A stretch of DNA of 64,000 nucleotides from a bacterium (GTDB taxonomy: Bacteria; Patescibacteriota; Gracilibacteria; Peribacterales; Peribacteraceae), in assembly GCA_027623015.1 (NCBI GenBank), contig JAQBVR010000001.1, forward strand, positions 14,773 through 78,772. The letters run 5' to 3'. Made by a program: the position numbers and the translations under genes. The notes beneath the pieces were generated by a model that saw nothing but the letters and a program-made list of their open reading frames with translations, did no database searches and had not been told where the DNA came from. Position 1 is the stretch's first letter. The number at the start of each line of letters is the position of its first letter. Below, piece after piece: positions 1 through 64,000 of this stretch.

Positions 1-468
1 TACCCAGGTGGCCCTGCTATCGCAGCTGCAGCAGAAGGTGGGGATCCACATGCATACCCATTCCCTTCCCCCTTAAAAGGTGACTCGACGTTGAATTTCA
101 GCTTCTCTGGACTCAAGACTGCTCTCAAATATACTTTGCGAGATATGAAGTCTGATCCTCGTATTGCGGATATCACTGCATCATATCAACATGCTCTTTG
201 CATGCATCTAACAGACCAACTTGTACAAGCAATAAGCCAGTATCCTGAAGTAAAGCAGGTCCACATCGTTGGAGGAGTTTCTGCAAATCTATATCTGCGA
301 TCACTTGTTGCAGAGAGATGTAGCATTCCAGTCATTACACCTTTACTGATAGCATACTGCACAGACAATGCTGCCATGATAGCTAGTGCAGCATTCTTTA
401 TTCACCAAGAGTCAGGAATAAAGGCATATGAAGCCTTTGAAACCTCTGCATCAAATGTCTTACTCTAA
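1..468 (+). CDS. tsaD: tRNA N6-adenosine threonylcarbamoyltransferase TsaD (Kae1/Gcp family), C-terminal part; 5' end outside window
   Basis: Frame 1 is open from nt 1 (YPGGPAIAAAAEGGDPHAYPFPSPLKGDSTLNFSFSGLKTA...) and continues into listed ORF 91..468. The blocks FSFSGLKTA, VHIVGGVSAN and AYCTDNAAMIA are typical TsaD C-terminal motifs. Confidence 0.85.
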   Translation, partial: YPGGPAIAAAAEGGDPHAYPFPSPLKGDSTLNFSFSGLKTALKYTLRDMKSDPRIADITASYQHALCMHLTDQLVQAISQYPEVKQVHIVGGVSANLYLRSLVAERCSIPVITPLLIAYCTDNAAMIASAAFFIHQESGIKAYEAFETSASNVLL

Positions 469-473
469 GGTCC

Positions 474-566
474 CTAAAATGCTGTGATCACTGGAAGCAA
501 AGCTCCAAGTAAGAGACCAACAACTCCGAGAATTGCCACGATACGGACGACTTTCTTTTGTTTCAT
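474..566 (-). CDS. Unlisted 30-aa micro-ORF encoding a single-pass membrane peptide (MKQKKVVRIVAILGVVGLLLGALLPVITAF)
   Basis: Hand translation of the minus strand. Its ATG (566..564) overlaps the TGA stop (565..563) of the upstream PKD gene as ATGA. It has a basic N-terminus followed by a hydrophobic helix. It is below the 60-aa cutoff of the ORF track. Confidence 0.35.
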   Translation of the reverse strand: MKQKKVVRIVAILGVVGLLLGALLPVITAF

Positions 567-2491
567 TCGTTTTCTGCGGTAATGATCAAAACTTCTTGAC
601 TGACACTTCCAGATTGGTCCTGTAGCTGCAAACGAACGTTATACACTCCGGAACGCTCAAATACATGGATGGGAGAAGCTTCTTCACTCTGTGCACCATC
701 ACCAAAGTCCCATTTGACCGAGGTGGAATTTCCAGTGGAGCATGACATATCAAAGCTTACTCCCAGCGGCGCTTTTCCACTTACACGACTGGTACTGAAG
801 CATGCATCGAGAACCGGCGCACGTATGACGATAGTTTTCGTCGCAGAGATCTTATCTCCTGTTACTGTAAATGCTGTAGCAGTCACTTCGTATGTGCCTG
901 GGCTATCAAACAGATACTCTACCTGCGCTCCTCCTTGCAATGGTGTTGATAGGCCTCCCTTTCTGTCCCTACTACCAAATACCCATTCAAATCCTGTAAT
1001 CTCATCTCCTGGAATGACTGTCTCTGACGCATCAAATCGAACGAGAAGAGGTGCAACTCCGTTATCTGGACTCATGCGAAATGTTACACTTGAACCTGGT
1101 GGCCTTGCATCAAGTGTAAGAGGCAATCGCAATACACTCCCTTCGGCATCTGTCGCAATAAGTGTGAGAATATAGGTGCCAGGTCTTCGGTACGTTGCTT
1201 TCAGTGTTGTGTCTGTTTGGAGAACTACCGTAGCCTTAGGAGCCTCCCAGAAGAAGTCAATAAGTGGCTGACTAGTGATGGGTGTTAGACTTACTTCTAC
1301 AGGGATTTCCGCAGATAATTTATTCCCCTGAACCACTGGCATTCCTTCGAAGCGCAGATCGTTTATGGAAAGAACACTGACGACACTTACATCTTTGTAC
1401 ACTTTAGCGATCATACCCCCGCTAAGAGAGCGTACTTCTGCTGTTACACGATGTTCGTTAATATCTCTAAATGTGTGCCCCACCCTGTCTCCAGTAGCAA
1501 CTTCCCCATCCCCAAATTCCCATTGAACTTCATGATGAGGCTCATCAGTATTTATGGTAAATATGACACCAAATGGTGGGGGACTAATGAGGTACTCTGG
1601 TTCTGTAGTTATCGATACTGGAAATGGTAACGGTAATGGTAAGTGAACAGTGATCGTTTTATCCATCTCTACTTGATTTTGGTTTTGAAAGAGGATCACT
1701 GCACGAATAGCTTCTTCACCTGTACGTAGGAATGTGTATCGTACTGATGGCTCATCTGAAACTTTGTCAATTTCTCCGTCGTTATTGAAGTCCCAGCGAA
1801 CTTCGCGAATAGGATTATCTTTTGATATTAGATGTGCAATGCTAAATGTCACAGGTTCATCGACGATTGGTTTAATAGGCTTTACTGAGAATACTGCACG
1901 AGGAATAGTGATACGCATCAACACAGTTCTAGATGAACCGTCATTCATATACATGCGTGCACGAACGACAAAGACACCCTTCTTGTCGTATACAGCAGAT
2001 GCAAATGGCTCAAATGTCTCATCTTCCATCTTTCCATCACCATCAAAGTCCCATTCATACTTCACAGGCTTCAAGCCTCGGACTGCAAGTATCTGGACTG
2101 ACTCTTCGAGGCTAAATGTGATAGAAATTGGTGCAACTAACTCTCGTACATTTACTGGATCAGCTATATGTAAAACAAGAGCTGGTTCTTTTGGAATAGT
2201 CATAGGCACGATGACACTCATCACAATGCCTGGAAGTATTGCTACTACCACTTTAGAAATAGATATGGATTTCGACTGAAGTGTCGCATATTGGTTACGT
2301 AAAATACGCCGTATAAACATTGTTGCTATAAACGTGATTAACGTTCCAAATGATAACGTGCTCATGCTTCCTACGGATATAAGCTCTTGGTAATCTCCTT
2401 GTGGGTTTGGCAATACACCCAACAAAAAGACACACCACAGCAAGTAGATGATATATGGTGTGACGAGTAACCCAAGTATTAGATACTTCAT
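563..2491 (-). CDS. Membrane-anchored surface protein with about six PKD-type repeats
   Basis: N-terminal hydrophobic helices (LILGLLVTPYIIYLLWCVFLLGVL, LSFGTLITFIATMFI, VVVAILPGIVMSVIVPM). These are followed by recurring PKD signatures: WDFDGDGKMED, WDFNNDGEID, WEFGDGEVATG, FEWVFGSRD, WDFGDGAQSE. Confidence 0.8.
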   Translation of the reverse strand: MKYLILGLLVTPYIIYLLWCVFLLGVLPNPQGDYQELISVGSMSTLSFGTLITFIATMFIRRILRNQYATLQSKSISISKVVVAILPGIVMSVIVPMTIPKEPALVLHIADPVNVRELVAPISITFSLEESVQILAVRGLKPVKYEWDFDGDGKMEDETFEPFASAVYDKKGVFVVRARMYMNDGSSRTVLMRITIPRAVFSVKPIKPIVDEPVTFSIAHLISKDNPIREVRWDFNNDGEIDKVSDEPSVRYTFLRTGEEAIRAVILFQNQNQVEMDKTITVHLPLPLPFPVSITTEPEYLISPPPFGVIFTINTDEPHHEVQWEFGDGEVATGDRVGHTFRDINEHRVTAEVRSLSGGMIAKVYKDVSVVSVLSINDLRFEGMPVVQGNKLSAEIPVEVSLTPITSQPLIDFFWEAPKATVVLQTDTTLKATYRRPGTYILTLIATDAEGSVLRLPLTLDARPPGSSVTFRMSPDNGVAPLLVRFDASETVIPGDEITGFEWVFGSRDRKGGLSTPLQGGAQVEYLFDSPGTYEVTATAFTVTGDKISATKTIVIRAPVLDACFSTSRVSGKAPLGVSFDMSCSTGNSTSVKWDFGDGAQSEEASPIHVFERSGVYNVRLQLQDQSGSVSQEVLIITAENE

Positions 2492-2550
2492 TCCACTTGA
2501 AGCTGCAGGAGCAGATTCTTCTTCAGGGCCGATACTGTCTACACTTGGGC

Positions 2551-3546
2551 TTATGGGGAGATTTGGTTAGAGTATGGATTTGCTGCTCCTTCATCGAAAA
2601 GCTGCTGTAGCAAATCTTCTTCAAATACAGATGGATCTAGAGGAACTATTTCTGCCGTAGGGAGAGGTGTGTTGAGCAACTGCATAGGTATAAATGGCTT
2701 CGCATCTGCTGGAGGTACTACATCTGGAGCATTGTTATGGTCAAATATATCGACAGTTACTGAAGTGAACAAAGACTGTGCTCCTGTTTTCATTGGTACT
2801 GTAACGGTCCATTGAAGCTTACGGATGAGAAATGATTCAGCATCTATCCAGATTTGCCCTTTTGCATCAATACCAGCAAGGTCTTCTTCCGTGGTACCTG
2901 TATTGACATCTTCTCCACGGCTCTCAGCAAGTTCTGTGAGATATGCGATAAGCTTTTCATGGTCTATCTCAACATCATACCGATAGCACTCACTGCCACG
3001 AATAGAAGCGAAGCCTCGCTCTTCTGTGATCCGCACAACTTCAGCTTGTGCTTGTAAGATGCGAGGGTCTGGAGTGAGCTGAACAGGACTTACTGCTGAG
3101 TCATCTCGTGGCAGTACCCACCAAATTCCAATGAACTTCTTTAAAAGATCTTCTCGAAATAGAGTTTGGGCCATAAGCCCCGTCCAACTGTTTGCACGAA
3201 GAAAGATATCATCTGGTCCAGTGACTACCAGATCAATACTTGCCTGTAGATCTGCAGTACCTTGGAGTGCGTTCACACCAACAGTAAGAGCTATCTTTTC
3301 ACCGAAGTCTTGTAATAATCCTTCTAAAGAAAATGTCCCTTTTGTCGTCTGGGCATCTTTATGCAACAACGAGAAGGAGCCTTCAGCATCGTAACGAGCA
3401 GATACTAGTTCAGCGCTTTTTAGTGCTGCCTTCTGCAAAACCTCAGCTGCTGGCAAAATATCATGGTGCTGTTGCACTGTCGGTGTGCACCCAATAAGGA
3501 GTGACAACGAGAGGAATCCGATGGAGTAGATACAGCGCTTCAACAT
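2551..3546 (-). CDS. Putative lipoprotein, function unknown
   Basis: The internal Met gives MLKRCIYSIGFLSLSLLIGC, a classic lipobox (L-I-G-C). The listed ORF extends to 3609 but that extension lacks signal-peptide character. I recognised no catalytic motif. Confidence 0.6.
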   Translation of the reverse strand: MLKRCIYSIGFLSLSLLIGCTPTVQQHHDILPAAEVLQKAALKSAELVSARYDAEGSFSLLHKDAQTTKGTFSLEGLLQDFGEKIALTVGVNALQGTADLQASIDLVVTGPDDIFLRANSWTGLMAQTLFREDLLKKFIGIWWVLPRDDSAVSPVQLTPDPRILQAQAEVVRITEERGFASIRGSECYRYDVEIDHEKLIAYLTELAESRGEDVNTGTTEEDLAGIDAKGQIWIDAESFLIRKLQWTVTVPMKTGAQSLFTSVTVDIFDHNNAPDVVPPADAKPFIPMQLLNTPLPTAEIVPLDPSVFEEDLLQQLFDEGAANPYSNQISP

Positions 3547-3611
3547 CGGTTCATACTGTACACGATGAATCACTGTGGGCAAAGACAGAAAGGGCAATGC
3601 AAACCCCATTT

Positions 3612-4535
3612 TTAGTCACTACGTCTTCCTTTGAGCACCTCTGACTCAATGTCACCTGGCTCCTCCAGAAGAAGTTGGATTGTTCTACTCCTACTAGCAC
3701 GTACATCTGCCCTAAGTGTAAGCGTTTTTGCTTGATTCTTTTTTAAGAAGAATGGCGGACTAAAAACAAGCCTAACACGATTATTTTGCAGTTGCGAAAC
3801 AATGTTTGTCACTCGCCTCGTACCTGCTTCTAGGTACAACCCGCTTAAATCTGCATCTCGTGCAGAACCATTGTTGGTGATAGTCACTGCTGTGACACGG
3901 TGATCATCTGCACCGTCTGCCTCTATACCTAGTCGCATGACGACACGGTCTGCTCCGTAACGAATGCGTTGCAAGACCTTGGGGTACGACACTGTGATGT
4001 TCCCTTGCCTTGTGCCGACAGTCCTTTGTTGTATATCATGCTGTGCACCTCTGCGAAGGTGTACATACGCTCCAGATGTTTCTATATCATCTGGGCTCTC
4101 AATAATAAATGTATGCTCTCCAGAGAGAGAAGCATCTGGGGAAAAGTCTGCAAATATATCTATAGTTTCTGACGAACACGCAGCTACAACAAACGACCGA
4201 AGATTCAACTGTGCATAGCCCTTTCTGCTTACCTGACGACCACGTGTAAGACGCTGGTTGCCGCTCATGGCATAGACAGAGAGTACGTCGTTACTACTAC
4301 CAAATCCTCGGCGACGGACTTCGATGGTATGTATAGGAACATCTGCATGGCACGATGCGTCTAGAGTTAGTGATAACATAGGCACACGCTGTGAACCAGG
4401 GGCAAAGCTACGCCCAGCCGTCTGACGTAATTCTACAGTGAGATTGCTACCAGAAGGCTGTGACAACTCAGTGCCACGTAGCACTGGAATAGCAAAATGA
4501 TGCAATGAGTATGCTATAAGCAAAGAAGTGATCAT
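3612..4535 (-). CDS. Secreted or membrane-anchored hypothetical protein (two similar beta-rich halves)
   Basis: Long ORF and first gene of a same-strand trio with 2551..3546 and 563..2491. The ATG at 4535 is preceded by TATACT plus 6 nt. The listed start at 4541 is TTG. Hydrophobic N-terminus: MITSLLIAYSLHHFAIPVL. Confidence 0.6.
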   Translation of the reverse strand: MITSLLIAYSLHHFAIPVLRGTELSQPSGSNLTVELRQTAGRSFAPGSQRVPMLSLTLDASCHADVPIHTIEVRRRGFGSSNDVLSVYAMSGNQRLTRGRQVSRKGYAQLNLRSFVVAACSSETIDIFADFSPDASLSGEHTFIIESPDDIETSGAYVHLRRGAQHDIQQRTVGTRQGNITVSYPKVLQRIRYGADRVVMRLGIEADGADDHRVTAVTITNNGSARDADLSGLYLEAGTRRVTNIVSQLQNNRVRLVFSPPFFLKKNQAKTLTLRADVRASRSRTIQLLLEEPGDIESEVLKGRRSD

Positions 4536-4541
4536 GCACAA

Positions 4542-4547
4542 AGTATA
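4542..4547 (-). promoter_or_regulatory. -10 box TATACT, 6 nt upstream of ATG 4535 (leaderless-type promoter)
   Basis: The minus strand reads CCG TATACT TTGTGC ATG. Confidence 0.45.
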
Positions 4548-4591
4548 CGGTGACCTTCAATTTTAAGATAATTGCCTTATATTTATTATTG

Positions 4592-4600
4592 TGTTATAAT
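4592..4600 (+). promoter_or_regulatory. Extended -10 box TGTTATAAT, 7 nt upstream of ATG 4608 (leaderless-type promoter)
   Basis: The plus strand reads GTG TTATAAT GTAACAA ATG. There is no Shine-Dalgarno sequence. Confidence 0.5.
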
Positions 4601-4607
4601 GTAACAA

Positions 4608-4853
4608 ATGAATATCAACCCCATTGAAGTAGGTGCTAGTCCTATAGGTCCAACACCAGGAATCGAAAGTATGGTAAGTCCTATAGGCGCACCACCAAAT
4701 ATAGCAGCACAGAGCTCTAATGTTGTAGGAAATCTTGCTACATCTATAAACGGCGCAGGGGCTGAACTTCTTGGTGCTGGTATTGGAATCTTCCTCATTG
4801 TCTATGCAACTCGCAAAGTGCTGCAGGGTCTAGGTGTAATCAAGCAGACCTAG
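4608..4853 (+). CDS. Small C-terminally anchored protein with SPIG(P/A)xP repeats, function unknown
   Basis: A consensus extended -10 sits immediately upstream. There is a C-terminal TM helix (LLGAGIGIFLIVYATRK). I prefer it over the antisense ORF 4586..4798 because of the promoter and the TM topology. Confidence 0.45.
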   Translation: MNINPIEVGASPIGPTPGIESMVSPIGAPPNIAAQSSNVVGNLATSINGAGAELLGAGIGIFLIVYATRKVLQGLGVIKQT

Positions 4854-5201
4854 AGACACTGACTGTATATCACGTTGTGTTTTTGGTATGGCGACATTTG
4901 GATCTGTAGAAACAGTAAGTACTGAGTTCCTATTTGCCTCAGCAACAAGGTTATCTATATGCTTCTGTGATACAGTTGATAGTAATTGGATGACAAGCCC
5001 ATCGTCTTGAGAACTATACGATATACAGTGTTCTGTTAGGGTATCGACTTCAAGTATCGTACGAATACGATCAAGTTGTTGTATGATCTGATTATTGATC
5101 TCTAGGATAACAGCACACAGGTCTTCCCCTAAGCGCAATCGAGAAGCCTGCATCTTGTCTTGATCGTAGACAATGCCGAGATAGTACGTACTTGAAGACA
5201 T
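4830..5201 (-). CDS. Hypothetical protein
   Basis: 123-aa ORF with balanced composition and no recognisable motif. It converges on and overlaps the end of 4608..4853. Confidence 0.4.
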   Translation of the reverse strand: MSSSTYYLGIVYDQDKMQASRLRLGEDLCAVILEINNQIIQQLDRIRTILEVDTLTEHCISYSSQDDGLVIQLLSTVSQKHIDNLVAEANRNSVLTVSTDPNVAIPKTQRDIQSVSLGLLDYT

Positions 5202-5651
5202 GAGAGATCACTCTCTCATACATCTGAAACTCCTAAAGAATAAATCTCATGAAAATAGTGTCGGATGTATACACTCGAAGAACTATAAAGAATTCTCATC
5301 CTTTTAGCTAACCTAAGATGAATACCCCATATTTTAGCCATTTGTGAACACTTTATTTGTTCATAACTATCCTTTGCATATTCTGGAGCAATGTAAGGAC
5401 TTCTTGGCTTAGGTTAGACGAGTACCCTACTCTGTAGTCCTATATTAGTCTGAACACATAATTTACCCATATAGTACTAGACATCACATGGGGAATCCGT
5501 ACACTGCCCGAGCTCTATAAATGAGCCTATTATGGTATACGTGAAACAGTTCTCACATCACATGTCTTCTAGCGTCGTGCTCATGCACGTACTGCTTATC
5601 ACCGCGTTCACGGTGAGTATGATGACACTTGGCTAATACCTAGAAGAAGAA

Positions 5652-6179
5652 TTGATCCCTAACCAGAACAAGCGTAGCTTGCTTCCAATTTTTATGCGTG
5701 AACAATTACTTCAACCAGAGGTGATCGAAAGTCTAGCGGTTCCAGATTCTGACAACCTCCGTCTAGAACTTTTGTGCACTGGGGGAATTGGCAATAGCTA
5801 TGCGATACCAGCATTGCCAATGAGAGAATCTCACTTGTATACATCTAGACGTATGATAGATAGCAGCGGTGAACATCCGAGAAACATTCTTTGGTCTAGG
5901 AGTACTTTACGTAAATGGTCTCCAGAATCTAATGAGATGGATGTAAGTAGCATTGTACATTTAATCGAACAAGATCGAAACATACTTGGTCGCAATCTAG
6001 CAAAAATGGTTGAAATCGGAATAGATGAATACCTCAGACTATATGCTGGAAAAGATCCACAAAATTGCCTAGAAAAAGATCTTTTTAGAATTTGTGAAAT
6101 GATACGATTGACCAAAGATGGGCTACTCTTAGTCTTCAATGGAGACATAAGACTGGTGCCTATCTCTGATGATGCGTAA
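5652..6179 (+). CDS. Hypothetical protein
   Basis: 175-aa ORF with a TTG start as listed and no recognisable motif. The antisense ORF 5831..6148 has S/L/R-rich composition typical of a shadow frame. Confidence 0.45.
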   Translation: MIPNQNKRSLLPIFMREQLLQPEVIESLAVPDSDNLRLELLCTGGIGNSYAIPALPMRESHLYTSRRMIDSSGEHPRNILWSRSTLRKWSPESNEMDVSSIVHLIEQDRNILGRNLAKMVEIGIDEYLRLYAGKDPQNCLEKDLFRICEMIRLTKDGLLLVFNGDIRLVPISDDA

Positions 6180-6669
6180 GCACTCCTTCTGCAACATGCC
6201 CAGCAGGTGCAGGATCACCGTCGTCAGGCTCAAGAGTGATGACGACTTTTGTGTATCCTGTTAGGTTCTTGTCTGTTTCAAACTGAATGAAGTGTCGTAC
6301 ATCTCCGAAGCGGCTCTTTGCATGACCTGTGCTGATGACATCTCCATCTTTGATGATCCACCCCTCGTAGAAGTATCCATCTTCCGGACGTTTAATATTG
6401 AGCTGAGCTGTGTGAAGAGAGGCACCATCTGCATATACATGCACCTGTGCAACACCATTGGCAATAGCTGCTTCTACTCCCGTTAGAGACCCAATGGCAA
6501 ACCATTCTTCTTGCCCATGTTTGAGGTCTGCTACCTTTCCCCCTGTAGGCATAGGCTTGCGGATCACCTCGACATTATCGACGCCATTAAATCCGACTTC
6601 AACATCGACTGTATCTCCACATGCAGAGAGCAGGAGTACAAAAGCCAGCGCTCGGAAGATCTTCTTCAT
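6160..6669 (-). CDS. Putative lipoprotein, function unknown
   Basis: MKKIFRALAFVLLLSACGD carries a lipobox (L-S-A-C). The rest is beta-rich. CATAGTAC lies just upstream of the ATG. Confidence 0.65.
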   Translation of the reverse strand: MKKIFRALAFVLLLSACGDTVDVEVGFNGVDNVEVIRKPMPTGGKVADLKHGQEEWFAIGSLTGVEAAIANGVAQVHVYADGASLHTAQLNIKRPEDGYFYEGWIIKDGDVISTGHAKSRFGDVRHFIQFETDKNLTGYTKVVITLEPDDGDPAPAGHVAEGVLTHHQR

Positions 6670-6692
6670 AAGAACGTACTATGTTATGTACT

Positions 6693-8696
6693 CTACCATA
6701 AGAATCCTGGAGCACGAGAGCGAATCTTGTTCCTTTCGAGTTTAGCATTGTGGTCCACTCTGGCTGCAAGCACTTCGTAGAGCGGCGCTTCTCGTCGGTA
6801 GATACGTGCAAAGGTATCTGCCAGATCTATGAAATCCTCTACATTTGGCGATAGGGCTATGAAGTGGGTGTTCTTTGTGATGGCATCCGCAAAGCCACGT
6901 AAGAGTACATCGACTTCTTCTCGACGATCATCTACAGATTTGCGACCACCTCTATCGAGTTCTATAGCGATGATACCACCCATAATTCCAATGTCATTAA
7001 ACCCACCAAGTGATAAAGCATGTTCGTAGTCCTCAATCGCACCTTGTGTTTCACTTTGAAGATTGCGCAGAGCAGCGCGCCTCTTCCATGCCCGAGCATC
7101 TTCTCCGTTCCTTTTGAAGTACTCCGCAATAGCATCATTTGCTCTGCCATACTTACCCATATCTGTAAGGATCTCTGCCCTACTAAGTTGTAAGTCTCTT
7201 GCAAAGAGCTCACCCGAAGCTCTGTTGAACCAGATCATAGCAGCCTCAGAGTCCCCTGCTGCTTGCGCATGACGCCCTACAGATGATAGTACTAGATACC
7301 CTCCTTCAAGGATTGCGAAAGTAAGAAATATAATAGCTATTACCATCTCTGTGTGTCGTGCGATATACGCTGGAGCTCGCTTTGCCTTAGCCCACTCTAT
7401 GCGACTTGCTAGTACTCCAAGGAGTAACCAAAAGAGCATCGCTATAGAAACGAACTGCATGTTATAGTCTATGAGGTTGTGTGCCAGAGATCCCGCTAAG
7501 GCTACGCTAAGGAGTACACCAAAAGAGGCATGGTGTGGCCGTATAAATTCCTTTTTAAACTCTCCCTGTAAACCAGAGAGCATAACAGATCCAAAGAGCA
7601 CGAGAAGTGCAATAGCAACAGGCCAACCACGTTCGGCAGCAGCTTTTAGAAACACATTGTGTGGATGGTCTGATGTTGCTAGGACAGTAGTTTGGAATCG
7701 AGGTTGTACAAATCTGAAACTATACGGACCCCAACCAAACAGCGGCTTCTGGTTTGCTAGTGCTATAGCTTGCACCCAGAATTCTTGGCGCTCAGACACA
7801 GAGGATACACCTTCGTCTGCTGAGAACGTTACCTTTTCATTTACGGATATCACGTCATGTACGCGTTGCCTGAGAGCATTGGCAGCGCTGAAGTATGTCA
7901 GTGCAACAAGGAAGATGCCAGCTGTAACTGCAAGAACCTTTTTCCATGGAAAAGACTTTTTGAAGATGAAACCGTATAACGCTCCAAGTAGTACAAGCTG
8001 GCCACACAGTGCGATAGTTGCTCCGCGTGAGTAACTCAAGAAGAACGAGCCAAGCACGATGCCAACAGCGACACACCTTACCGCTGTATCTATGACTGTT
8101 TGCCTGTCCAGTTTAACAAAGCTCCACCCGCGAAATGCCCAGTAATAGACAAAAGGCCATGTCAGAAGTACAAAGTTGCTCCATGCATTTGGCCAGTAGT
8201 CAGTATGAAACCTCGCATCAAAGAATGTACCAACAAAGCGGTTTACTGGTTGCAATGTGTAGACAGCAAATCCGATACCACATGCAGTAAGTGTTACTAT
8301 CGCAATAGTACGAATGAGCTGAAGAAGAGTCTTATCGTAGAGTCTTTTATTCTGCGATGCCGTAAGTCGAACGACCCAAAGAAAAAGTAGTCCACAGGCT
8401 CCTGTTCGTAAGAGTTCGTCGAACCCATAATTTTGCGTACTTGAGAATGCAAAACTTATGAAGGTCCAACATATGAGAAAAATAACTGGTGCCCACAGCG
8501 CAAGATGAACACTGTCTTTTGCGTCTGTCCTCTTGAGAGTTTTATGAAGAAAGATAGTAAGAGCAAAAACAGCGCCAGCAAATATCCATGTTGACTCAAG
8601 ACTCTTGCCTCCTTTCCAAAGAACAGCAAAAGCAATCAGGGCAAAGATCCCATGGATGATATGATCTGTGGTGAGCGGTTTTCGAAGAAACTGCAT
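6693..8696 (-). CDS. O-antigen ligase-like (Wzy_C family) polytopic membrane protein with C-terminal TPR-like region
   Basis: More than 10 predicted TM helices. The loop SDHPHNVFLKAAAERGWP matches the conserved H-x-H-N...G signature of O-antigen ligase/polymerase domains. The C-terminal soluble part has TPR-like repeats (AIAEYFKRNGEDARAWKRRAALRNL, AIEDYEHALSLG). Confidence 0.7.
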   Translation of the reverse strand: MQFLRKPLTTDHIIHGIFALIAFAVLWKGGKSLESTWIFAGAVFALTIFLHKTLKRTDAKDSVHLALWAPVIFLICWTFISFAFSSTQNYGFDELLRTGACGLLFLWVVRLTASQNKRLYDKTLLQLIRTIAIVTLTACGIGFAVYTLQPVNRFVGTFFDARFHTDYWPNAWSNFVLLTWPFVYYWAFRGWSFVKLDRQTVIDTAVRCVAVGIVLGSFFLSYSRGATIALCGQLVLLGALYGFIFKKSFPWKKVLAVTAGIFLVALTYFSAANALRQRVHDVISVNEKVTFSADEGVSSVSERQEFWVQAIALANQKPLFGWGPYSFRFVQPRFQTTVLATSDHPHNVFLKAAAERGWPVAIALLVLFGSVMLSGLQGEFKKEFIRPHHASFGVLLSVALAGSLAHNLIDYNMQFVSIAMLFWLLLGVLASRIEWAKAKRAPAYIARHTEMVIAIIFLTFAILEGGYLVLSSVGRHAQAAGDSEAAMIWFNRASGELFARDLQLSRAEILTDMGKYGRANDAIAEYFKRNGEDARAWKRRAALRNLQSETQGAIEDYEHALSLGGFNDIGIMGGIIAIELDRGGRKSVDDRREEVDVLLRGFADAITKNTHFIALSPNVEDFIDLADTFARIYRREAPLYEVLAARVDHNAKLERNKIRSRAPGFLW

Positions 8697-8785
8697 GCTG
8701 CTATTTTGTCATATATGATCGGTAAAAGCACGTACATTGATCCTGTCAGTAGGTTGATCTTATGATAACCTGTAGGTACTAGCAG

Positions 8786-8990
8786 TCCGTCTACGTTCTG
8801 AGGAACTTCGGACGGGTGAATGACTCAATAATTGATTATTCTGGTAAGATGTTTGTACAGTGCCGACCCTCCTACGCTGAAGCTTCGAAGGGCAGGCGTG
8901 GCGGCCCGCCTTCGTCCGCTGCGGCGGACTTCGGACGGGTGAATGACTCAATAATTGATTATTCTGGTAAGATGTTTGTACAGTGCCGAC
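8786..8990 (+). repeat. Reiterated leader modules upstream of tRNA-Leu(CAG): an identical 63-nt block at 8805..8867 and 8928..8990, plus three related GC-rich hairpins (8786..8816, 8867..8892, 8905..8939)
   Basis: Direct comparison of the sequence. Both 63-nt blocks read ACTTCGGACGGGTGAATGACTCAATAATTGATTATTCTGGTAAGATGTTTGTACAGTGCCGAC. The hairpins share the CCC[G/T]CC-T(A/T)CG...CTTCG-GA[C/A]GGG architecture. Confidence 0.85.
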
Positions 8991-9070
8991 GTGGCGGAAT
9001 GGTAGACGCGCACGCTTCAGAAGCGTGTAGGAGTATTCCTGTGAGAGTTCAACTCTCTCCGTCGGCACCA
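8985..9070 (+). tRNA. tRNA-Leu (anticodon CAG), class II, CCA encoded
   Basis: Acceptor GCCGACG/CGTCGGC. D-arm GTGGCGGAATGGTAGACGC. Anticodon stem-loop CACGC-TTCAGAA-GCGTG. Long variable arm. T-arm GAGAG-TTCAACT-CTCTC. Terminal ACCA. Confidence 0.92.
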
Positions 9071-9139
9071 ATTATTAATTCAGCTCTATTCTAAGCCATA
9101 AATAGGCTATTGAATTGTTGCTGAATTTCAAGAAGTAGG

Positions 9140-9145
9140 CATAAT
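9140..9145 (+). promoter_or_regulatory. -10 box CATAAT, 7 nt upstream of ATG 9153 (leaderless-type promoter)
   Basis: The sequence reads GGCATAAT TATATCT ATG. There is no Shine-Dalgarno sequence. Confidence 0.45.
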
Positions 9146-9152
9146 TATATCT

Positions 9153-12100
9153 ATGGTCTTACAGGGAGTTGATTTCAATGGCATGGGAGAATTAGAAAGA
9201 GCTGAAATCTCTGAATTGTGGCATTATGGAGACGAGGTAACTAGAAGAAACATCTTTGATCGACTATATGGAGAAGCTGAGTCTGGGCTTGTTGAGGCTA
9301 GAGCAAATGTAAATGGAGGTACTACTAGTGAATTTGATGCTGAGATGCTGCAAATAAGTCAGAATGCACTTGATGGGAATCGAAGAGTGATGGGAAATCT
9401 TCTTGAAAATGCTCCAGGACTTACCAAAAAGAAGGCTGCTGAATGGACAAGGTACATGAGTGATAGACAAGAAGGATTTCGTAGAAACTTTGATCAAGCT
9501 ATAGAAGTGACAAACAGAGTTGCAGATCGTCTCGAAAGTCTAGGGACTCCTTTTGATTTTACTGATATGGAGCAGTTTACTATATTTCAATCAAGCATAG
9601 GTGAAGCTAGAGAAGCAAATGACAGTGAATTGGCTGTAATAGAGAAACTGAGAAATAACCACCCAAGAGCTGCTGAACGGCGAGAGTTTCTGGTGCAGGA
9701 CAACAAATATCTGAGACAAGCGTCAAAAGACTATACTCAAGCTAAAAAACAGTTCCCACTTAAAGAAGCATCTATACAAACGAATCAAGCGATGCGGAAA
9801 TTTAGAGACCATAAATCCTTGGACGATTGCAAAACATTTTATGAGGTTCGAAGTTTTCGTGAAACTCTTAAAAGTGCATGGAATACGAATGCACAGGAAT
9901 CTGAGATCATCGATGAGCTAAAATTTGAGCACCCACAGAAGGAAAACAGACTAGATACGCTACAAGCAAACTATGAGGTTCTACAGCCTTTAGGAAAGCC
10001 CACAGAAGAAAGATTTAGCATGCTGAAGCAAACAACTCCTGAGATAGAGCTCGTTGACGATATGGAAGATCGTTTTGCTGCTGTCATCGAAGGGCGTCGT
10101 CCTGAAATGGAAAAAGCTCAAAAGATTGCATCTGACATAAAAGCTGCAATGAAAGAAGATCCTGACCCCATAAAGCTCTACCTGACAGAGATGGGCGCAG
10201 TACCACTACTCAAACGTCCAGATGAAGATGAGCTTTCGTATTTATTCGAACAGTCAGAACTTGCACGAAGGCAGCATGCTCTCACCTCTCCATTTCTTGT
10301 TGAGCGAGCCATCTCTATGATAAACAGAGTACGAGATGGAACACTCCCCGCTGAGCGAACCATGGAGATAAATGCTACAAAGGGTCAGCTACTGCGATAT
10401 GGAGCATCTGAAGAAGAAGTAGCTGAACTTAAGAAAAGAGAATATCCTGGAGTAAATCCTGTGGCTGCAATGGAACGCTACGAAGGCCATATGAAACTAA
10501 TACAGAAACTACAAGAAAGATGTAAATCCAACTATACGACTATGCGATCTGCACAAAGTGCTGAAAAGGGAGTGAAAGCTAAGGAAGCACGAGATAGTGA
10601 CCTTCTGAAAATCTCTATGTTACTCGATGAGATGTCGATACGACGCGATAAGTTTGAGCCGCACATTAAGTCTCTCAAAGAGATACTTTCTAGAATGGAA
10701 ACTCTTCAATCTGCAATTGAGATTACAGACAAAAGTTATGGCCCAGGAGGAAGAATGCAGTACCCGAAAGATCAGATCACTCTTACCGAATCTATAGTCT
10801 CACCACCTGGAGTGCGACGTGCTATAAAGGGAAGAGTAGTGATGCAATCTGCTGGTAAAGATGTTGAGCGAACAATTGTCACAGACTACTCTGGAGAATT
10901 TGGAAGACTACAAAAACCAGCTGCTCATGCAGTATTCAAAAGTGGATCGAATTCGAAAGGTGCTGCTGCAGACCCTGCTCGCATAGAGGCAAAAAGAGTC
11001 ATGGAGCAAGAACTTCAAACTCTTGTTGAAATGACACAGCAAACACCTGAAGAGCTCCGAGTATGGATGGAAAAGTATGACAAGATTGTTAAATTGAATA
11101 GTCGAGTTTCTGATGAGCGTGTTACTGCTAACTTACGTCTAGTCATTCACAACGCAAAGAAGTACAGACATAGAGGACTTGATTTTCTTGAACTGATCCA
11201 AGAAGGAAGCGCAGGACTTTTGCGTGCAGAGACAAAGTTTGAGCCAAGAAAGGGGTTTAAGTATTCAACATACGCAACATGGTGGATCAAACAAGCATGT
11301 GGTCGCGCTGTTGCAGACCATGCTCGACTCATCCGTATCCCCGTTCACAACATAGCTGTATTTAAACACATCAAAACGATAAATGACGACTACCTCAACA
11401 CACTAGGACGGGACGCAACTACGGAAGAGATTCATGCCAAGCTTCCAGAGCTCATGGCAAAGCCACCAGACTTCACTACTCTGCAAGAGCTACGCACTAT
11501 TTGGAAGAATCCTTCCTCTCTCGATGCTCCTGTTGGAGAAGATGGTGGATCTTCTACTGGAGACTTTGTAGCTGATAATAAAAGTAGTGCATCTATGAGT
11601 GCAGCGGAAAACAGATTGCTTGGTGACCAATTCGATACGCTACTACGCAATGTCGATAAACGAAGTGGAGACATCGTTAAGCTGCGCTTTGGGCTCGCTA
11701 GTAAAGTTGTCATTTCTGTGCAACGAAAGGTTTTTATCGAGTTTTTGACTTCGAAAGCAGGCACTGTAGGAGAGCGTGAAGGTGACTCCCCTGCTGGCTT
11801 TATCACCATTGATGGCATAGCGATTATTGAAAGTGATTTTGTACAAGCGGAAGGAGAATATGACGTTTCCGACATTGAAGATGCTTACCTTGAAACAGAT
11901 GAGACTATCGAGAACTCTACTCTTGAAGCAGTCGTTACTACTGCTGCCGACGAGCCAGAAGGTACTACTGACCAGCAAGATGAAGAGCCTGCTGAAGAAC
12001 TAGATTCGACTGGGAATACAATTGACGAGAATACGATCACATTTACAATATCTGGATACCCTTGCACTCTTGAACAAACTGGAAAGCTCCACGGCGTAAC

Positions 12101-12221
12101 TCGAGAGCGCATACGTCAGATAGAAAAGAAGGCACTCAAAAGACTAACTGCAGATGCAACTCGCACTGGAATGGAAAGCCACTTTGAGCCAGAGGGTGCT
12201 AAAGACGACGATGAACTCTAA
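9153..12221 (+). CDS. Giant (1022 aa) sigma-70 family factor with N-terminal extension and two large insertions
   Basis: Region 1.2: YLTEMGAVPLLKRPDEDE. Region 2: [73 protein letters not shown]. Region 3/4.1: SLDAPVGEDGGSSTGDFVAD...DIVKLRFGL. Region 4.2 HTH: [27 protein letters not shown]. Confidence 0.85.
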   Translation: MVLQGVDFNGMGELERAEISELWHYGDEVTRRNIFDRLYGEAESGLVEARANVNGGTTSEFDAEMLQISQNALDGNRRVMGNLLENAPGLTKKKAAEWTRYMSDRQEGFRRNFDQAIEVTNRVADRLESLGTPFDFTDMEQFTIFQSSIGEAREANDSELAVIEKLRNNHPRAAERREFLVQDNKYLRQASKDYTQAKKQFPLKEASIQTNQAMRKFRDHKSLDDCKTFYEVRSFRETLKSAWNTNAQESEIIDELKFEHPQKENRLDTLQANYEVLQPLGKPTEERFSMLKQTTPEIELVDDMEDRFAAVIEGRRPEMEKAQKIASDIKAAMKEDPDPIKLYLTEMGAVPLLKRPDEDELSYLFEQSELARRQHALTSPFLVERAISMINRVRDGTLPAERTMEINATKGQLLRYGASEEEVAELKKREYPGVNPVAAMERYEGHMKLIQKLQERCKSNYTTMRSAQSAEKGVKAKEARDSDLLKISMLLDEMSIRRDKFEPHIKSLKEILSRMETLQSAIEITDKSYGPGGRMQYPKDQITLTESIVSPPGVRRAIKGRVVMQSAGKDVERTIVTDYSGEFGRLQKPAAHAVFKSGSNSKGAAADPARIEAKRVMEQELQTLVEMTQQTPEELRVWMEKYDKIVKLNSRVSDERVTANLRLVIHNAKKYRHRGLDFLELIQEGSAGLLRAETKFEPRKGFKYSTYATWWIKQACGRAVADHARLIRIPVHNIAVFKHIKTINDDYLNTLGRDATTEEIHAKLPELMAKPPDFTTLQELRTIWKNPSSLDAPVGEDGGSSTGDFVADNKSSASMSAAENRLLGDQFDTLLRNVDKRSGDIVKLRFGLASKVVISVQRKVFIEFLTSKAGTVGEREGDSPAGFITIDGIAIIESDFVQAEGEYDVSDIEDAYLETDETIENSTLEAVVTTAADEPEGTTDQQDEEPAEELDSTGNTIDENTITFTISGYPCTLEQTGKLHGVTRERIRQIEKKALKRLTADATRTGMESHFEPEGAKDDDEL

Positions 12222-13660
12222 TACAACTTCAACGTCACATTACTCGGTGTTGAGATAGTTGTATCTCCTGTTGCGTTACTCAGTTTGACGTTCACTGTTT
12301 CTCCACCATCTGAAAGTACATCTTTGTAAATAGTAATGTTGAACCATTTGCGAGACTCTCCATCGCGGAAGATCAGTGTGCTGTCTGCAGTTTCGTAGTC
12401 AGTGCCAGCACCTGCAGAACCTGGGATAGTTTCGTAGTGAACGCTTGCTTCACCTTTTGCTCCTCCAGTGCGGTTTACTGTTATGGTAGCAAAGCCATCT
12501 GATTCTGTTCCTTCATAGCTAGAGTTTTCGAATCGGAATGCTCCTTCATTATATGTTCCAACTTCGTTATCAAAGATCTTGAGCACAGACGTAGAGACAA
12601 GGCCAAGCTCAGAACCCCCTGTCGGCAGAGTTAATGATAGATTTACTGTCTTATTTCCTCCGATAGAGCTGTTATCTTCTATGCCTACGGTAAATGTCTT
12701 CGATGTAACTCCATTGCCAAACTCGAGAACTTCACTTGTTTTTGAATAATCAATACCTGTCTGTGCTGTTCCATCGGTCATAAGGTACTTTACTGATGCC
12801 GAACCTTTGCTTCCTCCTATTCTTTCTATGGTTACAGTAACATCACCTTGGTCCTCTGATGCACTGTACTCCATTGCGCTAAATACGAAACTCCCCTCCT
12901 CTGGACCCGAATTACTCACTGCTGCTGCAGACGAACTACTTGCAGACTCATCATCTCTAATAGTGACTGTTACTTCTGTCGGCGTCGAGAAGCCTGCACC
13001 ACCTGTAGCATTTTTGATGATAAGATTAATGGTCTCGTCATCCTCTTGATCTGTATCATTCTTGATACCAATTTCTATCGTTTTACTTGTCTCACCGTCA
13101 TTGAACTGCAATGTACCAATTATCGGTTCATAGTCTATGTCTTTTGTGGCTGTACCATCGCTCGTCTCATACTCGACAACGACCACCCCCGTCTTTCCTC
13201 CTGTACGTACGACAGTAACTCGTGCTGTTTCTTCGTCCTCATCTACAGAATAATTATCTGTGGTAAACCTGAGCATCCCTTCTGGACTGACTGAGGATAC
13301 AGAGAATTGAGAAGACTCAGAAGACTGAGAGGAGGATGAGCTGCTGGATCGTGTACGTGTTCGAACCGATGAGGAGGAGGATGCTTCTGGCGTGATACCA
13401 AGGACATCATTACGAAGACGCTGCAATAGAACTGCTGCTTGCCCCCGAGTAAGATTTTCATTCGGCTTAAAGGTTCCATCATTAAACCCTGTAATAATAC
13501 CAAGGTCATACATCTCCCCTATTGCATCATCATAGTATGATCCTGAATCTACATCTGGAAAAATGGTGGAGCCAAGTAGACTTGCACCAAGACTGGTACC
13601 GACTACTCCTACGAAGGTACCCATAGCAAAGACGCCAATATAAATATGTCTCTTATTCAT
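12218..13660 (-). CDS. S-layer-homology (SLH) domain protein with four Calx-beta repeats
   Basis: N-terminal signal/TM sequence. SLH motif: YYDDAIGEMYDLGIITGFNDGTFKPNENLTRGQAAVLLQRL. Ser-rich linker. Four Calx-beta units follow, for example TSDGTATKDIDYEPIIGTLQFNDGETSKTIEIGIKNDTDQEDDETINL and MTDGTAQTGIDYSKTSEVLEFGNGVTSKTFTVGIEDN. Confidence 0.8.
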   Translation of the reverse strand: MNKRHIYIGVFAMGTFVGVVGTSLGASLLGSTIFPDVDSGSYYDDAIGEMYDLGIITGFNDGTFKPNENLTRGQAAVLLQRLRNDVLGITPEASSSSSVRTRTRSSSSSSSQSSESSQFSVSSVSPEGMLRFTTDNYSVDEDEETARVTVVRTGGKTGVVVVEYETSDGTATKDIDYEPIIGTLQFNDGETSKTIEIGIKNDTDQEDDETINLIIKNATGGAGFSTPTEVTVTIRDDESASSSSAAAVSNSGPEEGSFVFSAMEYSASEDQGDVTVTIERIGGSKGSASVKYLMTDGTAQTGIDYSKTSEVLEFGNGVTSKTFTVGIEDNSSIGGNKTVNLSLTLPTGGSELGLVSTSVLKIFDNEVGTYNEGAFRFENSSYEGTESDGFATITVNRTGGAKGEASVHYETIPGSAGAGTDYETADSTLIFRDGESRKWFNITIYKDVLSDGGETVNVKLSNATGDTTISTPSNVTLKLY

Positions 13661-13774
13661 TAATCTAGTATAATAGCGTTTATCTTTAATGCAAAATTAA
13701 ATATTTTTGTCTTATGGCCTGCAAGATTTAAGACCTAAGCTATACATAATTACGCTATAAAATAATGGATTTTG

Positions 13775-13801
13775 TTGGCACTCTATTCTTTAGAGTGCTA
13801 A
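13775..13801 (+). promoter_or_regulatory. CIRCE element (HrcA operator) upstream of groES
   Basis: TTGGCACTC-TATTCTTTA-GAGTGCTAA. This is a near-perfect match to the TTAGCACTC-N9-GAGTGCTAA consensus, 37 nt upstream of the groES ATG. Confidence 0.88.
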
Positions 13802-13837
13802 TCTGCTGCAGATTCATAATCTTCCCAAATTTTAGCT

Positions 13838-14167
13838 ATGTCTACTATCCCTGAACTAGCGGTTACTGTCTCCCCCATAGGAGATCACGTACTTGTCATC
13901 CCAATAGAAAAGGAACAAATTACTGCTTCTGGAATCGTCATACCAGATACTGCCAATAGTGAAAAGACTGGCCAAGGTGTTGTCGTTGCCCTTGGAAGTG
14001 GTGGCATAGGAAAAGACCAAGGCAATCCTCATGACTACCTTAAGCTTGGCGACACCATCATTTATGGTAAGTACGCAGGAAATGACCTCAAGCTTAAAAC
14101 AAAGAATGGTAAAGAGGTCGAAGTCAATGTCATGCGATTGGACTCTGTCCTTGGTGTCGTTTCGTAA
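13838..14167 (+). CDS. groES: Co-chaperonin GroES
   Basis: Length of 109 aa. Motifs [33 protein letters not shown]. It lies immediately upstream of groEL. Confidence 0.95.
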
Positions 14168-14204
14168 AGTAAATATTCTTTTAGTAATTTTCTTCATTCT
14201 TATC

Positions 14205-15848
<1,644 letters not shown>

Positions 15849-15866
15849 TGTACTGTGAAATATTGG

Positions 15867-15912
15867 AATACTGGACTACTGGACTACTGGAAGAATGCCA
15901 GTATCCAGTATT
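15867..15912 (+). repeat. Short tandem repeats forming an imperfect hairpin downstream of groEL
   Basis: AATACTGGA-CTACTGGA-CTACTGG, then loop AAGAATG, then CCAGTAT-CCAGTATT. The right arm is the reverse complement of the left-arm unit. Confidence 0.7.
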
Positions 15913-15981
15913 TCATACCAATTCCATTTCAAAAGATAACAATGGTCGTTTAACCATTATGTTCAGAAAGAATGCCTCGTA

Positions 15982-16016
15982 GCCCCGCACCAAAACACAG
16001 CCGACTGGTGCGGGGC
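15982..16016. terminator. Perfect 11-bp GC-rich hairpin between convergent groEL and the GT-C-like gene (possible bidirectional terminator, no U-tract)
   Basis: GCCCCGCACCA - 13 nt - TGGTGCGGGGC. Confidence 0.45.
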
Positions 16017-16041
16017 GAAGTGGTATCAGTTATCCTAATAT

Positions 16042-18147
16042 TCACGTACCTCTGTAATACAACGTGTACTTCGGATCAATGAGATGCTGGTATGGCTTAG
16101 CACACTCCCACGGAGTGGTGTGTACATCGAAGTTTAATACAGACTTGGTTTCATATTCTAAGTCTGGAGAGATAACTTGATGTAGTACTATGAGTTCAGC
16201 TGTATGGAGATTGTGTACGAATGACTTCTGAAATTCGGGCCTGTCGCTATTCAACAAATAGGGAAGCTGGAAAAATATTGGTCCCATGGGAGAATGGTCT
16301 GTATACGCATACGGTTGTGCACCTATTGAACCGAGAAACATGTACGTGTCTTTGCCACAGGCTTCAAGAATACCATCTATCGCCTGCGCAGTCGTTACTG
16401 CTTTCTCTTTTTCACTCTTCAAGCCAGTGAGATTCGCACTGAAGTTTGTTTGATGAATTTGCGTGATGCCAATTGCACTGAATGAAAGAATGCTTAACAT
16501 GAGCAATTTAGCGCTTTTTCTATACCAGTGCATTCTTGTACTGCGCATTGCCACCACTGCAATGGCAGCGTATCCGGGAATGGCAAAAGCAAAGTGATGA
16601 TTGTAATACTGCCCACCGATGCCCACCGCAAGGCTCAAAAGAAATATGGCAACGCAGATTGCAACACCATTGCCCATGGTCCAGGTTAGTAGATGATTCT
16701 TACGGTGATGCATGAATGAACTTATGAGTGAGACAATCATGATGAAATACAAATACTTGGAATACCCTTCAATGTCATACACTAAGCTCCAGATATTTTG
16801 TGCTCGTTCAAAGAGTGGTACATGCGAATGAGAAGAAATATGTTTCCCCAACATTTCTGGAAGATATACTGTGAGGTACGGATGCAGGAATCCGAGAAAT
16901 GCCATGAGGAGCGTTCCTATCAATGCAGCAAAAAAGAGAGGCTTTATGCAGCGCTCGAGCGTTTGCTCCCATGAACGATTCAGCAGCAAACTCGCTGCAA
17001 GTATCGATAACAGAAATGGCTCTTTTAAACCAACTGCTGCGAGTATAGACAAGGTTGCAATTGCCAGTTGCACTTTTGTAAATCGAGGTCGAGCCAAGAC
17101 TACTACCCACACATAGAGAATGCCAAAAAATGCTCCAAATGATTCCACCTGATATTCTCCGCTCCTTTGAGCTGAATAGAGTGCAAACAGTGTTCCTATG
17201 AGTAGCCCTGTACCTGTGTAGAGCAATCGTGATTGCTGATTGAGTTTTCGAGACTCGTGTGATGCAATGGATGCGAAAAGAAATGGAATACCAATGATAC
17301 ATATTCCCTGAAGTATATGACCAAAAATGACTGTATCGGTCATCCAAATAGACAGTGCGCTCAACAGAAAGATGCCAGGTGGTTTCGATTCCCACAGATC
17401 TACATAGGGAACCAGACCGTTGAGAATTCCACGTCCTACTGCCCAATACATAGGGGAATCTACTGTATATGCCCCAGAAAATTCATACGCAACACGATTT
17501 CCTAGCTTGATCATCGCGATGTACATTGCATAGAAAACTATTACAGATAGTAAACCGGTACACACATGCGAAGCGAGTAGTCGCTTTCGCTTTGGAAGCT
17601 TATAGTACAGACTCTCTAAAGAATGTTGAGAGCTGCTGTCTATATATGGAAGAATGAACCAATACAAAAGCGCTACCAACAAAAGCATGAGTAGTATATT
17701 CACTGGATCACGAACACTGCTATGGGCCTTTAAGCCAGTATACCAGCCTGTATCCCGCACACGAACTTCTAGAGTATTTACTCCAATAACAAGGCTTTCG
17801 CGGAGATTGATAGTCCGTCCACGAAATCTATCGCAAAATGGCTGAAACCCTGGTACAAAGTTATCGTTCACTTTTATGTATTCTATACAGTCATCTGGGA
17901 TGAACGTATAGAACGTTGGCGAGAATGTATTTCTTTGGAACTCTGTTTTCACAACGTAGTACTTCGACGGAAAGACCTTGGCATAAAATGGCAAGGTAGT
18001 AGATTGAACGCCAGCCCCATCAAACTGCACTGTTGTCTTCACTGCCATCGGTCGCACAGCACCGTAAGTAATTGCCAGACATATCACTCCTGTTAGAGCA
18101 ATATTGATTCGTCGTAGATGATATGATTTGTCTATTTTTTTAGACAT
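16042..18147 (-). CDS. Large polytopic membrane protein, probably a GT-C fold glycosyltransferase (ArnT/PMT_2-like) with an extra N-terminal extracytoplasmic domain
   Basis: More than 12 hydrophobic helices. The first-loop motif VDLWESKPPGIFLLSAL resembles the D/E...KPPL loop of ArnT/PMT_2 enzymes. The assignment is by resemblance only. Confidence 0.5.
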   Translation of the reverse strand: MSKKIDKSYHLRRINIALTGVICLAITYGAVRPMAVKTTVQFDGAGVQSTTLPFYAKVFPSKYYVVKTEFQRNTFSPTFYTFIPDDCIEYIKVNDNFVPGFQPFCDRFRGRTINLRESLVIGVNTLEVRVRDTGWYTGLKAHSSVRDPVNILLMLLLVALLYWFILPYIDSSSQHSLESLYYKLPKRKRLLASHVCTGLLSVIVFYAMYIAMIKLGNRVAYEFSGAYTVDSPMYWAVGRGILNGLVPYVDLWESKPPGIFLLSALSIWMTDTVIFGHILQGICIIGIPFLFASIASHESRKLNQQSRLLYTGTGLLIGTLFALYSAQRSGEYQVESFGAFFGILYVWVVVLARPRFTKVQLAIATLSILAAVGLKEPFLLSILAASLLLNRSWEQTLERCIKPLFFAALIGTLLMAFLGFLHPYLTVYLPEMLGKHISSHSHVPLFERAQNIWSLVYDIEGYSKYLYFIMIVSLISSFMHHRKNHLLTWTMGNGVAICVAIFLLSLAVGIGGQYYNHHFAFAIPGYAAIAVVAMRSTRMHWYRKSAKLLMLSILSFSAIGITQIHQTNFSANLTGLKSEKEKAVTTAQAIDGILEACGKDTYMFLGSIGAQPYAYTDHSPMGPIFFQLPYLLNSDRPEFQKSFVHNLHTAELIVLHQVISPDLEYETKSVLNFDVHTTPWECAKPYQHLIDPKYTLYYRGT

Positions 18148-18173
18148 TATGTGTGTGTGGTGTGTGTATGAAT

Positions 18174-20594
18174 TTATATGTCCTTCTTTTCGATAGGGAT
18201 GACGTCACCCCGTTTTACATCGTGCTCAAGCAGATAATCTGCAAGGAAGTTTTCGATGATGTCTAGTATGGCTCGGCGCATCTCACGAGCACCAAACTCA
18301 ATGCTATACCCTTGTTTCACGATCTCCACGATGACATCTTCTGCGATCCGGATCTTGTAGCCTTTCTTTTCTTCTATGTCTGTGACGATACCGTCAAGCA
18401 TAAGAAGTGCTACCTTGATGGCATTTTCGATAGTCATGGGGTAATACAATATGACTTCATCAAATCTGTTTACAAACTCAGGTGTGAAGATCCTCTGTTC
18501 TAATATCGTATCGACCAATGCGTCCTTGAAGTCCTCTCTGCTTTTTTGCTGGTTCTCTTTTATGAAGTCTCGGATGAAGAGTGCACCAGCATTTGACGTA
18601 GCGATGATGATCGTGTTTTTAAAGTCTGTCTTTACACCCCGACTATCGCTGAGCATTCCTTCGTCGAGGATCTGCAGAAATAGATTAAGTACTTTGGGGT
18701 GAGCCTTCTCTATCTCATCTAAGAGGATCAGTGAGAACGGATTGTCTTGTACCTGTTTCGTGAGGAAGCTCTGTGCAGTAACACTTGGATCTGGGTCTCC
18801 TACGATACCTATGGTGGACTCCTCACTTCCGTATTCGTTCATATCTACTCGGATAAGAGCATCTGCAGAACCAAAGTATTCTTTTGCAAGGATCTTCGCT
18901 GTGTAGGTCTTACCCACACCTGTTGGTCCAAGGAAGAGAAATGTTCCCATTGCTCTTTTTCCTGCGTTGATGTCCAGTCGTGCTCGCTTGAGTGTATTTA
19001 CCAGCGCATCGATAGCTACTTCCTGACCGATGACCGTAGTCTGCAGTTTCTCTGCAAGTGTTACCAGTTTACTTTTCTCATCTTTCGACACTTCAGAGAT
19101 GTCCATGTGTGCTTTGAGCGATATAGCTTTGCGAATGTGCTCTTCATCGACCACCTTGAGTCCGTCGTTCCGTGTAGCAACCATAGAATCACTCAAGATG
19201 TCTATTGCCTTTCCTGGGAGTCCGCCCTTATTGATGTACCTCTTTGTAAGATCCAGTAGTAGGTTCAGTGTGCGGTAGGTCAGAGTCACTCCATATTTTC
19301 TTTTAAGCTTGAAGTATTCTACGTAGAGTGCTGCAAGTGTCTCGTCATCTCCCGTGTCGTCGATGTAGAGCTTCTCAAACATGCTATCGAGTGTAGGGTC
19401 TACTTTCACATACGTGTGATAATCTTCTGGTGCTGCTACTGAGCAGATCGTTATGTTTTTACTTTGTAAGAATTTGGTAAATACACTACGCAAGTTTCCT
19501 TCTGCAGACCGTAGAAAGACGGCTATGTTTGGAACAATAAGAAAAAACTTACCAGACTTTTCCGCTTTAGCTAGGGCTCGAAGCAATACCTTATCTGCAT
19601 GATCCACTCCAGAAAGTAGCATCTCTGTATTGAGAACTACGATACGTGTAAGCGGCAACCCCTTCGACATCTCCTGCTTGCGTAGCAGTGCAGTTACGTT
19701 CTCGATCATGGTGTGGCGACCTACTCCTGTCTTTCCAATGAATAAAGCATTCCGCTGTGAAGCACGTGAGATTATCTGTACGGTACTTTCCAGTTCCTTC
19801 TCATGCATGATGACACCACGCTTTTCCTCTCTCCAAATGACAGAACCACTGATATCTTCTGTGATGACATCTAGATCGTTGGTGTACCCCTGAGACCATG
19901 AACGTCCTATGGTACCAAAGCTACGAACAAGTTGCTGTGGTTCCCAGAACTTTTCTACTATGTCTACCTGCTTATGGAACTTCTCCCACCTGAGGATCGT
20001 TTCAAGGTCATCGATAGAGATATCTAGCTCATTCATGAAGTCTGTGAACACTCCTTTTCGTCTGAAGAATGCAAGCAAGACAGCGTTGGATGCGATGCGA
20101 CTTTCTTCAAGTTCTTTTGCGATGTCTGCGACTTCGGACATAAACGGTAAAACGAGTTCCTTTTTATCAACACTCGACAAACACGCTGCAATAAACGCCT
20201 TTGGTGTCGTCCCCATCTGGGCAAGGATAAACTTGCCTCGAGTCGTATGAGCAGCAGCTTTTAAAAGTTTTGGCAGTGTGATGTGACCTCTTCCATGAAG
20301 ATGGCTTACCATCTCATACGTCACATAGCACCCGAGATTTGATTTTGAAAGAACCTTCTCTTCGTCATCAATGAGCTTATGTTTTATGAACAGACTCTCT
20401 ATATGAAATCCAAATGCGATCAGTGCGATGATGATACCAAGGAGGAGATACTTTCCTGACGTATATGAACTAAATCCAAGTGGTACGAGAGCTGCAGTGT
20501 ACACAATGATGGAGAACCAACTCACAAAGACTCTATGCAAGATGAGTCCTGCATATGCTCTTGTGGGCCGTACGTTAAAACTACATTCAGACAT
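18174..20594 (-). CDS. Membrane-tethered Clp/Hsp100-family AAA+ ATPase with degenerate D1 and intact D2
   Basis: Two N-terminal TM helices. A Clp_N-like segment (LPKLLKAAAHTTRGKFILAQMG). D1 has Walker A GKTGVGRH and, in place of Walker B DE, FLIVPNIAVF. D2 has GPTGVGKT, LLDEIEKAHPKVLNLFLQILDEG and IIIATSNAG. ATG 20594 overlaps the upstream stop as ATGTCTGA. The listed start is 20633. Confidence 0.8.
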   Translation of the reverse strand: MSECSFNVRPTRAYAGLILHRVFVSWFSIIVYTAALVPLGFSSYTSGKYLLLGIIIALIAFGFHIESLFIKHKLIDDEEKVLSKSNLGCYVTYEMVSHLHGRGHITLPKLLKAAAHTTRGKFILAQMGTTPKAFIAACLSSVDKKELVLPFMSEVADIAKELEESRIASNAVLLAFFRRKGVFTDFMNELDISIDDLETILRWEKFHKQVDIVEKFWEPQQLVRSFGTIGRSWSQGYTNDLDVITEDISGSVIWREEKRGVIMHEKELESTVQIISRASQRNALFIGKTGVGRHTMIENVTALLRKQEMSKGLPLTRIVVLNTEMLLSGVDHADKVLLRALAKAEKSGKFFLIVPNIAVFLRSAEGNLRSVFTKFLQSKNITICSVAAPEDYHTYVKVDPTLDSMFEKLYIDDTGDDETLAALYVEYFKLKRKYGVTLTYRTLNLLLDLTKRYINKGGLPGKAIDILSDSMVATRNDGLKVVDEEHIRKAISLKAHMDISEVSKDEKSKLVTLAEKLQTTVIGQEVAIDALVNTLKRARLDINAGKRAMGTFLFLGPTGVGKTYTAKILAKEYFGSADALIRVDMNEYGSEESTIGIVGDPDPSVTAQSFLTKQVQDNPFSLILLDEIEKAHPKVLNLFLQILDEGMLSDSRGVKTDFKNTIIIATSNAGALFIRDFIKENQQKSREDFKDALVDTILEQRIFTPEFVNRFDEVILYYPMTIENAIKVALLMLDGIVTDIEEKKGYKIRIAEDVIVEIVKQGYSIEFGAREMRRAILDIIENFLADYLLEHDVKRGDVIPIEKKDI

Positions 20595-21018
20595 GTATAC
20601 CAACGGAGTAACCAATGAAATACATATACCCAAGTCCTATCACTGCTACGGGGTAAAGAAACCAAAGACCTAAGTATATGAAGAATCCTACAAACAATAT
20701 GATCTGAATTGCTAAGCTAAAAGCGAGAGCAATCGTTCGAATGACAAATCCAATAACACGCGTCGTGATGTTGAGTGTAATTGCCTGTGCCCAGCGTTCG
20801 AGGTTAAAACCTGGGTGATCATTTTCATCTGTGATGCTCTTCCACGGAGAGAGTAAAGTCATGAGCAAGTGCTTGATGGAGAGAATCTCCAACCATGCCC
20901 CTGCATATGCTCCGTACATCCGGAGAATCCGCATCGGCTGCTCGTAAAAATACCATGGCAGCATGGAGCCCACGAGTAGTCTCGGCATCACCCAGAAGAT
21001 TTGAAATATTCCTAACAT
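20587..21018 (-). CDS. Small polytopic membrane protein coupled to the Clp-like ATPase
   Basis: 143 aa with about four hydrophobic helices. Its stop overlaps the start of the ATPase gene by 8 nt. Confidence 0.6.
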   Translation of the reverse strand: MLGIFQIFWVMPRLLVGSMLPWYFYEQPMRILRMYGAYAGAWLEILSIKHLLMTLLSPWKSITDENDHPGFNLERWAQAITLNITTRVIGFVIRTIALAFSLAIQIILFVGFFIYLGLWFLYPVAVIGLGYMYFIGYSVGIHV

Positions 21019-21163
21019 ATATATGGGGTAATCATCTGATTATAGCAGAAAAACAGCTTTTTGACATGTTCGTAGATTGGACAGATTGTGTTTATGTGTT
21101 TTATTAGTAGTTTGAGGATTGTTCTGTGTTGTGTGTTCATTAGCAACTGAGCATTGTAACCTA

Positions 21164-21184
21164 GAACTCAGAACTCAGAACAGA
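21164..21184 (+). repeat. Heptamer repeat AGAACTC-AGAACTC-AGAACAG upstream of tmk, preceded by a TG-rich heptamer-phased tract at about 21085..21140
   Basis: Read directly from the sequence. Confidence 0.7.
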
Positions 21185-21236
21185 AAAACTATAAAAGATA
21201 TACAACACCAAAAGATTTCTCTACAGTTAGAGATCT

Positions 21237-21854
21237 ATGAAAGGTCAGTTCATCGTTATCGAAGGCCCAGACGGTAGTGGTACTACACGTCACAGTCAGA
21301 TGCTTGCAGACAATCTCCGTAAGAGTGGTACTGAAGTGATACTTACTGCAGAACCTACCGAAGGATCTATCGGTAAACAGATTCGTAGCATGCTACACAG
21401 TTCTAGCATGCCTCCGCCCGATGCTGTACAACTCCTTTTTTGTGCAGATAGAGCTCAGCATGTCTCTGAACTCATCATCCCTGCGCTTGAGCAGGGGAAG
21501 ACTATAGTTTGCGATAGGTATGCGCTCTCTACTATCGTGTATGGAAAGACGCTTGGTCTCGATGAGAAATGGTTACTAGCAATCAACAAAGCATTCCCAA
21601 CTCCAGATCTTACAGTTGTCACATTGCCTCCTGTAGAGGTATGTATAGACCGCGTCGGCCGAAGAGATACGCAAGATATGTTTGAAAATGAATTATTTAT
21701 GCGCCGAATATACGAAGGATATGAGCGAATAGAAGAACCATCGACTATCTTTGTCGATACCTCTGGAGAAAAAGAGGATGTTGCTCAACATATATTTGAG
21801 ATCGTTTCTGAGCATCTAACACCAATTTCACGAGAAACGATTGCGAACATTTAG
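21237..21854 (+). CDS. tmk: Thymidylate kinase
   Basis: P-loop FIVIEGPDGSGTTRHSQML, the DRY motif (VCDRYALS), and a length of 205 aa. Confidence 0.9.
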   Translation: MKGQFIVIEGPDGSGTTRHSQMLADNLRKSGTEVILTAEPTEGSIGKQIRSMLHSSSMPPPDAVQLLFCADRAQHVSELIIPALEQGKTIVCDRYALSTIVYGKTLGLDEKWLLAINKAFPTPDLTVVTLPPVEVCIDRVGRRDTQDMFENELFMRRIYEGYERIEEPSTIFVDTSGEKEDVAQHIFEIVSEHLTPISRETIANI

Positions 21855-21876
21855 CTGCTAACAGTACTCTAGAGCT

Positions 21877-22719
21877 ATGTCCGCTACTCTCCTCTCCGGC
21901 AAGGATGCTTCTGCAGCAGTATTGCAAAGCTTAGAAAGTGACATCGCATCTCTTGATCCGAAGCTTGTTGTCGTACAAGTAGGGGAAGACCCTGCCAGCA
22001 GTAGCTACATCAAACAAAAATTCAAAAGCTGCCAATCTGTTGGCATGCGTAGTGAGCACAAACATATGCCAGCAACGACAACTCTTGACGAACTGATGCA
22101 TGAAATAGTAGCCCTCAATGCAGATCCAGATGTTTCTGGCTTCATTGTTCAACTACCACTACCCGCACACTTAGAAAAACATGTTCCAGACATCATCAAA
22201 TCAATAGAGCCTCGAAAAGACGTAGATGGATTTGGTGCATACAATCTTGGAAAGATGTTTCTCAATAAAGATTTTGAGGATCTTCCACCTGCTACACCAT
22301 CGGGGATCATCCTTCTTTTAGATCATTATAACATCGATGTTGCAGGCAAACACGTCGTCGTAGTGGGTCGCAGTAATATCGTGGGAAAGCCAGTCTCTAT
22401 GATGCTTCTGAACCGCAGCGCAACAGTGACGATATGTCACAGTAAAACAAAAGATCTCGGTACGATTACACGGCAAGCAGATATTCTCATTGCTGCAGTA
22501 GGACGACCGAAGATGATTACAGCAGATATGGTAAAAGATGGCGTAGTCGTCATCGATGTTGGCATGAATAGAACCGATGATGGCCTCTGTGGTGATGTAG
22601 ATTTTGATGCAGTTGCTGAAAAAGCGAGTGCTATTACGCCCGTTCCTGGGGGCGTAGGCCCTATGACTGTCGCCAGCTTGATACGTAATTGTGTACGAGC
22701 GGCACAGCGTCAGGAGTAG
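21877..22719 (+). CDS. folD: Bifunctional methylenetetrahydrofolate dehydrogenase / methenyl-THF cyclohydrolase
   Basis: SSYIKQK, GFIVQLPLP, VVVVGRSNIVGKPVSMMLL, ITPVPGGVGPMTVASL. Confidence 0.92.
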   Translation: MSATLLSGKDASAAVLQSLESDIASLDPKLVVVQVGEDPASSSYIKQKFKSCQSVGMRSEHKHMPATTTLDELMHEIVALNADPDVSGFIVQLPLPAHLEKHVPDIIKSIEPRKDVDGFGAYNLGKMFLNKDFEDLPPATPSGIILLLDHYNIDVAGKHVVVVGRSNIVGKPVSMMLLNRSATVTICHSKTKDLGTITRQADILIAAVGRPKMITADMVKDGVVVIDVGMNRTDDGLCGDVDFDAVAEKASAITPVPGGVGPMTVASLIRNCVRAAQRQE

Positions 22720-22873
22720 GGTACTCTTGGAAGAATTTAGGCGTTACTCGGTAGATAATTTTGCTTGCAAATTTAAAGATCTTCTATAGAATATCTCTGT
22801 GGAAAACGACCTTCCGCCAACTATTTCGGCTTTAACGGTACTGTTCCGTCGAGGCTTCTTTTCTCTATAATTT

Positions 22874-24376
22874 ATGTGTGGAATTATCGCAATCTCTGGA
22901 AAGAACGATGTGATCCAAGATCTCTACGATGGACTTATTTTACTACAACATCGTGGACAGGATGCTGCAGGGATCATGACATATGATAATCAGTTTCACC
23001 TAAAGAAGAGCAATGGAATGGTTCGAGATGTATTTCACACCAAGTCACTGTCTCGCCTTCGTGGCAGCATGGGGATTGGCCATGTGCGTTACCCGACAGC
23101 TGGCTGTAGTAGTGAGTTTGAAGCGCAACCATTTTTTGTAAATACGCCATATGGCATAGCACTCGCACATAATGGAAATCTCACAAACTATAAAGAACTT
23201 AGTAAAGAGCTACTCGAAAAGGAATATCGTCACTTGAATACAAATTCAGACTCCGAGATACTACTCAATGTATTTTCTGTAGCGCTCAAGGATCAAAAGC
23301 CAACAAAAAAACTCACTCCTGGTCAAGTATTTGGAGCTGTAAAAACAGTATTTGCAAAGTGTAAGGGAGCGTATTCAGCTGTTACTCTTGTTGGTGGTCA
23401 AGGTATCGTTGCATTCCGAGACCCGCATGGTATCCGCCCTTTACAAATAGGTAGGCGAAAGCTAAACGGAAAGGAGGAATATATTATCGCTTCTGAGAAT
23501 ACTTCATTTAAAGCTCTCGACTTTGAATTTATTCGAGACATTAAACCAGGTGAGGCTGTCTTTATAGACAGAAATAATAAACTACACACAAAGATATGTA
23601 TAAAAGGAAAGCCGCACCCTTGTATTTTTGAATGGATATACCTTGCTGCTCCTGACTCAATGATCGATGGTGTCAGCGTCTATAAAGCACGGGTTCGCAT
23701 GGGAGAATATCTGGCTAAACAGATTAAAGATGCAGGTATTAAGATCGACTCTGTTATTCCTATACCAGATACAGGAAGACCTATGGCTACTGGAGTAGCT
23801 GATAAGCTGAAAGTTCGTTACAGAGAAGGTTTTGTGAAGAATCGATACATAGGACGTACTTTCATCATGGCTGGACAGCATATGCGCAAACGTAGCCTAC
23901 AATTCAAACTTCACCCAATTGACCTAGAGTTTAAAGGGAAGAATGTTCTTCTTGTCGATGATTCTATCGTACGTGGAAACACAAGTAAGAAGATCGTAGA
24001 GATCGTTCGAAAGGCAGGTGCTAGGAAAGTCTACTTTGCTTCTGGCTCACCTCCAATTATAGGGCCTGACCCTTATGGCATAGATCTTCCTACAACGACT
24101 GAACTTATAGCAGGACACAAAAGTATTGAGCAGATTCGAAAGTTTATAGGAGCTGATGAGTTATTCTATGCATCTATTGAAGATACACGCAAAGCAGTAC
24201 AAAGAGGAAATCCTAAAATTAAGAATTTTAGTGAGGGCTGTTTTACAAAAAAGTACCCAACAAAAGAAGTAACACCTAAGCTTCTTAAAGATCTTGGCAA
24301 AAGTCGAAATTCAACGAGAGCTATACATGATGATAGCTCAAGTGATGAAGATGGTGATGCTAGTAAAGATATGTAA
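22874..24376 (+). CDS. purF: Amidophosphoribosyltransferase
   Basis: N-terminal MCGI (Ntn catalytic Cys), HRGQDAAGI, HVRYPTAG, and the PRTase motif VLLVDDSIVRGNTSKKIV. Confidence 0.93.
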   Translation: MCGIIAISGKNDVIQDLYDGLILLQHRGQDAAGIMTYDNQFHLKKSNGMVRDVFHTKSLSRLRGSMGIGHVRYPTAGCSSEFEAQPFFVNTPYGIALAHNGNLTNYKELSKELLEKEYRHLNTNSDSEILLNVFSVALKDQKPTKKLTPGQVFGAVKTVFAKCKGAYSAVTLVGGQGIVAFRDPHGIRPLQIGRRKLNGKEEYIIASENTSFKALDFEFIRDIKPGEAVFIDRNNKLHTKICIKGKPHPCIFEWIYLAAPDSMIDGVSVYKARVRMGEYLAKQIKDAGIKIDSVIPIPDTGRPMATGVADKLKVRYREGFVKNRYIGRTFIMAGQHMRKRSLQFKLHPIDLEFKGKNVLLVDDSIVRGNTSKKIVEIVRKAGARKVYFASGSPPIIGPDPYGIDLPTTTELIAGHKSIEQIRKFIGADELFYASIEDTRKAVQRGNPKIKNFSEGCFTKKYPTKEVTPKLLKDLGKSRNSTRAIHDDSSSDEDGDASKDM

Positions 24377-24380
24377 CGGG

Positions 24381-24450
24381 GTTACTGGTTACTCGTTACT
24401 GGTTACTAGTTGTAGGTTGTAGGTTGTAAGTTGTACGTTGTACGTTTATT
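24381..24450 (+). repeat. Ten phased heptamers between purF and purD (GTTACTN x4, then GTTGTAN x5, then GTTTATT)
   Basis: GTTACTG GTTACTC GTTACTG GTTACTA GTTGTAG GTTGTAG GTTGTAA GTTGTAC GTTGTAC GTTTATT. Confidence 0.9.
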
Positions 24451-24458
24451 GTAATGCA

Positions 24459-25787
24459 GTGAAAGTACTACTGATAACAAGTTCGGCTAGGGGGCATGCG
24501 ATAGCTGATGCGTTGTCTCGAAGTCGTCATAAACCTGAGATTATAGCGGTAAGTCCGAGTCATAATCCTGGCATACTATCCTTAGCAACTGAGCAGCATG
24601 TTTGTGACATCATGAATTTCGATTCAGTCTTAGATATAGCCAAGAAGTCATCACCTGACTTTGCATTCATCGGACCAGATGACCCTATTGGCATGGGACT
24701 AGCAGATGCATTGCAAGAGATAGGCATTTCCTCAGTTGCACCAAAGAAGTCCTGTGCAAGAGTGGAAGCGAGTAAGGGGTTCACTCGAGAGCTACTTGCG
24801 AAGAAAGGTATCGACGCCTCTCCTAAGTTTTCTGTATTTACTAGGGCTGAACCCGAATTATTACTTTCATATATTTCTGATGAGCTTTGTGGAGATTATG
24901 TCGTAAAGTATGACGCTCTTAAGGGTGGCAAAGGTGTAAAAGTTTCTGGTGATCATTTGGAGACTGTAGAAGATGGCGTTGCGTATGCGATGGAATGCAT
25001 AGCGGAGTGTGGACGTGTTGTTATAGAGGAAAAACTTATTGGGGTTGAGTTTAGTTTATTGAGCTTTGTGTCTGGTACTCAAGTAGTGGACATGCCTGCA
25101 GTACAAGATCACAAAAGAGCATATACAGGAGATACAGGTCCGAATACTGGCGGAATGGGTACCTATAGCGACAGTAACCACACACTTCCATTTATTACTG
25201 AGGCAGACCTAGAACAGGCATCTCTATTTAACCGTTTGACAGCGAAAGCCCTAGAAGAAGAATGTGAGGAGCCATTTGTCGGCATCCTCTATGGTGGATT
25301 TATAGCAGTAAAAAATGGTGTTCGACTTATAGAATATAATGCACGGTTTGGTGACCCTGAGGCACTGAACATTCTGCCTCTACTCAAAACTGACTTTGTA
25401 GATATTTGCCAGGCGATGATCACAGGTCAACTCACCGATGATCTTGTTGAATTTACAAATCAAGCTACCGTCTGTAAGTACATAACGCCGGAGGGATATC
25501 CCGAGAATAAGGATCAAGTTGGTAAGATTGTTTCTTTCCCAGAGATTCCAAACAACGCAAGACTCTACTATGGAGATGTCACTGAAGATAATGATGGAAT
25601 ACTTAGACTTGGAGGATCTCGAACAGCTGGGATTGTTGGGATTGGCGATACTATCTCTGAAGCTGAAAATATTGCAGAGACATTGTGCAAACAAGTACAA
25701 GGGCCAGTCAGATATCGCTCAGATATAGGTACAAAGGCTGTTTTAGACTGCCGTATTAATACACTGTTACAGATTCGTTCCTCCTAA
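24459..25787 (+). CDS. purD: Phosphoribosylamine-glycine ligase
   Basis: (V)KVLLITSSARGHAIADAL, GGKGVKV, DHKRAYTGDTGPNTGGMGTY, IEYNARFGDPE. The GTG at 24459 is preferred because the listed TTG 24438 lies inside the heptamer repeat. Confidence 0.9.
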   Translation: MKVLLITSSARGHAIADALSRSRHKPEIIAVSPSHNPGILSLATEQHVCDIMNFDSVLDIAKKSSPDFAFIGPDDPIGMGLADALQEIGISSVAPKKSCARVEASKGFTRELLAKKGIDASPKFSVFTRAEPELLLSYISDELCGDYVVKYDALKGGKGVKVSGDHLETVEDGVAYAMECIAECGRVVIEEKLIGVEFSLLSFVSGTQVVDMPAVQDHKRAYTGDTGPNTGGMGTYSDSNHTLPFITEADLEQASLFNRLTAKALEEECEEPFVGILYGGFIAVKNGVRLIEYNARFGDPEALNILPLLKTDFVDICQAMITGQLTDDLVEFTNQATVCKYITPEGYPENKDQVGKIVSFPEIPNNARLYYGDVTEDNDGILRLGGSRTAGIVGIGDTISEAENIAETLCKQVQGPVRYRSDIGTKAVLDCRINTLLQIRSS

Positions 25788-25789
25788 AT

Positions 25790-27115
25790 ATGCGACAACG
25801 CCTCACCAGACTACTCATTCCATTTGTATACTTTATTGCTGGTGCAACAGGTCTAGCGAGTGTCGCTGCTACGTTTTATTACAAAGAAGATCTCGCTCTT
25901 AGCATTGAGCAAGTTCAGATACTTGGATCTATTGCCATCATCCCTTGGAGTATAAAACCTCTCTATGGATTCCTTTCCGATCGACGTCCTATCTTCAAAC
26001 TCCGTCGTAAGCCCTACTTAATAATTGCAGGATTGCTTGGTTCACTTGGCTACGTATCACTTGCTCTGTGGGTACATAGTTTTAGAGGAGCAGCCATAGC
26101 ACTTATGGTTTCTGGCATGGGCTTTGCTTTAGCAGATGTGATAGTCGATGGCATAGTTGCACAGATGAGCAAGAGCCAAAAAGAGGCTGGCAGACTCCAG
26201 ACTATTTGTAGAGCTGCTATTATGCTTGGAGCCCTAATGGTAGCGTATTTATCTGGCATACTCGTCGAGAAAATTGGTGCAAGAAATGTCTTCCTCATAA
26301 CAGGCTCGCTACCCCTTATGACTTCCCTCTTTGGAATACTTATGCATGAGGAGCCATGCAAAGTTGTTACTTTTTCTATTAAAGAGACATGGAAGAGTAT
26401 TAAAAGTGCTATCACACCATCTGTACTATGGGCTGCCCTGTTTCTCTTCATCTGGAGAAGCACACCTAACAGTGGTGGTAGCTTAAGCTACTATATGATC
26501 GATGAGCTTGACTTCGGTCCTGAGTTTTTCGGCCGGCTTGCAGTCATCAGCTATGCTATGAGCTTAGTCGGAATTCTTATCTTTCGGAAGTGGCTCATCT
26601 CTATACCTATAAAGAAGCTACTCTACTGGATCATCATAACGAGTGTCGTCCTTTCACTTCCGACCCTTGGACTTGTTTACAAGTGGTATGAAGTCCTTGG
26701 TATGAGCCCCAAGATGTTTGCAATGGCAGATACTCTTATATCGGGACCTCTTGCGGAGATAGGATTTTTGCCTCTCATGGTCCTCGTTGCTCGGATCTGT
26801 CCAAAGGGAGTTGAAGCTACGATGTTTGCACTCCTTGCAAGCCTCATGAATATAGGTCTTGCTGTGTCAGATCTGGGAGGTGCATGGCTTGTTCATGCAT
26901 TTGATGTACACCAAGCAACTGGAGATATAGCAGCAAACTACACTCATATCGATAAAGTGCTTTGGATCGCTATCCTTAGCAGCTTCCTCCCTATGCCATT
27001 TATCCGGTTCCTCCCAGATATTCGAGCAGTTGAGCAAACTGTTGTCGATATTTCTCCTTCTAAGATGCCTGAGAAAGCTGAAGATTTGCTTCCAGGAGAT
27101 GAGCGTATTGTTTAG
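25790..27115 (+). CDS. MFS transporter of the folate-biopterin transporter (BT1) type
   Basis: LSIEQVQILGSIAIIPWSIKPLYGFLSDRRPIFKLRRKPYLIIAG matches the BT1 signature region. About 12 TM helices. Confidence 0.75.
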   Translation: MRQRLTRLLIPFVYFIAGATGLASVAATFYYKEDLALSIEQVQILGSIAIIPWSIKPLYGFLSDRRPIFKLRRKPYLIIAGLLGSLGYVSLALWVHSFRGAAIALMVSGMGFALADVIVDGIVAQMSKSQKEAGRLQTICRAAIMLGALMVAYLSGILVEKIGARNVFLITGSLPLMTSLFGILMHEEPCKVVTFSIKETWKSIKSAITPSVLWAALFLFIWRSTPNSGGSLSYYMIDELDFGPEFFGRLAVISYAMSLVGILIFRKWLISIPIKKLLYWIIITSVVLSLPTLGLVYKWYEVLGMSPKMFAMADTLISGPLAEIGFLPLMVLVARICPKGVEATMFALLASLMNIGLAVSDLGGAWLVHAFDVHQATGDIAANYTHIDKVLWIAILSSFLPMPFIRFLPDIRAVEQTVVDISPSKMPEKAEDLLPGDERIV

Positions 27116-28176
27116 TTAGCCCCAAGAGAAGCCAGTTTGTCTTCTTGGTCTTTGTGCTGAAGGCTTTCGATAATTGAGCCTATATCACCTTCAATAATTC
27201 CTGGAAGATTACTAAAGTTCTGACCGATTCGGTGGTCTGTAACACGATCTTGCGGAAAGTTGTACGTGCGTATCTTCTCACTTCTATCCCCAGACCCGAT
27301 CTGCCCTTGGCGCATATCCCCTCTTTCTTTTGCGAGTCGTTCTTGCTCTGCTGCATAGAGTCTACTACGTAAGATACCCATAGCCTTAGACTTATTCTTC
27401 AACTGACTCTTTTCATCCTGACAGATAACAACAACACCCGTTGGAACGTGCGTGATTCGTACTGCAGAGTCTGTTGTATTTACGGATTGACCACCAGGGC
27501 CACTGCTACGGTAGACGTCTATCTTCAAATCTACTTCTTTTATGGCGATATCTACTTCTTTTGCCTCAGGGAGTATAGCTACAGATGCAGCTGAAGTATG
27601 AAGTCTGCCTTTGCTTTCTGTTGAAGGTATACGTTGTACACGGTGGACACCTGACTCATACTTAAGCTTTCCATACGCTCCGACTCCATCTATCTTACAT
27701 ACCGCCTCTTTTACTCCTCCAGTATCTGCATCTGTTTTATGCATAAGCTCTGCAGTCCATTTTTGCTCCTCAGCAAAGCGAAGGTACATACGCAATAGCT
27801 CTCCAGCAAAAAGTGCAGCTTCATCTCCACCAGTTCCTGCTCGAAGCTCAAGAATAACAGAACGATCATCATCTGGGTCATGAGGAATAAGAAAGAGCTT
27901 CATGGCTTCTTTCAGATCGATGATCTTTTGCCTAGCCGCTGTTGCCTCTTCTTCAGCCATGGCTTTTACTTCTGGATCTTCTTGATGCTCTTCTGCGTAG
28001 TCAATTGCTTGCTGGCACTCATCAAACTCCTTGAGCATTTGGAGCAGCGGCTCAAGATCAGACATACGCTTTCCAATTATGGCGAGCTGTTTAGGATCAC
28101 ATAACACCTCTGGATTTTGGATACTATTTTGAAGATCTAAATACGTTTGGGCCAGTGCTCTAAGTTTATCAATCAT
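27112..28176 (-). CDS. prfA: Peptide chain release factor 1
   Basis: GGQ motif (SGPGGQSVNTTDSAVRITH), an RF1-type P-x-T tripeptide (RIPSTESKGR), and a length of 354 aa. Confidence 0.93.
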   Translation of the reverse strand: MIDKLRALAQTYLDLQNSIQNPEVLCDPKQLAIIGKRMSDLEPLLQMLKEFDECQQAIDYAEEHQEDPEVKAMAEEEATAARQKIIDLKEAMKLFLIPHDPDDDRSVILELRAGTGGDEAALFAGELLRMYLRFAEEQKWTAELMHKTDADTGGVKEAVCKIDGVGAYGKLKYESGVHRVQRIPSTESKGRLHTSAASVAILPEAKEVDIAIKEVDLKIDVYRSSGPGGQSVNTTDSAVRITHVPTGVVVICQDEKSQLKNKSKAMGILRSRLYAAEQERLAKERGDMRQGQIGSGDRSEKIRTYNFPQDRVTDHRIGQNFSNLPGIIEGDIGSIIESLQHKDQEDKLASLGAN

Positions 28177-28224
28177 TGCGTCTACGCGATAAGAGTAAGA
28201 ATTCTATTTACAATTTTAACGAAC

Positions 28225-28256
28225 ATGACGGCATAGCGATATCGCTTCACCGTCAT
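28225..28256. terminator. Hairpin between the 28288 gene stop and the prfA start
   Basis: ATGACGG-CAT-AGCGAT|ATCGCT-TCA-CCGTCAT, followed by TTTT on the plus strand. The direction of action is unclear. Confidence 0.35.
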
Positions 28257-28287
28257 TTTGAGAAGCGATACTTAAGGGATTAATTCG

Positions 28288-29313
28288 CTATTGCGGAGCC
28301 GCATTACCACAGTTCGAGCAAGCTGCTTCCCATGTAAAGTGAGGTTTCTTGCATGATTTGCAATCTTGTTTTAACTCGCTACCACAACCACCACAGTAGT
28401 TGCTAGATAGTGAAAGTGGGTAGCTACATGTTGGACAACCACCATTTCGAATCCTCTTTCGCCCACCACGGACAGGGTCTGTCATTCGACGGTGTATGAA
28501 GATGATACATGCACCAAATATGAAGATGACTATACCGACCATTACGTAATAGCCGATGATTCTTGTGAGTAGTGTGGCGCTCAAAAGTTCCCACAATATT
28601 TCAAGAAGTCTCCGTGGTATCCAACTCCAAAGAAGTACACATGTGGATTGTAATGCAAGAAGTGACGCTGCAATGTAAGAAGACAGTGAAATGATCTCCC
28701 ACTTACTTTGCTTCTTCTTACTGCGAGTGTGCCAAGAAAGCGTCAGCAAAAAGAATGGCAACCAGAAGAGTGCTTCCCAGGCAAAGACCTTTGCCTGCCT
28801 CCACTTATTATCAACTCTCCATAAATCTTCTAAGACTTTATACTCTGCTTCAGCACTAGCAATCATACCTTGGTACTTTTCCTCAACGTCATCCAATTTA
28901 TCTTTAAGGCGAGAAACTTCTTGAGTTGTGAGTTTTACCTGGCTGCGTATCTGACTGGGCTCACCGTAGAGTCGATCTTTTTCCCCTGCGAGATTTTCGA
29001 GTAGTGTAGAATCATATGCTCCACGTATCCTATCAAGATCTACACCTGCTTCGTAGAGACTATCTCTAAGGGGGCGCACTTCCTTACCCCAAAAATCTTG
29101 AGCGTTTTCATAAGACTGAAGCTCATGAAGATATGGATAATGAATTGTTGGTATACCATCAGAGATATCGGAAAGAGCTCTTTCGCCAAGGCTAAATACA
29201 AACACTGTCATAAAGAACACAAGTACAAGCACTCCTAGAGGATAGTGCTTCTCATCATATGAGAATTGTATGGTGTCTTCAGATTTGCCAAATAAACTAC
29301 TTAAGAGCTTCAT
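28288..29313 (-). CDS. Membrane protein with coiled-coil region and C-terminal double zinc-ribbon
   Basis: ATG at 29313 (MKLLSSLFGK); the listed start 29364 is TTG. TM helices are present. The C-terminus reads CPTCSYPLSLSSNYCGGCGSELKQDCKSCKKPHFTWEAACSNCG. Confidence 0.6.
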   Translation of the reverse strand: MKLLSSLFGKSEDTIQFSYDEKHYPLGVLVLVFFMTVFVFSLGERALSDISDGIPTIHYPYLHELQSYENAQDFWGKEVRPLRDSLYEAGVDLDRIRGAYDSTLLENLAGEKDRLYGEPSQIRSQVKLTTQEVSRLKDKLDDVEEKYQGMIASAEAEYKVLEDLWRVDNKWRQAKVFAWEALFWLPFFLLTLSWHTRSKKKQSKWEIISLSSYIAASLLALQSTCVLLWSWIPRRLLEILWELLSATLLTRIIGYYVMVGIVIFIFGACIIFIHRRMTDPVRGGRKRIRNGGCPTCSYPLSLSSNYCGGCGSELKQDCKSCKKPHFTWEAACSNCGNAAPQ

Positions 29314-29359
29314 GAAAAATGATTCTACAGTATTTATACACGTAATCCTACTCAAACTA

Positions 29360-29365
29360 TACAAT
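29360..29365 (+). promoter_or_regulatory. -10 box TACAAT, 6 nt upstream of mnmA ATG (leaderless-type promoter)
   Basis: The sequence reads CTA TACAAT AGTAGT ATG. Confidence 0.45.
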
Positions 29366-29371
29366 AGTAGT

Positions 29372-30445
29372 ATGAAAATACTAGTAGCAATGTCGGGAGG
29401 AGTTGATTCCTCAGTTGCAGCTCATCTTCTTAAAGAAGAAGGGCACGATCTAATCGGAGTAATGATGAAGCTCTGGGTCGACCCACTTGCACCAGAGGTT
29501 CGTAGAGCTATTCCTACTAAATGCTGCAGTGTGGAACATATTCAACGAGCTCGCAGTGTTTGTAAGACACTTGGTATCCCATTCTATGTGATGAATCTAG
29601 AAGAGGAATTTAAGAAGGATGTTGTTGATCCTTTTCTAGCAGACTACAAGGCTGGCAAAACACCAAACCCTTGCATCGAATGCAATCGCAACATTAAGTT
29701 TGGCCAACTCCTAGTCAAGATGAAAGAGTTAAATTGTGACAAGCTTGCGACTGGGCATTATGCACAGATTAAAGATCGCCTGCATGGCTATGGATTATAT
29801 GAAGCTGAAGATATTACTAAGGATCAAAGCTATTACCTCTACGGTCTTTCGCAGGAGCAGCTTTCTCATGTTATTTTTCCTCTTGGATCTAAAAAGAAAT
29901 CAGATGTATTTGCACTTGCGCACCATTTTAAGATATCGATAGATGATGAATACAGAGAAAGTCAGGATCTATGTTTCTACCCTGAAAAAGATCCTACATC
30001 ATTTCTAAAACGTTATATAACTAATTTAAGCCGAGGCCCAATAGTAGACCAGAAAGGAGTTACAGTTGGTGAGCATAAAGGTCTGCCTTTCTATACTATA
30101 GGACAGAGGAAAGGTCTGAATATTGGCGGACTAAGAATACCTCTTTATGTAGAAAGAAAAGACCCATCAACTAATACAATATTTGTAGCTGAAGATGGCA
30201 AAGATAAAAAGAGTATTATACAGATTTCTGATATACGTTTAATCAGTTCCAGCCCTGATATTAGCAGTTTATCAAGTATAAAAGTTAGAACTAGCTCTTT
30301 GGGAACACTTTGGAATGGATCTCTTTCAATACGTGGAGATTGTGGAGTATTTACTTTTACTGAGCCTGTTAGAGGTCTAGCAGAAGGTCAATCAATAGTA
30401 TTTTACTCCAATAATGAGGTTTTAGGCGGTGGTGTGATGTGTTAA
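29372..30445 (+). CDS. mnmA: tRNA-specific 2-thiouridylase MnmA
   Basis: PP-loop MKILVAMSGGVDSSVAA, NPCIECN, ATGHYA, KDQSYYL. The listed ORF start 29270 is an upstream extension. Confidence 0.92.
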   Translation: MKILVAMSGGVDSSVAAHLLKEEGHDLIGVMMKLWVDPLAPEVRRAIPTKCCSVEHIQRARSVCKTLGIPFYVMNLEEEFKKDVVDPFLADYKAGKTPNPCIECNRNIKFGQLLVKMKELNCDKLATGHYAQIKDRLHGYGLYEAEDITKDQSYYLYGLSQEQLSHVIFPLGSKKKSDVFALAHHFKISIDDEYRESQDLCFYPEKDPTSFLKRYITNLSRGPIVDQKGVTVGEHKGLPFYTIGQRKGLNIGGLRIPLYVERKDPSTNTIFVAEDGKDKKSIIQISDIRLISSSPDISSLSSIKVRTSSLGTLWNGSLSIRGDCGVFTFTEPVRGLAEGQSIVFYSNNEVLGGGVMC

Positions 30446-30499
30446 GTATTGATTTAGCCCTATTTATAAACGATTTATAGCTTCTCTCTGTCAATACCA

Positions 30500-31786
30500 A
30501 TGCTGTATAATGCAGTCAGAGAAAGTGCATTTATTCAGTCTATATGGTACAATAGTATGATTTCTGACTCACAACACAACCAACGGGGAGGATACGATGA
30601 TGAAGGTAATATCATATTGCCAGAGACAGGCACGCCTGGATCTGCGGGTACATTTCGTAAGCCTCTATGGACAAATATCGATGAGCAGAATGATCTGAAT
30701 GAAGCTACATTTCAAAAAGTTGAGGGTAGTAGAATCTCTCGTAATAAGACAGTTGAGGATCCTCCAACCAAGATATGGAAAGATGCTCGAAAAAAGATTG
30801 GTGGTGTAACTCAAGACTTTTTTAAAGAAGGTGCAAAGCAATACAAGTGGAGTATAAAAGCAGCGCTCAAAGGAATGAGGTCATCTCTAGACTCTGGCCA
30901 ATATGGCATTGATCACATATGGGGATTTCTTGCACAACCAGTATGGGTCCTCAATAGAAAGAGACATAAGGCTAAGCAATATAGTCGGTTTTCCCTTTTC
31001 CTTTTAGACACAGTTCGATTTGGTGGAACCTTTGCTATTCTTTTTGTTACCTTGTTTGTATCATTAAATTACCAAAGCTTCTGGAAGATAAGTCAGTCGT
31101 ATATAAATCCCATCCGGAGAGCACAAAGCTCGATCATCACCAATGCCAATACAGACAATATTCTTGCTCAGAAACTTCTTCGTAGCCCCTCTCTCGCAAC
31201 TGCTGGTGGATCAAAAGGTGATCTACTTAGCTACCTTCCAGAGGTTGGACCACCTGAAAATAGAATCATCATTCCTCGTTTGGACCTTAATATTCCTTTG
31301 GTTACACCTTCTTATAAGGCTCTACTTTCTGAGGATTGGGACCAACTAGAAGAAGACATTCAAGATGCTCTACAGATGGGCGTAGTGCATTACCCCGGCA
31401 CTGCTAGACCAGGGCAAGCAGGAAACTTCTTCGTCACCGGTCATAGCTCATATTACCCTTGGGCAGATGGTAAATATAAAACAGTATTTGCTCGCCTTCA
31501 AGACCTAGATGTTGGAGATGAGTATTGGGTGTACTACGGCGGTGACAAATACCGATATATTGTACGAACGAAAAAAGAAGTAAAGCCAACAAATGTAGAT
31601 GTATTAGATCAGCCAGTTTCTAAACGCATGGCCACTCTTATGACCTGCAGTCCAGTAGGAACGACTTTACGACGACTGATTTTAAGTTCAGAAGAGGTAG
31701 ATCCAGATACAGGAATCGCAATGCATGTTGGGGAGCAACACAAAAGAACTGAACCAAAGATTAATGTTGGGGCACTGCCAATCTAG
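30500..31786 (+). CDS. Sortase family transpeptidase with long N-terminal region and TM anchor
   Basis: Catalytic His context FFVTGHSSY. Catalytic Cys motif ATLMTCSP (TLxTC). TM helix FGGTFAILFVTLFVSL. The start is uncertain (Met1 at 30500 or Met20 at 30557). Confidence 0.8.
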   Translation: MLYNAVRESAFIQSIWYNSMISDSQHNQRGGYDDEGNIILPETGTPGSAGTFRKPLWTNIDEQNDLNEATFQKVEGSRISRNKTVEDPPTKIWKDARKKIGGVTQDFFKEGAKQYKWSIKAALKGMRSSLDSGQYGIDHIWGFLAQPVWVLNRKRHKAKQYSRFSLFLLDTVRFGGTFAILFVTLFVSLNYQSFWKISQSYINPIRRAQSSIITNANTDNILAQKLLRSPSLATAGGSKGDLLSYLPEVGPPENRIIIPRLDLNIPLVTPSYKALLSEDWDQLEEDIQDALQMGVVHYPGTARPGQAGNFFVTGHSSYYPWADGKYKTVFARLQDLDVGDEYWVYYGGDKYRYIVRTKKEVKPTNVDVLDQPVSKRMATLMTCSPVGTTLRRLILSSEEVDPDTGIAMHVGEQHKRTEPKINVGALPI

Positions 31787-31805
31787 AGCTATACTCTGTT
31801 TAATT

Positions 31806-31977
31806 GCCGCTGTGGTGGCCCGCCTACGTCTGCGGACTTCGGACGGGTGAATAGCTCTGAAATAGCTCTTTGTGATAACATCTCTGTAATTGCCGCTGTG
31901 GTGGCCCGCCTACGTCTGCGGACTTCGGACGGGTGAATAGCTCTGAAATAGCTCTTTGTGATAACATCTCTGTAATT
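31806..31977 (+). repeat. Two perfect 86-nt tandem units upstream of tRNA-Leu(TAA). Each unit is the first 13 nt of the tRNA, a GC-rich hairpin and an AT-rich spacer.
   Basis: Units 31806..31891 and 31892..31977 both read GCCGCTGTGGTGG CCCGCCTACGTCTGCGGACTTCGGACGGG TGAATAGCTCTGAAATAGCTCTTTGTGATAACATCTCTGTAATT. The intact tRNA starts at 31978 with the same 13 nt. Confidence 0.9.
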
Positions 31978-32065
31978 GCCGCTGTGGTGGAATGGTAGAC
32001 ACGGGGGACTTAAAATCCCCTGACCTTAAACGGTCGTACTGGTTCGAATCCAGTCAGCGGCACCA
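31978..32065 (+). tRNA. tRNA-Leu (anticodon TAA), class II, CCA encoded
   Basis: Acceptor GCCGCTG/CAGCGGC. D-arm GTGGTGGAATGGTAGACAC. Anticodon stem-loop GGGGA-CTTAAAA-TCCCC. Long variable arm. T-arm ACTGG-TTCGAAT-CCAGT. Terminal ACCA. Confidence 0.92.
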
Positions 32066-32184
32066 ATACTTAAAATCATCATATATTTTGACCTGTATCT
32101 ACTGTTTTGAGTATATATTAACTTATTGCGATTGTATTACTTTAACTGTAATACTTTAACGATATGGCTATTTGAGAGCAAGTA

Positions 32185-32193
32185 TGCTATAAT
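32185..32193 (+). promoter_or_regulatory. Extended -10 box TGCTATAAT, 13 nt upstream of ATG 32207
   Basis: The sequence reads AGTA TGCTATAAT ATAACTAACACAA ATG. Confidence 0.45.
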
Positions 32194-32206
32194 ATAACTA
32201 ACACAA

Positions 32207-33208
32207 ATGAAGTCCCTAACACTTACACTGCCCTTGCTTCCAAGGCACACCTATCGTGTGAATTCTGGTATAGCAGCTGGAAGCTTGGCTATGGTTATAA
32301 ATGTAATATCTTCTTCAACATTCCCTGTTTTTGGAAAGCAACTTGCAGGTTCATTCTCCCCTCTTTCTCTACTCTTCGTCGGTGAGATCATGGGTGGGAT
32401 CTTTGTACTACTTTCTTTTGGGTTTCTCCCTCTTCTTAAAATCGTCTGGTCTCTCAAGCATACTCAAAAGATATACCTAGCCATTGGAGGTGTAATCACT
32501 GGAATTGTAGCGCCATATATGTGGTACATGGGACTCTTACAAACAACTGCTATCAATGCAGGACTCTTTAGTCGATCGGAAGCAATATTTTTAATTCTTT
32601 TTTCTGCATTGTTTCTGAAAGAGTCGATCGGGAAGAAGCAGTATCTCTCTCTTATTGTGATCTTATTTGGTGTGATGTTTGTAGCACTGAAAGGATTCAC
32701 TGTTGGATTTACTATGCAAATGGGTGACGTTCTCATCATAGTATCATCTTGTCTTTATGCAATTGGAGGCATCATCGTGAAAAAGCTTTTAAACGATGTT
32801 CATCCTGAAGCCATCATATTTGCAAGAGCGTTCTCTGCCACAGTACTTTTTATACTTTGTACTATGTTCTATACGCATACACTTGGATCCGAGCTTCGCA
32901 ATATCGATCCATCTTTGATCACCGTTCTTCTATGCTACGGTTTCCTCACGAGGTTCCTTGGCATCTACAGCTTTCATGAAGCTATAGATAAGCTAAAAGT
33001 CTCCACCGTGTCTATGATGGGAACGCTATCTATCGTAGGAAGTATTTTCTTTGCAGCAGCGTATCTCGGTGAGTACATTCACTGGTATCAGACTGTTGGA
33101 GGCGCAGTCATAGTGATTGGTGTAATGATGATGCAATATTTCGGTATTCATGCAACGTCAGATGTTCATAAGCACCACATTCGTTCGCACCACAACAACC
33201 ACTTTTAG
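32207..33208 (+). CDS. EamA/DMT-family transporter
   Basis: Ten hydrophobic helices in two homologous halves, typical of the drug/metabolite transporter superfamily. His-rich C-terminal tail. Confidence 0.75.
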   Translation: MKSLTLTLPLLPRHTYRVNSGIAAGSLAMVINVISSSTFPVFGKQLAGSFSPLSLLFVGEIMGGIFVLLSFGFLPLLKIVWSLKHTQKIYLAIGGVITGIVAPYMWYMGLLQTTAINAGLFSRSEAIFLILFSALFLKESIGKKQYLSLIVILFGVMFVALKGFTVGFTMQMGDVLIIVSSCLYAIGGIIVKKLLNDVHPEAIIFARAFSATVLFILCTMFYTHTLGSELRNIDPSLITVLLCYGFLTRFLGIYSFHEAIDKLKVSTVSMMGTLSIVGSIFFAAAYLGEYIHWYQTVGGAVIVIGVMMMQYFGIHATSDVHKHHIRSHHNNHF

Positions 33209-33213
33209 ACTGG

Positions 33214-34041
33214 CTAGAGTCCGTAGATTTCTATTGCGAGTATTATTATTTTCGCTGTTTCAGCACGATTGACCGGTGTTCTAGGGCCAAAGTTTCCCGT
33301 GAGAATACCAAATTCATCTTCAAAACCAGACACCATACTATCTTGCGCTGCTTTTTCGATGGCACCACTAAATTCTGTCGATACAGTAACATCTTTGAAT
33401 ACATCTCCAGAACCTCTACTCACTGGAACTAGGAAGGCCTGAAGGATAGTTATGACGACCTCCGACCTTGTAGCAGGTCTAGTGATCTCTACTGACCCGT
33501 CACTATATACAGCCCAACCAAGACCTTCGGTACATGCAATATATTGCTCTGACCACGTACCAACTGCGCTACCGTTCTTCAGTGCGCCATCGCAAGCTGT
33601 GATGTCTACTCCGGATGCTTCTAATGCGATCTTTGCAAGCTGCTCTATGGTCACATTGTCTCCTGGGCCATACTCACCTTTTGGTATGCCATATTGATCA
33701 TTGTATCCAGAGACGATCCCCCGCTGAGCTGCAGACTCAACAAACCTAGCAAACCATGCTGAACTTGGTACATCTTTGAGCGTGAGTGGAACACCATCAA
33801 TGATAATACGGATAGGATCATCGGTCACTTCGCCTTTTTCCATTTCATTGCCGTCACCAGGAAATAGTGCACTTTCTTCTTGCAGCTGAGTCTCATTTCT
33901 CTCTAATTTTTCGTGCATCATCTCCTGAGAAATATCGTCTTCAAACATATCTACATCACCTACTAGCTGATCAAATTCAGCTGCAATCACTGATGACGTG
34001 CTTAATAGAGTAACTATCGATAGCGTAATGAAGGTCTTCAT
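33214..34041 (-). CDS. Secreted SLH-domain protein
   Basis: Signal peptide MKTFITLSIVTLLSTSSVIAAE from ATG 34041. SLH-like units: FARFVESAAQRGIVSGYNDQYGIPKGEYGPGDNVTIEQLAKIALEA and FSGAIEKAAQDSMVSGFEDEFGILTGNFGPRTPVNRAETAKII. Confidence 0.7.
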   Translation of the reverse strand: MKTFITLSIVTLLSTSSVIAAEFDQLVGDVDMFEDDISQEMMHEKLERNETQLQEESALFPGDGNEMEKGEVTDDPIRIIIDGVPLTLKDVPSSAWFARFVESAAQRGIVSGYNDQYGIPKGEYGPGDNVTIEQLAKIALEASGVDITACDGALKNGSAVGTWSEQYIACTEGLGWAVYSDGSVEITRPATRSEVVITILQAFLVPVSRGSGDVFKDVTVSTEFSGAIEKAAQDSMVSGFEDEFGILTGNFGPRTPVNRAETAKIIILAIEIYGL

Positions 34042-34142
34042 AGTCCATAGAATGACAGGACAAGACTCGCAAATCAATCAGTGATGGTACGTGATAGAAA
34101 AAGTAGACCTCACACTTGTCCTTCTAGAAGGGACAGCGTAAG

Positions 34143-37100
34143 ATGCTTCGGAACATGAATACACTGGAAGCTACCGGCTCATCGGAGCCCTCTAAGGGCG
34201 ACGGGAAGCTGTTTTCTCATGTCCGCGATCCTCAAACTATACTTCTTTTGGGCTCAGGCGCTTTGAAGATAGGTGAGGCAGGTGAATTTGACTATTCTGG
34301 AAGCCAAGCAATCAAAGCTTTTAAGGAAGAAGGACACAGAGTTGTCCTTGTAAATCCAAACATTGCAACCAATCAGACGAGTTGGGGTCTTGCAGATACT
34401 GTCTATTTTGTTCCTGTAACGCCAGACTTTGTCACTCGCATCATTGAGAAAGAACAACCAAGTACTATAGCACTGAGCTTCGGTGGTCAGACGGCACTAA
34501 ACTGCGGAGTTGCATTGCATAAGAATGGCACTTTAAAAAAATATGGCATCGAAGTGCTTGGTACCCCTGTAGCAAGCATTGAAAAGACTGAAGATAGAGC
34601 TATCTTCAATGCACAACTAAAAAGTATCAACATCCCTGTTCCAAAGTCCCACGCATGTGAAAGCGTCGATGAGGCACTGAAAGCAGCTGAAGACATCTCC
34701 TATCCTGTTATCATACGTGGAGCTTTTGCTCTCGGTGGCAAAGGAAGTGGCCGTGCTATGAATGAATCTGAACTTAAAGAACTTGCAACTACAGCCTTTG
34801 TCGAGTCTCCCCAGGTTCTTGTTGAAGAAGACCTAACGGGGTGGAAAGAAATAGAGTACGAAGTAGTTCGAGATAACTGTGATAACTGCATCACAGTTTG
34901 CAATATGGAGAATGTCGATCCACTAGGTATTCACACAGGTGAATCTATCGTCGTTGCTCCTAGTCAAACGCTAGATAATGAAGACTACCAAATGCTTCGC
35001 AGTACAGCTACAAAAGTTATCCGTCACCTCGGCATCATAGGAGAATGTAATATCCAATACGCTCTAGACCCAAAATCTCGTGATTATAGAGTCATAGAAG
35101 TAAATGCTCGACTGAGTAGGAGCTCAGCACTTGCTTCAAAGGCCACAGGCTACCCTCTTGCATTTGTCGCAGCAAAGCTTGGTCTTGGGTACACCCTACC
35201 AGAACTAAAAAATGCAATTACGAAAGTAACATGTGCAAACTTTGAGCCCTCTCTAGACTACGTTGCCGTAAAAGTTCCTCGTTGGGATCTACAGAAATTT
35301 CGTTTTGTCTCAGACCATGTAACTACAGAAATGAAGTCTGTTGGAGAGGTGATGGCACTTGGACGAACATTTGAAGAAGCTTTACAAAAAGCAATGCGAA
35401 TGTTAAACATTGGATCAGAAGGACTACTCCCCCACCCTTTTGAATTTGATGATCTTGATGCAGAGGTTCGACAGCCTACTCCAAGGCGTATTTTTTCTAT
35501 AGCAGAAGCGCTCATGGGAAAATGGACAGCAGAGCAGATAAATATAGCAACAGGAATGGACATGTGGTTTCTCAACCGCATCGAGGCATGTAGTAAAACA
35601 GCCATCGAGATTCAAAAGGAGGGGTCGAAAGATCTATCACCAGATCTTCTTCGTAAAGCAAAGCTCCATGGCTTTTCAGACTCTGGTATAGGACTACTAA
35701 GTAATCATACATCTGACGATGTACGCAAAAAGCGTCTAGCGGCCAACATCAGCCCTATTGTAAAACAGATCGACACTCTCGCTGGAGAATTCCCTGCACA
35801 AACAAATTACTTGTATCTCACCTACAACGGTACAGAAAACGATATTGAGCTACCAGAAGGTAAACGTGCCATTGTTCTTGGTGGTGGACCATACTCAATT
35901 GGCTCATCTGTAGAGTTTGATTGGTGCTGTGTGCAGGCAGCACATGAGTTACAGAAGCAAGGATATGAAGTAGCTATGATCAATAGTAATCCAGAAACAG
36001 TAAGCACGGACTATGATGAGTGTGATCTTCTTTTTTTTGATGAACTTAGCAAAGAACGTGTTCTAGACATCATAGATATAGTAAAACCAGAAGGTGTGAC
36101 TGTCTCTATGGGAGGTCAGATACCCAACTCACTTGCTCCAAAGTTAGCAGCTCTTGGTGTACCAATCTTTGGAACTGACCCTGCAAATATCGATAAAGCT
36201 GAAAACAGAAGAAAGTTTAGTGCAATTCTTGATGATCTAAAGATAGACCAACCTGTGTGGAAGGACTTTACAGAAATCGACAGTGCAATAGTATTTGCGA
36301 ATGATGTTGCTTATCCTGTCATTGTGCGACCTAGTTATGTGCTCTCTGGAGCCTCTATGGCTGTCGTGCATTCAGATGAAGACCTAGAGCAATATGTCAT
36401 TGGTACCGCATTTGTAAACAAAGAAGCACCTATTGTCATATCTAAGTTTGAAAAAGGTGCAAAGGAGATCGAGTTTGATGGAGTTGCACAAGATGGAACG
36501 GTGCTCATATATGCCATCTCAGAACATATCGAAAATGCAGGTGTTCACTCTGGAGACGCTTCTATGGTTATGCCTCCACAGCGTGTGAATCTTGAAACTC
36601 TTCGCAGAGTGAAGATCATCGCGAAGAAGATCGCAAAGGGTCTCAATATCTCAGGACCTTTTAATATCCAGATTCTTGCAAAGAGTAATAGGCTCAAAGT
36701 CATCGAATGCAACCTTCGTGCTAGTCGCAGCTTTCCATTTGCTAGCAAAGTAACTGGCGAGAATTTTATCACTCTTGCTACTCAGGCACTGCTCAAGAAG
36801 GCTCCTACAGATAAGAAATATCAAACCATCGACCTAGACCATGTCGCAGTCAAGGCAGCACAATTTAGCTTTAGTAGACTCAAGGGCGCAGACCCAAGAC
36901 TTGGGATTGAGATGGCAAGTACGGGTGAGGTAGCATGCTTTGGACTCAACGCTGAGCAGGCATTACTCAGCGCTATGATCGCTGTAGGATTTACCATGCC
37001 AAAGAAAAACATTCTCCTTACTATCGGCAGCCTAGAAGACAAAGTCGACATGCTCCCGTCTATTCGTTTGTTGCAGGAAAAAGGCTTTTCATTCTTTGCC

Positions 37101-37418
37101 ACAAAAAATACACATGACTTCTTAGAATCTAGAGGTGTTACGTCTGCCCTACTTCATAAGGTTAGCCAGCCTCGTAGTCCAAATATTCGAGAATACCTCG
37201 AGAAGAAACGTATTGAGCTTGTTATAAACATACCAAGTTCAAGTCGCAGCAAAAACGAAAGGACGGATGGGTACTTTATTCGTCGCATAACGATAGACCA
37301 CGGGATTCCACTTATTACAAATGTACAACTTGCAAAGCGAATCATCGAAGCAGTCGCACAGGAAAAGATCGAAGAACTACCACTTATGCAGTGGCCAGAG
37401 CTGCTGTCTGCCTCTTAG
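34143..37418 (+). CDS. carB: Carbamoyl-phosphate synthase large subunit
   Basis: 1091 aa with duplicated ATP-grasp halves ([36 protein letters not shown]; second half [20 protein letters not shown]). The C-terminal domain is MGS-like. Confidence 0.95.
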   Translation: [1091 protein letters not shown]

Positions 37419-37523
37419 TAGAGAGCTACGATCCACCTTTTTTTACGAAAGAAGTGAAACCAAAACGGCTGCAATCACTTTATTGATTTCAGGCTAGTGA
37501 AGTGAAGGATACAAAATGGCACC

Positions 37524-37916
37524 CTACGTATTCTCGATCTGCTTTAGCAAGTCATCTGTCATCTCTGATTCGCCAACTTCAGCCTCAGCTTCTTGTGCCT
37601 GTCTTGCTGTACGACGTTGCAAGCGCTCCATACCAGTCTTCTTCACAAGCTCCTCTTGCCCTATCTCCTCTATCTCTTTACTGTATTTGTTGTCTATTGC
37701 TGCAAGCTGCTGCTTCTCGTTTGATAAGATACCACGGAGATTCTCTACTTGGTCTGGTGTCATAATTGGAAGAATGTTTAACCAATACTGACGCTCTTCA
37801 TCGTTCATACTTTCTGACCCCAAAATAAGCTCTAAGAGGTCGGGATACTTTGTACGAACGTCATCAGATATTACTAGTCCACTTTGGGCCATTGTAGTAG
37901 CAGGGTCATCAGCCAT
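37524..37916 (-). CDS. Hypothetical acidic, coiled-coil-rich protein
   Basis: 130-aa ORF with protein-like composition (NDEERQYWLNILPIMTPDQVENLRGIL). The antisense plus-strand ORFs are S/L/C-rich shadows. Confidence 0.55.
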   Translation of the reverse strand: MADDPATTMAQSGLVISDDVRTKYPDLLELILGSESMNDEERQYWLNILPIMTPDQVENLRGILSNEKQQLAAIDNKYSKEIEEIGQEELVKKTGMERLQRRTARQAQEAEAEVGESEMTDDLLKQIENT

Positions 37917-37949
37917 GTATTGATAGAATACGAGGAGTAAGTAAAACTA

Positions 37950-38462
37950 TCAAGCAACCTTGATCACTTCATACTTCTGTATGCCACTGGGTGTATCGAC
38001 AGTAAGTATATCTCCTTTTTTGCTTCCAAGTAGTGCTCTTCCAATTGGAGATTCGTTGCTGAGTTTTTCATTCATAGGATCCGCCTCTGTTGTTCCAACA
38101 ATTGTGAAATTTTGTGGCTCCTCGTTATCTGTTTTGTTACGGACTGTAACCGTCGATCCGACGTTTGCTTCTATGCCACCAGATACCTTCTTGTCAGATA
38201 TGATCTTGGCGTTCTTGACCTTCATCTCCAGTTCAATGATACGACCCTCAACGAATGCTTGTTCATTTTTTGCCTCTTCGTACTCAGAGTTTTCTGAAAG
38301 GTCTCCGTACGAAATAGCTTCTTTCAATCGCTCAGCTAACTCCAAACGTCGAGTTTTCTTTAAGAAGTCGAGTTCTTCTTTTAACTTTTTAAGACCTTCT
38401 TTGGTAAGAAGCGTGTGGTCCTGATCATCAAAATCTCCTGCTGCTCCCGTTGTAGTTGTCAT
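37950..38462 (-). CDS. greA: Transcription elongation factor GreA
   Basis: LTKEGLKKLKEELDFLKKTRRLELAERLKEAISYGDLSENSEYEEAKNEQAFVEGRIIELE, plus a C-terminal FKBP-like domain. Confidence 0.9.
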   Translation of the reverse strand: MTTTTGAAGDFDDQDHTLLTKEGLKKLKEELDFLKKTRRLELAERLKEAISYGDLSENSEYEEAKNEQAFVEGRIIELEMKVKNAKIISDKKVSGGIEANVGSTVTVRNKTDNEEPQNFTIVGTTEADPMNEKLSNESPIGRALLGSKKGDILTVDTPSGIQKYEVIKVA

Positions 38463-38568
38463 AGAAATAGGGTGAAAGTGGGCGTATGTTAGAGAATTAC
38501 GGGTATAGGGGCAAGTATTTTACAGAGAATCAAGGGCGTTGTTCCCCTTTCATCTTTGTGGAATTATC

Positions 38569-39561
38569 TTATATAAACGACAATATCGAGCGATCTATAA
38601 GCGCAAGAAGCTCTTCTGGGGATTCAGCTGTTGCCCTGTATTTCCCTGTTTTTATACCTTTATCTGCATCTATTGCAAAGTCTAAAATACGTTTAAGAAC
38701 TGCTTTATCTAACTGTTTTGCATAGGGCAGCATTGCCTTTATCCCCATAGGATTTGCTCGGATTTCTTTGGCAATATTCCACGGATTTGTTTCTCCTCCT
38801 TGGACATATGCAGCTATATCTATAATAACAGAAAGCATCCAGAGGTATGTGCTCCAAAGAGCCTGTGGGCTAAATCCCTTGTCGAGGAGTGTGTGGACAT
38901 ACTGGAGAGCTACCTCCGGCTTACCTTCACCAAGTATATCCATGAGCTTCCAAGCTTCACGCTCAGCACTTGTTGCTACTAGCAGCTCTATATCTGCATC
39001 TGTGACATCTTTTCCAGTGCAATACATGGAAATTTTATCTATTTCTTGAGCGATAAGCGCCTGATCATCCCCTACGCTATCTAGCAAGAGTCCTACAGCA
39101 GAAGGTATAACGCGTGCATTATTCGCTGCAAATCTTGCTGTTATCCACTGTAGCTGCTTTGCGTGGTTCAGGGATGGGCACTCCTTTATTGTAGCAAGCT
39201 CATAGAGTTCCTTGGATGGAACTGTAAGTTTTGCACGTTTACCTATGTCAGATTCTAGAACAAATAATAGAATAGTGTCTTGATGCATGGTCTTGAGAAT
39301 ATGTGCGATGTCTCCTTTTTTTCCTCTTGGCATACCTTCGACTACAACTAAACGTTTTGGAGCGATAAATGGTGCTGTTGTACACTCACTCTCTATATCT
39401 GAAAAGCTTGCTTTCTTTGCATCGATTCGTAGTAAATTCTCTTCTCCATGCTTCTCTATAAATGTCCTTGTCCAACGAATACGCTCCTCTACTAAACAAA
39501 ATCTATTTGGACCAACGATGAAATGAATCTGATTACTAGCCATAGATAGGAATACTAACAT
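38569..39561 (-). CDS. holA: DNA polymerase III delta subunit
   Basis: Size and layout fit delta. The N-terminal clamp-loader-like domain lacks a P-loop. The C-terminal helical domain reads AWKLMDILGEGKPEVALQYVHTLLDKGFSPQALWSTYLWML. The start may be Met7 (39543). Confidence 0.7.
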   Translation of the reverse strand: MLVFLSMASNQIHFIVGPNRFCLVEERIRWTRTFIEKHGEENLLRIDAKKASFSDIESECTTAPFIAPKRLVVVEGMPRGKKGDIAHILKTMHQDTILLFVLESDIGKRAKLTVPSKELYELATIKECPSLNHAKQLQWITARFAANNARVIPSAVGLLLDSVGDDQALIAQEIDKISMYCTGKDVTDADIELLVATSAEREAWKLMDILGEGKPEVALQYVHTLLDKGFSPQALWSTYLWMLSVIIDIAAYVQGGETNPWNIAKEIRANPMGIKAMLPYAKQLDKAVLKRILDFAIDADKGIKTGKYRATAESPEELLALIDRSILSFI

Positions 39562-39784
39562 AATCTAATCCATTGTTTCTAGTTGCAAGTTGCTAGTCCT
39601 GAAATACTTTTTTAGATTGACATTTAATGCATTTGTATCTTATGAGTCATTTTATTAGCGATATTGCCTCAGAACGAGTAAGAAGTAGCAAATTATACTG
39701 CCAACATATCTACATAAATACTATATGATGATACTATTGCATTGAGTCAATGTTCAGCGCATTGAGAAATTACGTAAATTGGCT

Positions 39785-39790
39785 TATAAT
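39785..39790 (+). promoter_or_regulatory. -10 box TATAAT, 8 nt upstream of ATG 39799 (leaderless-type promoter)
   Basis: The sequence reads GGCT TATAAT AGATTGAT ATG. Confidence 0.5.
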
Positions 39791-39798
39791 AGATTGAT

Positions 39799-40128
39799 AT
39801 GTACAAAAACATCCATTCCATTTTCTCCCAAAGAAACCTTCAGGTGTTCGCACTTAGTGCGTTCGCTATAGCAGGTTCTTTTTCTCTGGGGATACAATCG
39901 GCAGGTGAGGTACGACCTATCTCACTTATAGAAGCCGGAAGTATTCAGATCGCAGGAGACATAGATGGGAATGGCGAAGTTGACCTTCGAGATGTCATAA
40001 GCATCTTGGAGATTGTTCAAGGATATAGCGTTGCTACTCCTGAGCAAATGCGCGCTGACCCAAACAGGGACGGCAAGCTAACTGTCGATGATGCTATTCG
40101 CATTCTATCTCAACTTTCATTGCGGTAA
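39799..40128 (+). CDS. Small secreted dockerin-only protein
   Basis: Signal/TM sequence (VFALSAFAIAGSFSLGIQSAG). It is followed by two dockerin Ca-binding repeats: GDIDGNGEVDLRDVISILEIVQG and ADPNRDGKLTVDDAIRILSQL. Confidence 0.8.
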   Translation: MYKNIHSIFSQRNLQVFALSAFAIAGSFSLGIQSAGEVRPISLIEAGSIQIAGDIDGNGEVDLRDVISILEIVQGYSVATPEQMRADPNRDGKLTVDDAIRILSQLSLR

Positions 40129-40145
40129 TTACTGATCTTCCTTTT

Positions 40146-41567
40146 ATGAACTTTTCTGAGTTTCACACTCGGCTACGCATTAACAGCATATTGACTCTAT
40201 CGAGTATGCTTGTCGTATTATTTATGCCTCTACAAGCACAAGCTGCAACTCAAGACACAAGAATCTACGTTCGTCCACACTGTGAAGGTGAATTTGAAAA
40301 TGAGGTAAGTCTCTTTGGAGAAGTGCCTGATTATGGTGGACTCAATCTTTTTGAAGAGCGATGTAGTAACTTCTCTGTAGAAAATCCACAAACGCTCATG
40401 ACACCAAAGTTGCTCGTTGGTGAAGAGCTCAACATCGATATAGTCGTTCGGAACACGAGTGGCCAGGCAGTAAATCATGTTCGGTCATGGCTTTCGTATG
40501 ACCCAAATGTTCTTGAAGGAGTATCTGTTGATGTTCACGCAAACTTTCCTGCAGTCACTCCTGGTGAAAGCAACTTCGATACGACCAATGGTTATGTGAT
40601 GGTAGAAGCAAGTAACGATGCATCGGATGCGAACAAGCAGCTCTTTGTACGAGTTGCTCAAGTAAAGCTAAAGGTGAAACAAGCTCCACCATCTGGGACA
40701 TTTATTAGCTTCTATGATGTTCAGCGTGGTGGTCATACCACTGTAGACACAACAGAAAATAGTGCAGATGAAAACATTCTTGGCGAGGAACCAGGTGGAC
40801 TGCATGTTGTTCTGGATGCTGGTGAAGGCGATCGTACAGATACGACTGGAACAGCAGATACATCTGATGACACTGAAAGTAATGGAGGCGCAGCTACGCC
40901 AAACCCCGGAACAGCAGGAGGGCCAGCACCTACTCCAGCATTTGGGGCACCACCGTTACCAAATGGTGGTGGAGACACTTCTGGAGAAAACCCATTTGCA
41001 AATCAAGATAATGCATTTGGTACATCTGGTGAAGGACTCACCGCAAATACGAGTGACCAAGGCACGCCAGACCGAACAGCATTCTCGCTACTCCAAGTGC
41101 GAAATGTACGCACAACCACAGAAGGAACATCTATCTACCTCGCATGGGATCAATTGAATTCTTCTACACTTAAAGCATATAACGTTTACTATGGAACTAC
41201 GACTGGGCGTTACATACAGCGCAAGACTGTCGACAAAGAGATGAAAAGTGTGATATTGCGATCTTTACCTATCGATGCAAAGTATTTTATGGCTGTACGA
41301 GCAGTAAGCATTGCAGATGAAGAAAGTGCATTTAGCCAAGAGGTAGCCATAGTTGTCGGCGATCCTAGCTCATCTACTGCACTTCTCATCGAAGGTGACC
41401 CTGGAAGTGACATCGTCACTAGCCCAGTAAGTGGATCTGTAAACGGTCAGATCCCCGGGGGAGAAACTGGGGTGCCATCTAGTCTCGCACTCTTCCTTCT
41501 CATTTCTGCAATCCTTGGAACACTTCTTGCTTCTCGTAGACAGCTCATCGTCTCTTCAACTCGATAG
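40146..41567 (+). CDS. Surface protein: signal peptide, cohesin-like domain, G/P/T-rich linker, FN3 domain, C-terminal sorting signal
   Basis: The cohesin-like core LNIDIVVRNTSGQAVNHVRSWLSYDPNVLEGVSV...LFVRVAQVKLKVKQAPPSGTFISF resembles clostridial cohesins (YDPNVLE block). FN3: TSIYLAWDQLNSSTLKAYNVYYGTTTGRY. C-terminus: IPGGETG-VPSSLALFLLISAILGTLLA-SRRQ. Confidence 0.72.
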   Translation: MNFSEFHTRLRINSILTLSSMLVVLFMPLQAQAATQDTRIYVRPHCEGEFENEVSLFGEVPDYGGLNLFEERCSNFSVENPQTLMTPKLLVGEELNIDIVVRNTSGQAVNHVRSWLSYDPNVLEGVSVDVHANFPAVTPGESNFDTTNGYVMVEASNDASDANKQLFVRVAQVKLKVKQAPPSGTFISFYDVQRGGHTTVDTTENSADENILGEEPGGLHVVLDAGEGDRTDTTGTADTSDDTESNGGAATPNPGTAGGPAPTPAFGAPPLPNGGGDTSGENPFANQDNAFGTSGEGLTANTSDQGTPDRTAFSLLQVRNVRTTTEGTSIYLAWDQLNSSTLKAYNVYYGTTTGRYIQRKTVDKEMKSVILRSLPIDAKYFMAVRAVSIADEESAFSQEVAIVVGDPSSSTALLIEGDPGSDIVTSPVSGSVNGQIPGGETGVPSSLALFLLISAILGTLLASRRQLIVSSTR

Positions 41568-41569
41568 CC

Positions 41570-42514
41570 ATGAGTTCGCCCATCCATCCAGACTGGCAGA
41601 ACACCGATGCAGAGACTGAAGAAGTGCCCGTTCACGACGTAAATGCACCTGCACCAACTGAGATGCATACCATCTCCAGGCGACCAGCAGCTATAGCAGG
41701 GATCTTACTTGTTGTCGGTTCCGCATCTTTGTTTATGCACGGTGTGGATACGCTCACAGGTCAGCTTACAGAACCTATTTCCGTCATATTAGCAGATACT
41801 GGTATAGACCCAGTTGAGATCACCGTTCCAGCAGGAGAAGAAGTGAGATGGACGAATCAACAGGAAATCCCACAGTACTTAATCTCCGATACACTGTGTA
41901 GCCCAAGTGCAGATGAATGCATGAGCACATCAACGATGTTTGAAGGAGATGAGATCAGCTATACTATACCTGCAGATGTTCCAGCTGGCTCATACGAATA
42001 CTTCTCTCCTACAGATCCAAGCCTTACAGGAACAATCATAGTCACCAAAGGATCTAGTAAAACTGTAACACCAGCTAAGAATGGAGATACTCCAGCAGCT
42101 GGAACTACTGAACCAAGTCCAGTGGATTCTGTTGCAAGCGCACTGACATCTGCCCAGCAGCGACTACTAGACTCTATACAAAAACAGCTACAGATTGAAA
42201 AAGACACCAATAAGACAAAAACAATACATCGAAATACTGATACATCTATCCCTACAGCAAACGCACCGATCAATGGTATAGCGCAAAACCCATACACCAT
42301 CGGAGGTATTGCAAATGTACCTATCGCCAATGCTGGTAATGGACAGGGATTTGTACCGCCTACACAAGAGAGACCTCAGACATTTGGAAATAATCAAATC
42401 CAGAAGCCATACAGGCAGGCGGATACAGGGGCAGAAGTTTGGGCAGTACTTGTACTTGCTATTGCTGGGCTATGGCTTGTCACCAGAGGATACTTCGTTG
42501 GATACACAGAGTAG
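41570..42514 (+). CDS. Surface protein with amicyanin-like cupredoxin domain lacking copper ligands; C-terminal sorting signal
   Basis: ITVPAGEEVRWTNQQEIPQYL...GSYEYFSPTDPSLTGTIIV aligns with the amicyanin pattern V-x-W-x-N...P-H-N...Y-x-Y-x-C-x-x-H-x-x-M-x-G-x-V-x-V, with H, C, H, M replaced by Q, S, D, L. C-terminus: RQADTG-AEVWAVLVLAIAGLWLV-TRG. Confidence 0.55.
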   Translation: MSSPIHPDWQNTDAETEEVPVHDVNAPAPTEMHTISRRPAAIAGILLVVGSASLFMHGVDTLTGQLTEPISVILADTGIDPVEITVPAGEEVRWTNQQEIPQYLISDTLCSPSADECMSTSTMFEGDEISYTIPADVPAGSYEYFSPTDPSLTGTIIVTKGSSKTVTPAKNGDTPAAGTTEPSPVDSVASALTSAQQRLLDSIQKQLQIEKDTNKTKTIHRNTDTSIPTANAPINGIAQNPYTIGGIANVPIANAGNGQGFVPPTQERPQTFGNNQIQKPYRQADTGAEVWAVLVLAIAGLWLVTRGYFVGYTE

Positions 42515-42517
42515 AAA

Positions 42518-42526
42518 TGATAGTAT
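42518..42526 (+). promoter_or_regulatory. Extended -10 box TGATAGTAT, 6 nt upstream of ATG 42533
   Basis: The sequence reads AAA TGATAGTAT GAAGAC ATG. Confidence 0.45.
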
Positions 42527-42532
42527 GAAGAC

Positions 42533-43282
42533 ATGACCCCAAAGCGAGATCTTCAAAAAGCACTGGAAGAACATCAGAGAAGCGACCGCCATGGCACACG
42601 CCTTGGTAGCTTTATTCAAGACGTCGTCTACGGTGGTAACGATGGCATCGTCACAACCTTTGCTGTCGTCGCAGGAACAGTGGGTGCAGATCTTCCTCGG
42701 TATGTCATCATCATCCTTGGTATGGCAAATCTCTTTGCCGATGGAAGCTCTATGGCAACAGGTGCTTACCTCTCACTACGATCGGAGTTTGACCAGTATA
42801 GGAGACTGCGCAAAGAGGAGAACCAAGAAATAGACGAAGACCCAGAGATAGAGGCAGAAGAAATACGTTCTCATTTCAAAGGCAAAGGCATCGAAGGAAA
42901 AGACCTAAGTGAACTGACAAGGATCCTCACATCCAACCGTGAAGTCTGGATCGATACGATGATGCATACAGAGCATGGCATGACAGAGGATTCCTTCTCG
43001 CAACCTATGCTTCATGGATTTATGACATTCATCTCGTTTGTCATCTTTGGCTCTCTTCCTCTGCTCCCCTACATCTTCGATGTTGACCCAGCCAATAGAT
43101 TTCGCATTGCTATATATGCAGCCTTCGGTGCACTAGCAGCACTTGGCCTCACACGTAGCATCGTCACCAAAGAACGCTTGATCCGAGGACCACTGGAGAT
43201 CATCAGCGTCGGTGCGATAGGCGCGATAGTTGCGTACGGTATTGGTGTATTACTCAAGAGCACCGTCGGGCTTGCTATCTGA
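42533..43282 (+). CDS. VIT1/CCC1-family iron/manganese transporter
   Basis: [17 protein letters not shown] signature, a central acidic cytoplasmic region, and C-terminal TM helices. Confidence 0.82.
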
Positions 43283-43322
43283 TGGTTAAGTATTTTTAAT
43301 AGAATGCTAGTTATAAGAGTGA

Positions 43323-43348
43323 GCGGAAGTTGGATGACCAACTCCCGC
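43323..43348 (+). terminator. Hairpin downstream of the VIT1 gene
   Basis: GCGGAAGTTGG-ATGA-CCAACTCCCGC (11-bp stem with one mismatch). A T-rich tract (CCTTTTGTTGTT) lies about 10 nt further on. Confidence 0.4.
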
Positions 43349-43554
43349 AACTCCGTCCTTTTGTTGTTCCGCACTCCTTGGTCATGTAACAGCCCTTCGA
43401 ACGTGTCCGAGAAGTTCGACAGCGTACGGATACTTTTTTCTAAATTGGTAGTTGGTGTCTCCGTTTTGTAGAAGATTACCATTTTCGAATTCGATTCTGT
43501 AATCTGGCAATCAGGTATAGCAGAAACGTCTGAAGTCACGGAGCGATCAATGCA

Positions 43555-43965
43555 CTAGCCCATTACCTGCAAGATGCTTACAGCAACGATGTACGTAACG
43601 AGGGAGCAACCTGCGTTGATGTAGAGAAGCTGCATAGGACGCTTCTCCCACGCAACACCGTGGAGTTCGCTAGGAAGAGTAGTAGCGAGCCAAACGATGA
43701 ATGCGACCTCTAAGCCTTCTCTGACACCACCAGCACCCGTAATATAGAGAAGCACAGCTAGGAAATATGTGGAGACGAGTGTCGCTATGAGACCTGTAGC
43801 CATAGCCTGCTGCATATCTTTTTCTGCATTAGCCTTGGTCATCTTAGTCAGTTTCATCCATTGCAAGCCAAAGAGTTTTGGACTGTACCAGAAGAAACCG
43901 ATACCCATGCTAGCTACAGTAGCGATGATGACTGCTACAAAATTTACCGATGCGATTGAAATCAT
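43555..43965 (-). CDS. DUF1761-family membrane protein
   Basis: The N-terminus NFVAVIIATVASMGIGFFWYSPKLFGLQWMKL matches the DUF1761 signature. Four TM helices. Confidence 0.65.
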   Translation of the reverse strand: MISIASVNFVAVIIATVASMGIGFFWYSPKLFGLQWMKLTKMTKANAEKDMQQAMATGLIATLVSTYFLAVLLYITGAGGVREGLEVAFIVWLATTLPSELHGVAWEKRPMQLLYINAGCSLVTYIVAVSILQVMG

Positions 43966-44025
43966 GAAATTGGAGGGAAAGTGCCTCTACAGTGTACGTT
44001 TCTCTATACGTCATGACCATAGAAA

Positions 44026-44490
44026 TTACATCACCCACCCACCGTTTACACTGGTCAAAGAATCAGGATGCTTGCGTCCATCTTGTAATAATTCGTTGAA
44101 ATGAGATAGTCCATCTGCATACGGCGCACTTTTATGTGCTTCACCAATGGCACTTCCATCGGTAACTCCAGCAAATGCTGCTGCTCCATACATTTTTCGC
44201 AGTCCTGCAGCTACTCTAAACCATCGCTGCAACTGTGCAGACTCATCTTCATGAATCTCATTTGTTACAGCACACTTTTCTGAAACTCCCCAAGGAACGC
44301 CTGCAGCATTTGCTATCAATGTGTTCTGCAGATCTTCATTTCGTGAGCCAGGCCACCTATGACAAATAGTTGCAAGAAGAGGTAGGACAGTATCAAAACG
44401 ACCTAGAGTTCCACCTCCTTGCAAAATATTTACCTGATTACCATGCGCTGCATCTAGTAAGGAATATATAGGAGGGATTGTGCGATCCAA
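44026..44490 (-). CDS. Hypothetical protein
   Basis: 154-aa ORF with a TTG start. It is preceded by AGAGGAG about 10 nt upstream, one of the few clear Shine-Dalgarno sequences in the window. I recognised no motif. Confidence 0.45.
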   Translation of the reverse strand: MDRTIPPIYSLLDAAHGNQVNILQGGGTLGRFDTVLPLLATICHRWPGSRNEDLQNTLIANAAGVPWGVSEKCAVTNEIHEDESAQLQRWFRVAAGLRKMYGAAAFAGVTDGSAIGEAHKSAPYADGLSHFNELLQDGRKHPDSLTSVNGGWVM

Positions 44491-44560
44491 ATTTGGAATG
44501 CTCCTCTATTGTATTTAGCTAATTGCTAGTTTATATAGAAGATGAGATAATATATAGGTT

Positions 44561-45127
44561 ATGGTAAATCCCTTTCTCGTGATAGACACCCTTTCTATCC
44601 TGACAATTATCGGTCAGGTAATAGCCGTCTTTGCAGCAACTGCATTGCTTCTTTCTCTTGCAGGAAATAGATTTGGCATCCGCATACGTCACTGGATCGC
44701 TACACATGGACTCAAGCTTATGTTTGTCGTAGCCATAGTCGCGACGTCTGGCAGCCTCTTCTTTTCGGAGATGGCACTCTTTGCTCCGTGTAAAGACTGT
44801 TGGATACAGAGGATCTTCATGTATCCCCAAGTCGTACTGCTGGGCATTGCCCTCTGGAGGAAAGATGCAAATATCGCATGGTACATCCTTGCACTATGTC
44901 TCCTTGGAGGTGCTATGTCTGGGGAGCATTACATAGAACAATGGGAGGCAATGCTTGACCCTATAGCACATGACCCAGCAACACCGTGTGACCTTTCTGG
45001 CGTTTCCTGTAGTGCAACCTACATCTTCGAGTACGGGTACATCACCATTCCTCTCATGGCAGGAACAGCATTTTGCTTAAACATCGTTGGTAGCTTGAGT
45101 ATGGTTTTGGAGAAGCTGAGGAAGTAG
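44561..45127 (+). CDS. Disulfide bond formation protein, DsbB/BdbC family
   Basis: Four TM helices. The first Cys pair sits in the context FAPCKDCWIQRIFMYPQVV. The second pair is PCDLSGVSCSAT. Confidence 0.75.
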   Translation: MVNPFLVIDTLSILTIIGQVIAVFAATALLLSLAGNRFGIRIRHWIATHGLKLMFVVAIVATSGSLFFSEMALFAPCKDCWIQRIFMYPQVVLLGIALWRKDANIAWYILALCLLGGAMSGEHYIEQWEAMLDPIAHDPATPCDLSGVSCSATYIFEYGYITIPLMAGTAFCLNIVGSLSMVLEKLRK

Positions 45128-45134
45128 TGTCGGC

Positions 45135-45383
45135 TTATTTTTTGTACTCACCCCACGCAGACCACAGAGCGCTGATAGTTGCTGCAAAAAAGAGGTATGA
45201 TAGCTTTTCTGAAGACACACCGAAGTTGTATAGTTTACTCAAGTCGTAAAAGACATAAACGACAAATGTGAAGGTAAGTCCGTAAAAATACGATTTACCT
45301 CGTAAGGCAATGAGAAAAAACAATACAGCTATAGCTGCCTCAAAGACAATGGAAAGGAGCTGTAGGTAATTCACACTATGCAT
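45135..45383 (-). CDS. Small three-helix membrane protein
   Basis: 82 aa with three hydrophobic segments. No motif recognised. Confidence 0.45.
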   Translation of the reverse strand: MHSVNYLQLLSIVFEAAIAVLFFLIALRGKSYFYGLTFTFVVYVFYDLSKLYNFGVSSEKLSYLFFAATISALWSAWGEYKK

Positions 45384-45422
45384 CTTAGCATAGAGTTACG
45401 TTGACTCTATAGTTATTTTGAA

Positions 45423-45507
45423 TGGTGGGCCGGGAGGGATTCGAACCCCCGAAGGCGGAGCCGCCTGGTTTACAGCCAGGTGCGTTTGTCCACTTCGCTA
45501 CCGACCC
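45423..45507 (-). tRNA. tRNA-Tyr (anticodon GTA), class II, CCA encoded
   Basis: The minus strand reads GGGTCGG TA GCGAAGTGGACAAACGC A CCTGG-CTGTAAA-CCAGG, then a long variable arm, then GGGGG-TTCGAAT-CCCTC CCGGCCC ACCA. Confidence 0.9.
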
Positions 45508-45567
45508 ACAATTGAATTCGAGCTAAGTCCGAGCCTGTAAGGCGATGGACAAAGCCGAAGATACTAT

Positions 45568-45626
45568 GTCCGCCGAAGCTTGCTTGCTGGCCATAGCATG
45601 TAGTGCGACGGCTGGCGTAGGCGGAC
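45568..45626 (-). other. GC-clamped hairpin in the tRNA-Tyr leader, related to the tRNA-Leu leader hairpins
   Basis: The minus strand reads GTCCGCC-TACG-(37 nt)-CTTCG-GCGGAC. This is a perfect 7-bp outer stem with the same TACG / CTTCG junctions as the Leu-leader hairpins. Confidence 0.5.
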
Positions 45627-45871
45627 AAATACAGATAAAGAGCAGATGTGGACAAATTATGTAAGCCCACATCGCTATTGTAACCAAAAAGCCCAGAGCT
45701 ACAAGGAAAGATGGAAGAAGATTAGAGATATCCCATTGAACTCATCTTAAAAACTGTAATCCATACCCCATTTCGGAGCTGTCGTCGCTTGAATATGGTT
45801 AATAATTGACTATAATAGAGGTGTTATTTCTTTCCCAATTTCTATCTATGTGCAAGGGATAAAAACTCTTT

Positions 45872-45905
45872 AAGAGCGGATAACACACTCGTGTTATCCG
45901 CTCTT
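45872..45905 (+). promoter_or_regulatory. Perfect 15-bp inverted repeat (4-nt loop) immediately upstream of the methyltransferase -10 box; candidate operator or 5' hairpin
   Basis: AAGAGCGGATAACAC-ACTC-GTGTTATCCGCTCTT, followed by TTCTTC TAAT CTACTTCT ATG. Confidence 0.5.
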
Positions 45906-45923
45906 TTCTTCTAATCTACTTCT

Positions 45924-46643
45924 ATGGATAACTACGATGCATTTGCCCCTTTTTACGACACAATTCTCGGTGTCAGAAAAGAGCGAGTAGTGGAATTCAT
46001 CACTCCCCTGCTACAAAAACACGCACCAAAAGCTACTTCTCTTCTAGAAATTGCCTGTGGTACTGGGAACATCATGGGAGAGTACAAAGACACCTATGAG
46101 GTAGCTGGATTAGATCTTTCTCCTTGCATGATCAAGGTTGCGAAGGAAAAGTTTCCGGATGTAGATGTGAGAGTAGAAACTATGACCGAGTTTGACTTTG
46201 GCAGATCATTTGACATCATTATTTGCTTATTTGATTCCATCAACCATCTTGCGTCCTTTGAAGAATGGGAACAGACATTCGCTTCTGCACATAAGCATTT
46301 GAATACTGGAGGTATTCTATTATTTGATATGAATACAAAGGCTCAATTTGATCGTTACCGTGGAAGAGACCCCCTTGGGAGACAGTACGGAAATGATTTT
46401 GTGATTATGGAAGAAGTTGACGGCGAGAACGACATGGAATCGTACTCAAACTTTAAGATTTTTGCTCAAGGAGATGATGGCAAGTACACAATGCATGAAG
46501 AACATCTTCGTGAGCGAACATATCCAATGGCTCAGGTATCTGCATCCCTCGATAGTCTCTTCTCATCTGTATCTATCTATACAGAAAAAGGTAAGCCTGT
46601 TAGCGACACTACTGAGAGGCTGTACTTTGTGTGTGAGAAGTGA
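45924..46643 (+). CDS. Class I SAM-dependent methyltransferase
   Basis: Motif I LLEIACGTGNIMGE, post-I AGLDLSPCMIKVA, and motif II-like IICLFDSINHL. Confidence 0.8.
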   Translation: MDNYDAFAPFYDTILGVRKERVVEFITPLLQKHAPKATSLLEIACGTGNIMGEYKDTYEVAGLDLSPCMIKVAKEKFPDVDVRVETMTEFDFGRSFDIIICLFDSINHLASFEEWEQTFASAHKHLNTGGILLFDMNTKAQFDRYRGRDPLGRQYGNDFVIMEEVDGENDMESYSNFKIFAQGDDGKYTMHEEHLRERTYPMAQVSASLDSLFSSVSIYTEKGKPVSDTTERLYFVCEK

Positions 46644-46794
46644 TGATGGGATCAAAATAGCAAAATGCAAATAACAGATGTCAAACAAATGCCAAAGCGC
46701 AAATCAACAAATTACAAACCATTGCCCACTGAATTATTTACTTTTTACAGTTAATATTTGAGCTAATAGCGCGTAAGGTGTACGTTAGTACACT

Positions 46795-47142
46795 ATGCAA
46801 CCATCAGCAAAAGCACCATATGATCTAGAATAGCGAACATTGGCGTTTGCTATTTCTGTAAGAGACTATGTGAAAATTTTAGATCAAAGCATATCGAACA
46901 AAGTATATATTAACCAGATAGTCAGATCTTCATCCTCTATAGCAGCGAACTACATCGAAGCAAATGAAGCGATGAGTAAGAAAGATTTTATTAAACATGT
47001 AAGAATTTCATTAAAAGAATCAAGAGAAACAGTGCATTGGCTCCATTTATTAGATACCAATTATAATCAAAAGCTATTATCACTCATTGATGAAGTACAT
47101 CAGATAACAAGAATACTTTCAGCAATACTGCAAAAAGTTTGA
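46795..47142 (+). pseudogene. Four-helix-bundle protein gene (23S rRNA intervening-sequence protein family) interrupted by an in-frame TAG
   Basis: ATG 46795 gives MQPSAKAPYDLE, then TAG (46831..46833), then RTLAFAISVRDYVK...SIAANYIEANEAMSKKDFIKHVRISLKESRETVHWLHLL. Together these reconstruct the family's usual YDLEERT..FA N-terminus and the NIAEG/S..E core. Confidence 0.65.
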
Positions 47143-47222
47143 GCAAAGACATTAAAGTAACAAATTGCATAGCACTCTCTGTTTGCTGTTTTCTATTTGC
47201 AATTTGTATTTTGCAATTTCCG

Positions 47223-48440
47223 TCACCCCTCCCACCTAATAGCCTCCATCGGACTCAAGGCTGCTGCTTTTCTGGCTGGGTAGAGCCCAAATGCTACTCC
47301 TATGACTCCTGCCATAAGTGCAGCTGCGAGGACGGCTGGGAGAGACATAGCAAAGGAAATGTCTCCAAGGAACTTGCCTGCTACTGCTGTCAGTACGAGG
47401 CCTAGAAGCAGAGCACCGATAATACCTATAACTCCTCCTGCAATAGTAAGAGCAACTGCTTCTATGAGGAACTGGAAGAGGATGTCCTGCCTACGTGCAC
47501 CAAGCGCTTTACGTAACCCTATCTCTCTAGTGCGCTCAGCAACAGATACGAGCATGATGTTCATGATCCCGATACCACCTACGAGGAGAGAAATACCTGC
47601 AATAAGGCCCATAAATGCAGTAAGCCCTAGGCTAACAGAGTTGATGATCTCCGTAACTTGCTCTGAGCTTCGCACAAGAAAGTCGTCTTTGTCTGGATCA
47701 TCTTCTGGGTTTCGGATGCTATGGCGCTTTCGCAATATTGTCTTTATATCTTGCTGTGCTAGCTTATCATCTCCAACTGCAAGGAGATTTATATAACTTA
47801 AATACCGCTGACCAGTTACTGAGCGTGCTGTGCTATAGGGTACGTAGACAAATTCATCGAGGTCTTGGAGAAGCAGTGATCCTACAGTTTTCAATGTACC
47901 GATAACTGTGTAAAACCTTTCTCCTATACGTATGCGTTCTCCAATAGGGTTTGCATTCCCAAATAGATTTTCTGCAGTCTCAGATGCAAGAACTGCTACA
48001 GAGCTTGCGGACTTCACATCTCTCTCATCGATGAACCGTCCTAGGTCGAGCTTGAGACCATAGTTTCTCTGGATCTCTTTCGTCGTACCAAATACCATCG
48101 GAGATGCCTCTTCTGTGCCGTAGGTTATCTTCTCTGTGACTATTATAACAGGAGCGATGCTTTCGACTGTAGAAAGTCTTTTGACTGCTTCATAGTCTTC
48201 GAACTTTAGACTATCGAGAGTCTGGCCAAACTTTTCAAACCCTGTGGGGTAGAGGTCTATTGCTCCGCCACCAAATGAATCTATCTGATCTAAGATGTAC
48301 CCCTCGAAGCTTCGTCCTACCGAGACCATGAGCACCACAGAACCAACTCCGATGATGATACCAAGCATTGTCAGCGCTGAACGCATCTTATTGATGGTTA
48401 GTGCTCTAGCCGATGTACGGATGGTATCGCGAAGTTTCAT
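47223..48440 (-). CDS. ABC transporter permease, MacB/FtsX type
   Basis: N-terminal TM helix (ALTMLGIIIGVGSVVLMVSVG), a large extracytoplasmic domain, and a C-terminal FtsX module (ERTREIGLRKALGARRQDILFQFLIEAV). Confidence 0.85.
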   Translation of the reverse strand: MKLRDTIRTSARALTINKMRSALTMLGIIIGVGSVVLMVSVGRSFEGYILDQIDSFGGGAIDLYPTGFEKFGQTLDSLKFEDYEAVKRLSTVESIAPVIIVTEKITYGTEEASPMVFGTTKEIQRNYGLKLDLGRFIDERDVKSASSVAVLASETAENLFGNANPIGERIRIGERFYTVIGTLKTVGSLLLQDLDEFVYVPYSTARSVTGQRYLSYINLLAVGDDKLAQQDIKTILRKRHSIRNPEDDPDKDDFLVRSSEQVTEIINSVSLGLTAFMGLIAGISLLVGGIGIMNIMLVSVAERTREIGLRKALGARRQDILFQFLIEAVALTIAGGVIGIIGALLLGLVLTAVAGKFLGDISFAMSLPAVLAAALMAGVIGVAFGLYPARKAAALSPMEAIRWEG

Positions 48441-48441
48441 A

Positions 48442-49671
48442 CTATTCGTAACGAAGGGCGGTCATAGGAGACAAATTTGCTGCTTTTCGTGCTGGGTAGA
48501 TACCAAAGATCAATCCTGTAGATGCAGCCATAGCCATAGCCAGACCCATGGCAGGTATAGAGTAGGCAAATGTATATGCTGCAAAGAACTTCTCTAGCAC
48601 TGCAGCGATGAGTGCAGAGAGTCCAAACCCGAGTACTAAGCCTATAACACCTGCGATAAGTGTTAGCAGAACTGCCTCGATAAGAAATTGCAGTAAGACA
48701 TCACTTTTGCGTGCTCCAACTGCTTTGCGCAGTCCTATCTCTCGTGTGCGTTCTGTTACTGCCACCAGCATGATGTTCATGATCCCTATGCCTCCAACGA
48801 TGAGGGAGATACCAGCGATCATGGTGATGAACATGGTTATGCCAAGGGACACAGAGCCAAGGATCTCACTGGCCTGTGCGGAGCTTCGTACAATGAAGTC
48901 ATCTTTGTCTGAGTCGTCTTCGGGGTTTTGTATGTCATGCCGTCTACGGAGTACAGACTTTACCTCTGAAATTGCGACATCAAATGACTCTGAAGCTTGA
49001 AGAGTTACGAAGTTTACATACTTCTGACTTGTGACTGCTTTTGCCGTGCTGAGTGGAACGAAGATGCGCTCATCAAAGTTTTGGAAAAACTGAGAGCCCA
49101 CAGGTTCGAGGATACCTATGACAGTAAAGCTTCTGTCATTGATCTTTACCTTCTGGCCTAGTGGATCACTCACACCAAAGAGATCTATAGCACTGTCTTT
49201 ACCGAGTACGGCAACTGAACGCGCACCCTCTATGTCTCTCGACTCAATGATGCGACCTCTTGCTGCAGTGACATCTTGGTTTTTGAAGTAGTTTGGGACA
49301 ACACCAGAGATCATGGGCGAGACCTGTTCTCGACCATAGGTAACCTTTCCAGGGATCAAAACAATCGGCGAGATACTTTCGATAGCAGAAAGCTTCTGTA
49401 GAACTTCGATGTCCTCAAATGTTAATTTATCACTCCCTGTTGTCGCTACTGCACCCCCAGGACCTGCTTGTTGCCCAGGAAAAATGACCATGCTTTTACT
49501 TCCAAGGGAGCTGATCTGGCCCAAGATTAGCTCTTCCATACTTGCGCCCACTGCTGTCATCAGAACTACAGAACCTACACCTATGATGATACCGAGCATC
49601 GTAAGAGCACTGCGACGTCCGTTTGTCGTAATTGCGATGATGGCCGTATGCAATGTGTCGCGTAGTCGCAT
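48442..49671 (-). CDS. ABC transporter permease, MacB/FtsX type (second paralogue)
   Basis: ATG 49671 gives MRLRDTLHTAIIAITTNGRRSALTMLGIIIGVGSVV. FtsX module: TERTREIGLRKAVGARKSDVLLQFLIEAV. The listed start 49791 overlaps the ATPase gene. Confidence 0.85.
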   Translation of the reverse strand: MRLRDTLHTAIIAITTNGRRSALTMLGIIIGVGSVVLMTAVGASMEELILGQISSLGSKSMVIFPGQQAGPGGAVATTGSDKLTFEDIEVLQKLSAIESISPIVLIPGKVTYGREQVSPMISGVVPNYFKNQDVTAARGRIIESRDIEGARSVAVLGKDSAIDLFGVSDPLGQKVKINDRSFTVIGILEPVGSQFFQNFDERIFVPLSTAKAVTSQKYVNFVTLQASESFDVAISEVKSVLRRRHDIQNPEDDSDKDDFIVRSSAQASEILGSVSLGITMFITMIAGISLIVGGIGIMNIMLVAVTERTREIGLRKAVGARKSDVLLQFLIEAVLLTLIAGVIGLVLGFGLSALIAAVLEKFFAAYTFAYSIPAMGLAMAMAASTGLIFGIYPARKAANLSPMTALRYE

Positions 49672-49672
49672 A

Positions 49673-50404
49673 CTACTTAAGAGTGTTACTCTTCTTTGCA
49701 ATGATGCGTTTGAAGTTGGTGCTATCTTTGTCGACTTTTCCATCCAGCAGCTGGATGATGCGCTGGGCATGCTGTGCAGTAGACATCTCATGTGTCACAA
49801 GAATGATGGTATGACCTTGTTTGTGCAGATCTTGCAGAACCTCCATCACTGCAACTCCAGACTTACTATCGAGGTTACCTGTTGGCTCATCTGCAAATAT
49901 CAAGTCTGGCTCTGTTACGAGAGACCGTGCTATAGCGACACGCTGTTGCTGGCCACCAGAGAGTTGGTTCGTTAAATAATCTGCCCTATCGGTTAGACCA
50001 ACTTTCTCAATTGCTTTTCGTGCCCTGTCTTCTCTTTCATATACTGGAATGGTTGGATGATAAAGCAAAGGAAGCATCACATTATCCAATACAGAGGTCC
50101 TCGGCAAAAGGTTAAACGCCTGGAAGACGAAACTTACTCGTGTCGCTCGGATCTGTGCAAGCTCATCGTCAGACATGGTCCGTGTAGGTTTTCCACGAAA
50201 TAGATACTGACCACTCGTGATGTTATCGAGAAATCCTAAGATGTGCATAAGTGTAGATTTACCTGAACCCGATGGCCCCATGATAGACACAAACTCTCCT
50301 TCTTGAATGGTAAGGTCTAGATCAAATAAAACTGGTGTCTCTAGCTCCTCATTGAAATACGATTTACAGAGAGCCTTTGTTTGAATCAAGGGTACTTTTG
50401 GCAT
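49673..50404 (-). CDS. ABC transporter ATP-binding protein (MacB/LolD-like)
   Basis: Walker [10 protein letters not shown], signature [15 protein letters not shown], Walker [13 protein letters not shown], and H-loop VTHE. Confidence 0.92.
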
Positions 50405-50407
50405 TTT

Positions 50408-50456
50408 TGGGATTTGGGATTTCGTCGTTGGGATTTGGGATTTGGTTCTTGGAATT
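50408..50456. repeat. Seven phased heptamers between the HlyD-like gene and the ABC ATPase gene
   Basis: TGGGATT TGGGATT TCGTCGT TGGGATT TGGGATT TGGTTCT TGGAATT (plus-strand reading). Confidence 0.9.
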
Positions 50457-50462
50457 TAGTAG

Positions 50463-52256
50463 TTAGTCTTTTATCAACAGTATCACCTCTTCACCTATTG
50501 AAAGGCCAGAGAGGATCTCCATCTCTGTATCAGTTTCCATACCAACATCAACGATACGTTCTTCGTATTCTTGTTCACCAGTCCGTACACGAACGACGTT
50601 GTTATCTATGACTGCTCGTGCAGGTACATAGATTGTATCTACACGTACATCGGTAATGATGTCAACATCTCCTGTCATTCCTATCTTCAAGCTGTCCTCT
50701 TCGTCGTCTATGAAGTCGAGCTTGATACGATACTTTGGCACACCATCAATATCCGTCGCTGCGGGGTCTATCTCTGTCACACTTAAGAAAAAGTCACGGT
50801 TTGGGTATGCATCTAACGCTATTACACCAGTCTGCGAGTATGTAACCTTCGGTATGTCGATCTCAGAAACATGCACCTCTATACGATATGGACTGTCGCC
50901 AAGCATTGTTATAGAGCGAGAGGTGTTGTCGAAATCCCCCGTAAATTCCCCTTCTTTAAGAGATACTTTTGTGATGCTTCCTGCTATCGGTGCACGGAGG
51001 ATATGGTCTTCATACTGTGCTTGTACACGACGTACATCTGCATATGCTTGGTTTACACGTGCCTTCGATGCATCGATGTCTGCTTGGCGTGTTCCTGCTT
51101 TTCTTAGTTCTAGTTGTGCCTCTTGGATACGTAGTGATGTCTGGAACGTAAGGATGTCTGCAAGTGCAGTATCTTTCTTTCCTTGTGCGATCGATACATT
51201 GCCATCCTCTGTTGCTATCTGTGTTCGGTAGTTTGCAGATGCATCTTGTAGAGACTTGATAGCACTATCGATAGACTTGATTGCGTCTTGTACAGTATCT
51301 CGCTCTGTTGCAATTGTATTTTTTTGTGTCTCTTTCACAGAAACAGAGAAATATGATGTTGGATTCAGTGAAAGAATAACAGCATATGCTTTATTCGCTG
51401 CTTCTGATGTCTGTGTTAGTGCATCACGTGTAGTACGCAGTCCGCTCAAAGCATCTGCGTAATGTGTAAGCGGTGCTATGCGTGATGTTTGAAGTAATAC
51501 ATTTTCAGCAAGTTTCTTTGTGATGCTGTACTCATCAAAGGTACGCGCCTGTTGAAATTCAACTGCATTTTCTACGATAGTAGTCTGGAATACATCATCG
51601 AAAACGTTTAATGAGTTTTGTGCAGTGGTGATTTGCTCGGAAATGGTACTTCGTGCTGTTTGTACATAGCCAATAAGCCCAATATCCGTCTCTAAGTTTA
51701 GCTCTTTAAGCTTACGTAAAGAGTTCTCTAGGTTTGCCTCGGCACTTTCAAGAGTAGCCTGTGCAGCTTGCAGTGATGCTTTTTTGTTCTCTACCTCCGC
51801 TTGAGTGATAGCGATGTCCTCTGGGCGAGCCCCCTCCTCGAGAGCGCGAAGCTCTGCACGTGCTGCCTGCAATTTAGCTGATGCAGATGCAACGTCTGCA
51901 GAGATGCTTGTTGTACGGAGAAGCGCTAGTTCCTGACCTACGATCACAATATCACCTTCATCGACAAGAACTTGCTCTACGAGACCTGTAAGTGGGAATT
52001 TGAGATCAAGATCCTTTTCGGAGATCACAGAGCCCACAGCTTCTACTGTCTGGTACAAGTCCCCTCTTTCTACTTCTGCAGTGATGAACTCCACTTTGTC
52101 AGGAGCCATGATGAACATCGTCAATGCTACAGCTGGTACACCGATAACTACCAAAAGTATCGTTTTGATCTTATGCGAATGCAGGAACTTCAATACAAAG
52201 CGTATTGGGTGGAATACTGTCTGAATGACCGATGATAAACGTGTAGATAGAGTCAT
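50463..52256 (-). CDS. HlyD/MacA-type periplasmic adaptor with unusually long coiled-coil
   Basis: N-terminal TM helix. Lipoyl-like motif VLVDEGDIVIVGQELALL. Long heptad-rich region. Beta-barrel/MP domain with GMTGDVDIITDVRVDTIYVPARAV. Confidence 0.8.
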   Translation of the reverse strand: MTLSTRLSSVIQTVFHPIRFVLKFLHSHKIKTILLVVIGVPAVALTMFIMAPDKVEFITAEVERGDLYQTVEAVGSVISEKDLDLKFPLTGLVEQVLVDEGDIVIVGQELALLRTTSISADVASASAKLQAARAELRALEEGARPEDIAITQAEVENKKASLQAAQATLESAEANLENSLRKLKELNLETDIGLIGYVQTARSTISEQITTAQNSLNVFDDVFQTTIVENAVEFQQARTFDEYSITKKLAENVLLQTSRIAPLTHYADALSGLRTTRDALTQTSEAANKAYAVILSLNPTSYFSVSVKETQKNTIATERDTVQDAIKSIDSAIKSLQDASANYRTQIATEDGNVSIAQGKKDTALADILTFQTSLRIQEAQLELRKAGTRQADIDASKARVNQAYADVRRVQAQYEDHILRAPIAGSITKVSLKEGEFTGDFDNTSRSITMLGDSPYRIEVHVSEIDIPKVTYSQTGVIALDAYPNRDFFLSVTEIDPAATDIDGVPKYRIKLDFIDDEEDSLKIGMTGDVDIITDVRVDTIYVPARAVIDNNVVRVRTGEQEYEERIVDVGMETDTEMEILSGLSIGEEVILLIKD

Positions 52257-52306
52257 ATGTACTATAATTATACAGCAATTTGGGCTTTTGCGCGATATTT
52301 CATGAA

Positions 52307-53137
52307 TTATTCAGCCTTCGTCTTCATTTCCCCTAAAGCAGTCTGAACAGCCGTTTCTATTGGACTGAGCTCAATCCCCTCTTTGGAAAGCTTTTCGCAG
52401 TTCAAAATACAGTTACTACGGCCAGCTTTTACCACGCTTGGAAGATCATCGAGTGTGAGCTTTTCAAACATATGTGAGGGGTCTACGATATCACGATATT
52501 TCTCCATGATCTGATACGGAGACATCGCTCCAGGATTCACGATGTTGTATATGCCAGTCGCTTTCTTTTCTATCAGTGCCTTCGCAGCGGCGAGAAAATC
52601 TGGGATGTATGTTATGGAGTTTGGCACGTCGAGCACTCGGTCGTACTTCTTGAGTTTAGCTATAAGTGTGCGTGGATTACCCGATCCATCGAACGGCATG
52701 CGGATACGGAGAATAAGTACAGGAAATTGATTGAGATACTGATCTATCTCGCCCTTGGTTTTAGAGTAAAAGCTTCCTGTAAAGTTTGGTATGTCCTCTT
52801 CTGTAAATCCACTACCTCCGTTGTCCCCTTCGTAGATACACCCCGAACTCATGTGCACCCAGTAGATGTTGCGCTTACCACATTCTTCAAGAAGCACTTT
52901 TGGTCCTGTCACATTACTATGGATCGTTTCCTCTTTATGGTCTTCACACCAATCGATGTTTGGCTTTCCTGTTTTACCAGCAGCGTTGATTACTACATCT
53001 GGCTTATGCTTTTCGAGCGCAGCAGCTACAGCTGTAGCGTCTGCTATGTCTATGGAACTGGCAATAGCTTCGTCTCCAAACAGTGAGAGAAACTGTGAGC
53101 CGATGTAGCCTTTTGCTCCGAAAATTAATACCTTCAT
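52307..53137 (-). CDS. NAD(P)-dependent 4-keto-6-deoxyhexose 3,5-epimerase/4-reductase of the NRS/ER (UER1) type, RmlD-related
   Basis: MKVLIFGAKGYIGSQ Rossmann start. AAGKTGKPNIDWCEDHKEETIHSNV, SSGCIYEGD, FTEEDIPNFTGSFYSKTKGEIDQYL and LRIRMP closely parallel plant NRS/ER blocks as I recall them (GRPNVDWCESHK, GCIFEYD, EEDxPNFTGSFYSKTKAMVEELL, LRVRMP). Confidence 0.8.
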   Translation of the reverse strand: MKVLIFGAKGYIGSQFLSLFGDEAIASSIDIADATAVAAALEKHKPDVVINAAGKTGKPNIDWCEDHKEETIHSNVTGPKVLLEECGKRNIYWVHMSSGCIYEGDNGGSGFTEEDIPNFTGSFYSKTKGEIDQYLNQFPVLILRIRMPFDGSGNPRTLIAKLKKYDRVLDVPNSITYIPDFLAAAKALIEKKATGIYNIVNPGAMSPYQIMEKYRDIVDPSHMFEKLTLDDLPSVVKAGRSNCILNCEKLSKEGIELSPIETAVQTALGEMKTKAE

Positions 53138-53384
53138 ATATGGAGTTTAGCGCTACTATCCTCTGTTCTCAATTTTACTTGACCTATTTTTTTGAAAGCA
53201 TACTATCGAATCATGAGCACTACATTAGAAACAGGCCCAAGTTGTATTGTTGTCAGTGGAGACGAAAACTACAAAGGTCTTAGGGGTTTTATGCGTAACT
53301 CTATACAATTGGCAGAAGAGAATGTACCCCCTAAGTGCTTTACCAGTGAAGAAGCTTAGATAATTTCTATTACTTTCATACGTA

Positions 53385-53843
53385 GTGAATTCTAAATCAG
53401 AATCAACGGCAGTGCCTACAATAGACACAGAACAATCAACTGGAGAGATGCTTGATCATCTTATCGCAAAATCTAAGGATTTTATCGTTCAACCAGATGA
53501 GACAAATGATTATCATCGTCACATTGATCCGGAATTTGCACAGGTCCTTGTAGGTAAGTTAAAAGAACAGCTATTGAGTGTTGAGATATTTGCTCTGCAT
53601 CAAGAAGTAAAAAACCGAATAATTTTGCTGAATTTAGGTATTATTATTCATGAATGGAGAACAGTGATTGCAAACTGCTTCAGAAGAGTCCAGTTCGGCC
53701 CTGCTACAGCAAAAGGCGGCATGCTTACTGCACAAAAAACATACGCTCAACTTCTTCAACGTGATGTTCTTGATGGGCTATATAGAGATGCCGAAACCCG
53801 TCTATGGGCTATTGATCAACCAGTAGAGCCTTACGAATTATAG
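53385..53843 (+). CDS. Hypothetical protein
   Basis: 152-aa ORF with a GTG start as listed. No motif recognised. Confidence 0.4.
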   Translation: MNSKSESTAVPTIDTEQSTGEMLDHLIAKSKDFIVQPDETNDYHRHIDPEFAQVLVGKLKEQLLSVEIFALHQEVKNRIILLNLGIIIHEWRTVIANCFRRVQFGPATAKGGMLTAQKTYAQLLQRDVLDGLYRDAETRLWAIDQPVEPYEL

Positions 53844-53881
53844 TCACTTGTCAAAAATCCATTTCGCGTTGATAGTAAATT

Positions 53882-53890
53882 TGTTACACT
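53882..53890 (+). promoter_or_regulatory. Extended -10 box TGTTACACT, 6 nt upstream of ftsK ATG
   Basis: The sequence reads TT TGTTACACT GTTTGT ATG. Confidence 0.45.
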
Positions 53891-53896
53891 GTTTGT

Positions 53897-56143
53897 ATGG
53901 CTCGAACACGACGTAGACGGCGTACTAAGAGGAAGAAAAAGAATAGTTGGAATCTGGGTGAAAGTACACGCCGCCAGATCAGCGGAACTGTACAATTGTG
54001 TTTTGGCATGCTTCTGTTTCTTGTCTTGCAACAACAGGCAGGGGTTTTAGGAGAAAGCTTGCGTCGGTCTATGACGTTTCTCTTTGGCAACTACAGCTCT
54101 GTATTTCCTGTGACATTGATCTTATCTGGTCTCATCCACTGGTTTGCAAAACCAAACAAGAAAGGAAAGATCTCTACCATGCGCTGGTTAGGACTTGCGA
54201 TGTGCCTTGGAGCATTTCTCGGGATCATGCATATAGGAGCACCTCTTGAAGAAATAGGAGTGCGTTTCACAGAGCTTGGTGGTGCTATCGGGTTTATGAT
54301 GAGCATGCCATTTCTGATGTTTGCTAGTCGGGAGGTTGGCTACACCGTACTTGTTTCTGTATTCATCGCAGGACTCTTCATCTCCTTTGAACCAGACCTT
54401 GTGGGCATCTCGGAAAAGATAAACAAGATGGTAAAGAAGAAGCAAAAAGCTAAACGAAAAGCTAGACGAGTAGCTGCCGAAGAAGATGAATATGAAGAGG
54501 AGGAAGAAGAAGACGAGGAAGAAGAAGAGGAGGAAGAATGGGAGGAGGAAGATGCAGAAGACCTCATAGAAGAAGACTCCGAAGCTCCAGAGCTGAATAT
54601 TGTTCGTCCTTCGTTTGCGAAGAAAGTCCTCCAGAAGACCACACAAAAAAGCATCAAGGATCAGCTAAAAGACACTCTGCAAATGCAAGATACACGCTAT
54701 GAGGAATGGACGTTCCCCGCTTACGACCTCCTCGATGATGCACAAAGTGAACTCAAGATTGATGACGAACAACTCAAGCTGCAAGCACGTCTTATCGAAG
54801 AGAAGTTTCAGGAATTTGATATCGAGGTAACAATGAAGGACGCACACCCTGGCCCTACAGTTACTCAATTTACTCTGAAGCCATCGGAAGGTGTAAAGCT
54901 AAGTAAGATCAGTGCACTCAAAAGTGATCTTGCACTTGCACTTGCAGCTCCTAGCCTCCGCATAGAAGCACCTATCCCTGGTAAATCCCTTGTAGGTATC
55001 GAAATGCCAAATTCAGAACGTACAACTGTCCATCTTCGTGAGATTCTTGAGAGTCCTGAGTTCGTAGAAAGTGAATCAAACCTTACACTCCCACTTGGTC
55101 GGGATGTGTCTGGAAACGCTACAGTCTGTGCGCTCGATACTATGCCTCACCTTCTCATCGCAGGAGCGACAGGCTCTGGTAAGTCTGTCTGTATGAATAC
55201 GTTCCTTACAGCACTGCTCTACCAGAATGCTCCAGATCAACTCAAACTCATCTTGATAGACCCGAAACGTGTAGAGCTTATGCCATACGATAACATCCCT
55301 CATTTACTCACTCCTGTTATCACGGATGCTGAGAAAGCTCTTCAAGCTCTCAGGTGGACTGTTGCAGAGATGGGACGGAGACTTCACCGTTTTTCAGAAG
55401 CGGGTGTACGAAACATCGAGGAATTCAATGAGAAGCAAGAGAATGATGAAAGTGTTCTCCCTCGTATTGTTATCGTTATCGATGAGCTTGCAGACTTGAT
55501 GATGCGTCAGTACCGCAGAGATACAGAAACAATGATAGCACGCATAGCGCAGATGGCTCGTGCTGTTGGTATGCACTTGATTCTCGCAACACAGCGACCA
55601 AGCGTAGATGTTATAACAGGACTCATCAAAGCAAACATCCCAACGCGTATCGCTTTCCGAACAGTAAGTGCAGTGGATAGTCGCACGATCATAGACTCCA
55701 TTGGATCAGAAGATCTCCTAGGTAAAGGGGACATGCTCTACATGACAGCGGAGACATCTCGTCCAGTTCGAATCCAAGGAATCATGATCGGTACAAAAGA
55801 AGTTGAACGTGTGATCAATGCTGTAAAAATTGCAGGAGGAGGAAAGATTACCCAAGATATCGGTCTTCTCGATAGAGACGATGAAGACGAGATGAATGAA
55901 CAAGATATTATGCAGCACATCGATCTAGAAGCAGATGATAATGGAGGGGATGATTTGTTTTTCGAGGCTGTTCGTGTCATACAAGAAACAGGAAAAGCAT
56001 CTGCAAGCCTGCTTCAACGTCGTCTCAGTGTCGGCTACGCACGTGCAGCTAAGCTACTCGACATCATGGAAGCGAAGGGTCTCATTGGCCCTCCAAACGG
56101 AGCAAAAGCCCGAGAGGTATACCTAGAGAAACTTGCAAACTAA
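53897..56143 (+). CDS. ftsK: DNA translocase FtsK
   Basis: N-terminal TM helices and an E-rich linker. Motor domain with LIAGATGSGKSVCMN (Walker A) and IVIVIDELADLMM (Walker B). Gamma wHTH: ASASLLQRRLSVGYARAAKLLDIMEAKGLIG. Confidence 0.92.
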   Translation: MARTRRRRRTKRKKKNSWNLGESTRRQISGTVQLCFGMLLFLVLQQQAGVLGESLRRSMTFLFGNYSSVFPVTLILSGLIHWFAKPNKKGKISTMRWLGLAMCLGAFLGIMHIGAPLEEIGVRFTELGGAIGFMMSMPFLMFASREVGYTVLVSVFIAGLFISFEPDLVGISEKINKMVKKKQKAKRKARRVAAEEDEYEEEEEEDEEEEEEEEWEEEDAEDLIEEDSEAPELNIVRPSFAKKVLQKTTQKSIKDQLKDTLQMQDTRYEEWTFPAYDLLDDAQSELKIDDEQLKLQARLIEEKFQEFDIEVTMKDAHPGPTVTQFTLKPSEGVKLSKISALKSDLALALAAPSLRIEAPIPGKSLVGIEMPNSERTTVHLREILESPEFVESESNLTLPLGRDVSGNATVCALDTMPHLLIAGATGSGKSVCMNTFLTALLYQNAPDQLKLILIDPKRVELMPYDNIPHLLTPVITDAEKALQALRWTVAEMGRRLHRFSEAGVRNIEEFNEKQENDESVLPRIVIVIDELADLMMRQYRRDTETMIARIAQMARAVGMHLILATQRPSVDVITGLIKANIPTRIAFRTVSAVDSRTIIDSIGSEDLLGKGDMLYMTAETSRPVRIQGIMIGTKEVERVINAVKIAGGGKITQDIGLLDRDDEDEMNEQDIMQHIDLEADDNGGDDLFFEAVRVIQETGKASASLLQRRLSVGYARAAKLLDIMEAKGLIGPPNGAKAREVYLEKLAN

Positions 56144-56146
56144 CGT

Positions 56147-56734
56147 ATGCAGCTTCTAATAGGAACCGACAACGCGGGGAAAGTGACAGAGCTTTCTGAG
56201 TGCCTTGCACATCTTCCTTTTGACATACTTACCCCCAAGCGACTAGAGATAGAACTTCCTCCTCCAGAAGAGACTGGTTCGAGCTACACAGAAAACGCTA
56301 TGCTCAAAGCTCGCTACTACTACAACGCAACGGGTATCCCTACACTTGCAGACGACTCTGGTATCGTCATCGACTCACTTGAAGGAGAGCTAGGCGTACA
56401 CACGCGTCGCTGGGGTGCAGGTGCTGATGCAACTGACAGCGAGTGGATAGAGCACTTTCTGGAGCGTATGAGTAAAGAGGAGAACAAACGTGCTCGCTTT
56501 GTCTGTACTATTGCGTACATCGATCCAGAAGGTCGAGTACATGTGTTCGAGGGTGTGAACGAGGGTGTGATAACCGACAAGCTAGAGGCAGAGTATTTGC
56601 CAGGATTGCCCATCGCTGGTTGTTTCAAACCAGACGGGCATGACTTGGTCTATAGCGCGATGTCTGTAGACCAAAAAAACACTGTCTCTCATAGAGGCAT
56701 GGCTATGCAGCAGTTTTTAGAGCATATCAACTAA
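56147..56734 (+). CDS. rdgB: Non-canonical purine NTP pyrophosphatase (RdgB/HAM1 family)
   Basis: GTDNAGKVTE, TENAMLKA, LADDSGIVIDSLEGELGVHTRRW, RARFVCTIAY, TVSHRGMA. Confidence 0.88.
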   Translation: MQLLIGTDNAGKVTELSECLAHLPFDILTPKRLEIELPPPEETGSSYTENAMLKARYYYNATGIPTLADDSGIVIDSLEGELGVHTRRWGAGADATDSEWIEHFLERMSKEENKRARFVCTIAYIDPEGRVHVFEGVNEGVITDKLEAEYLPGLPIAGCFKPDGHDLVYSAMSVDQKNTVSHRGMAMQQFLEHIN

Positions 56735-57432
56735 GCAGCAGTTGATGAATCATCATTAATAGCTTTACCACCCTCTTCAAGCTTTCTTGTAGATGGTCTC
56801 TTAAATAATGCTTGTGTTCTCGTCCGCATCCTCTTCATAGCACTTGCACGCTGTTCTTCTTTTAGCTGGCTATGGTCTACAACTCCTCTTTGCATATCTA
56901 CATTCAGGTGCCTTGCAGCATCAAAGAGCGCATTAAATGTAAGATCATTTTTAGGATCTAATCTCGAAATATCCATACTTGGAGCTTCTCCATCATGAAA
57001 GTGCTTCATTTCAATTGTTGGCTCATCCTTAGAAGCCTTTGGTGGAAATGTCATCACCATAACACCTTTACTACTATCTCGATGACCAAGTTCGGATCGA
57101 ATATCGATAAGCACTCTTGTAAAAAATCGATCTTGGTAAGAAGAATGCTTAAAGTCTATATTTGGAATTTGCCAACGAGTGATCGTTATATGTCGCCCAG
57201 GTAATCCATCAGGAGCTATCTTTTTAACAAAAACTTGATCTGCTTCCTTTTCTTCAAATCCAGTTGGGTAATTCATGTTTAACTCCTTTAGATCTCCTTC
57301 TAAAGTATATCCTTTTACTATTTCTCCAGATGCTGCAAGCGTGTCTGCATTATCTAAGCTTGAAGACAGTAGATTTGCGTATCGATCTTCTCGTGTCTCT
57401 AGGTCTGGTGCTAATTCATCTTGTTCGTCCAT
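56731..57432 (-). CDS. Hypothetical protein
   Basis: ATG 57432 (MDEQDEL...) is preceded by a consensus extended -10, TGGTATAAT, plus 7 nt. The listed TTG start 57480 is less likely. No motif recognised. Confidence 0.5.
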   Translation of the reverse strand: MDEQDELAPDLETREDRYANLLSSSLDNADTLAASGEIVKGYTLEGDLKELNMNYPTGFEEKEADQVFVKKIAPDGLPGRHITITRWQIPNIDFKHSSYQDRFFTRVLIDIRSELGHRDSSKGVMVMTFPPKASKDEPTIEMKHFHDGEAPSMDISRLDPKNDLTFNALFDAARHLNVDMQRGVVDHSQLKEEQRASAMKRMRTRTQALFKRPSTRKLEEGGKAINDDSSTAA

Positions 57433-57476
57433 GTTTAATATTATACCATTTTTTTCGTTTTTAAGCAATTTTATTA

Positions 57477-57995
57477 TCAAGAGTTGAGATTATTCCAGTA
57501 ATCTGGGCTAAGAACATGATTCATTGCTATGAGTTCAAGTTGCTCCTGCTCCTTTAATGTAAGCGCATCTTTCAGCTCCCAGCGTTCACATATAGTTAGT
57601 GATGAAAACATTTCTCCAAGAATCTTTCTGTTCTGTTCTATCTTTAATAACGCTTTATTCATAGTATCAGAACCAATCTTTAAGATTCCAGCAATACTAA
57701 TGAGAGTATAGGTAGTTGCCTGAATGCCAGCGAACCATGATAGATATACAGGAACTGATGACATCAATAAAACCGACCTCATTGTAATTCGGATTGATCG
57801 CACCTTTCTATCGAGCTTATTTTTTTTCTCTACTTCACTACGAAGTATGTCTACTGGACCATCTAATTCATAAGGTTCCTGTATGTCATCTCCAAATACA
57901 AGAGTAACAGTATTTTCTCCATCTTCGTTTGAAAATACAGCTATCGGATAACTACTTGATTCTTCAGCAATCATAAATTCATCAACTTTCTGCAT
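57477..57995 (-). CDS. Hypothetical membrane protein
   Basis: ATG 57995 (MQKVDEF...) is preceded by TAAGAT plus 8 nt. Two central hydrophobic helices (VLLMSSVPVYLSWFAGIQ, TYTLISIAGILKI). Confidence 0.5.
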   Translation of the reverse strand: MQKVDEFMIAEESSSYPIAVFSNEDGENTVTLVFGDDIQEPYELDGPVDILRSEVEKKNKLDRKVRSIRITMRSVLLMSSVPVYLSWFAGIQATTYTLISIAGILKIGSDTMNKALLKIEQNRKILGEMFSSLTICERWELKDALTLKEQEQLELIAMNHVLSPDYWNNLNS

Positions 57996-58006
57996 AGCGA
58001 TTGATC

Positions 58007-61006
58007 TTACAGAGACGTGAAGTCGAGTGCAATAATCTTGGCCCAAACTTGCTGAATAAGCTCTGTGAGCTCGCGTTTCTCTGTTTGGGATACCTCATAC
58101 GTACGAAGGACTGGGTGCTCGCTGCCTTCTCCAACGAAGTCGAGGATGAACTGCTGTGGCTGGATGATGCTGTATCCATGCTCCATAAGCAGAGCATAGA
58201 ACACGAGCTGTCTGTGATAACCGTAGTCTTCTATCTGCTTTGGCGTCTTTGGCTTTCCTGTTTTGAAGTCGATCACTACTGCATGGGAGGAGTGTGGTTC
58301 GAGGAGATCTATGCGGTCTACCTTTCCTTTGATGGGAATGTCTCCAAGATGTGCGTTTATACCGAACTCTATGCGATCGATTATTGAGTAGGGAGACTGT
58401 AAACGCTGATCATAGTAGCGCGTGAGAGTCTCTTGCCCCATATGTTCCAAACGTGCATTTTCTGCTTCTGTGAGTAATTCACGGTCACGTAAGTGCGTGC
58501 TAAATTGTGCTATGCACTGCTCTTTGGTAAGAATGTCTCCAGACTTTACAGACTGCGCCCACTTTGCAAGGACGTGATGTATAGCATTTCCATACGCGAA
58601 CTGCGCCTCTTTTGCTTGAGGTCTTTGCATCAGGTCAATTTCTAAAAAGACATTTGGATCTTCTAGGAAATGGTTGAGAGCTGTCGGAGACATTGCAAAG
58701 TTTTCTATCCTTTGTCTTAGAAATGCCTCATACTCACTGTCAAACTCTCGTATGGGCTTCGCTAGAAGCACAGACATCTTCTCTGGGTTTTCTACTTCTC
58801 TGTCTACTTCTTTCAAATCCCCTGCTTCCGCAAAGAAACCTGAAGGAGATACTGTTTTAGTACTGTCACCTGTCGTAAGTTCTCGAGGGCACGTAAAGAG
58901 GAGTTCCCGCTTAGCTCTTGTCATAGCGACGAAAGTCACTCTGCGTTCATCTTGCTGTTTCTCAAATGACTTCTGGTCTTTGTGCCATCCAAAGAGGAGA
59001 TCTTCGGGAATAGTGATGCTTGGAGGGTTACGACGCTTGTCCCAGTGCCCCTCGCGAAATCGTGCCAATATAACTGTTTGGAATTCTAGCCCCTTACTCT
59101 TATGTGCAGTCATGAGCTGAACACCCGTCTCCGTGAGATGCGGTAAGTCGTATTTGAGACGTAGATCGCTATAATCTGGGTTGCTATAAAAGTCGAGATC
59201 ACTCAGTAACTTCGCAAATGAGAAGTTTGGTTGTTCATACGCACGCTGTTTAATTCGGTCAAAGAACTCTTGGCCTGCTGCAAAGTCGACTATATCCATC
59301 TCACCTTTGGTGAAGTCTTGCAAGAGTCCACTGTCTATATAGATATGTTCCAGTGTTTCAACGACGGTACGAGAGCCAAGTTTCTGATGTAGTGAGAAGA
59401 TAGTGTCTCTTGCTGCTAGTACACGATCTAGAAAGCGCAGAGAAATTTTAGGCGCATCTTCAGTGTCGAGTATGAGTAACAGATCATACAGAGATGCTTT
59501 TTGCTCTCTTCGTAGGCGAAAGAGGAGCCCCAAGTCGGCTGGGTGACAATCAAAACATTCACAACTAAGTGCATCTGCTAAAAGTGCGGAGTTTTCCGGA
59601 GTTGCTATAGCACGAATAATACACAGTGTCTGTTGGACTAGAGGATGTGAGAGCAAGTCGAGCTTTCCAGATAGCTGCACAGGGATGCCACTTGCTTTGA
59701 GTACTTCGTAATACGGCAGTAGCTCTGCATTTGTTTGTACGAGAATTGCGATTTCTTCAGGAGCCTGCCCACTTGTCACTCGCTGCTCAACAAGATCTGC
59801 GATCATCCACGGTTCAGTCATATCACTAGCGGCGAAGAGAAGTTGTGGCTCCTTTCCTTCATCTTCAGTCGCAGATACAAGATGCTTGTCGAGTCCGTCT
59901 ATCTTCCCAACAAGTCGCTCTTCATTGTTCTCTATAAGAGACTCAGCAGCGTCTAATATCTTCTGTGTGCAGCGATAACTCGTTGTCAGTGCGATAACTG
60001 GTGCTGAGGGAAACCGTTCCCGAAAGGATAATATATTTGTAAGGTTTGCTCCTTGAAACCTGTAGATTGCTTGGTCATCGTCTCCTACTACAAAAAGATT
60101 TGGGCTATTATTGCCTGTAGGATCTTTTGTAAGAAGTTCTATGAGTTTGTTTTGCGATCCGTTTGTATCTTGAAACTCATCGACTAGAACATACTGGTAG
60201 CGCTCCTGTAATCCAGCAAGCATCCATTCCTCTTGTGCTAGGGCTTGGGTGACGTTCAATATCATATCTTCATAGTCATATCTACCAGTGTCTTGCAGCA
60301 TCTTTTCATACCGGTGAAAGACCTCTATACATTCACGAAATTTCCGTGCTGTAAGCATGTTCCTCTCATGGATCTTGGTTCCCTCTTTACTTTTAGATAC
60401 CATCTCTTGATCAAAGGTCTTTACGATAGTTTCCAAAGCATCCCTATCTACCGCCCCCTCGCGTTTGAGTTGTGATATACGACTGAGTATGTCTCTTGAT
60501 CTGCTGTACGGGGACTTAGGATTTACAAGCTTAAGATCTGGGAGCAACTGGTCGATGATAGTATTGACCGTTCTGTAACGCTCTACATCTGAGATCTGTT
60601 CTAGAGAATTCCAGTCTTCGAATACTACAGGGTGGCTAGATATAACATCATTACAGAAGCCATGGATAGTGTTAACGGTAACACTGTACGCATCACTGCC
60701 TATAAACTTGCGCAGTCGTTGGCGCATAGCTGTAGCGCCGCTTGTTGAAAATGTTAAACAAAGTATATTACTTGGTCGCATCTGTGTTTTTTGCAGTATA
60801 TTTGCTACGCGCAAAGCAACCACCTGGGTTTTTCCTGTTCCGGGACCAGCAACTACCATTACTGGACCTTCTATTGTATCGACTGTAAGGCGCTGCTGCG
60901 GATTTAGTGTTTCATATGCTGCATGAAACTCCGTTGCTTGCATGAGCTTACGTGCAGCTTTTCTCTTACTTGCTTCTGTGGATGAATCCTTTACTGGAGC
61001 ACTCAT
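58007..61006 (-). CDS. UvrD/PcrA-family SF1 helicase fused to a C-terminal PD-(D/E)XK (RecB/AddB-like) nuclease domain
   Basis: Walker A VVAGPGTGKTQVV, motif II VLVDEFQDTN, TTSYRC, VQLMTAHKSKGLEFQTVIL, FVAMTRAKREL. Nuclease motifs GKVDRIDLL, VVIDFKTGKPK, YHRQLVFYALL. Confidence 0.85.
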   Translation of the reverse strand: MSAPVKDSSTEASKRKAARKLMQATEFHAAYETLNPQQRLTVDTIEGPVMVVAGPGTGKTQVVALRVANILQKTQMRPSNILCLTFSTSGATAMRQRLRKFIGSDAYSVTVNTIHGFCNDVISSHPVVFEDWNSLEQISDVERYRTVNTIIDQLLPDLKLVNPKSPYSRSRDILSRISQLKREGAVDRDALETIVKTFDQEMVSKSKEGTKIHERNMLTARKFRECIEVFHRYEKMLQDTGRYDYEDMILNVTQALAQEEWMLAGLQERYQYVLVDEFQDTNGSQNKLIELLTKDPTGNNSPNLFVVGDDDQAIYRFQGANLTNILSFRERFPSAPVIALTTSYRCTQKILDAAESLIENNEERLVGKIDGLDKHLVSATEDEGKEPQLLFAASDMTEPWMIADLVEQRVTSGQAPEEIAILVQTNAELLPYYEVLKASGIPVQLSGKLDLLSHPLVQQTLCIIRAIATPENSALLADALSCECFDCHPADLGLLFRLRREQKASLYDLLLILDTEDAPKISLRFLDRVLAARDTIFSLHQKLGSRTVVETLEHIYIDSGLLQDFTKGEMDIVDFAAGQEFFDRIKQRAYEQPNFSFAKLLSDLDFYSNPDYSDLRLKYDLPHLTETGVQLMTAHKSKGLEFQTVILARFREGHWDKRRNPPSITIPEDLLFGWHKDQKSFEKQQDERRVTFVAMTRAKRELLFTCPRELTTGDSTKTVSPSGFFAEAGDLKEVDREVENPEKMSVLLAKPIREFDSEYEAFLRQRIENFAMSPTALNHFLEDPNVFLEIDLMQRPQAKEAQFAYGNAIHHVLAKWAQSVKSGDILTKEQCIAQFSTHLRDRELLTEAENARLEHMGQETLTRYYDQRLQSPYSIIDRIEFGINAHLGDIPIKGKVDRIDLLEPHSSHAVVIDFKTGKPKTPKQIEDYGYHRQLVFYALLMEHGYSIIQPQQFILDFVGEGSEHPVLRTYEVSQTEKRELTELIQQVWAKIIALDFTSL

Positions 61007-61012
61007 ATATTG

Positions 61013-61021
61013 ATGTTACCA
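61013..61021 (-). promoter_or_regulatory. Extended -10 box TGGTAACAT, 6 nt upstream of the helicase ATG
   Basis: The minus strand reads C TGTGGTAACAT CAATAT ATG. Confidence 0.45.
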
Positions 61022-61022
61022 C

Positions 61023-61139
61023 AGAAAGAAATAGAAGAAATAGAAGCAATAAAGGATTCTCCTAATTCGATTTATTGCAATTACAGATATATTTTATCCT
61101 CTATTTCCTCTATTTCTTTTATTGCCTCTACTTCTTTTC
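61023..61139. repeat. Strand-symmetric 9-mer repeat arrays in the divergent helicase / DUF378 promoter region
   Basis: The left arm reads AGAAATAGA AGAAATAGA AGCAATAAA on the plus strand. The right arm reads TCTATTTCC TCTATTTCT TTTATTGCC TCTACTTCT on the plus strand. Each gene therefore sees TCTATTTCY-type repeats on its own sense strand upstream. Confidence 0.7.
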
Positions 61140-61270
61140 GCTCTATATATAAGATGTAATACGCTGTATATATATTGTATTACATTTCTGTAGACAAATA
61201 CTATCCTCTATGCTCTATTTATGTTTTTTCATGCTACAATTGTTTTACTAATTCTTTCCCCTTTATCCCT

Positions 61271-61501
61271 ATGGGTGATTCATGTAGTAACAAATGCACC
61301 GTTTGCAAAGTCGGTTGCATCCTTATTCTCATCGGAGGTATCAACTGGGGCCTTGTCGGTCTTGGTGGATTCCTCGGTAGCGACTTAAACGTCGTACACA
61401 TGATCCTTGGCGCTTGGCCAAAAGTAGAATGGCTCGTCTACCTCCTTGTTGGAGTAAGTACACTTTGCAAAGCTATGAAGTGCTGTAAGTGCTGTAAATA
61501 A
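61271..61501 (+). CDS. DUF378-family small membrane protein with Cys-rich termini
   Basis: ATG 61271. DUF378 core ILIGGINWGLVGLGGFLGSDLNVVHMILG. N-terminus CSNKCTVCKVGC and C-terminus CKAMKCCKCCK. Confidence 0.72.
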   Translation: MGDSCSNKCTVCKVGCILILIGGINWGLVGLGGFLGSDLNVVHMILGAWPKVEWLVYLLVGVSTLCKAMKCCKCCK

Positions 61502-61535
61502 TTCCGTTTTATTCTCTTTTCTTCTTCATTATCCT

Positions 61536-61736
61536 ATGGAAAAATCTATGATAAAAACGGTTGCAAAGTTCCTTGTAATTATCGGAGCGATAAACTGGGG
61601 ACTTGTCGGTCTTGGGAATCTTATGGGTAGCGATATGAATATCGTTCATATGCTTCTCGGTGGTATGGATATGCTAGAGGACATTGTTTATGTTCTTGTT
61701 GGTCTTAGCGGAATCTACGGTTTGATTCGCAAATAA
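61536..61736 (+). CDS. DUF378-family small membrane protein
   Basis: VIIGAINWGLVGLGNLMGSDMNIVHMLLG. This paralogue of the preceding gene lacks the Cys-rich termini. Confidence 0.75.
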   Translation: MEKSMIKTVAKFLVIIGAINWGLVGLGNLMGSDMNIVHMLLGGMDMLEDIVYVLVGLSGIYGLIRK

Positions 61737-61789
61737 TTTTACAAATAAAAGGGTGAAGCTCCTGCCTCGCCTTTTTGTTGCATGAAGAT

Positions 61790-63223
61790 CTATGCCATCT
61801 TCTTGTCTTTCATCTCTTCTACACCAAAGTCTGGATCGAAGAACGGATTGCTAGGAACAAATCCTGCTCTCTTTGGAGCCTCACCGTGCTCACGAATAGT
61901 CATTGAACGTGGATGGTCACGCATTTTCTGGAGCACTTTTGCTTCGATCTGACGGATTCGCTCACGTGTAACACCAAACTCTTTTCCTACCTCCTCCAGA
62001 GTGTGTCCGATACCATCACTGAGTCCAAATCGCATCTCAACGATCTTACGTTCACGTGGAGTGAGGAACTCTAACATGGAGTGTACGTTTTCCTTCTTGA
62101 GCTGACGGCTTGTTGCATCAAAGGGATTGATGGCCTCCTCATCTTCGATAAAGTCTCCAAGCTTACTATCTTCTTCACTTCCAACTGGAGACTCAAGTGA
62201 GATGATATCTTGGCTGATCTTCTGAATGTGACGCACTTTTTTCACGTCCATCTCCATCTCAACAGATAGCTCTTCTACAGTTGGCTCACGTCCAAGCTCT
62301 TGTACGAGACGACGTTGTGTATGTGTAAGCTTATTAATGGTCTCTACCATGTGCACTGGAATACGAATAGTACGCGCTTGGTCTGCAATTGCACGCGTGA
62401 TAGCCTGACGTATCCACCATGTCGCATATGTAGAGAATTTAAATCCACGCTCTGGGTCAAACTTCTCTACAGCACGAAAGAGTCCGATATTTCCCTCTTG
62501 GATAAGATCTAGGAATGAAAGTCCGCGGCCAATGTACTTCTTTGCTATAGAAACAACCAATCGAAGGTTTGCTTCAGCAAGTTGTTGTTTTGCAGATGCG
62601 TCACCTTTGCGGATGCGACGAGCAAGCTCTACTTCTTTTTTTGCATCAATCAGTGGAACACGACCTATCTCTGAGAGATACATTCGTACGGAGTCATTGC
62701 TGATCTCAAGAAGGTCTACCTCTCGCTCACGTCGACGCTTTGTCTTTTCCTCTTCATTAATATCTTTCTCATCTATGGCAATACCAGCTGTAGCAATCAT
62801 ATCACGCATTTCATCATTCTTATCACTCTTCTCCACCTTAGATTCGACATCTTCGGTATCGTCGTCATCGTCGTCATCGTCATCAAATCCAATATCGACA
62901 TCGACATCGACATCTGCATCGTCTGAACTAACGATCTCTGTAAGGTCTTCTGTAGGTTCACCAATATCTGCTTTTGTTTTCTTCTGCCATATAAGAGCGT
63001 CTTTTACATCGATTACTTGAATACCAAGATCCACGAGCAATGAGTAAATATCATCAAGTAGATCGACGTTTGTCTCTGCGTTTGGCACCACAGCCATAAT
63101 TTCTTGATGTGTCACATATCGTTGTTCTCTGCCTTTTTTAATCAAATGCCTTACCTCATCAGGAAAACCTTTCAGATCTTCATCTGTTGGTTGCGCGATG
63201 AATTTACGTGGATGCGAAGCCAT
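61790..63223 (-). CDS. rpoD: Primary sigma factor RpoD
   Basis: From ATG 63223 (MASHPRKF...). It has an acidic region 1.1 and region 1.2 [23 protein letters not shown]. Region 2: [73 protein letters not shown]. Region 4.2: [27 protein letters not shown]. Confidence 0.93.
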
Positions 63224-63370
63224 AAGTCCGAAGTAGCCTAAACCTCTTCTCTGTATAAGGAAAGTGAATTTATGGGGAAATAGGGCAAAATTGAGAAGAT
63301 GCAGATGAGTTAGAGGATGTAGAGGATACAGATGAAATGCTATAATTCTTTGCATCTTTTGAATCTTTCG

Positions 63371-64000
63371 TCAGGTAGCCATCTTCGCCAATTTCAGGAC
63401 TTCTTGATATTTGGTAGAGAGTTGAGCCTCATCGCCAAATCTTCCTTCTGCTTTTGCCTTTGCTAGTTCCTTGGCAATCTCCTTCTGTTTATGCTGTAGA
63501 ATGTTGCGATTCGCTACTGTGCAATTTTTTTTGAGTTCACGTTGAGCTGTGGATTCAGACCAATCTGACATATCATGATTTTCACAATACAAAAGAAGTA
63601 TACCTACACGCTCTGCGTCTTCCCCTTCAAGTCCAAGTGTTTCTGCAGTAAACAGCTTTAGATCTTCTGGTGCACTTTTTATTGCTTCATATAGCACAGC
63701 ACTAAATCCCTCATCTGGTGGTAAAAGCTTCTCTATCATACTGCGCAATGTTGGATAGAGGAGAAAGATGCCCATGACGACTTCTGTTGCGGATAAGTGT
63801 TTCTTCTTTTCTGCCTGACGTTCACTACTTGTTGGCTCTACATATGTTGGAAAGATCTGCTTCTGCTGTAGTCTTTCGAGATCTTCTTTTAGCGCAGTCT
63901 CGCTAGTTTGTAAAACACCAGCGGCTTTTGTGAAGTAATGTTCACGTTCTACAGAAGTTGGAATCGACTCCATCAGCGGATATAAGATTTTCATAGCATC
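63371..64000 (-). CDS. dnaG: Probable DNA primase DnaG, C-terminal region (5' end outside window)
   Basis: The frame is open to the window edge. The position immediately upstream of rpoD matches the widespread dnaG-rpoD arrangement. The helical C-terminal sequence has little diagnostic conservation, so this call rests mainly on synteny. Confidence 0.5.
   Translation of the reverse strand, partial: DAMKILYPLMESIPTSVEREHYFTKAAGVLQTSETALKEDLERLQQKQIFPTYVEPTSSERQAEKKKHLSATEVVMGIFLLYPTLRSMIEKLLPPDEGFSAVLYEAIKSAPEDLKLFTAETLGLEGEDAERVGILLLYCENHDMSDWSESTAQRELKKNCTVANRNILQHKQKEIAKELAKAKAEGRFGDEAQLSTKYQEVLKLAKMAT

What the first reader, a model, noticed from the sequence alone, without database searches (positions are those of the whole stretch)
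39799..41567. Minimal cohesin-dockerin pair: a dockerin-only secreted protein encoded directly upstream of a wall-anchored cohesin-FN3 protein
Gene 39799..40128 encodes only a signal/anchor sequence plus one complete dockerin, with two DxDxDG-type Ca loops (GDIDGNGEVDLRDV and ADPNRDGKLTVDDA). It has no catalytic or binding module. Eighteen nucleotides downstream, 40146..41567 encodes a signal peptide and a cohesin-like beta-sandwich. The cohesin-like domain has a YDPNVLE block and a KLKVKQAPPSGTFISF strand, as in clostridial scaffoldins. A G/P/T-rich linker, an FN3 domain and a sorting signal follow. Cohesin-dockerin systems are best known from cellulosomes. Here no glycoside hydrolase is nearby and the dockerin carries no cargo. 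The pair may therefore act as a surface plug/socket for another purpose, such as capping, cell-cell or host attachment, or recruitment of dockerin proteins encoded elsewhere.
Basis: partly seen in the sequence, partly recalled or inferred. Interest (0 to 1): 0.6.

Follow-up and report, generated by a model that had tools for sequence, protein, structure and literature searches.

The report
Cargo-less dockerin beside anchored cohesin protein
An uncultured tiny-genome bacterium (Peribacteraceae, candidate phyla radiation) encodes side by side its only "plug" (dockerin, on a 109-residue protein with no cargo) and its only "socket" (cohesin, on a surface-anchored stalk), an enzyme-free, stripped-down relative of cellulosome anchoring whose binding is inferred, not shown.

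Summary
Gene 39799-40128 encodes a signal or anchor helix plus one complete two-repeat dockerin and nothing else. Gene 40146-41567 encodes a signal peptide, a cohesin, a disordered G/P/T-rich linker, an FN3 domain and a sortase-like C-terminal signal. The window's own proteins score just below Pfam's cut-offs. AlphaFold2 models with Foldseek, family-wide Pfam hits and full-length homology to relatives above the cut-offs settle all three domain assignments.

These are the only dockerin and the only cohesin in a 99%-complete 1.1-Mb genome. The pair lies in the same order and strand in 37 of 40 sampled genomes of the same family. The mini-dockerin evolves as slowly as GreA.

In sister families the orthologous cohesin-FN3 gene instead follows a small lipoprotein cohesin. 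Large proteins with Ig-like or EGF-like domains and a C-terminal dockerin lie 4-10 kb upstream. The cargo-less plug therefore looks like a lineage-specific reduction of a surface-display cassette.

Binding, signal-peptide cleavage and sortase anchoring are all inferred. No paper on this system was found. This scan has already reported related cohesin-dockerin cassettes on other CPR DNA.

Verdict: a new variant of a known kind, of moderate interest.

The parts
39762..39790 (+). Promoter-like site TTGAGA-17-TATAAT. It ends 9 nt before the ATG at 39799, so the transcript may be leaderless or nearly so.
   Evidence: Consensus scan, 11 of 12 matches. This is a pattern match only.
39799..40128 (+). 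Mini-dockerin gene (109 aa): N-terminal signal or anchor helix, a conserved short peptide and one dockerin, with no other module.
   Evidence: ORF. 18 close homologues and about 70 clusters at 50% identity. AF2 and Foldseek.
39799..39906 (+). aa 1-36: a basic n-region, a 19-residue hydrophobic helix and the conserved motif SFxxGxxTAG (here SFSLGIQSAG). This is a probable Sec signal peptide with a type I signal peptidase (SPase I) site at G36|E37. Alternatively it is an uncleaved anchor.
   Evidence: AF2 predicts a helix at aa 3-33. F28 and G31 are invariant in 54 sequences. Cleavage is inferred, not tested.
39907..39954 (+). aa 37-52: conserved pre-dockerin peptide (EVRPISLIEAGSIQIA). Function unknown.
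   Evidence: Alignments A1 and A5. AF2 pLDDT is below 50 at aa 42-48.
39955..40119 (+). aa 53-107: dockerin with two Ca-binding loops (D54..D65 and D87..D98), each followed by a helix. The second repeat is the more conserved.
40146..41567 (+). Cohesin-FN3 surface protein gene (473 aa).
   Evidence: ORF. At least 154 homologues. The start at 40146 is supported by the homologue alignment. The database gene call starts 20 codons later (P0001, 453 aa).
40146..40244 (+). aa 1-33: signal peptide ending AQA|A.
   Evidence: Sequence. AF2 predicts a helix at aa 3-25. Cleavage is inferred.
40245..40373 (+). aa 34-76: N-terminal extension specific to the family, with the invariant RPHC...C cysteine pair. 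It adds a strand (aa 38-44) to the cohesin sandwich.
   Evidence: C46 and C73 are invariant. AF2. The extension is absent from sister-family orthologues, whose HMM matches start at about position 54.
40374..40820 (+). aa 77-225: cohesin beta-sandwich.
   Evidence: AF2 pLDDT 95-98. Foldseek hits to cohesins. Pfam Cohesin in 44 of 67 family members.
40821..41075 (+). aa 226-310: disordered G/P/T/D-rich linker. Many homologues carry Cys-rich GxxCxxxxxCxSGxC repeats here, which this protein lacks.
   Evidence: pLDDT below 50 at aa 229-305. Alignment.
41076..41360 (+). aa 311-405: FN3 domain.
   Evidence: The family profile hits fibronectin FN3 (1fnf E 1.7e-7). AF2 and Foldseek. Pfam fn3 in 63 of 67 members.
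41454..41567 (+). aa 437-473: sortase-like C-terminal signal, PGGETG + TM helix + SRRQ tail (family consensus VPGETG...ASRRQ).
   Evidence: P437, G439, G442 and Q466 are invariant. The same layout occurs on about 8 ORFs of the genome. Processing is not tested.
41570..42514 (+). Third gene (314 aa), starting 2 nt after the cohesin gene stop. It has an N-terminal TM helix, a cupredoxin-like domain, a low-complexity region and a QADTG + TM C-terminal signal. It keeps this position in relatives.
   Evidence: Cupredoxin_1 at 25.7 bits against a cut-off of 27. Synteny.
30500..31786 (+). Sortase gene (428 aa), one of three in the genome and a candidate processing enzyme for the xTG signals.
   Evidence: Pfam Sortase 81 bits. 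Genome census.
43262..43286 (+). First terminator-like hairpin downstream, after VIT1. The four co-oriented genes from 39799 to 43282 may form one transcription unit.
   Evidence: Consensus scan. This is a pattern match only.

Best explanation
This is a non-cellulosomal, type-I-like cohesin-dockerin pair that forms a 1:1 complex on the cell surface of a Peribacteraceae (CPR) bacterium.

The cohesin-FN3 protein is exported by Sec. It is held at the envelope by its C-terminal xTG/TM/basic signal, probably processed by one of the three sortases. Its cohesin sits at the far end of a roughly 85-residue flexible linker plus an FN3 stalk. The 109-residue protein is exported and probably cleaved after the conserved TAG/SAG motif (G36|E37). 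Its roughly 73-residue mature form, a short conserved peptide plus one dockerin, then plugs into that cohesin in a Ca2+-dependent way.

The arrangement is a reduced descendant of a surface-display cassette still present in sister families. There, a lipoprotein cohesin and the orthologous cohesin-FN3 lie next to large dockerin-bearing proteins with Ig-like or EGF-like domains. In this lineage the cargo has been lost. The dockerin itself, possibly with its conserved N-terminal peptide, is then the functional partner. It may act as a cap, as a stabiliser, or as part of the surface tip.

Shown: domain identities, uniqueness in the genome, conserved adjacency, purifying selection, and the cargo-bearing version in relatives. 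Inferred: binding, cleavage, sortase anchoring, the direction of evolution, and the role of the complex.
For: Domain identities:
- Dockerin.
- Cohesin and FN3.
- The protein is homologous end to end (E 4e-28) to a sister-family orthologue that passes Pfam's cut-offs (Cohesin 44.6 bits, fn3 28.1 bits).
- Both Ca loops are intact and their ligand positions are invariant (D54, D65, D87, D91, D98).

One plug and one socket:
- Only one Dockerin_1 hit and one real cohesin occur in the 1.10-Mb, 99%-complete genome.

Linkage:
- The two genes are 17 nt apart, and the third gene starts 2 nt after the second.
- In 301 genomes of the class, the cohesin occurs in 40 of 40 genomes of the window's family and the mini-dockerin in 37 of 40. 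In all 37 the mini-dockerin lies upstream on the same contig and strand, within about 300 nt.
- The flanking order carB-greA-holA ... VIT1 is the same in the fetched loci.

Selection:
- The mini-dockerin's non-synonymous divergence (pN 0.19-0.33) is below that of cohesin-FN3 (0.32-0.45) and holA (0.33-0.46) and similar to greA, in 9 pairwise comparisons.

Relatives with cargo:
- In at least 20 genomes of at least 4 other families, a dockerin sits at the C-terminus of a large protein. The two ORFs read in full are 823 and 1304 aa. The enclosing frames are mostly 560-2659 aa, and a few are shorter or interrupted by a stop.
- This protein lies 4-10 kb upstream of a small-cohesin plus cohesin-FN3 pair on the same strand.
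- The mini-dockerin is 38% identical over 58 aa to such a dockerin.

Anchoring:
- There are three sortase genes and no exosortase.
- About 8 ORFs carry the same xTG/TM/basic layout.
- Peribacteria have peptidoglycan synthesis genes and a sortase A (PMC4736985).
Against: - No complex could be modelled or measured.
- The cohesin-FN3 gene persists without a working partner. One family genome has no mini-dockerin gene (G221). Another has an 89-aa copy with degenerate Ca loops (G026). So the cohesin protein has a role that does not need the mini-dockerin.
- The window's own Pfam scores are below the cut-offs. The cohesin-only sequence profile finds solved cohesins only weakly (E 0.07-0.2).
- The hydrophobic helix is 19 residues long. 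It could be an uncleaved anchor, which would place the dockerin at the membrane, far from a cohesin displayed at the tip of a stalk.
- PGETG is not a proven sortase motif.
Confidence: 0.45

Rival explanations
1. The binding pair is the same, but the N-terminal helix of the small protein is not cleaved. The dockerin then stays on the membrane as a type II anchor. It would tether the wall-linked or membrane-linked cohesin-FN3 protein back to the membrane in cis, or engage the cohesin of a neighbouring cell in trans as kin cell-cell adhesion.
For: The hydrophobic stretch is 19 residues long and a basic n-region precedes it. AF2 predicts one long helix at aa 3-33. F28 and G31 inside or at the end of the helix are invariant across 54 sequences. 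That is more conservation than a disposable signal peptide usually shows. In sister families the gene at this position encodes a membrane-tethered (lipoprotein) module.
Against: The conserved (S/T)-A-G followed by E/D, with a helix-breaking Gly at -6, fits a signal peptidase I site. Long signal peptides are normal here: the cohesin protein's own is 33 residues. Only about 15 residues separate the helix from the dockerin, whereas the cohesin sits at the distal end of a long stalk.
Confidence: 0.2
2. The two proteins do not bind each other. The small protein is a Ca2+-binding, EF-hand-like envelope protein with another partner or role. The cohesin-FN3 protein acts alone as an adhesin or spacer. 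Adjacency would then reflect co-regulation of envelope genes.
For: The cohesin-FN3 gene is retained where the mini-dockerin is lost or degenerate (G221 and G026). EF-hand models score as well as Dockerin_1 on the window's protein. The whole neighbourhood is syntenic, housekeeping genes included, so adjacency alone is weak evidence.
Against: The fold matches dockerins specifically (top 29 PDB hits). These are the only dockerin and only cohesin of the genome. In relatives the same cohesin genes are linked to dockerin-bearing proteins. The mini-dockerin and the 'second cohesin plus large dockerin protein' layout exclude each other in the 40 family genomes sampled.
Confidence: 0.2
3. The cohesin is a socket for dockerins made by other cells, such as a host, prey or neighbouring strains. 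The mini-dockerin is a competitor or cap that regulates access to it.
For: The genome has no other dockerin. CPR bacteria are thought to live attached to other cells, and Peribacteria invest in large extracellular proteins proposed to mediate attachment (PMC4736985). The cohesin is displayed distally on a flexible stalk.
Against: There is no evidence for any foreign partner. Cohesin-dockerin specificity is usually narrow and co-evolved within one genome (established knowledge of cellulosomes). The mini-dockerin is as conserved as a housekeeping protein, which fits a cognate partner.
Confidence: 0.1
4. The small gene is a decaying remnant of the C-terminus of a once-large dockerin-bearing protein and has no function.
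For: Sister lineages carry large dockerin proteins at the locus. One relative shows a degenerate 89-aa copy.
Against: The ORF is intact, with invariant Ca ligands, in 37 of 40 family genomes. About 70 clusters at 50% identity keep the same 100-120 aa architecture. Its pN is lower than that of holA and cohesin-FN3 in all 9 comparisons. It has its own conserved N-terminal export sequence.
Confidence: 0.03

Closest known systems
Ruminococcus flavefaciens ScaE anchoring scaffoldin with the ScaB and CttA dockerins (PMC2930009)
   Same: An exported protein carries a single cohesin and a C-terminal sortase-type signal. It serves as the cell-surface socket for a dockerin encoded in the same gene cluster.
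   Different: ScaE has a canonical LPXTG, whereas here the motif is (V/I)PGETG. ScaE has no FN3 stalk. Its partners are X-dockerins on a large scaffoldin and on a cellulose-binding protein, within a system of about 200 dockerins. Here the only partner is a 109-aa protein with no cargo and no X module, and no glycoside hydrolases are involved.
Cohesin-FN3 double module of Clostridium perfringens GH84C (PDB 2w1n), which pairs with dockerins of other secreted perfringens enzymes
   Same: It is the best structural match (Foldseek E 1.3e-12). It has the same cohesin-then-FN3 order and a non-cellulosomal use of the cohesin-dockerin pair.
   Different: There the modules are part of a large glycoside hydrolase, and they join secreted enzymes into complexes (from my own knowledge of that literature). 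Here the protein has no enzyme domain, the two modules are separated by about 85 disordered residues, and it is anchored to the cell.
[quoted passage not shown] 2009, cited in PMC2930009), for example the Archaeoglobus fulgidus pair used in display work (PMC12484212)
   Same: A few copies of cohesin and dockerin occur in a non-cellulolytic organism, and their function is unknown.
   Different: Here the pair is a strictly 1:1, syntenic feature conserved across a family of a CPR lineage, with a cargo-less dockerin. I could not read Peer et al. because it is not held, so I cannot say whether such a case is listed there.
Cargo-bearing cohesin-dockerin cassette of sister families in the same class (loci L012, L013, L016). 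It matches this scan's earlier report on other Peregrinibacteria DNA (e1-3070131).
   Same: It has an orthologous cohesin-FN3 protein with an xTG/TM/basic signal (E 4e-28), a homologous dockerin and no enzymes.
   Different: Those cassettes add a small lipoprotein cohesin, and they place the dockerin at the C-terminus of proteins of about 800-1300 aa with Ig-like or EGF-like domains. In the window's family the small cohesin and the large proteins are gone from the locus, and a 109-aa dockerin-only protein takes the upstream slot.

Membership tests
Dockerin (Pfam PF00404, type I-like) | Two tandem repeats of about 22 residues, each an EF-hand-like Ca2+ loop (D/N at positions 1, 3, 5, 9 and 12) followed by a helix. 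| tested here: met
   Loop 1 is D54-D65 and loop 2 is D87-D98, and their ligand positions are invariant in 18 homologues. The family profile hits solved dockerins at E 6.9e-7. The top 29 Foldseek hits are dockerins, with rmsd as low as 1.3 A. 30 of 54 members match Pfam. The window's own score of 20.7 bits is below the 22.9 cut-off.
Cohesin (Pfam PF00963) | Nine-stranded jelly-roll beta-sandwich of about 140 residues with cohesin sequence signatures. | tested here: met
   AF2 pLDDT 95-98. Foldseek hits 2w1n, 4ums, 5lxv_A, 4uyq_A (TM 0.72), 3ul4_A and 1g1k_A. 44 of 67 homologues match Pfam. An orthologue scores 44.6 bits, above the cut-off. The window's own score of 19.2 bits is below 24.1.
Functional cohesin-dockerin pair | Specific, Ca2+-dependent, high-affinity binding of the dockerin helices to the 8-3-6-5 face of the cohesin. 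| not testable with these tools
   No complex prediction or binding assay was possible. Indirect support comes from the 1:1 census, from adjacency in 37 of 37 cases and from linkage to dockerin proteins in relatives.
Cellulosome | Dockerin-bearing glycoside hydrolases or other CAZymes assembled on a multi-cohesin scaffoldin, usually with a CBM. | tested here: not met
   There is a single dockerin with no catalytic module and a single cohesin. No GH or CBM domain appears in the cluster or its relatives.
Sortase-anchored surface protein (ScaE-like) | C-terminal LPXTG pentapeptide, a hydrophobic helix and a basic tail, with a sortase in the genome. | tested here: inconclusive
   The tripartite layout is present and conserved, but the pentapeptide is GGETG here (family consensus VPGETG), not LPXTG. 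No NCBIfam sorting-signal model matches. There are three sortase genes and no exosortase. About 8 ORFs share the xTG layout. Cleavage is untested.
Fibronectin type III domain (PF00041) | Seven-stranded beta-sandwich of about 90 residues with the conserved W and Y core. | tested here: met
   The profile hits 1fnf at E 1.7e-7. AF2 pLDDT is above 92. Foldseek FN3 hits reach TM up to 0.84. 63 of 67 homologues match Pfam.

The most novel reading that the evidence does not exclude
The cargo-less mini-dockerin is not a leftover. It is the working end or the regulator of a minimal attachment device. Plugged into the stalked cohesin, the dockerin and its conserved N-terminal peptide would form the tip that contacts a host or partner cell, or would cap the socket against foreign dockerins. 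Peribacteraceae would then have turned the cellulosome plug-and-socket into a two-protein organelle for the episymbiotic lifestyle.
Probability: 0.2. Interest if true: 0.75.

Novelty: new variant of a known kind. Interest (0 to 1): 0.48.

Why it matters
Cohesin-dockerin pairs are textbook parts of cellulosomes and are widely used in protein engineering. Their roles outside fibre degradation are largely unknown.

Here a 1.1-Mb genome that has shed most functions keeps exactly one plug and one socket. It keeps them adjacent, and it conserves the plug as tightly as a transcription factor. That argues for a core envelope function in a lineage thought to depend on contact with other cells.

The contrast between the cargo-bearing cassette in sister families and the cargo-less one here gives a natural experiment on what the interaction itself contributes.

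The pair is also a very small, self-contained candidate affinity pair: a dockerin of about 73 residues and a cohesin of about 150 residues. Recombinant proteins would suffice to test it.

Tried and rejected
- Complex prediction. It was not possible. I did not try to build an artificial fusion.
- Sequence-only test of the cohesin against solved structures. It gave only weak hits (E 0.07-0.2). The whole-protein profile found only FN3. The cohesin call therefore rests on the fold search, on the family-wide Pfam hits and on orthologues above the cut-off.
- Second cohesin in the genome (contig C12). Rejected: it is a DUF11 domain protein with an MPATG signal.
- Exosortase, PEP-CTERM-type or PGF-CTERM-type sorting of VPGETG. 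Rejected: there is no exosortase hit and no NCBIfam sorting-domain hit.
- Nucleotide-level constraint on the mini-dockerin gene, such as an embedded RNA. I considered this because synonymous divergence from the closest relative is only 0.23, against 0.59-0.74 in neighbouring genes. Rejected as a general feature: in 9 more distant pairs the synonymous sites are as saturated as in the neighbours. A recent local recombination is more likely.
- Homology of the third gene between families. None was detected by BLASTP.
- Literature. No paper linking Peregrinibacteria, Peribacteria or other CPR bacteria to this cohesin-dockerin system turned up. Peer et al. 2009 is not held.
Full report
**What is there.**
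The + strand carries three tightly packed genes:
- 39799-40128, 109 aa.
- 40146-41567, 473 aa, starting 17 nt after the first gene ends.
- 41570-42514, 314 aa, starting 2 nt after the second gene's stop.

A VIT1 transporter gene follows on the same strand. A promoter-like site (TTGAGA-17-TATAAT, 11 of 12 matches) ends 9 nt before the first ATG. No terminator-like hairpin appears until 43262-43286. These are pattern matches only. Upstream lie holA, greA and carB. The genome holding the window is 1.10 Mb in 46 contigs and 99% complete. Source names of homologues place it in Candidatus Peregrinibacteria/Peribacteraceae, a CPR lineage.

**The small protein.**
It has three parts:
- A basic n-region and a 19-residue hydrophobic helix ending in SFSLGIQSAG.
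- A conserved 16-residue peptide.
- One dockerin with two Ca loops, GDIDGNGEVDLRD and DPNRDGKLTVDD, each followed by a helix.

Pfam Dockerin_1 scores 20.7 bits, just under the 22.9 cut-off, but covers positions 1-52 of 57. A profile of 18 homologues hits solved dockerins (2y3n_B E 6.9e-7, 4uyp_B E 2.8e-6). The AF2 model has pLDDT 83-90 over the dockerin. Its top 29 PDB matches are all dockerins, at rmsd mostly 1.3-3.5 A over about 60 residues. There is no other domain, so the dockerin carries no cargo.

The family is large. Of the best 150 cluster representatives at 50% identity, about 70 are single-domain proteins of 75-146 aa matching the profile end to end. 30 of 54 of them match Pfam Dockerin_1. 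Across 54 sequences F28, G31, D65 and D98 are invariant, and the motif SFxxGxxTAG(E/D)V is conserved. The (S/T)-A-G followed by an acidic residue, with Gly at -6, fits a signal peptidase I site. I therefore favour cleavage at G36|E37 at about 60:40. An uncleaved anchor is not excluded.

**The large protein.**
The AF2 model, built from 67 sequences, gives these segments:
- A signal helix.
- An extra strand at aa 38-44.
- A beta-sandwich at aa 77-225 with pLDDT 95-98.
- A disordered stretch at aa 229-305.
- A second sandwich at aa 311-405.
- A C-terminal helix at aa 445-468.

The best Foldseek hit is 2w1n, the cohesin-FN3 double module of C. perfringens GH84C (E 1.3e-12). Single cohesins follow: 4ums, 5lxv_A, 4uyq_A at TM 0.72, 3ul4_A and 1g1k_A. 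Many FN3 domains also match.

The window's own Pfam Cohesin score is 19.2 bits against a cut-off of 24.1. A cohesin-only sequence profile finds solved cohesins only weakly. However, 44 of 67 homologues match Pfam Cohesin and 63 of 67 match fn3. The protein also aligns end to end (E 4e-28) with a sister-family orthologue that passes both cut-offs (44.6 and 28.1 bits). The cohesin and FN3 assignments are therefore safe.

Two features are specific to the family. One is an N-terminal RPHC...C extension with two invariant cysteines. The other is a conserved C-terminal VPGETG-TM-ASRRQ signal.

**Anchoring.**
The C-terminal signal has the layout of a sortase signal but not the LPXTG pentapeptide. No NCBIfam sorting model matches. 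The genome has three sortase genes, one of them in the window at 30500-31786, and no exosortase. A crude whole-genome scan finds about eight ORFs with xTG + TM + basic tails. They include the third gene of this cluster (QADTG) and several with (D/Q/S)TGPAALFA...RRKK. The published Peribacteria genomes have full peptidoglycan synthesis and a sortase A (PMC4736985). Wall anchoring is plausible but untested.

**Census and conservation.**
In the window's own genome there is one dockerin (Pfam and family profile) and one cohesin. The second weak hit is a DUF11 protein.

In 301 genomes sampled from the class:
- The cohesin domain occurs in 100 genomes, including 40 of 40 in the window's family, mostly as a single copy.
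- The mini-dockerin occurs in 37 of those 40.
- In all 37 it lies just upstream of the cohesin on the same contig and strand.

The three exceptions are informative:
- G221 has no gene between holA and cohesin-FN3.
- G026 has an 89-aa copy with a decayed dockerin.
- G257 has a large Ig-like protein, then a small lipoprotein cohesin, then cohesin-FN3.

Non-synonymous divergence of the mini-dockerin (pN 0.19-0.33) is lower than that of cohesin-FN3 and holA and close to greA in nine pairwise comparisons. The gene is therefore under strong purifying selection.

**The larger cassette in relatives.**
In other families the cohesin profile hits two adjacent ORFs, with frames of about 200 aa and about 360 aa. 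The mini-dockerin profile hits the C-terminus of a large protein 4-10 kb upstream on the same strand. This holds in at least 20 genomes of at least four families. The enclosing frames are mostly 560-2659 aa, and a few are shorter or interrupted by a stop. Two loci read in full (L012, L013) encode, in order:
- A YidC-like protein.
- A protein of 823 aa (L012) or 1304 aa (L013) with a C-terminal dockerin, which scores 31.3 bits, above the cut-off, in L013. The L012 protein has EGF-like hits and the L013 protein a Big_2 hit.
- A protein of 1325-1713 aa with Ig-like domains.
- A 194-199-aa cohesin. The L012 copy has a lipobox (LGGC).
- The cohesin-FN3 orthologue, which in L012 carries GPLTG-TM-RKKK.
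- A low-complexity membrane protein.

Many families share this layout, as does one member of the window's family. Parsimony therefore suggests it is ancestral and the mini-dockerin layout is derived. No rooted tree was built, so this remains an inference. In the sample, the two layouts exclude each other within the window's family.

**Mechanism.**
The best reading is a 1:1 surface complex. The stalked, anchored cohesin is the socket and the exported mini-dockerin is the plug. The arrangement is analogous to the sortase-anchored single-cohesin ScaE of R. flavefaciens with its dockerin partners (PMC2930009), but it has no enzymes and no cargo.

The second dockerin repeat (ADPNxDGxLTVDDAIRIL) is more conserved than the first. 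This hints at a single binding mode through helix 3.

In the alignment to the C. cellulolyticum cohesin 1g1k, the invariant R113 and the nearly invariant W115 fall on strand 3. They align with the residues of the 'CN/CD' motif. From my memory of the type I complexes, that motif faces the dockerin. This is a lead, not a test.

What the complex does is unknown. It could be a cap, a stabiliser, or a tip for contact with other cells. Loss of the plug in two relatives shows that the cohesin-FN3 protein also works without it.

**Comparison and novelty.**
Non-cellulosomal cohesins and dockerins are known to be widespread (Peer et al. 2009, cited in PMC2930009). Cohesin-FN3 tandems and sortase-anchored single cohesins are also known. 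I found no paper describing this system in Peregrinibacteria or other CPR bacteria. NCBI names the homologues 'hypothetical' or 'fibronectin type III domain-containing protein'.

This scan has already reported related cohesin-dockerin cassettes on other CPR DNA. One is a Peregrinibacteria six-gene set with giant dockerin-bearing proteins (e1-3070131). That set matches the sister-family layout I found independently. What is new here is the cargo-less, family-conserved mini-dockerin and the strictly 1:1 system. I rate it a new variant of a known kind.

**Limits.**
- Binding, cleavage, sortase processing and expression are untested.
- No complex could be modelled.
- The genome samples are related to one another, so the counts describe distribution and are not independent events.

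Noticed in passing
window 39786-40145, compared with L019 3501-3830: Against the closest relative, the mini-dockerin gene is 83-93% identical in DNA, while neighbouring genes are 70-85% identical. Its synonymous divergence is pS 0.23, against 0.59-0.74 in the neighbours. More distant pairs show no such deficit. A recent local recombination or gene conversion limited to this roughly 350-bp gene is more likely than a nucleotide-level constraint.
   Followed up: partly
window 41570-42514: The third gene of the cluster encodes a membrane protein with a cupredoxin-like domain just below Pfam's cut-off (25.7 against 27 bits). By eye, the usual Cys/His/Met copper ligands are replaced (YFSPTDPSL instead of Y-C-x-P-H...M). 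It ends in QADTG + TM. It is conserved at this position within the family but has no detectable homologue at that position in the sister-family cassette.
   Followed up: partly
whole genome G000, for example C1:14098-14778(-), C21:21-1493(+), C26:15573-17222(-), C40:17855-18100(+), C12:31231-32385(-): About eight ORFs end in xTG + hydrophobic helix + basic tail, with variable residues before TG (VGDTG, ISQTG, LAQTG, LSSTG, MPATG, GGETG, QADTG). This suggests sortases with relaxed or unusual motif specificity in this lineage. The genome has three sortase genes.
   Followed up: partly
window 40146-40205: The public gene call for the cohesin protein (P0001, 453 aa) starts 20 codons downstream of the ATG at 40146. 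It thereby removes the basic n-region of the signal peptide. The alignment of homologues supports the longer form.
   Followed up: yes
window 40821-41075, and homologues P0005, P0030, P0117, P0120: Most homologues carry one to three Cys-rich repeats (GxxCxxxxxCxSGxC, some hitting DUF4215) in the linker between cohesin and FN3. The window's protein has lost them and has only a G/P/T/D-rich disordered linker.
   Followed up: no
L017 2837-3106 (-) and L018 2667-2715: In two family members the plug is decaying or gone. G026 has an 89-aa copy that keeps the export helix and the TAGE motif but has degenerate Ca loops. G221 has only 50 nt between holA and the cohesin-FN3 gene.
   Followed up: yes
window 39762-39799: A near-consensus promoter-like site ends 9 nt before the start codon, leaving no room for a Shine-Dalgarno sequence. 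The mini-dockerin mRNA may be leaderless.
   Followed up: no
window 37524-38462, compared with L004-L006: The greA gene and the adjacent 130-aa gene are on the minus strand in the window and in L019/L020, but on the plus strand in L004-L006. This small inversion lies next to the otherwise conserved carB...holA-dockerin-cohesin block.
   Followed up: no
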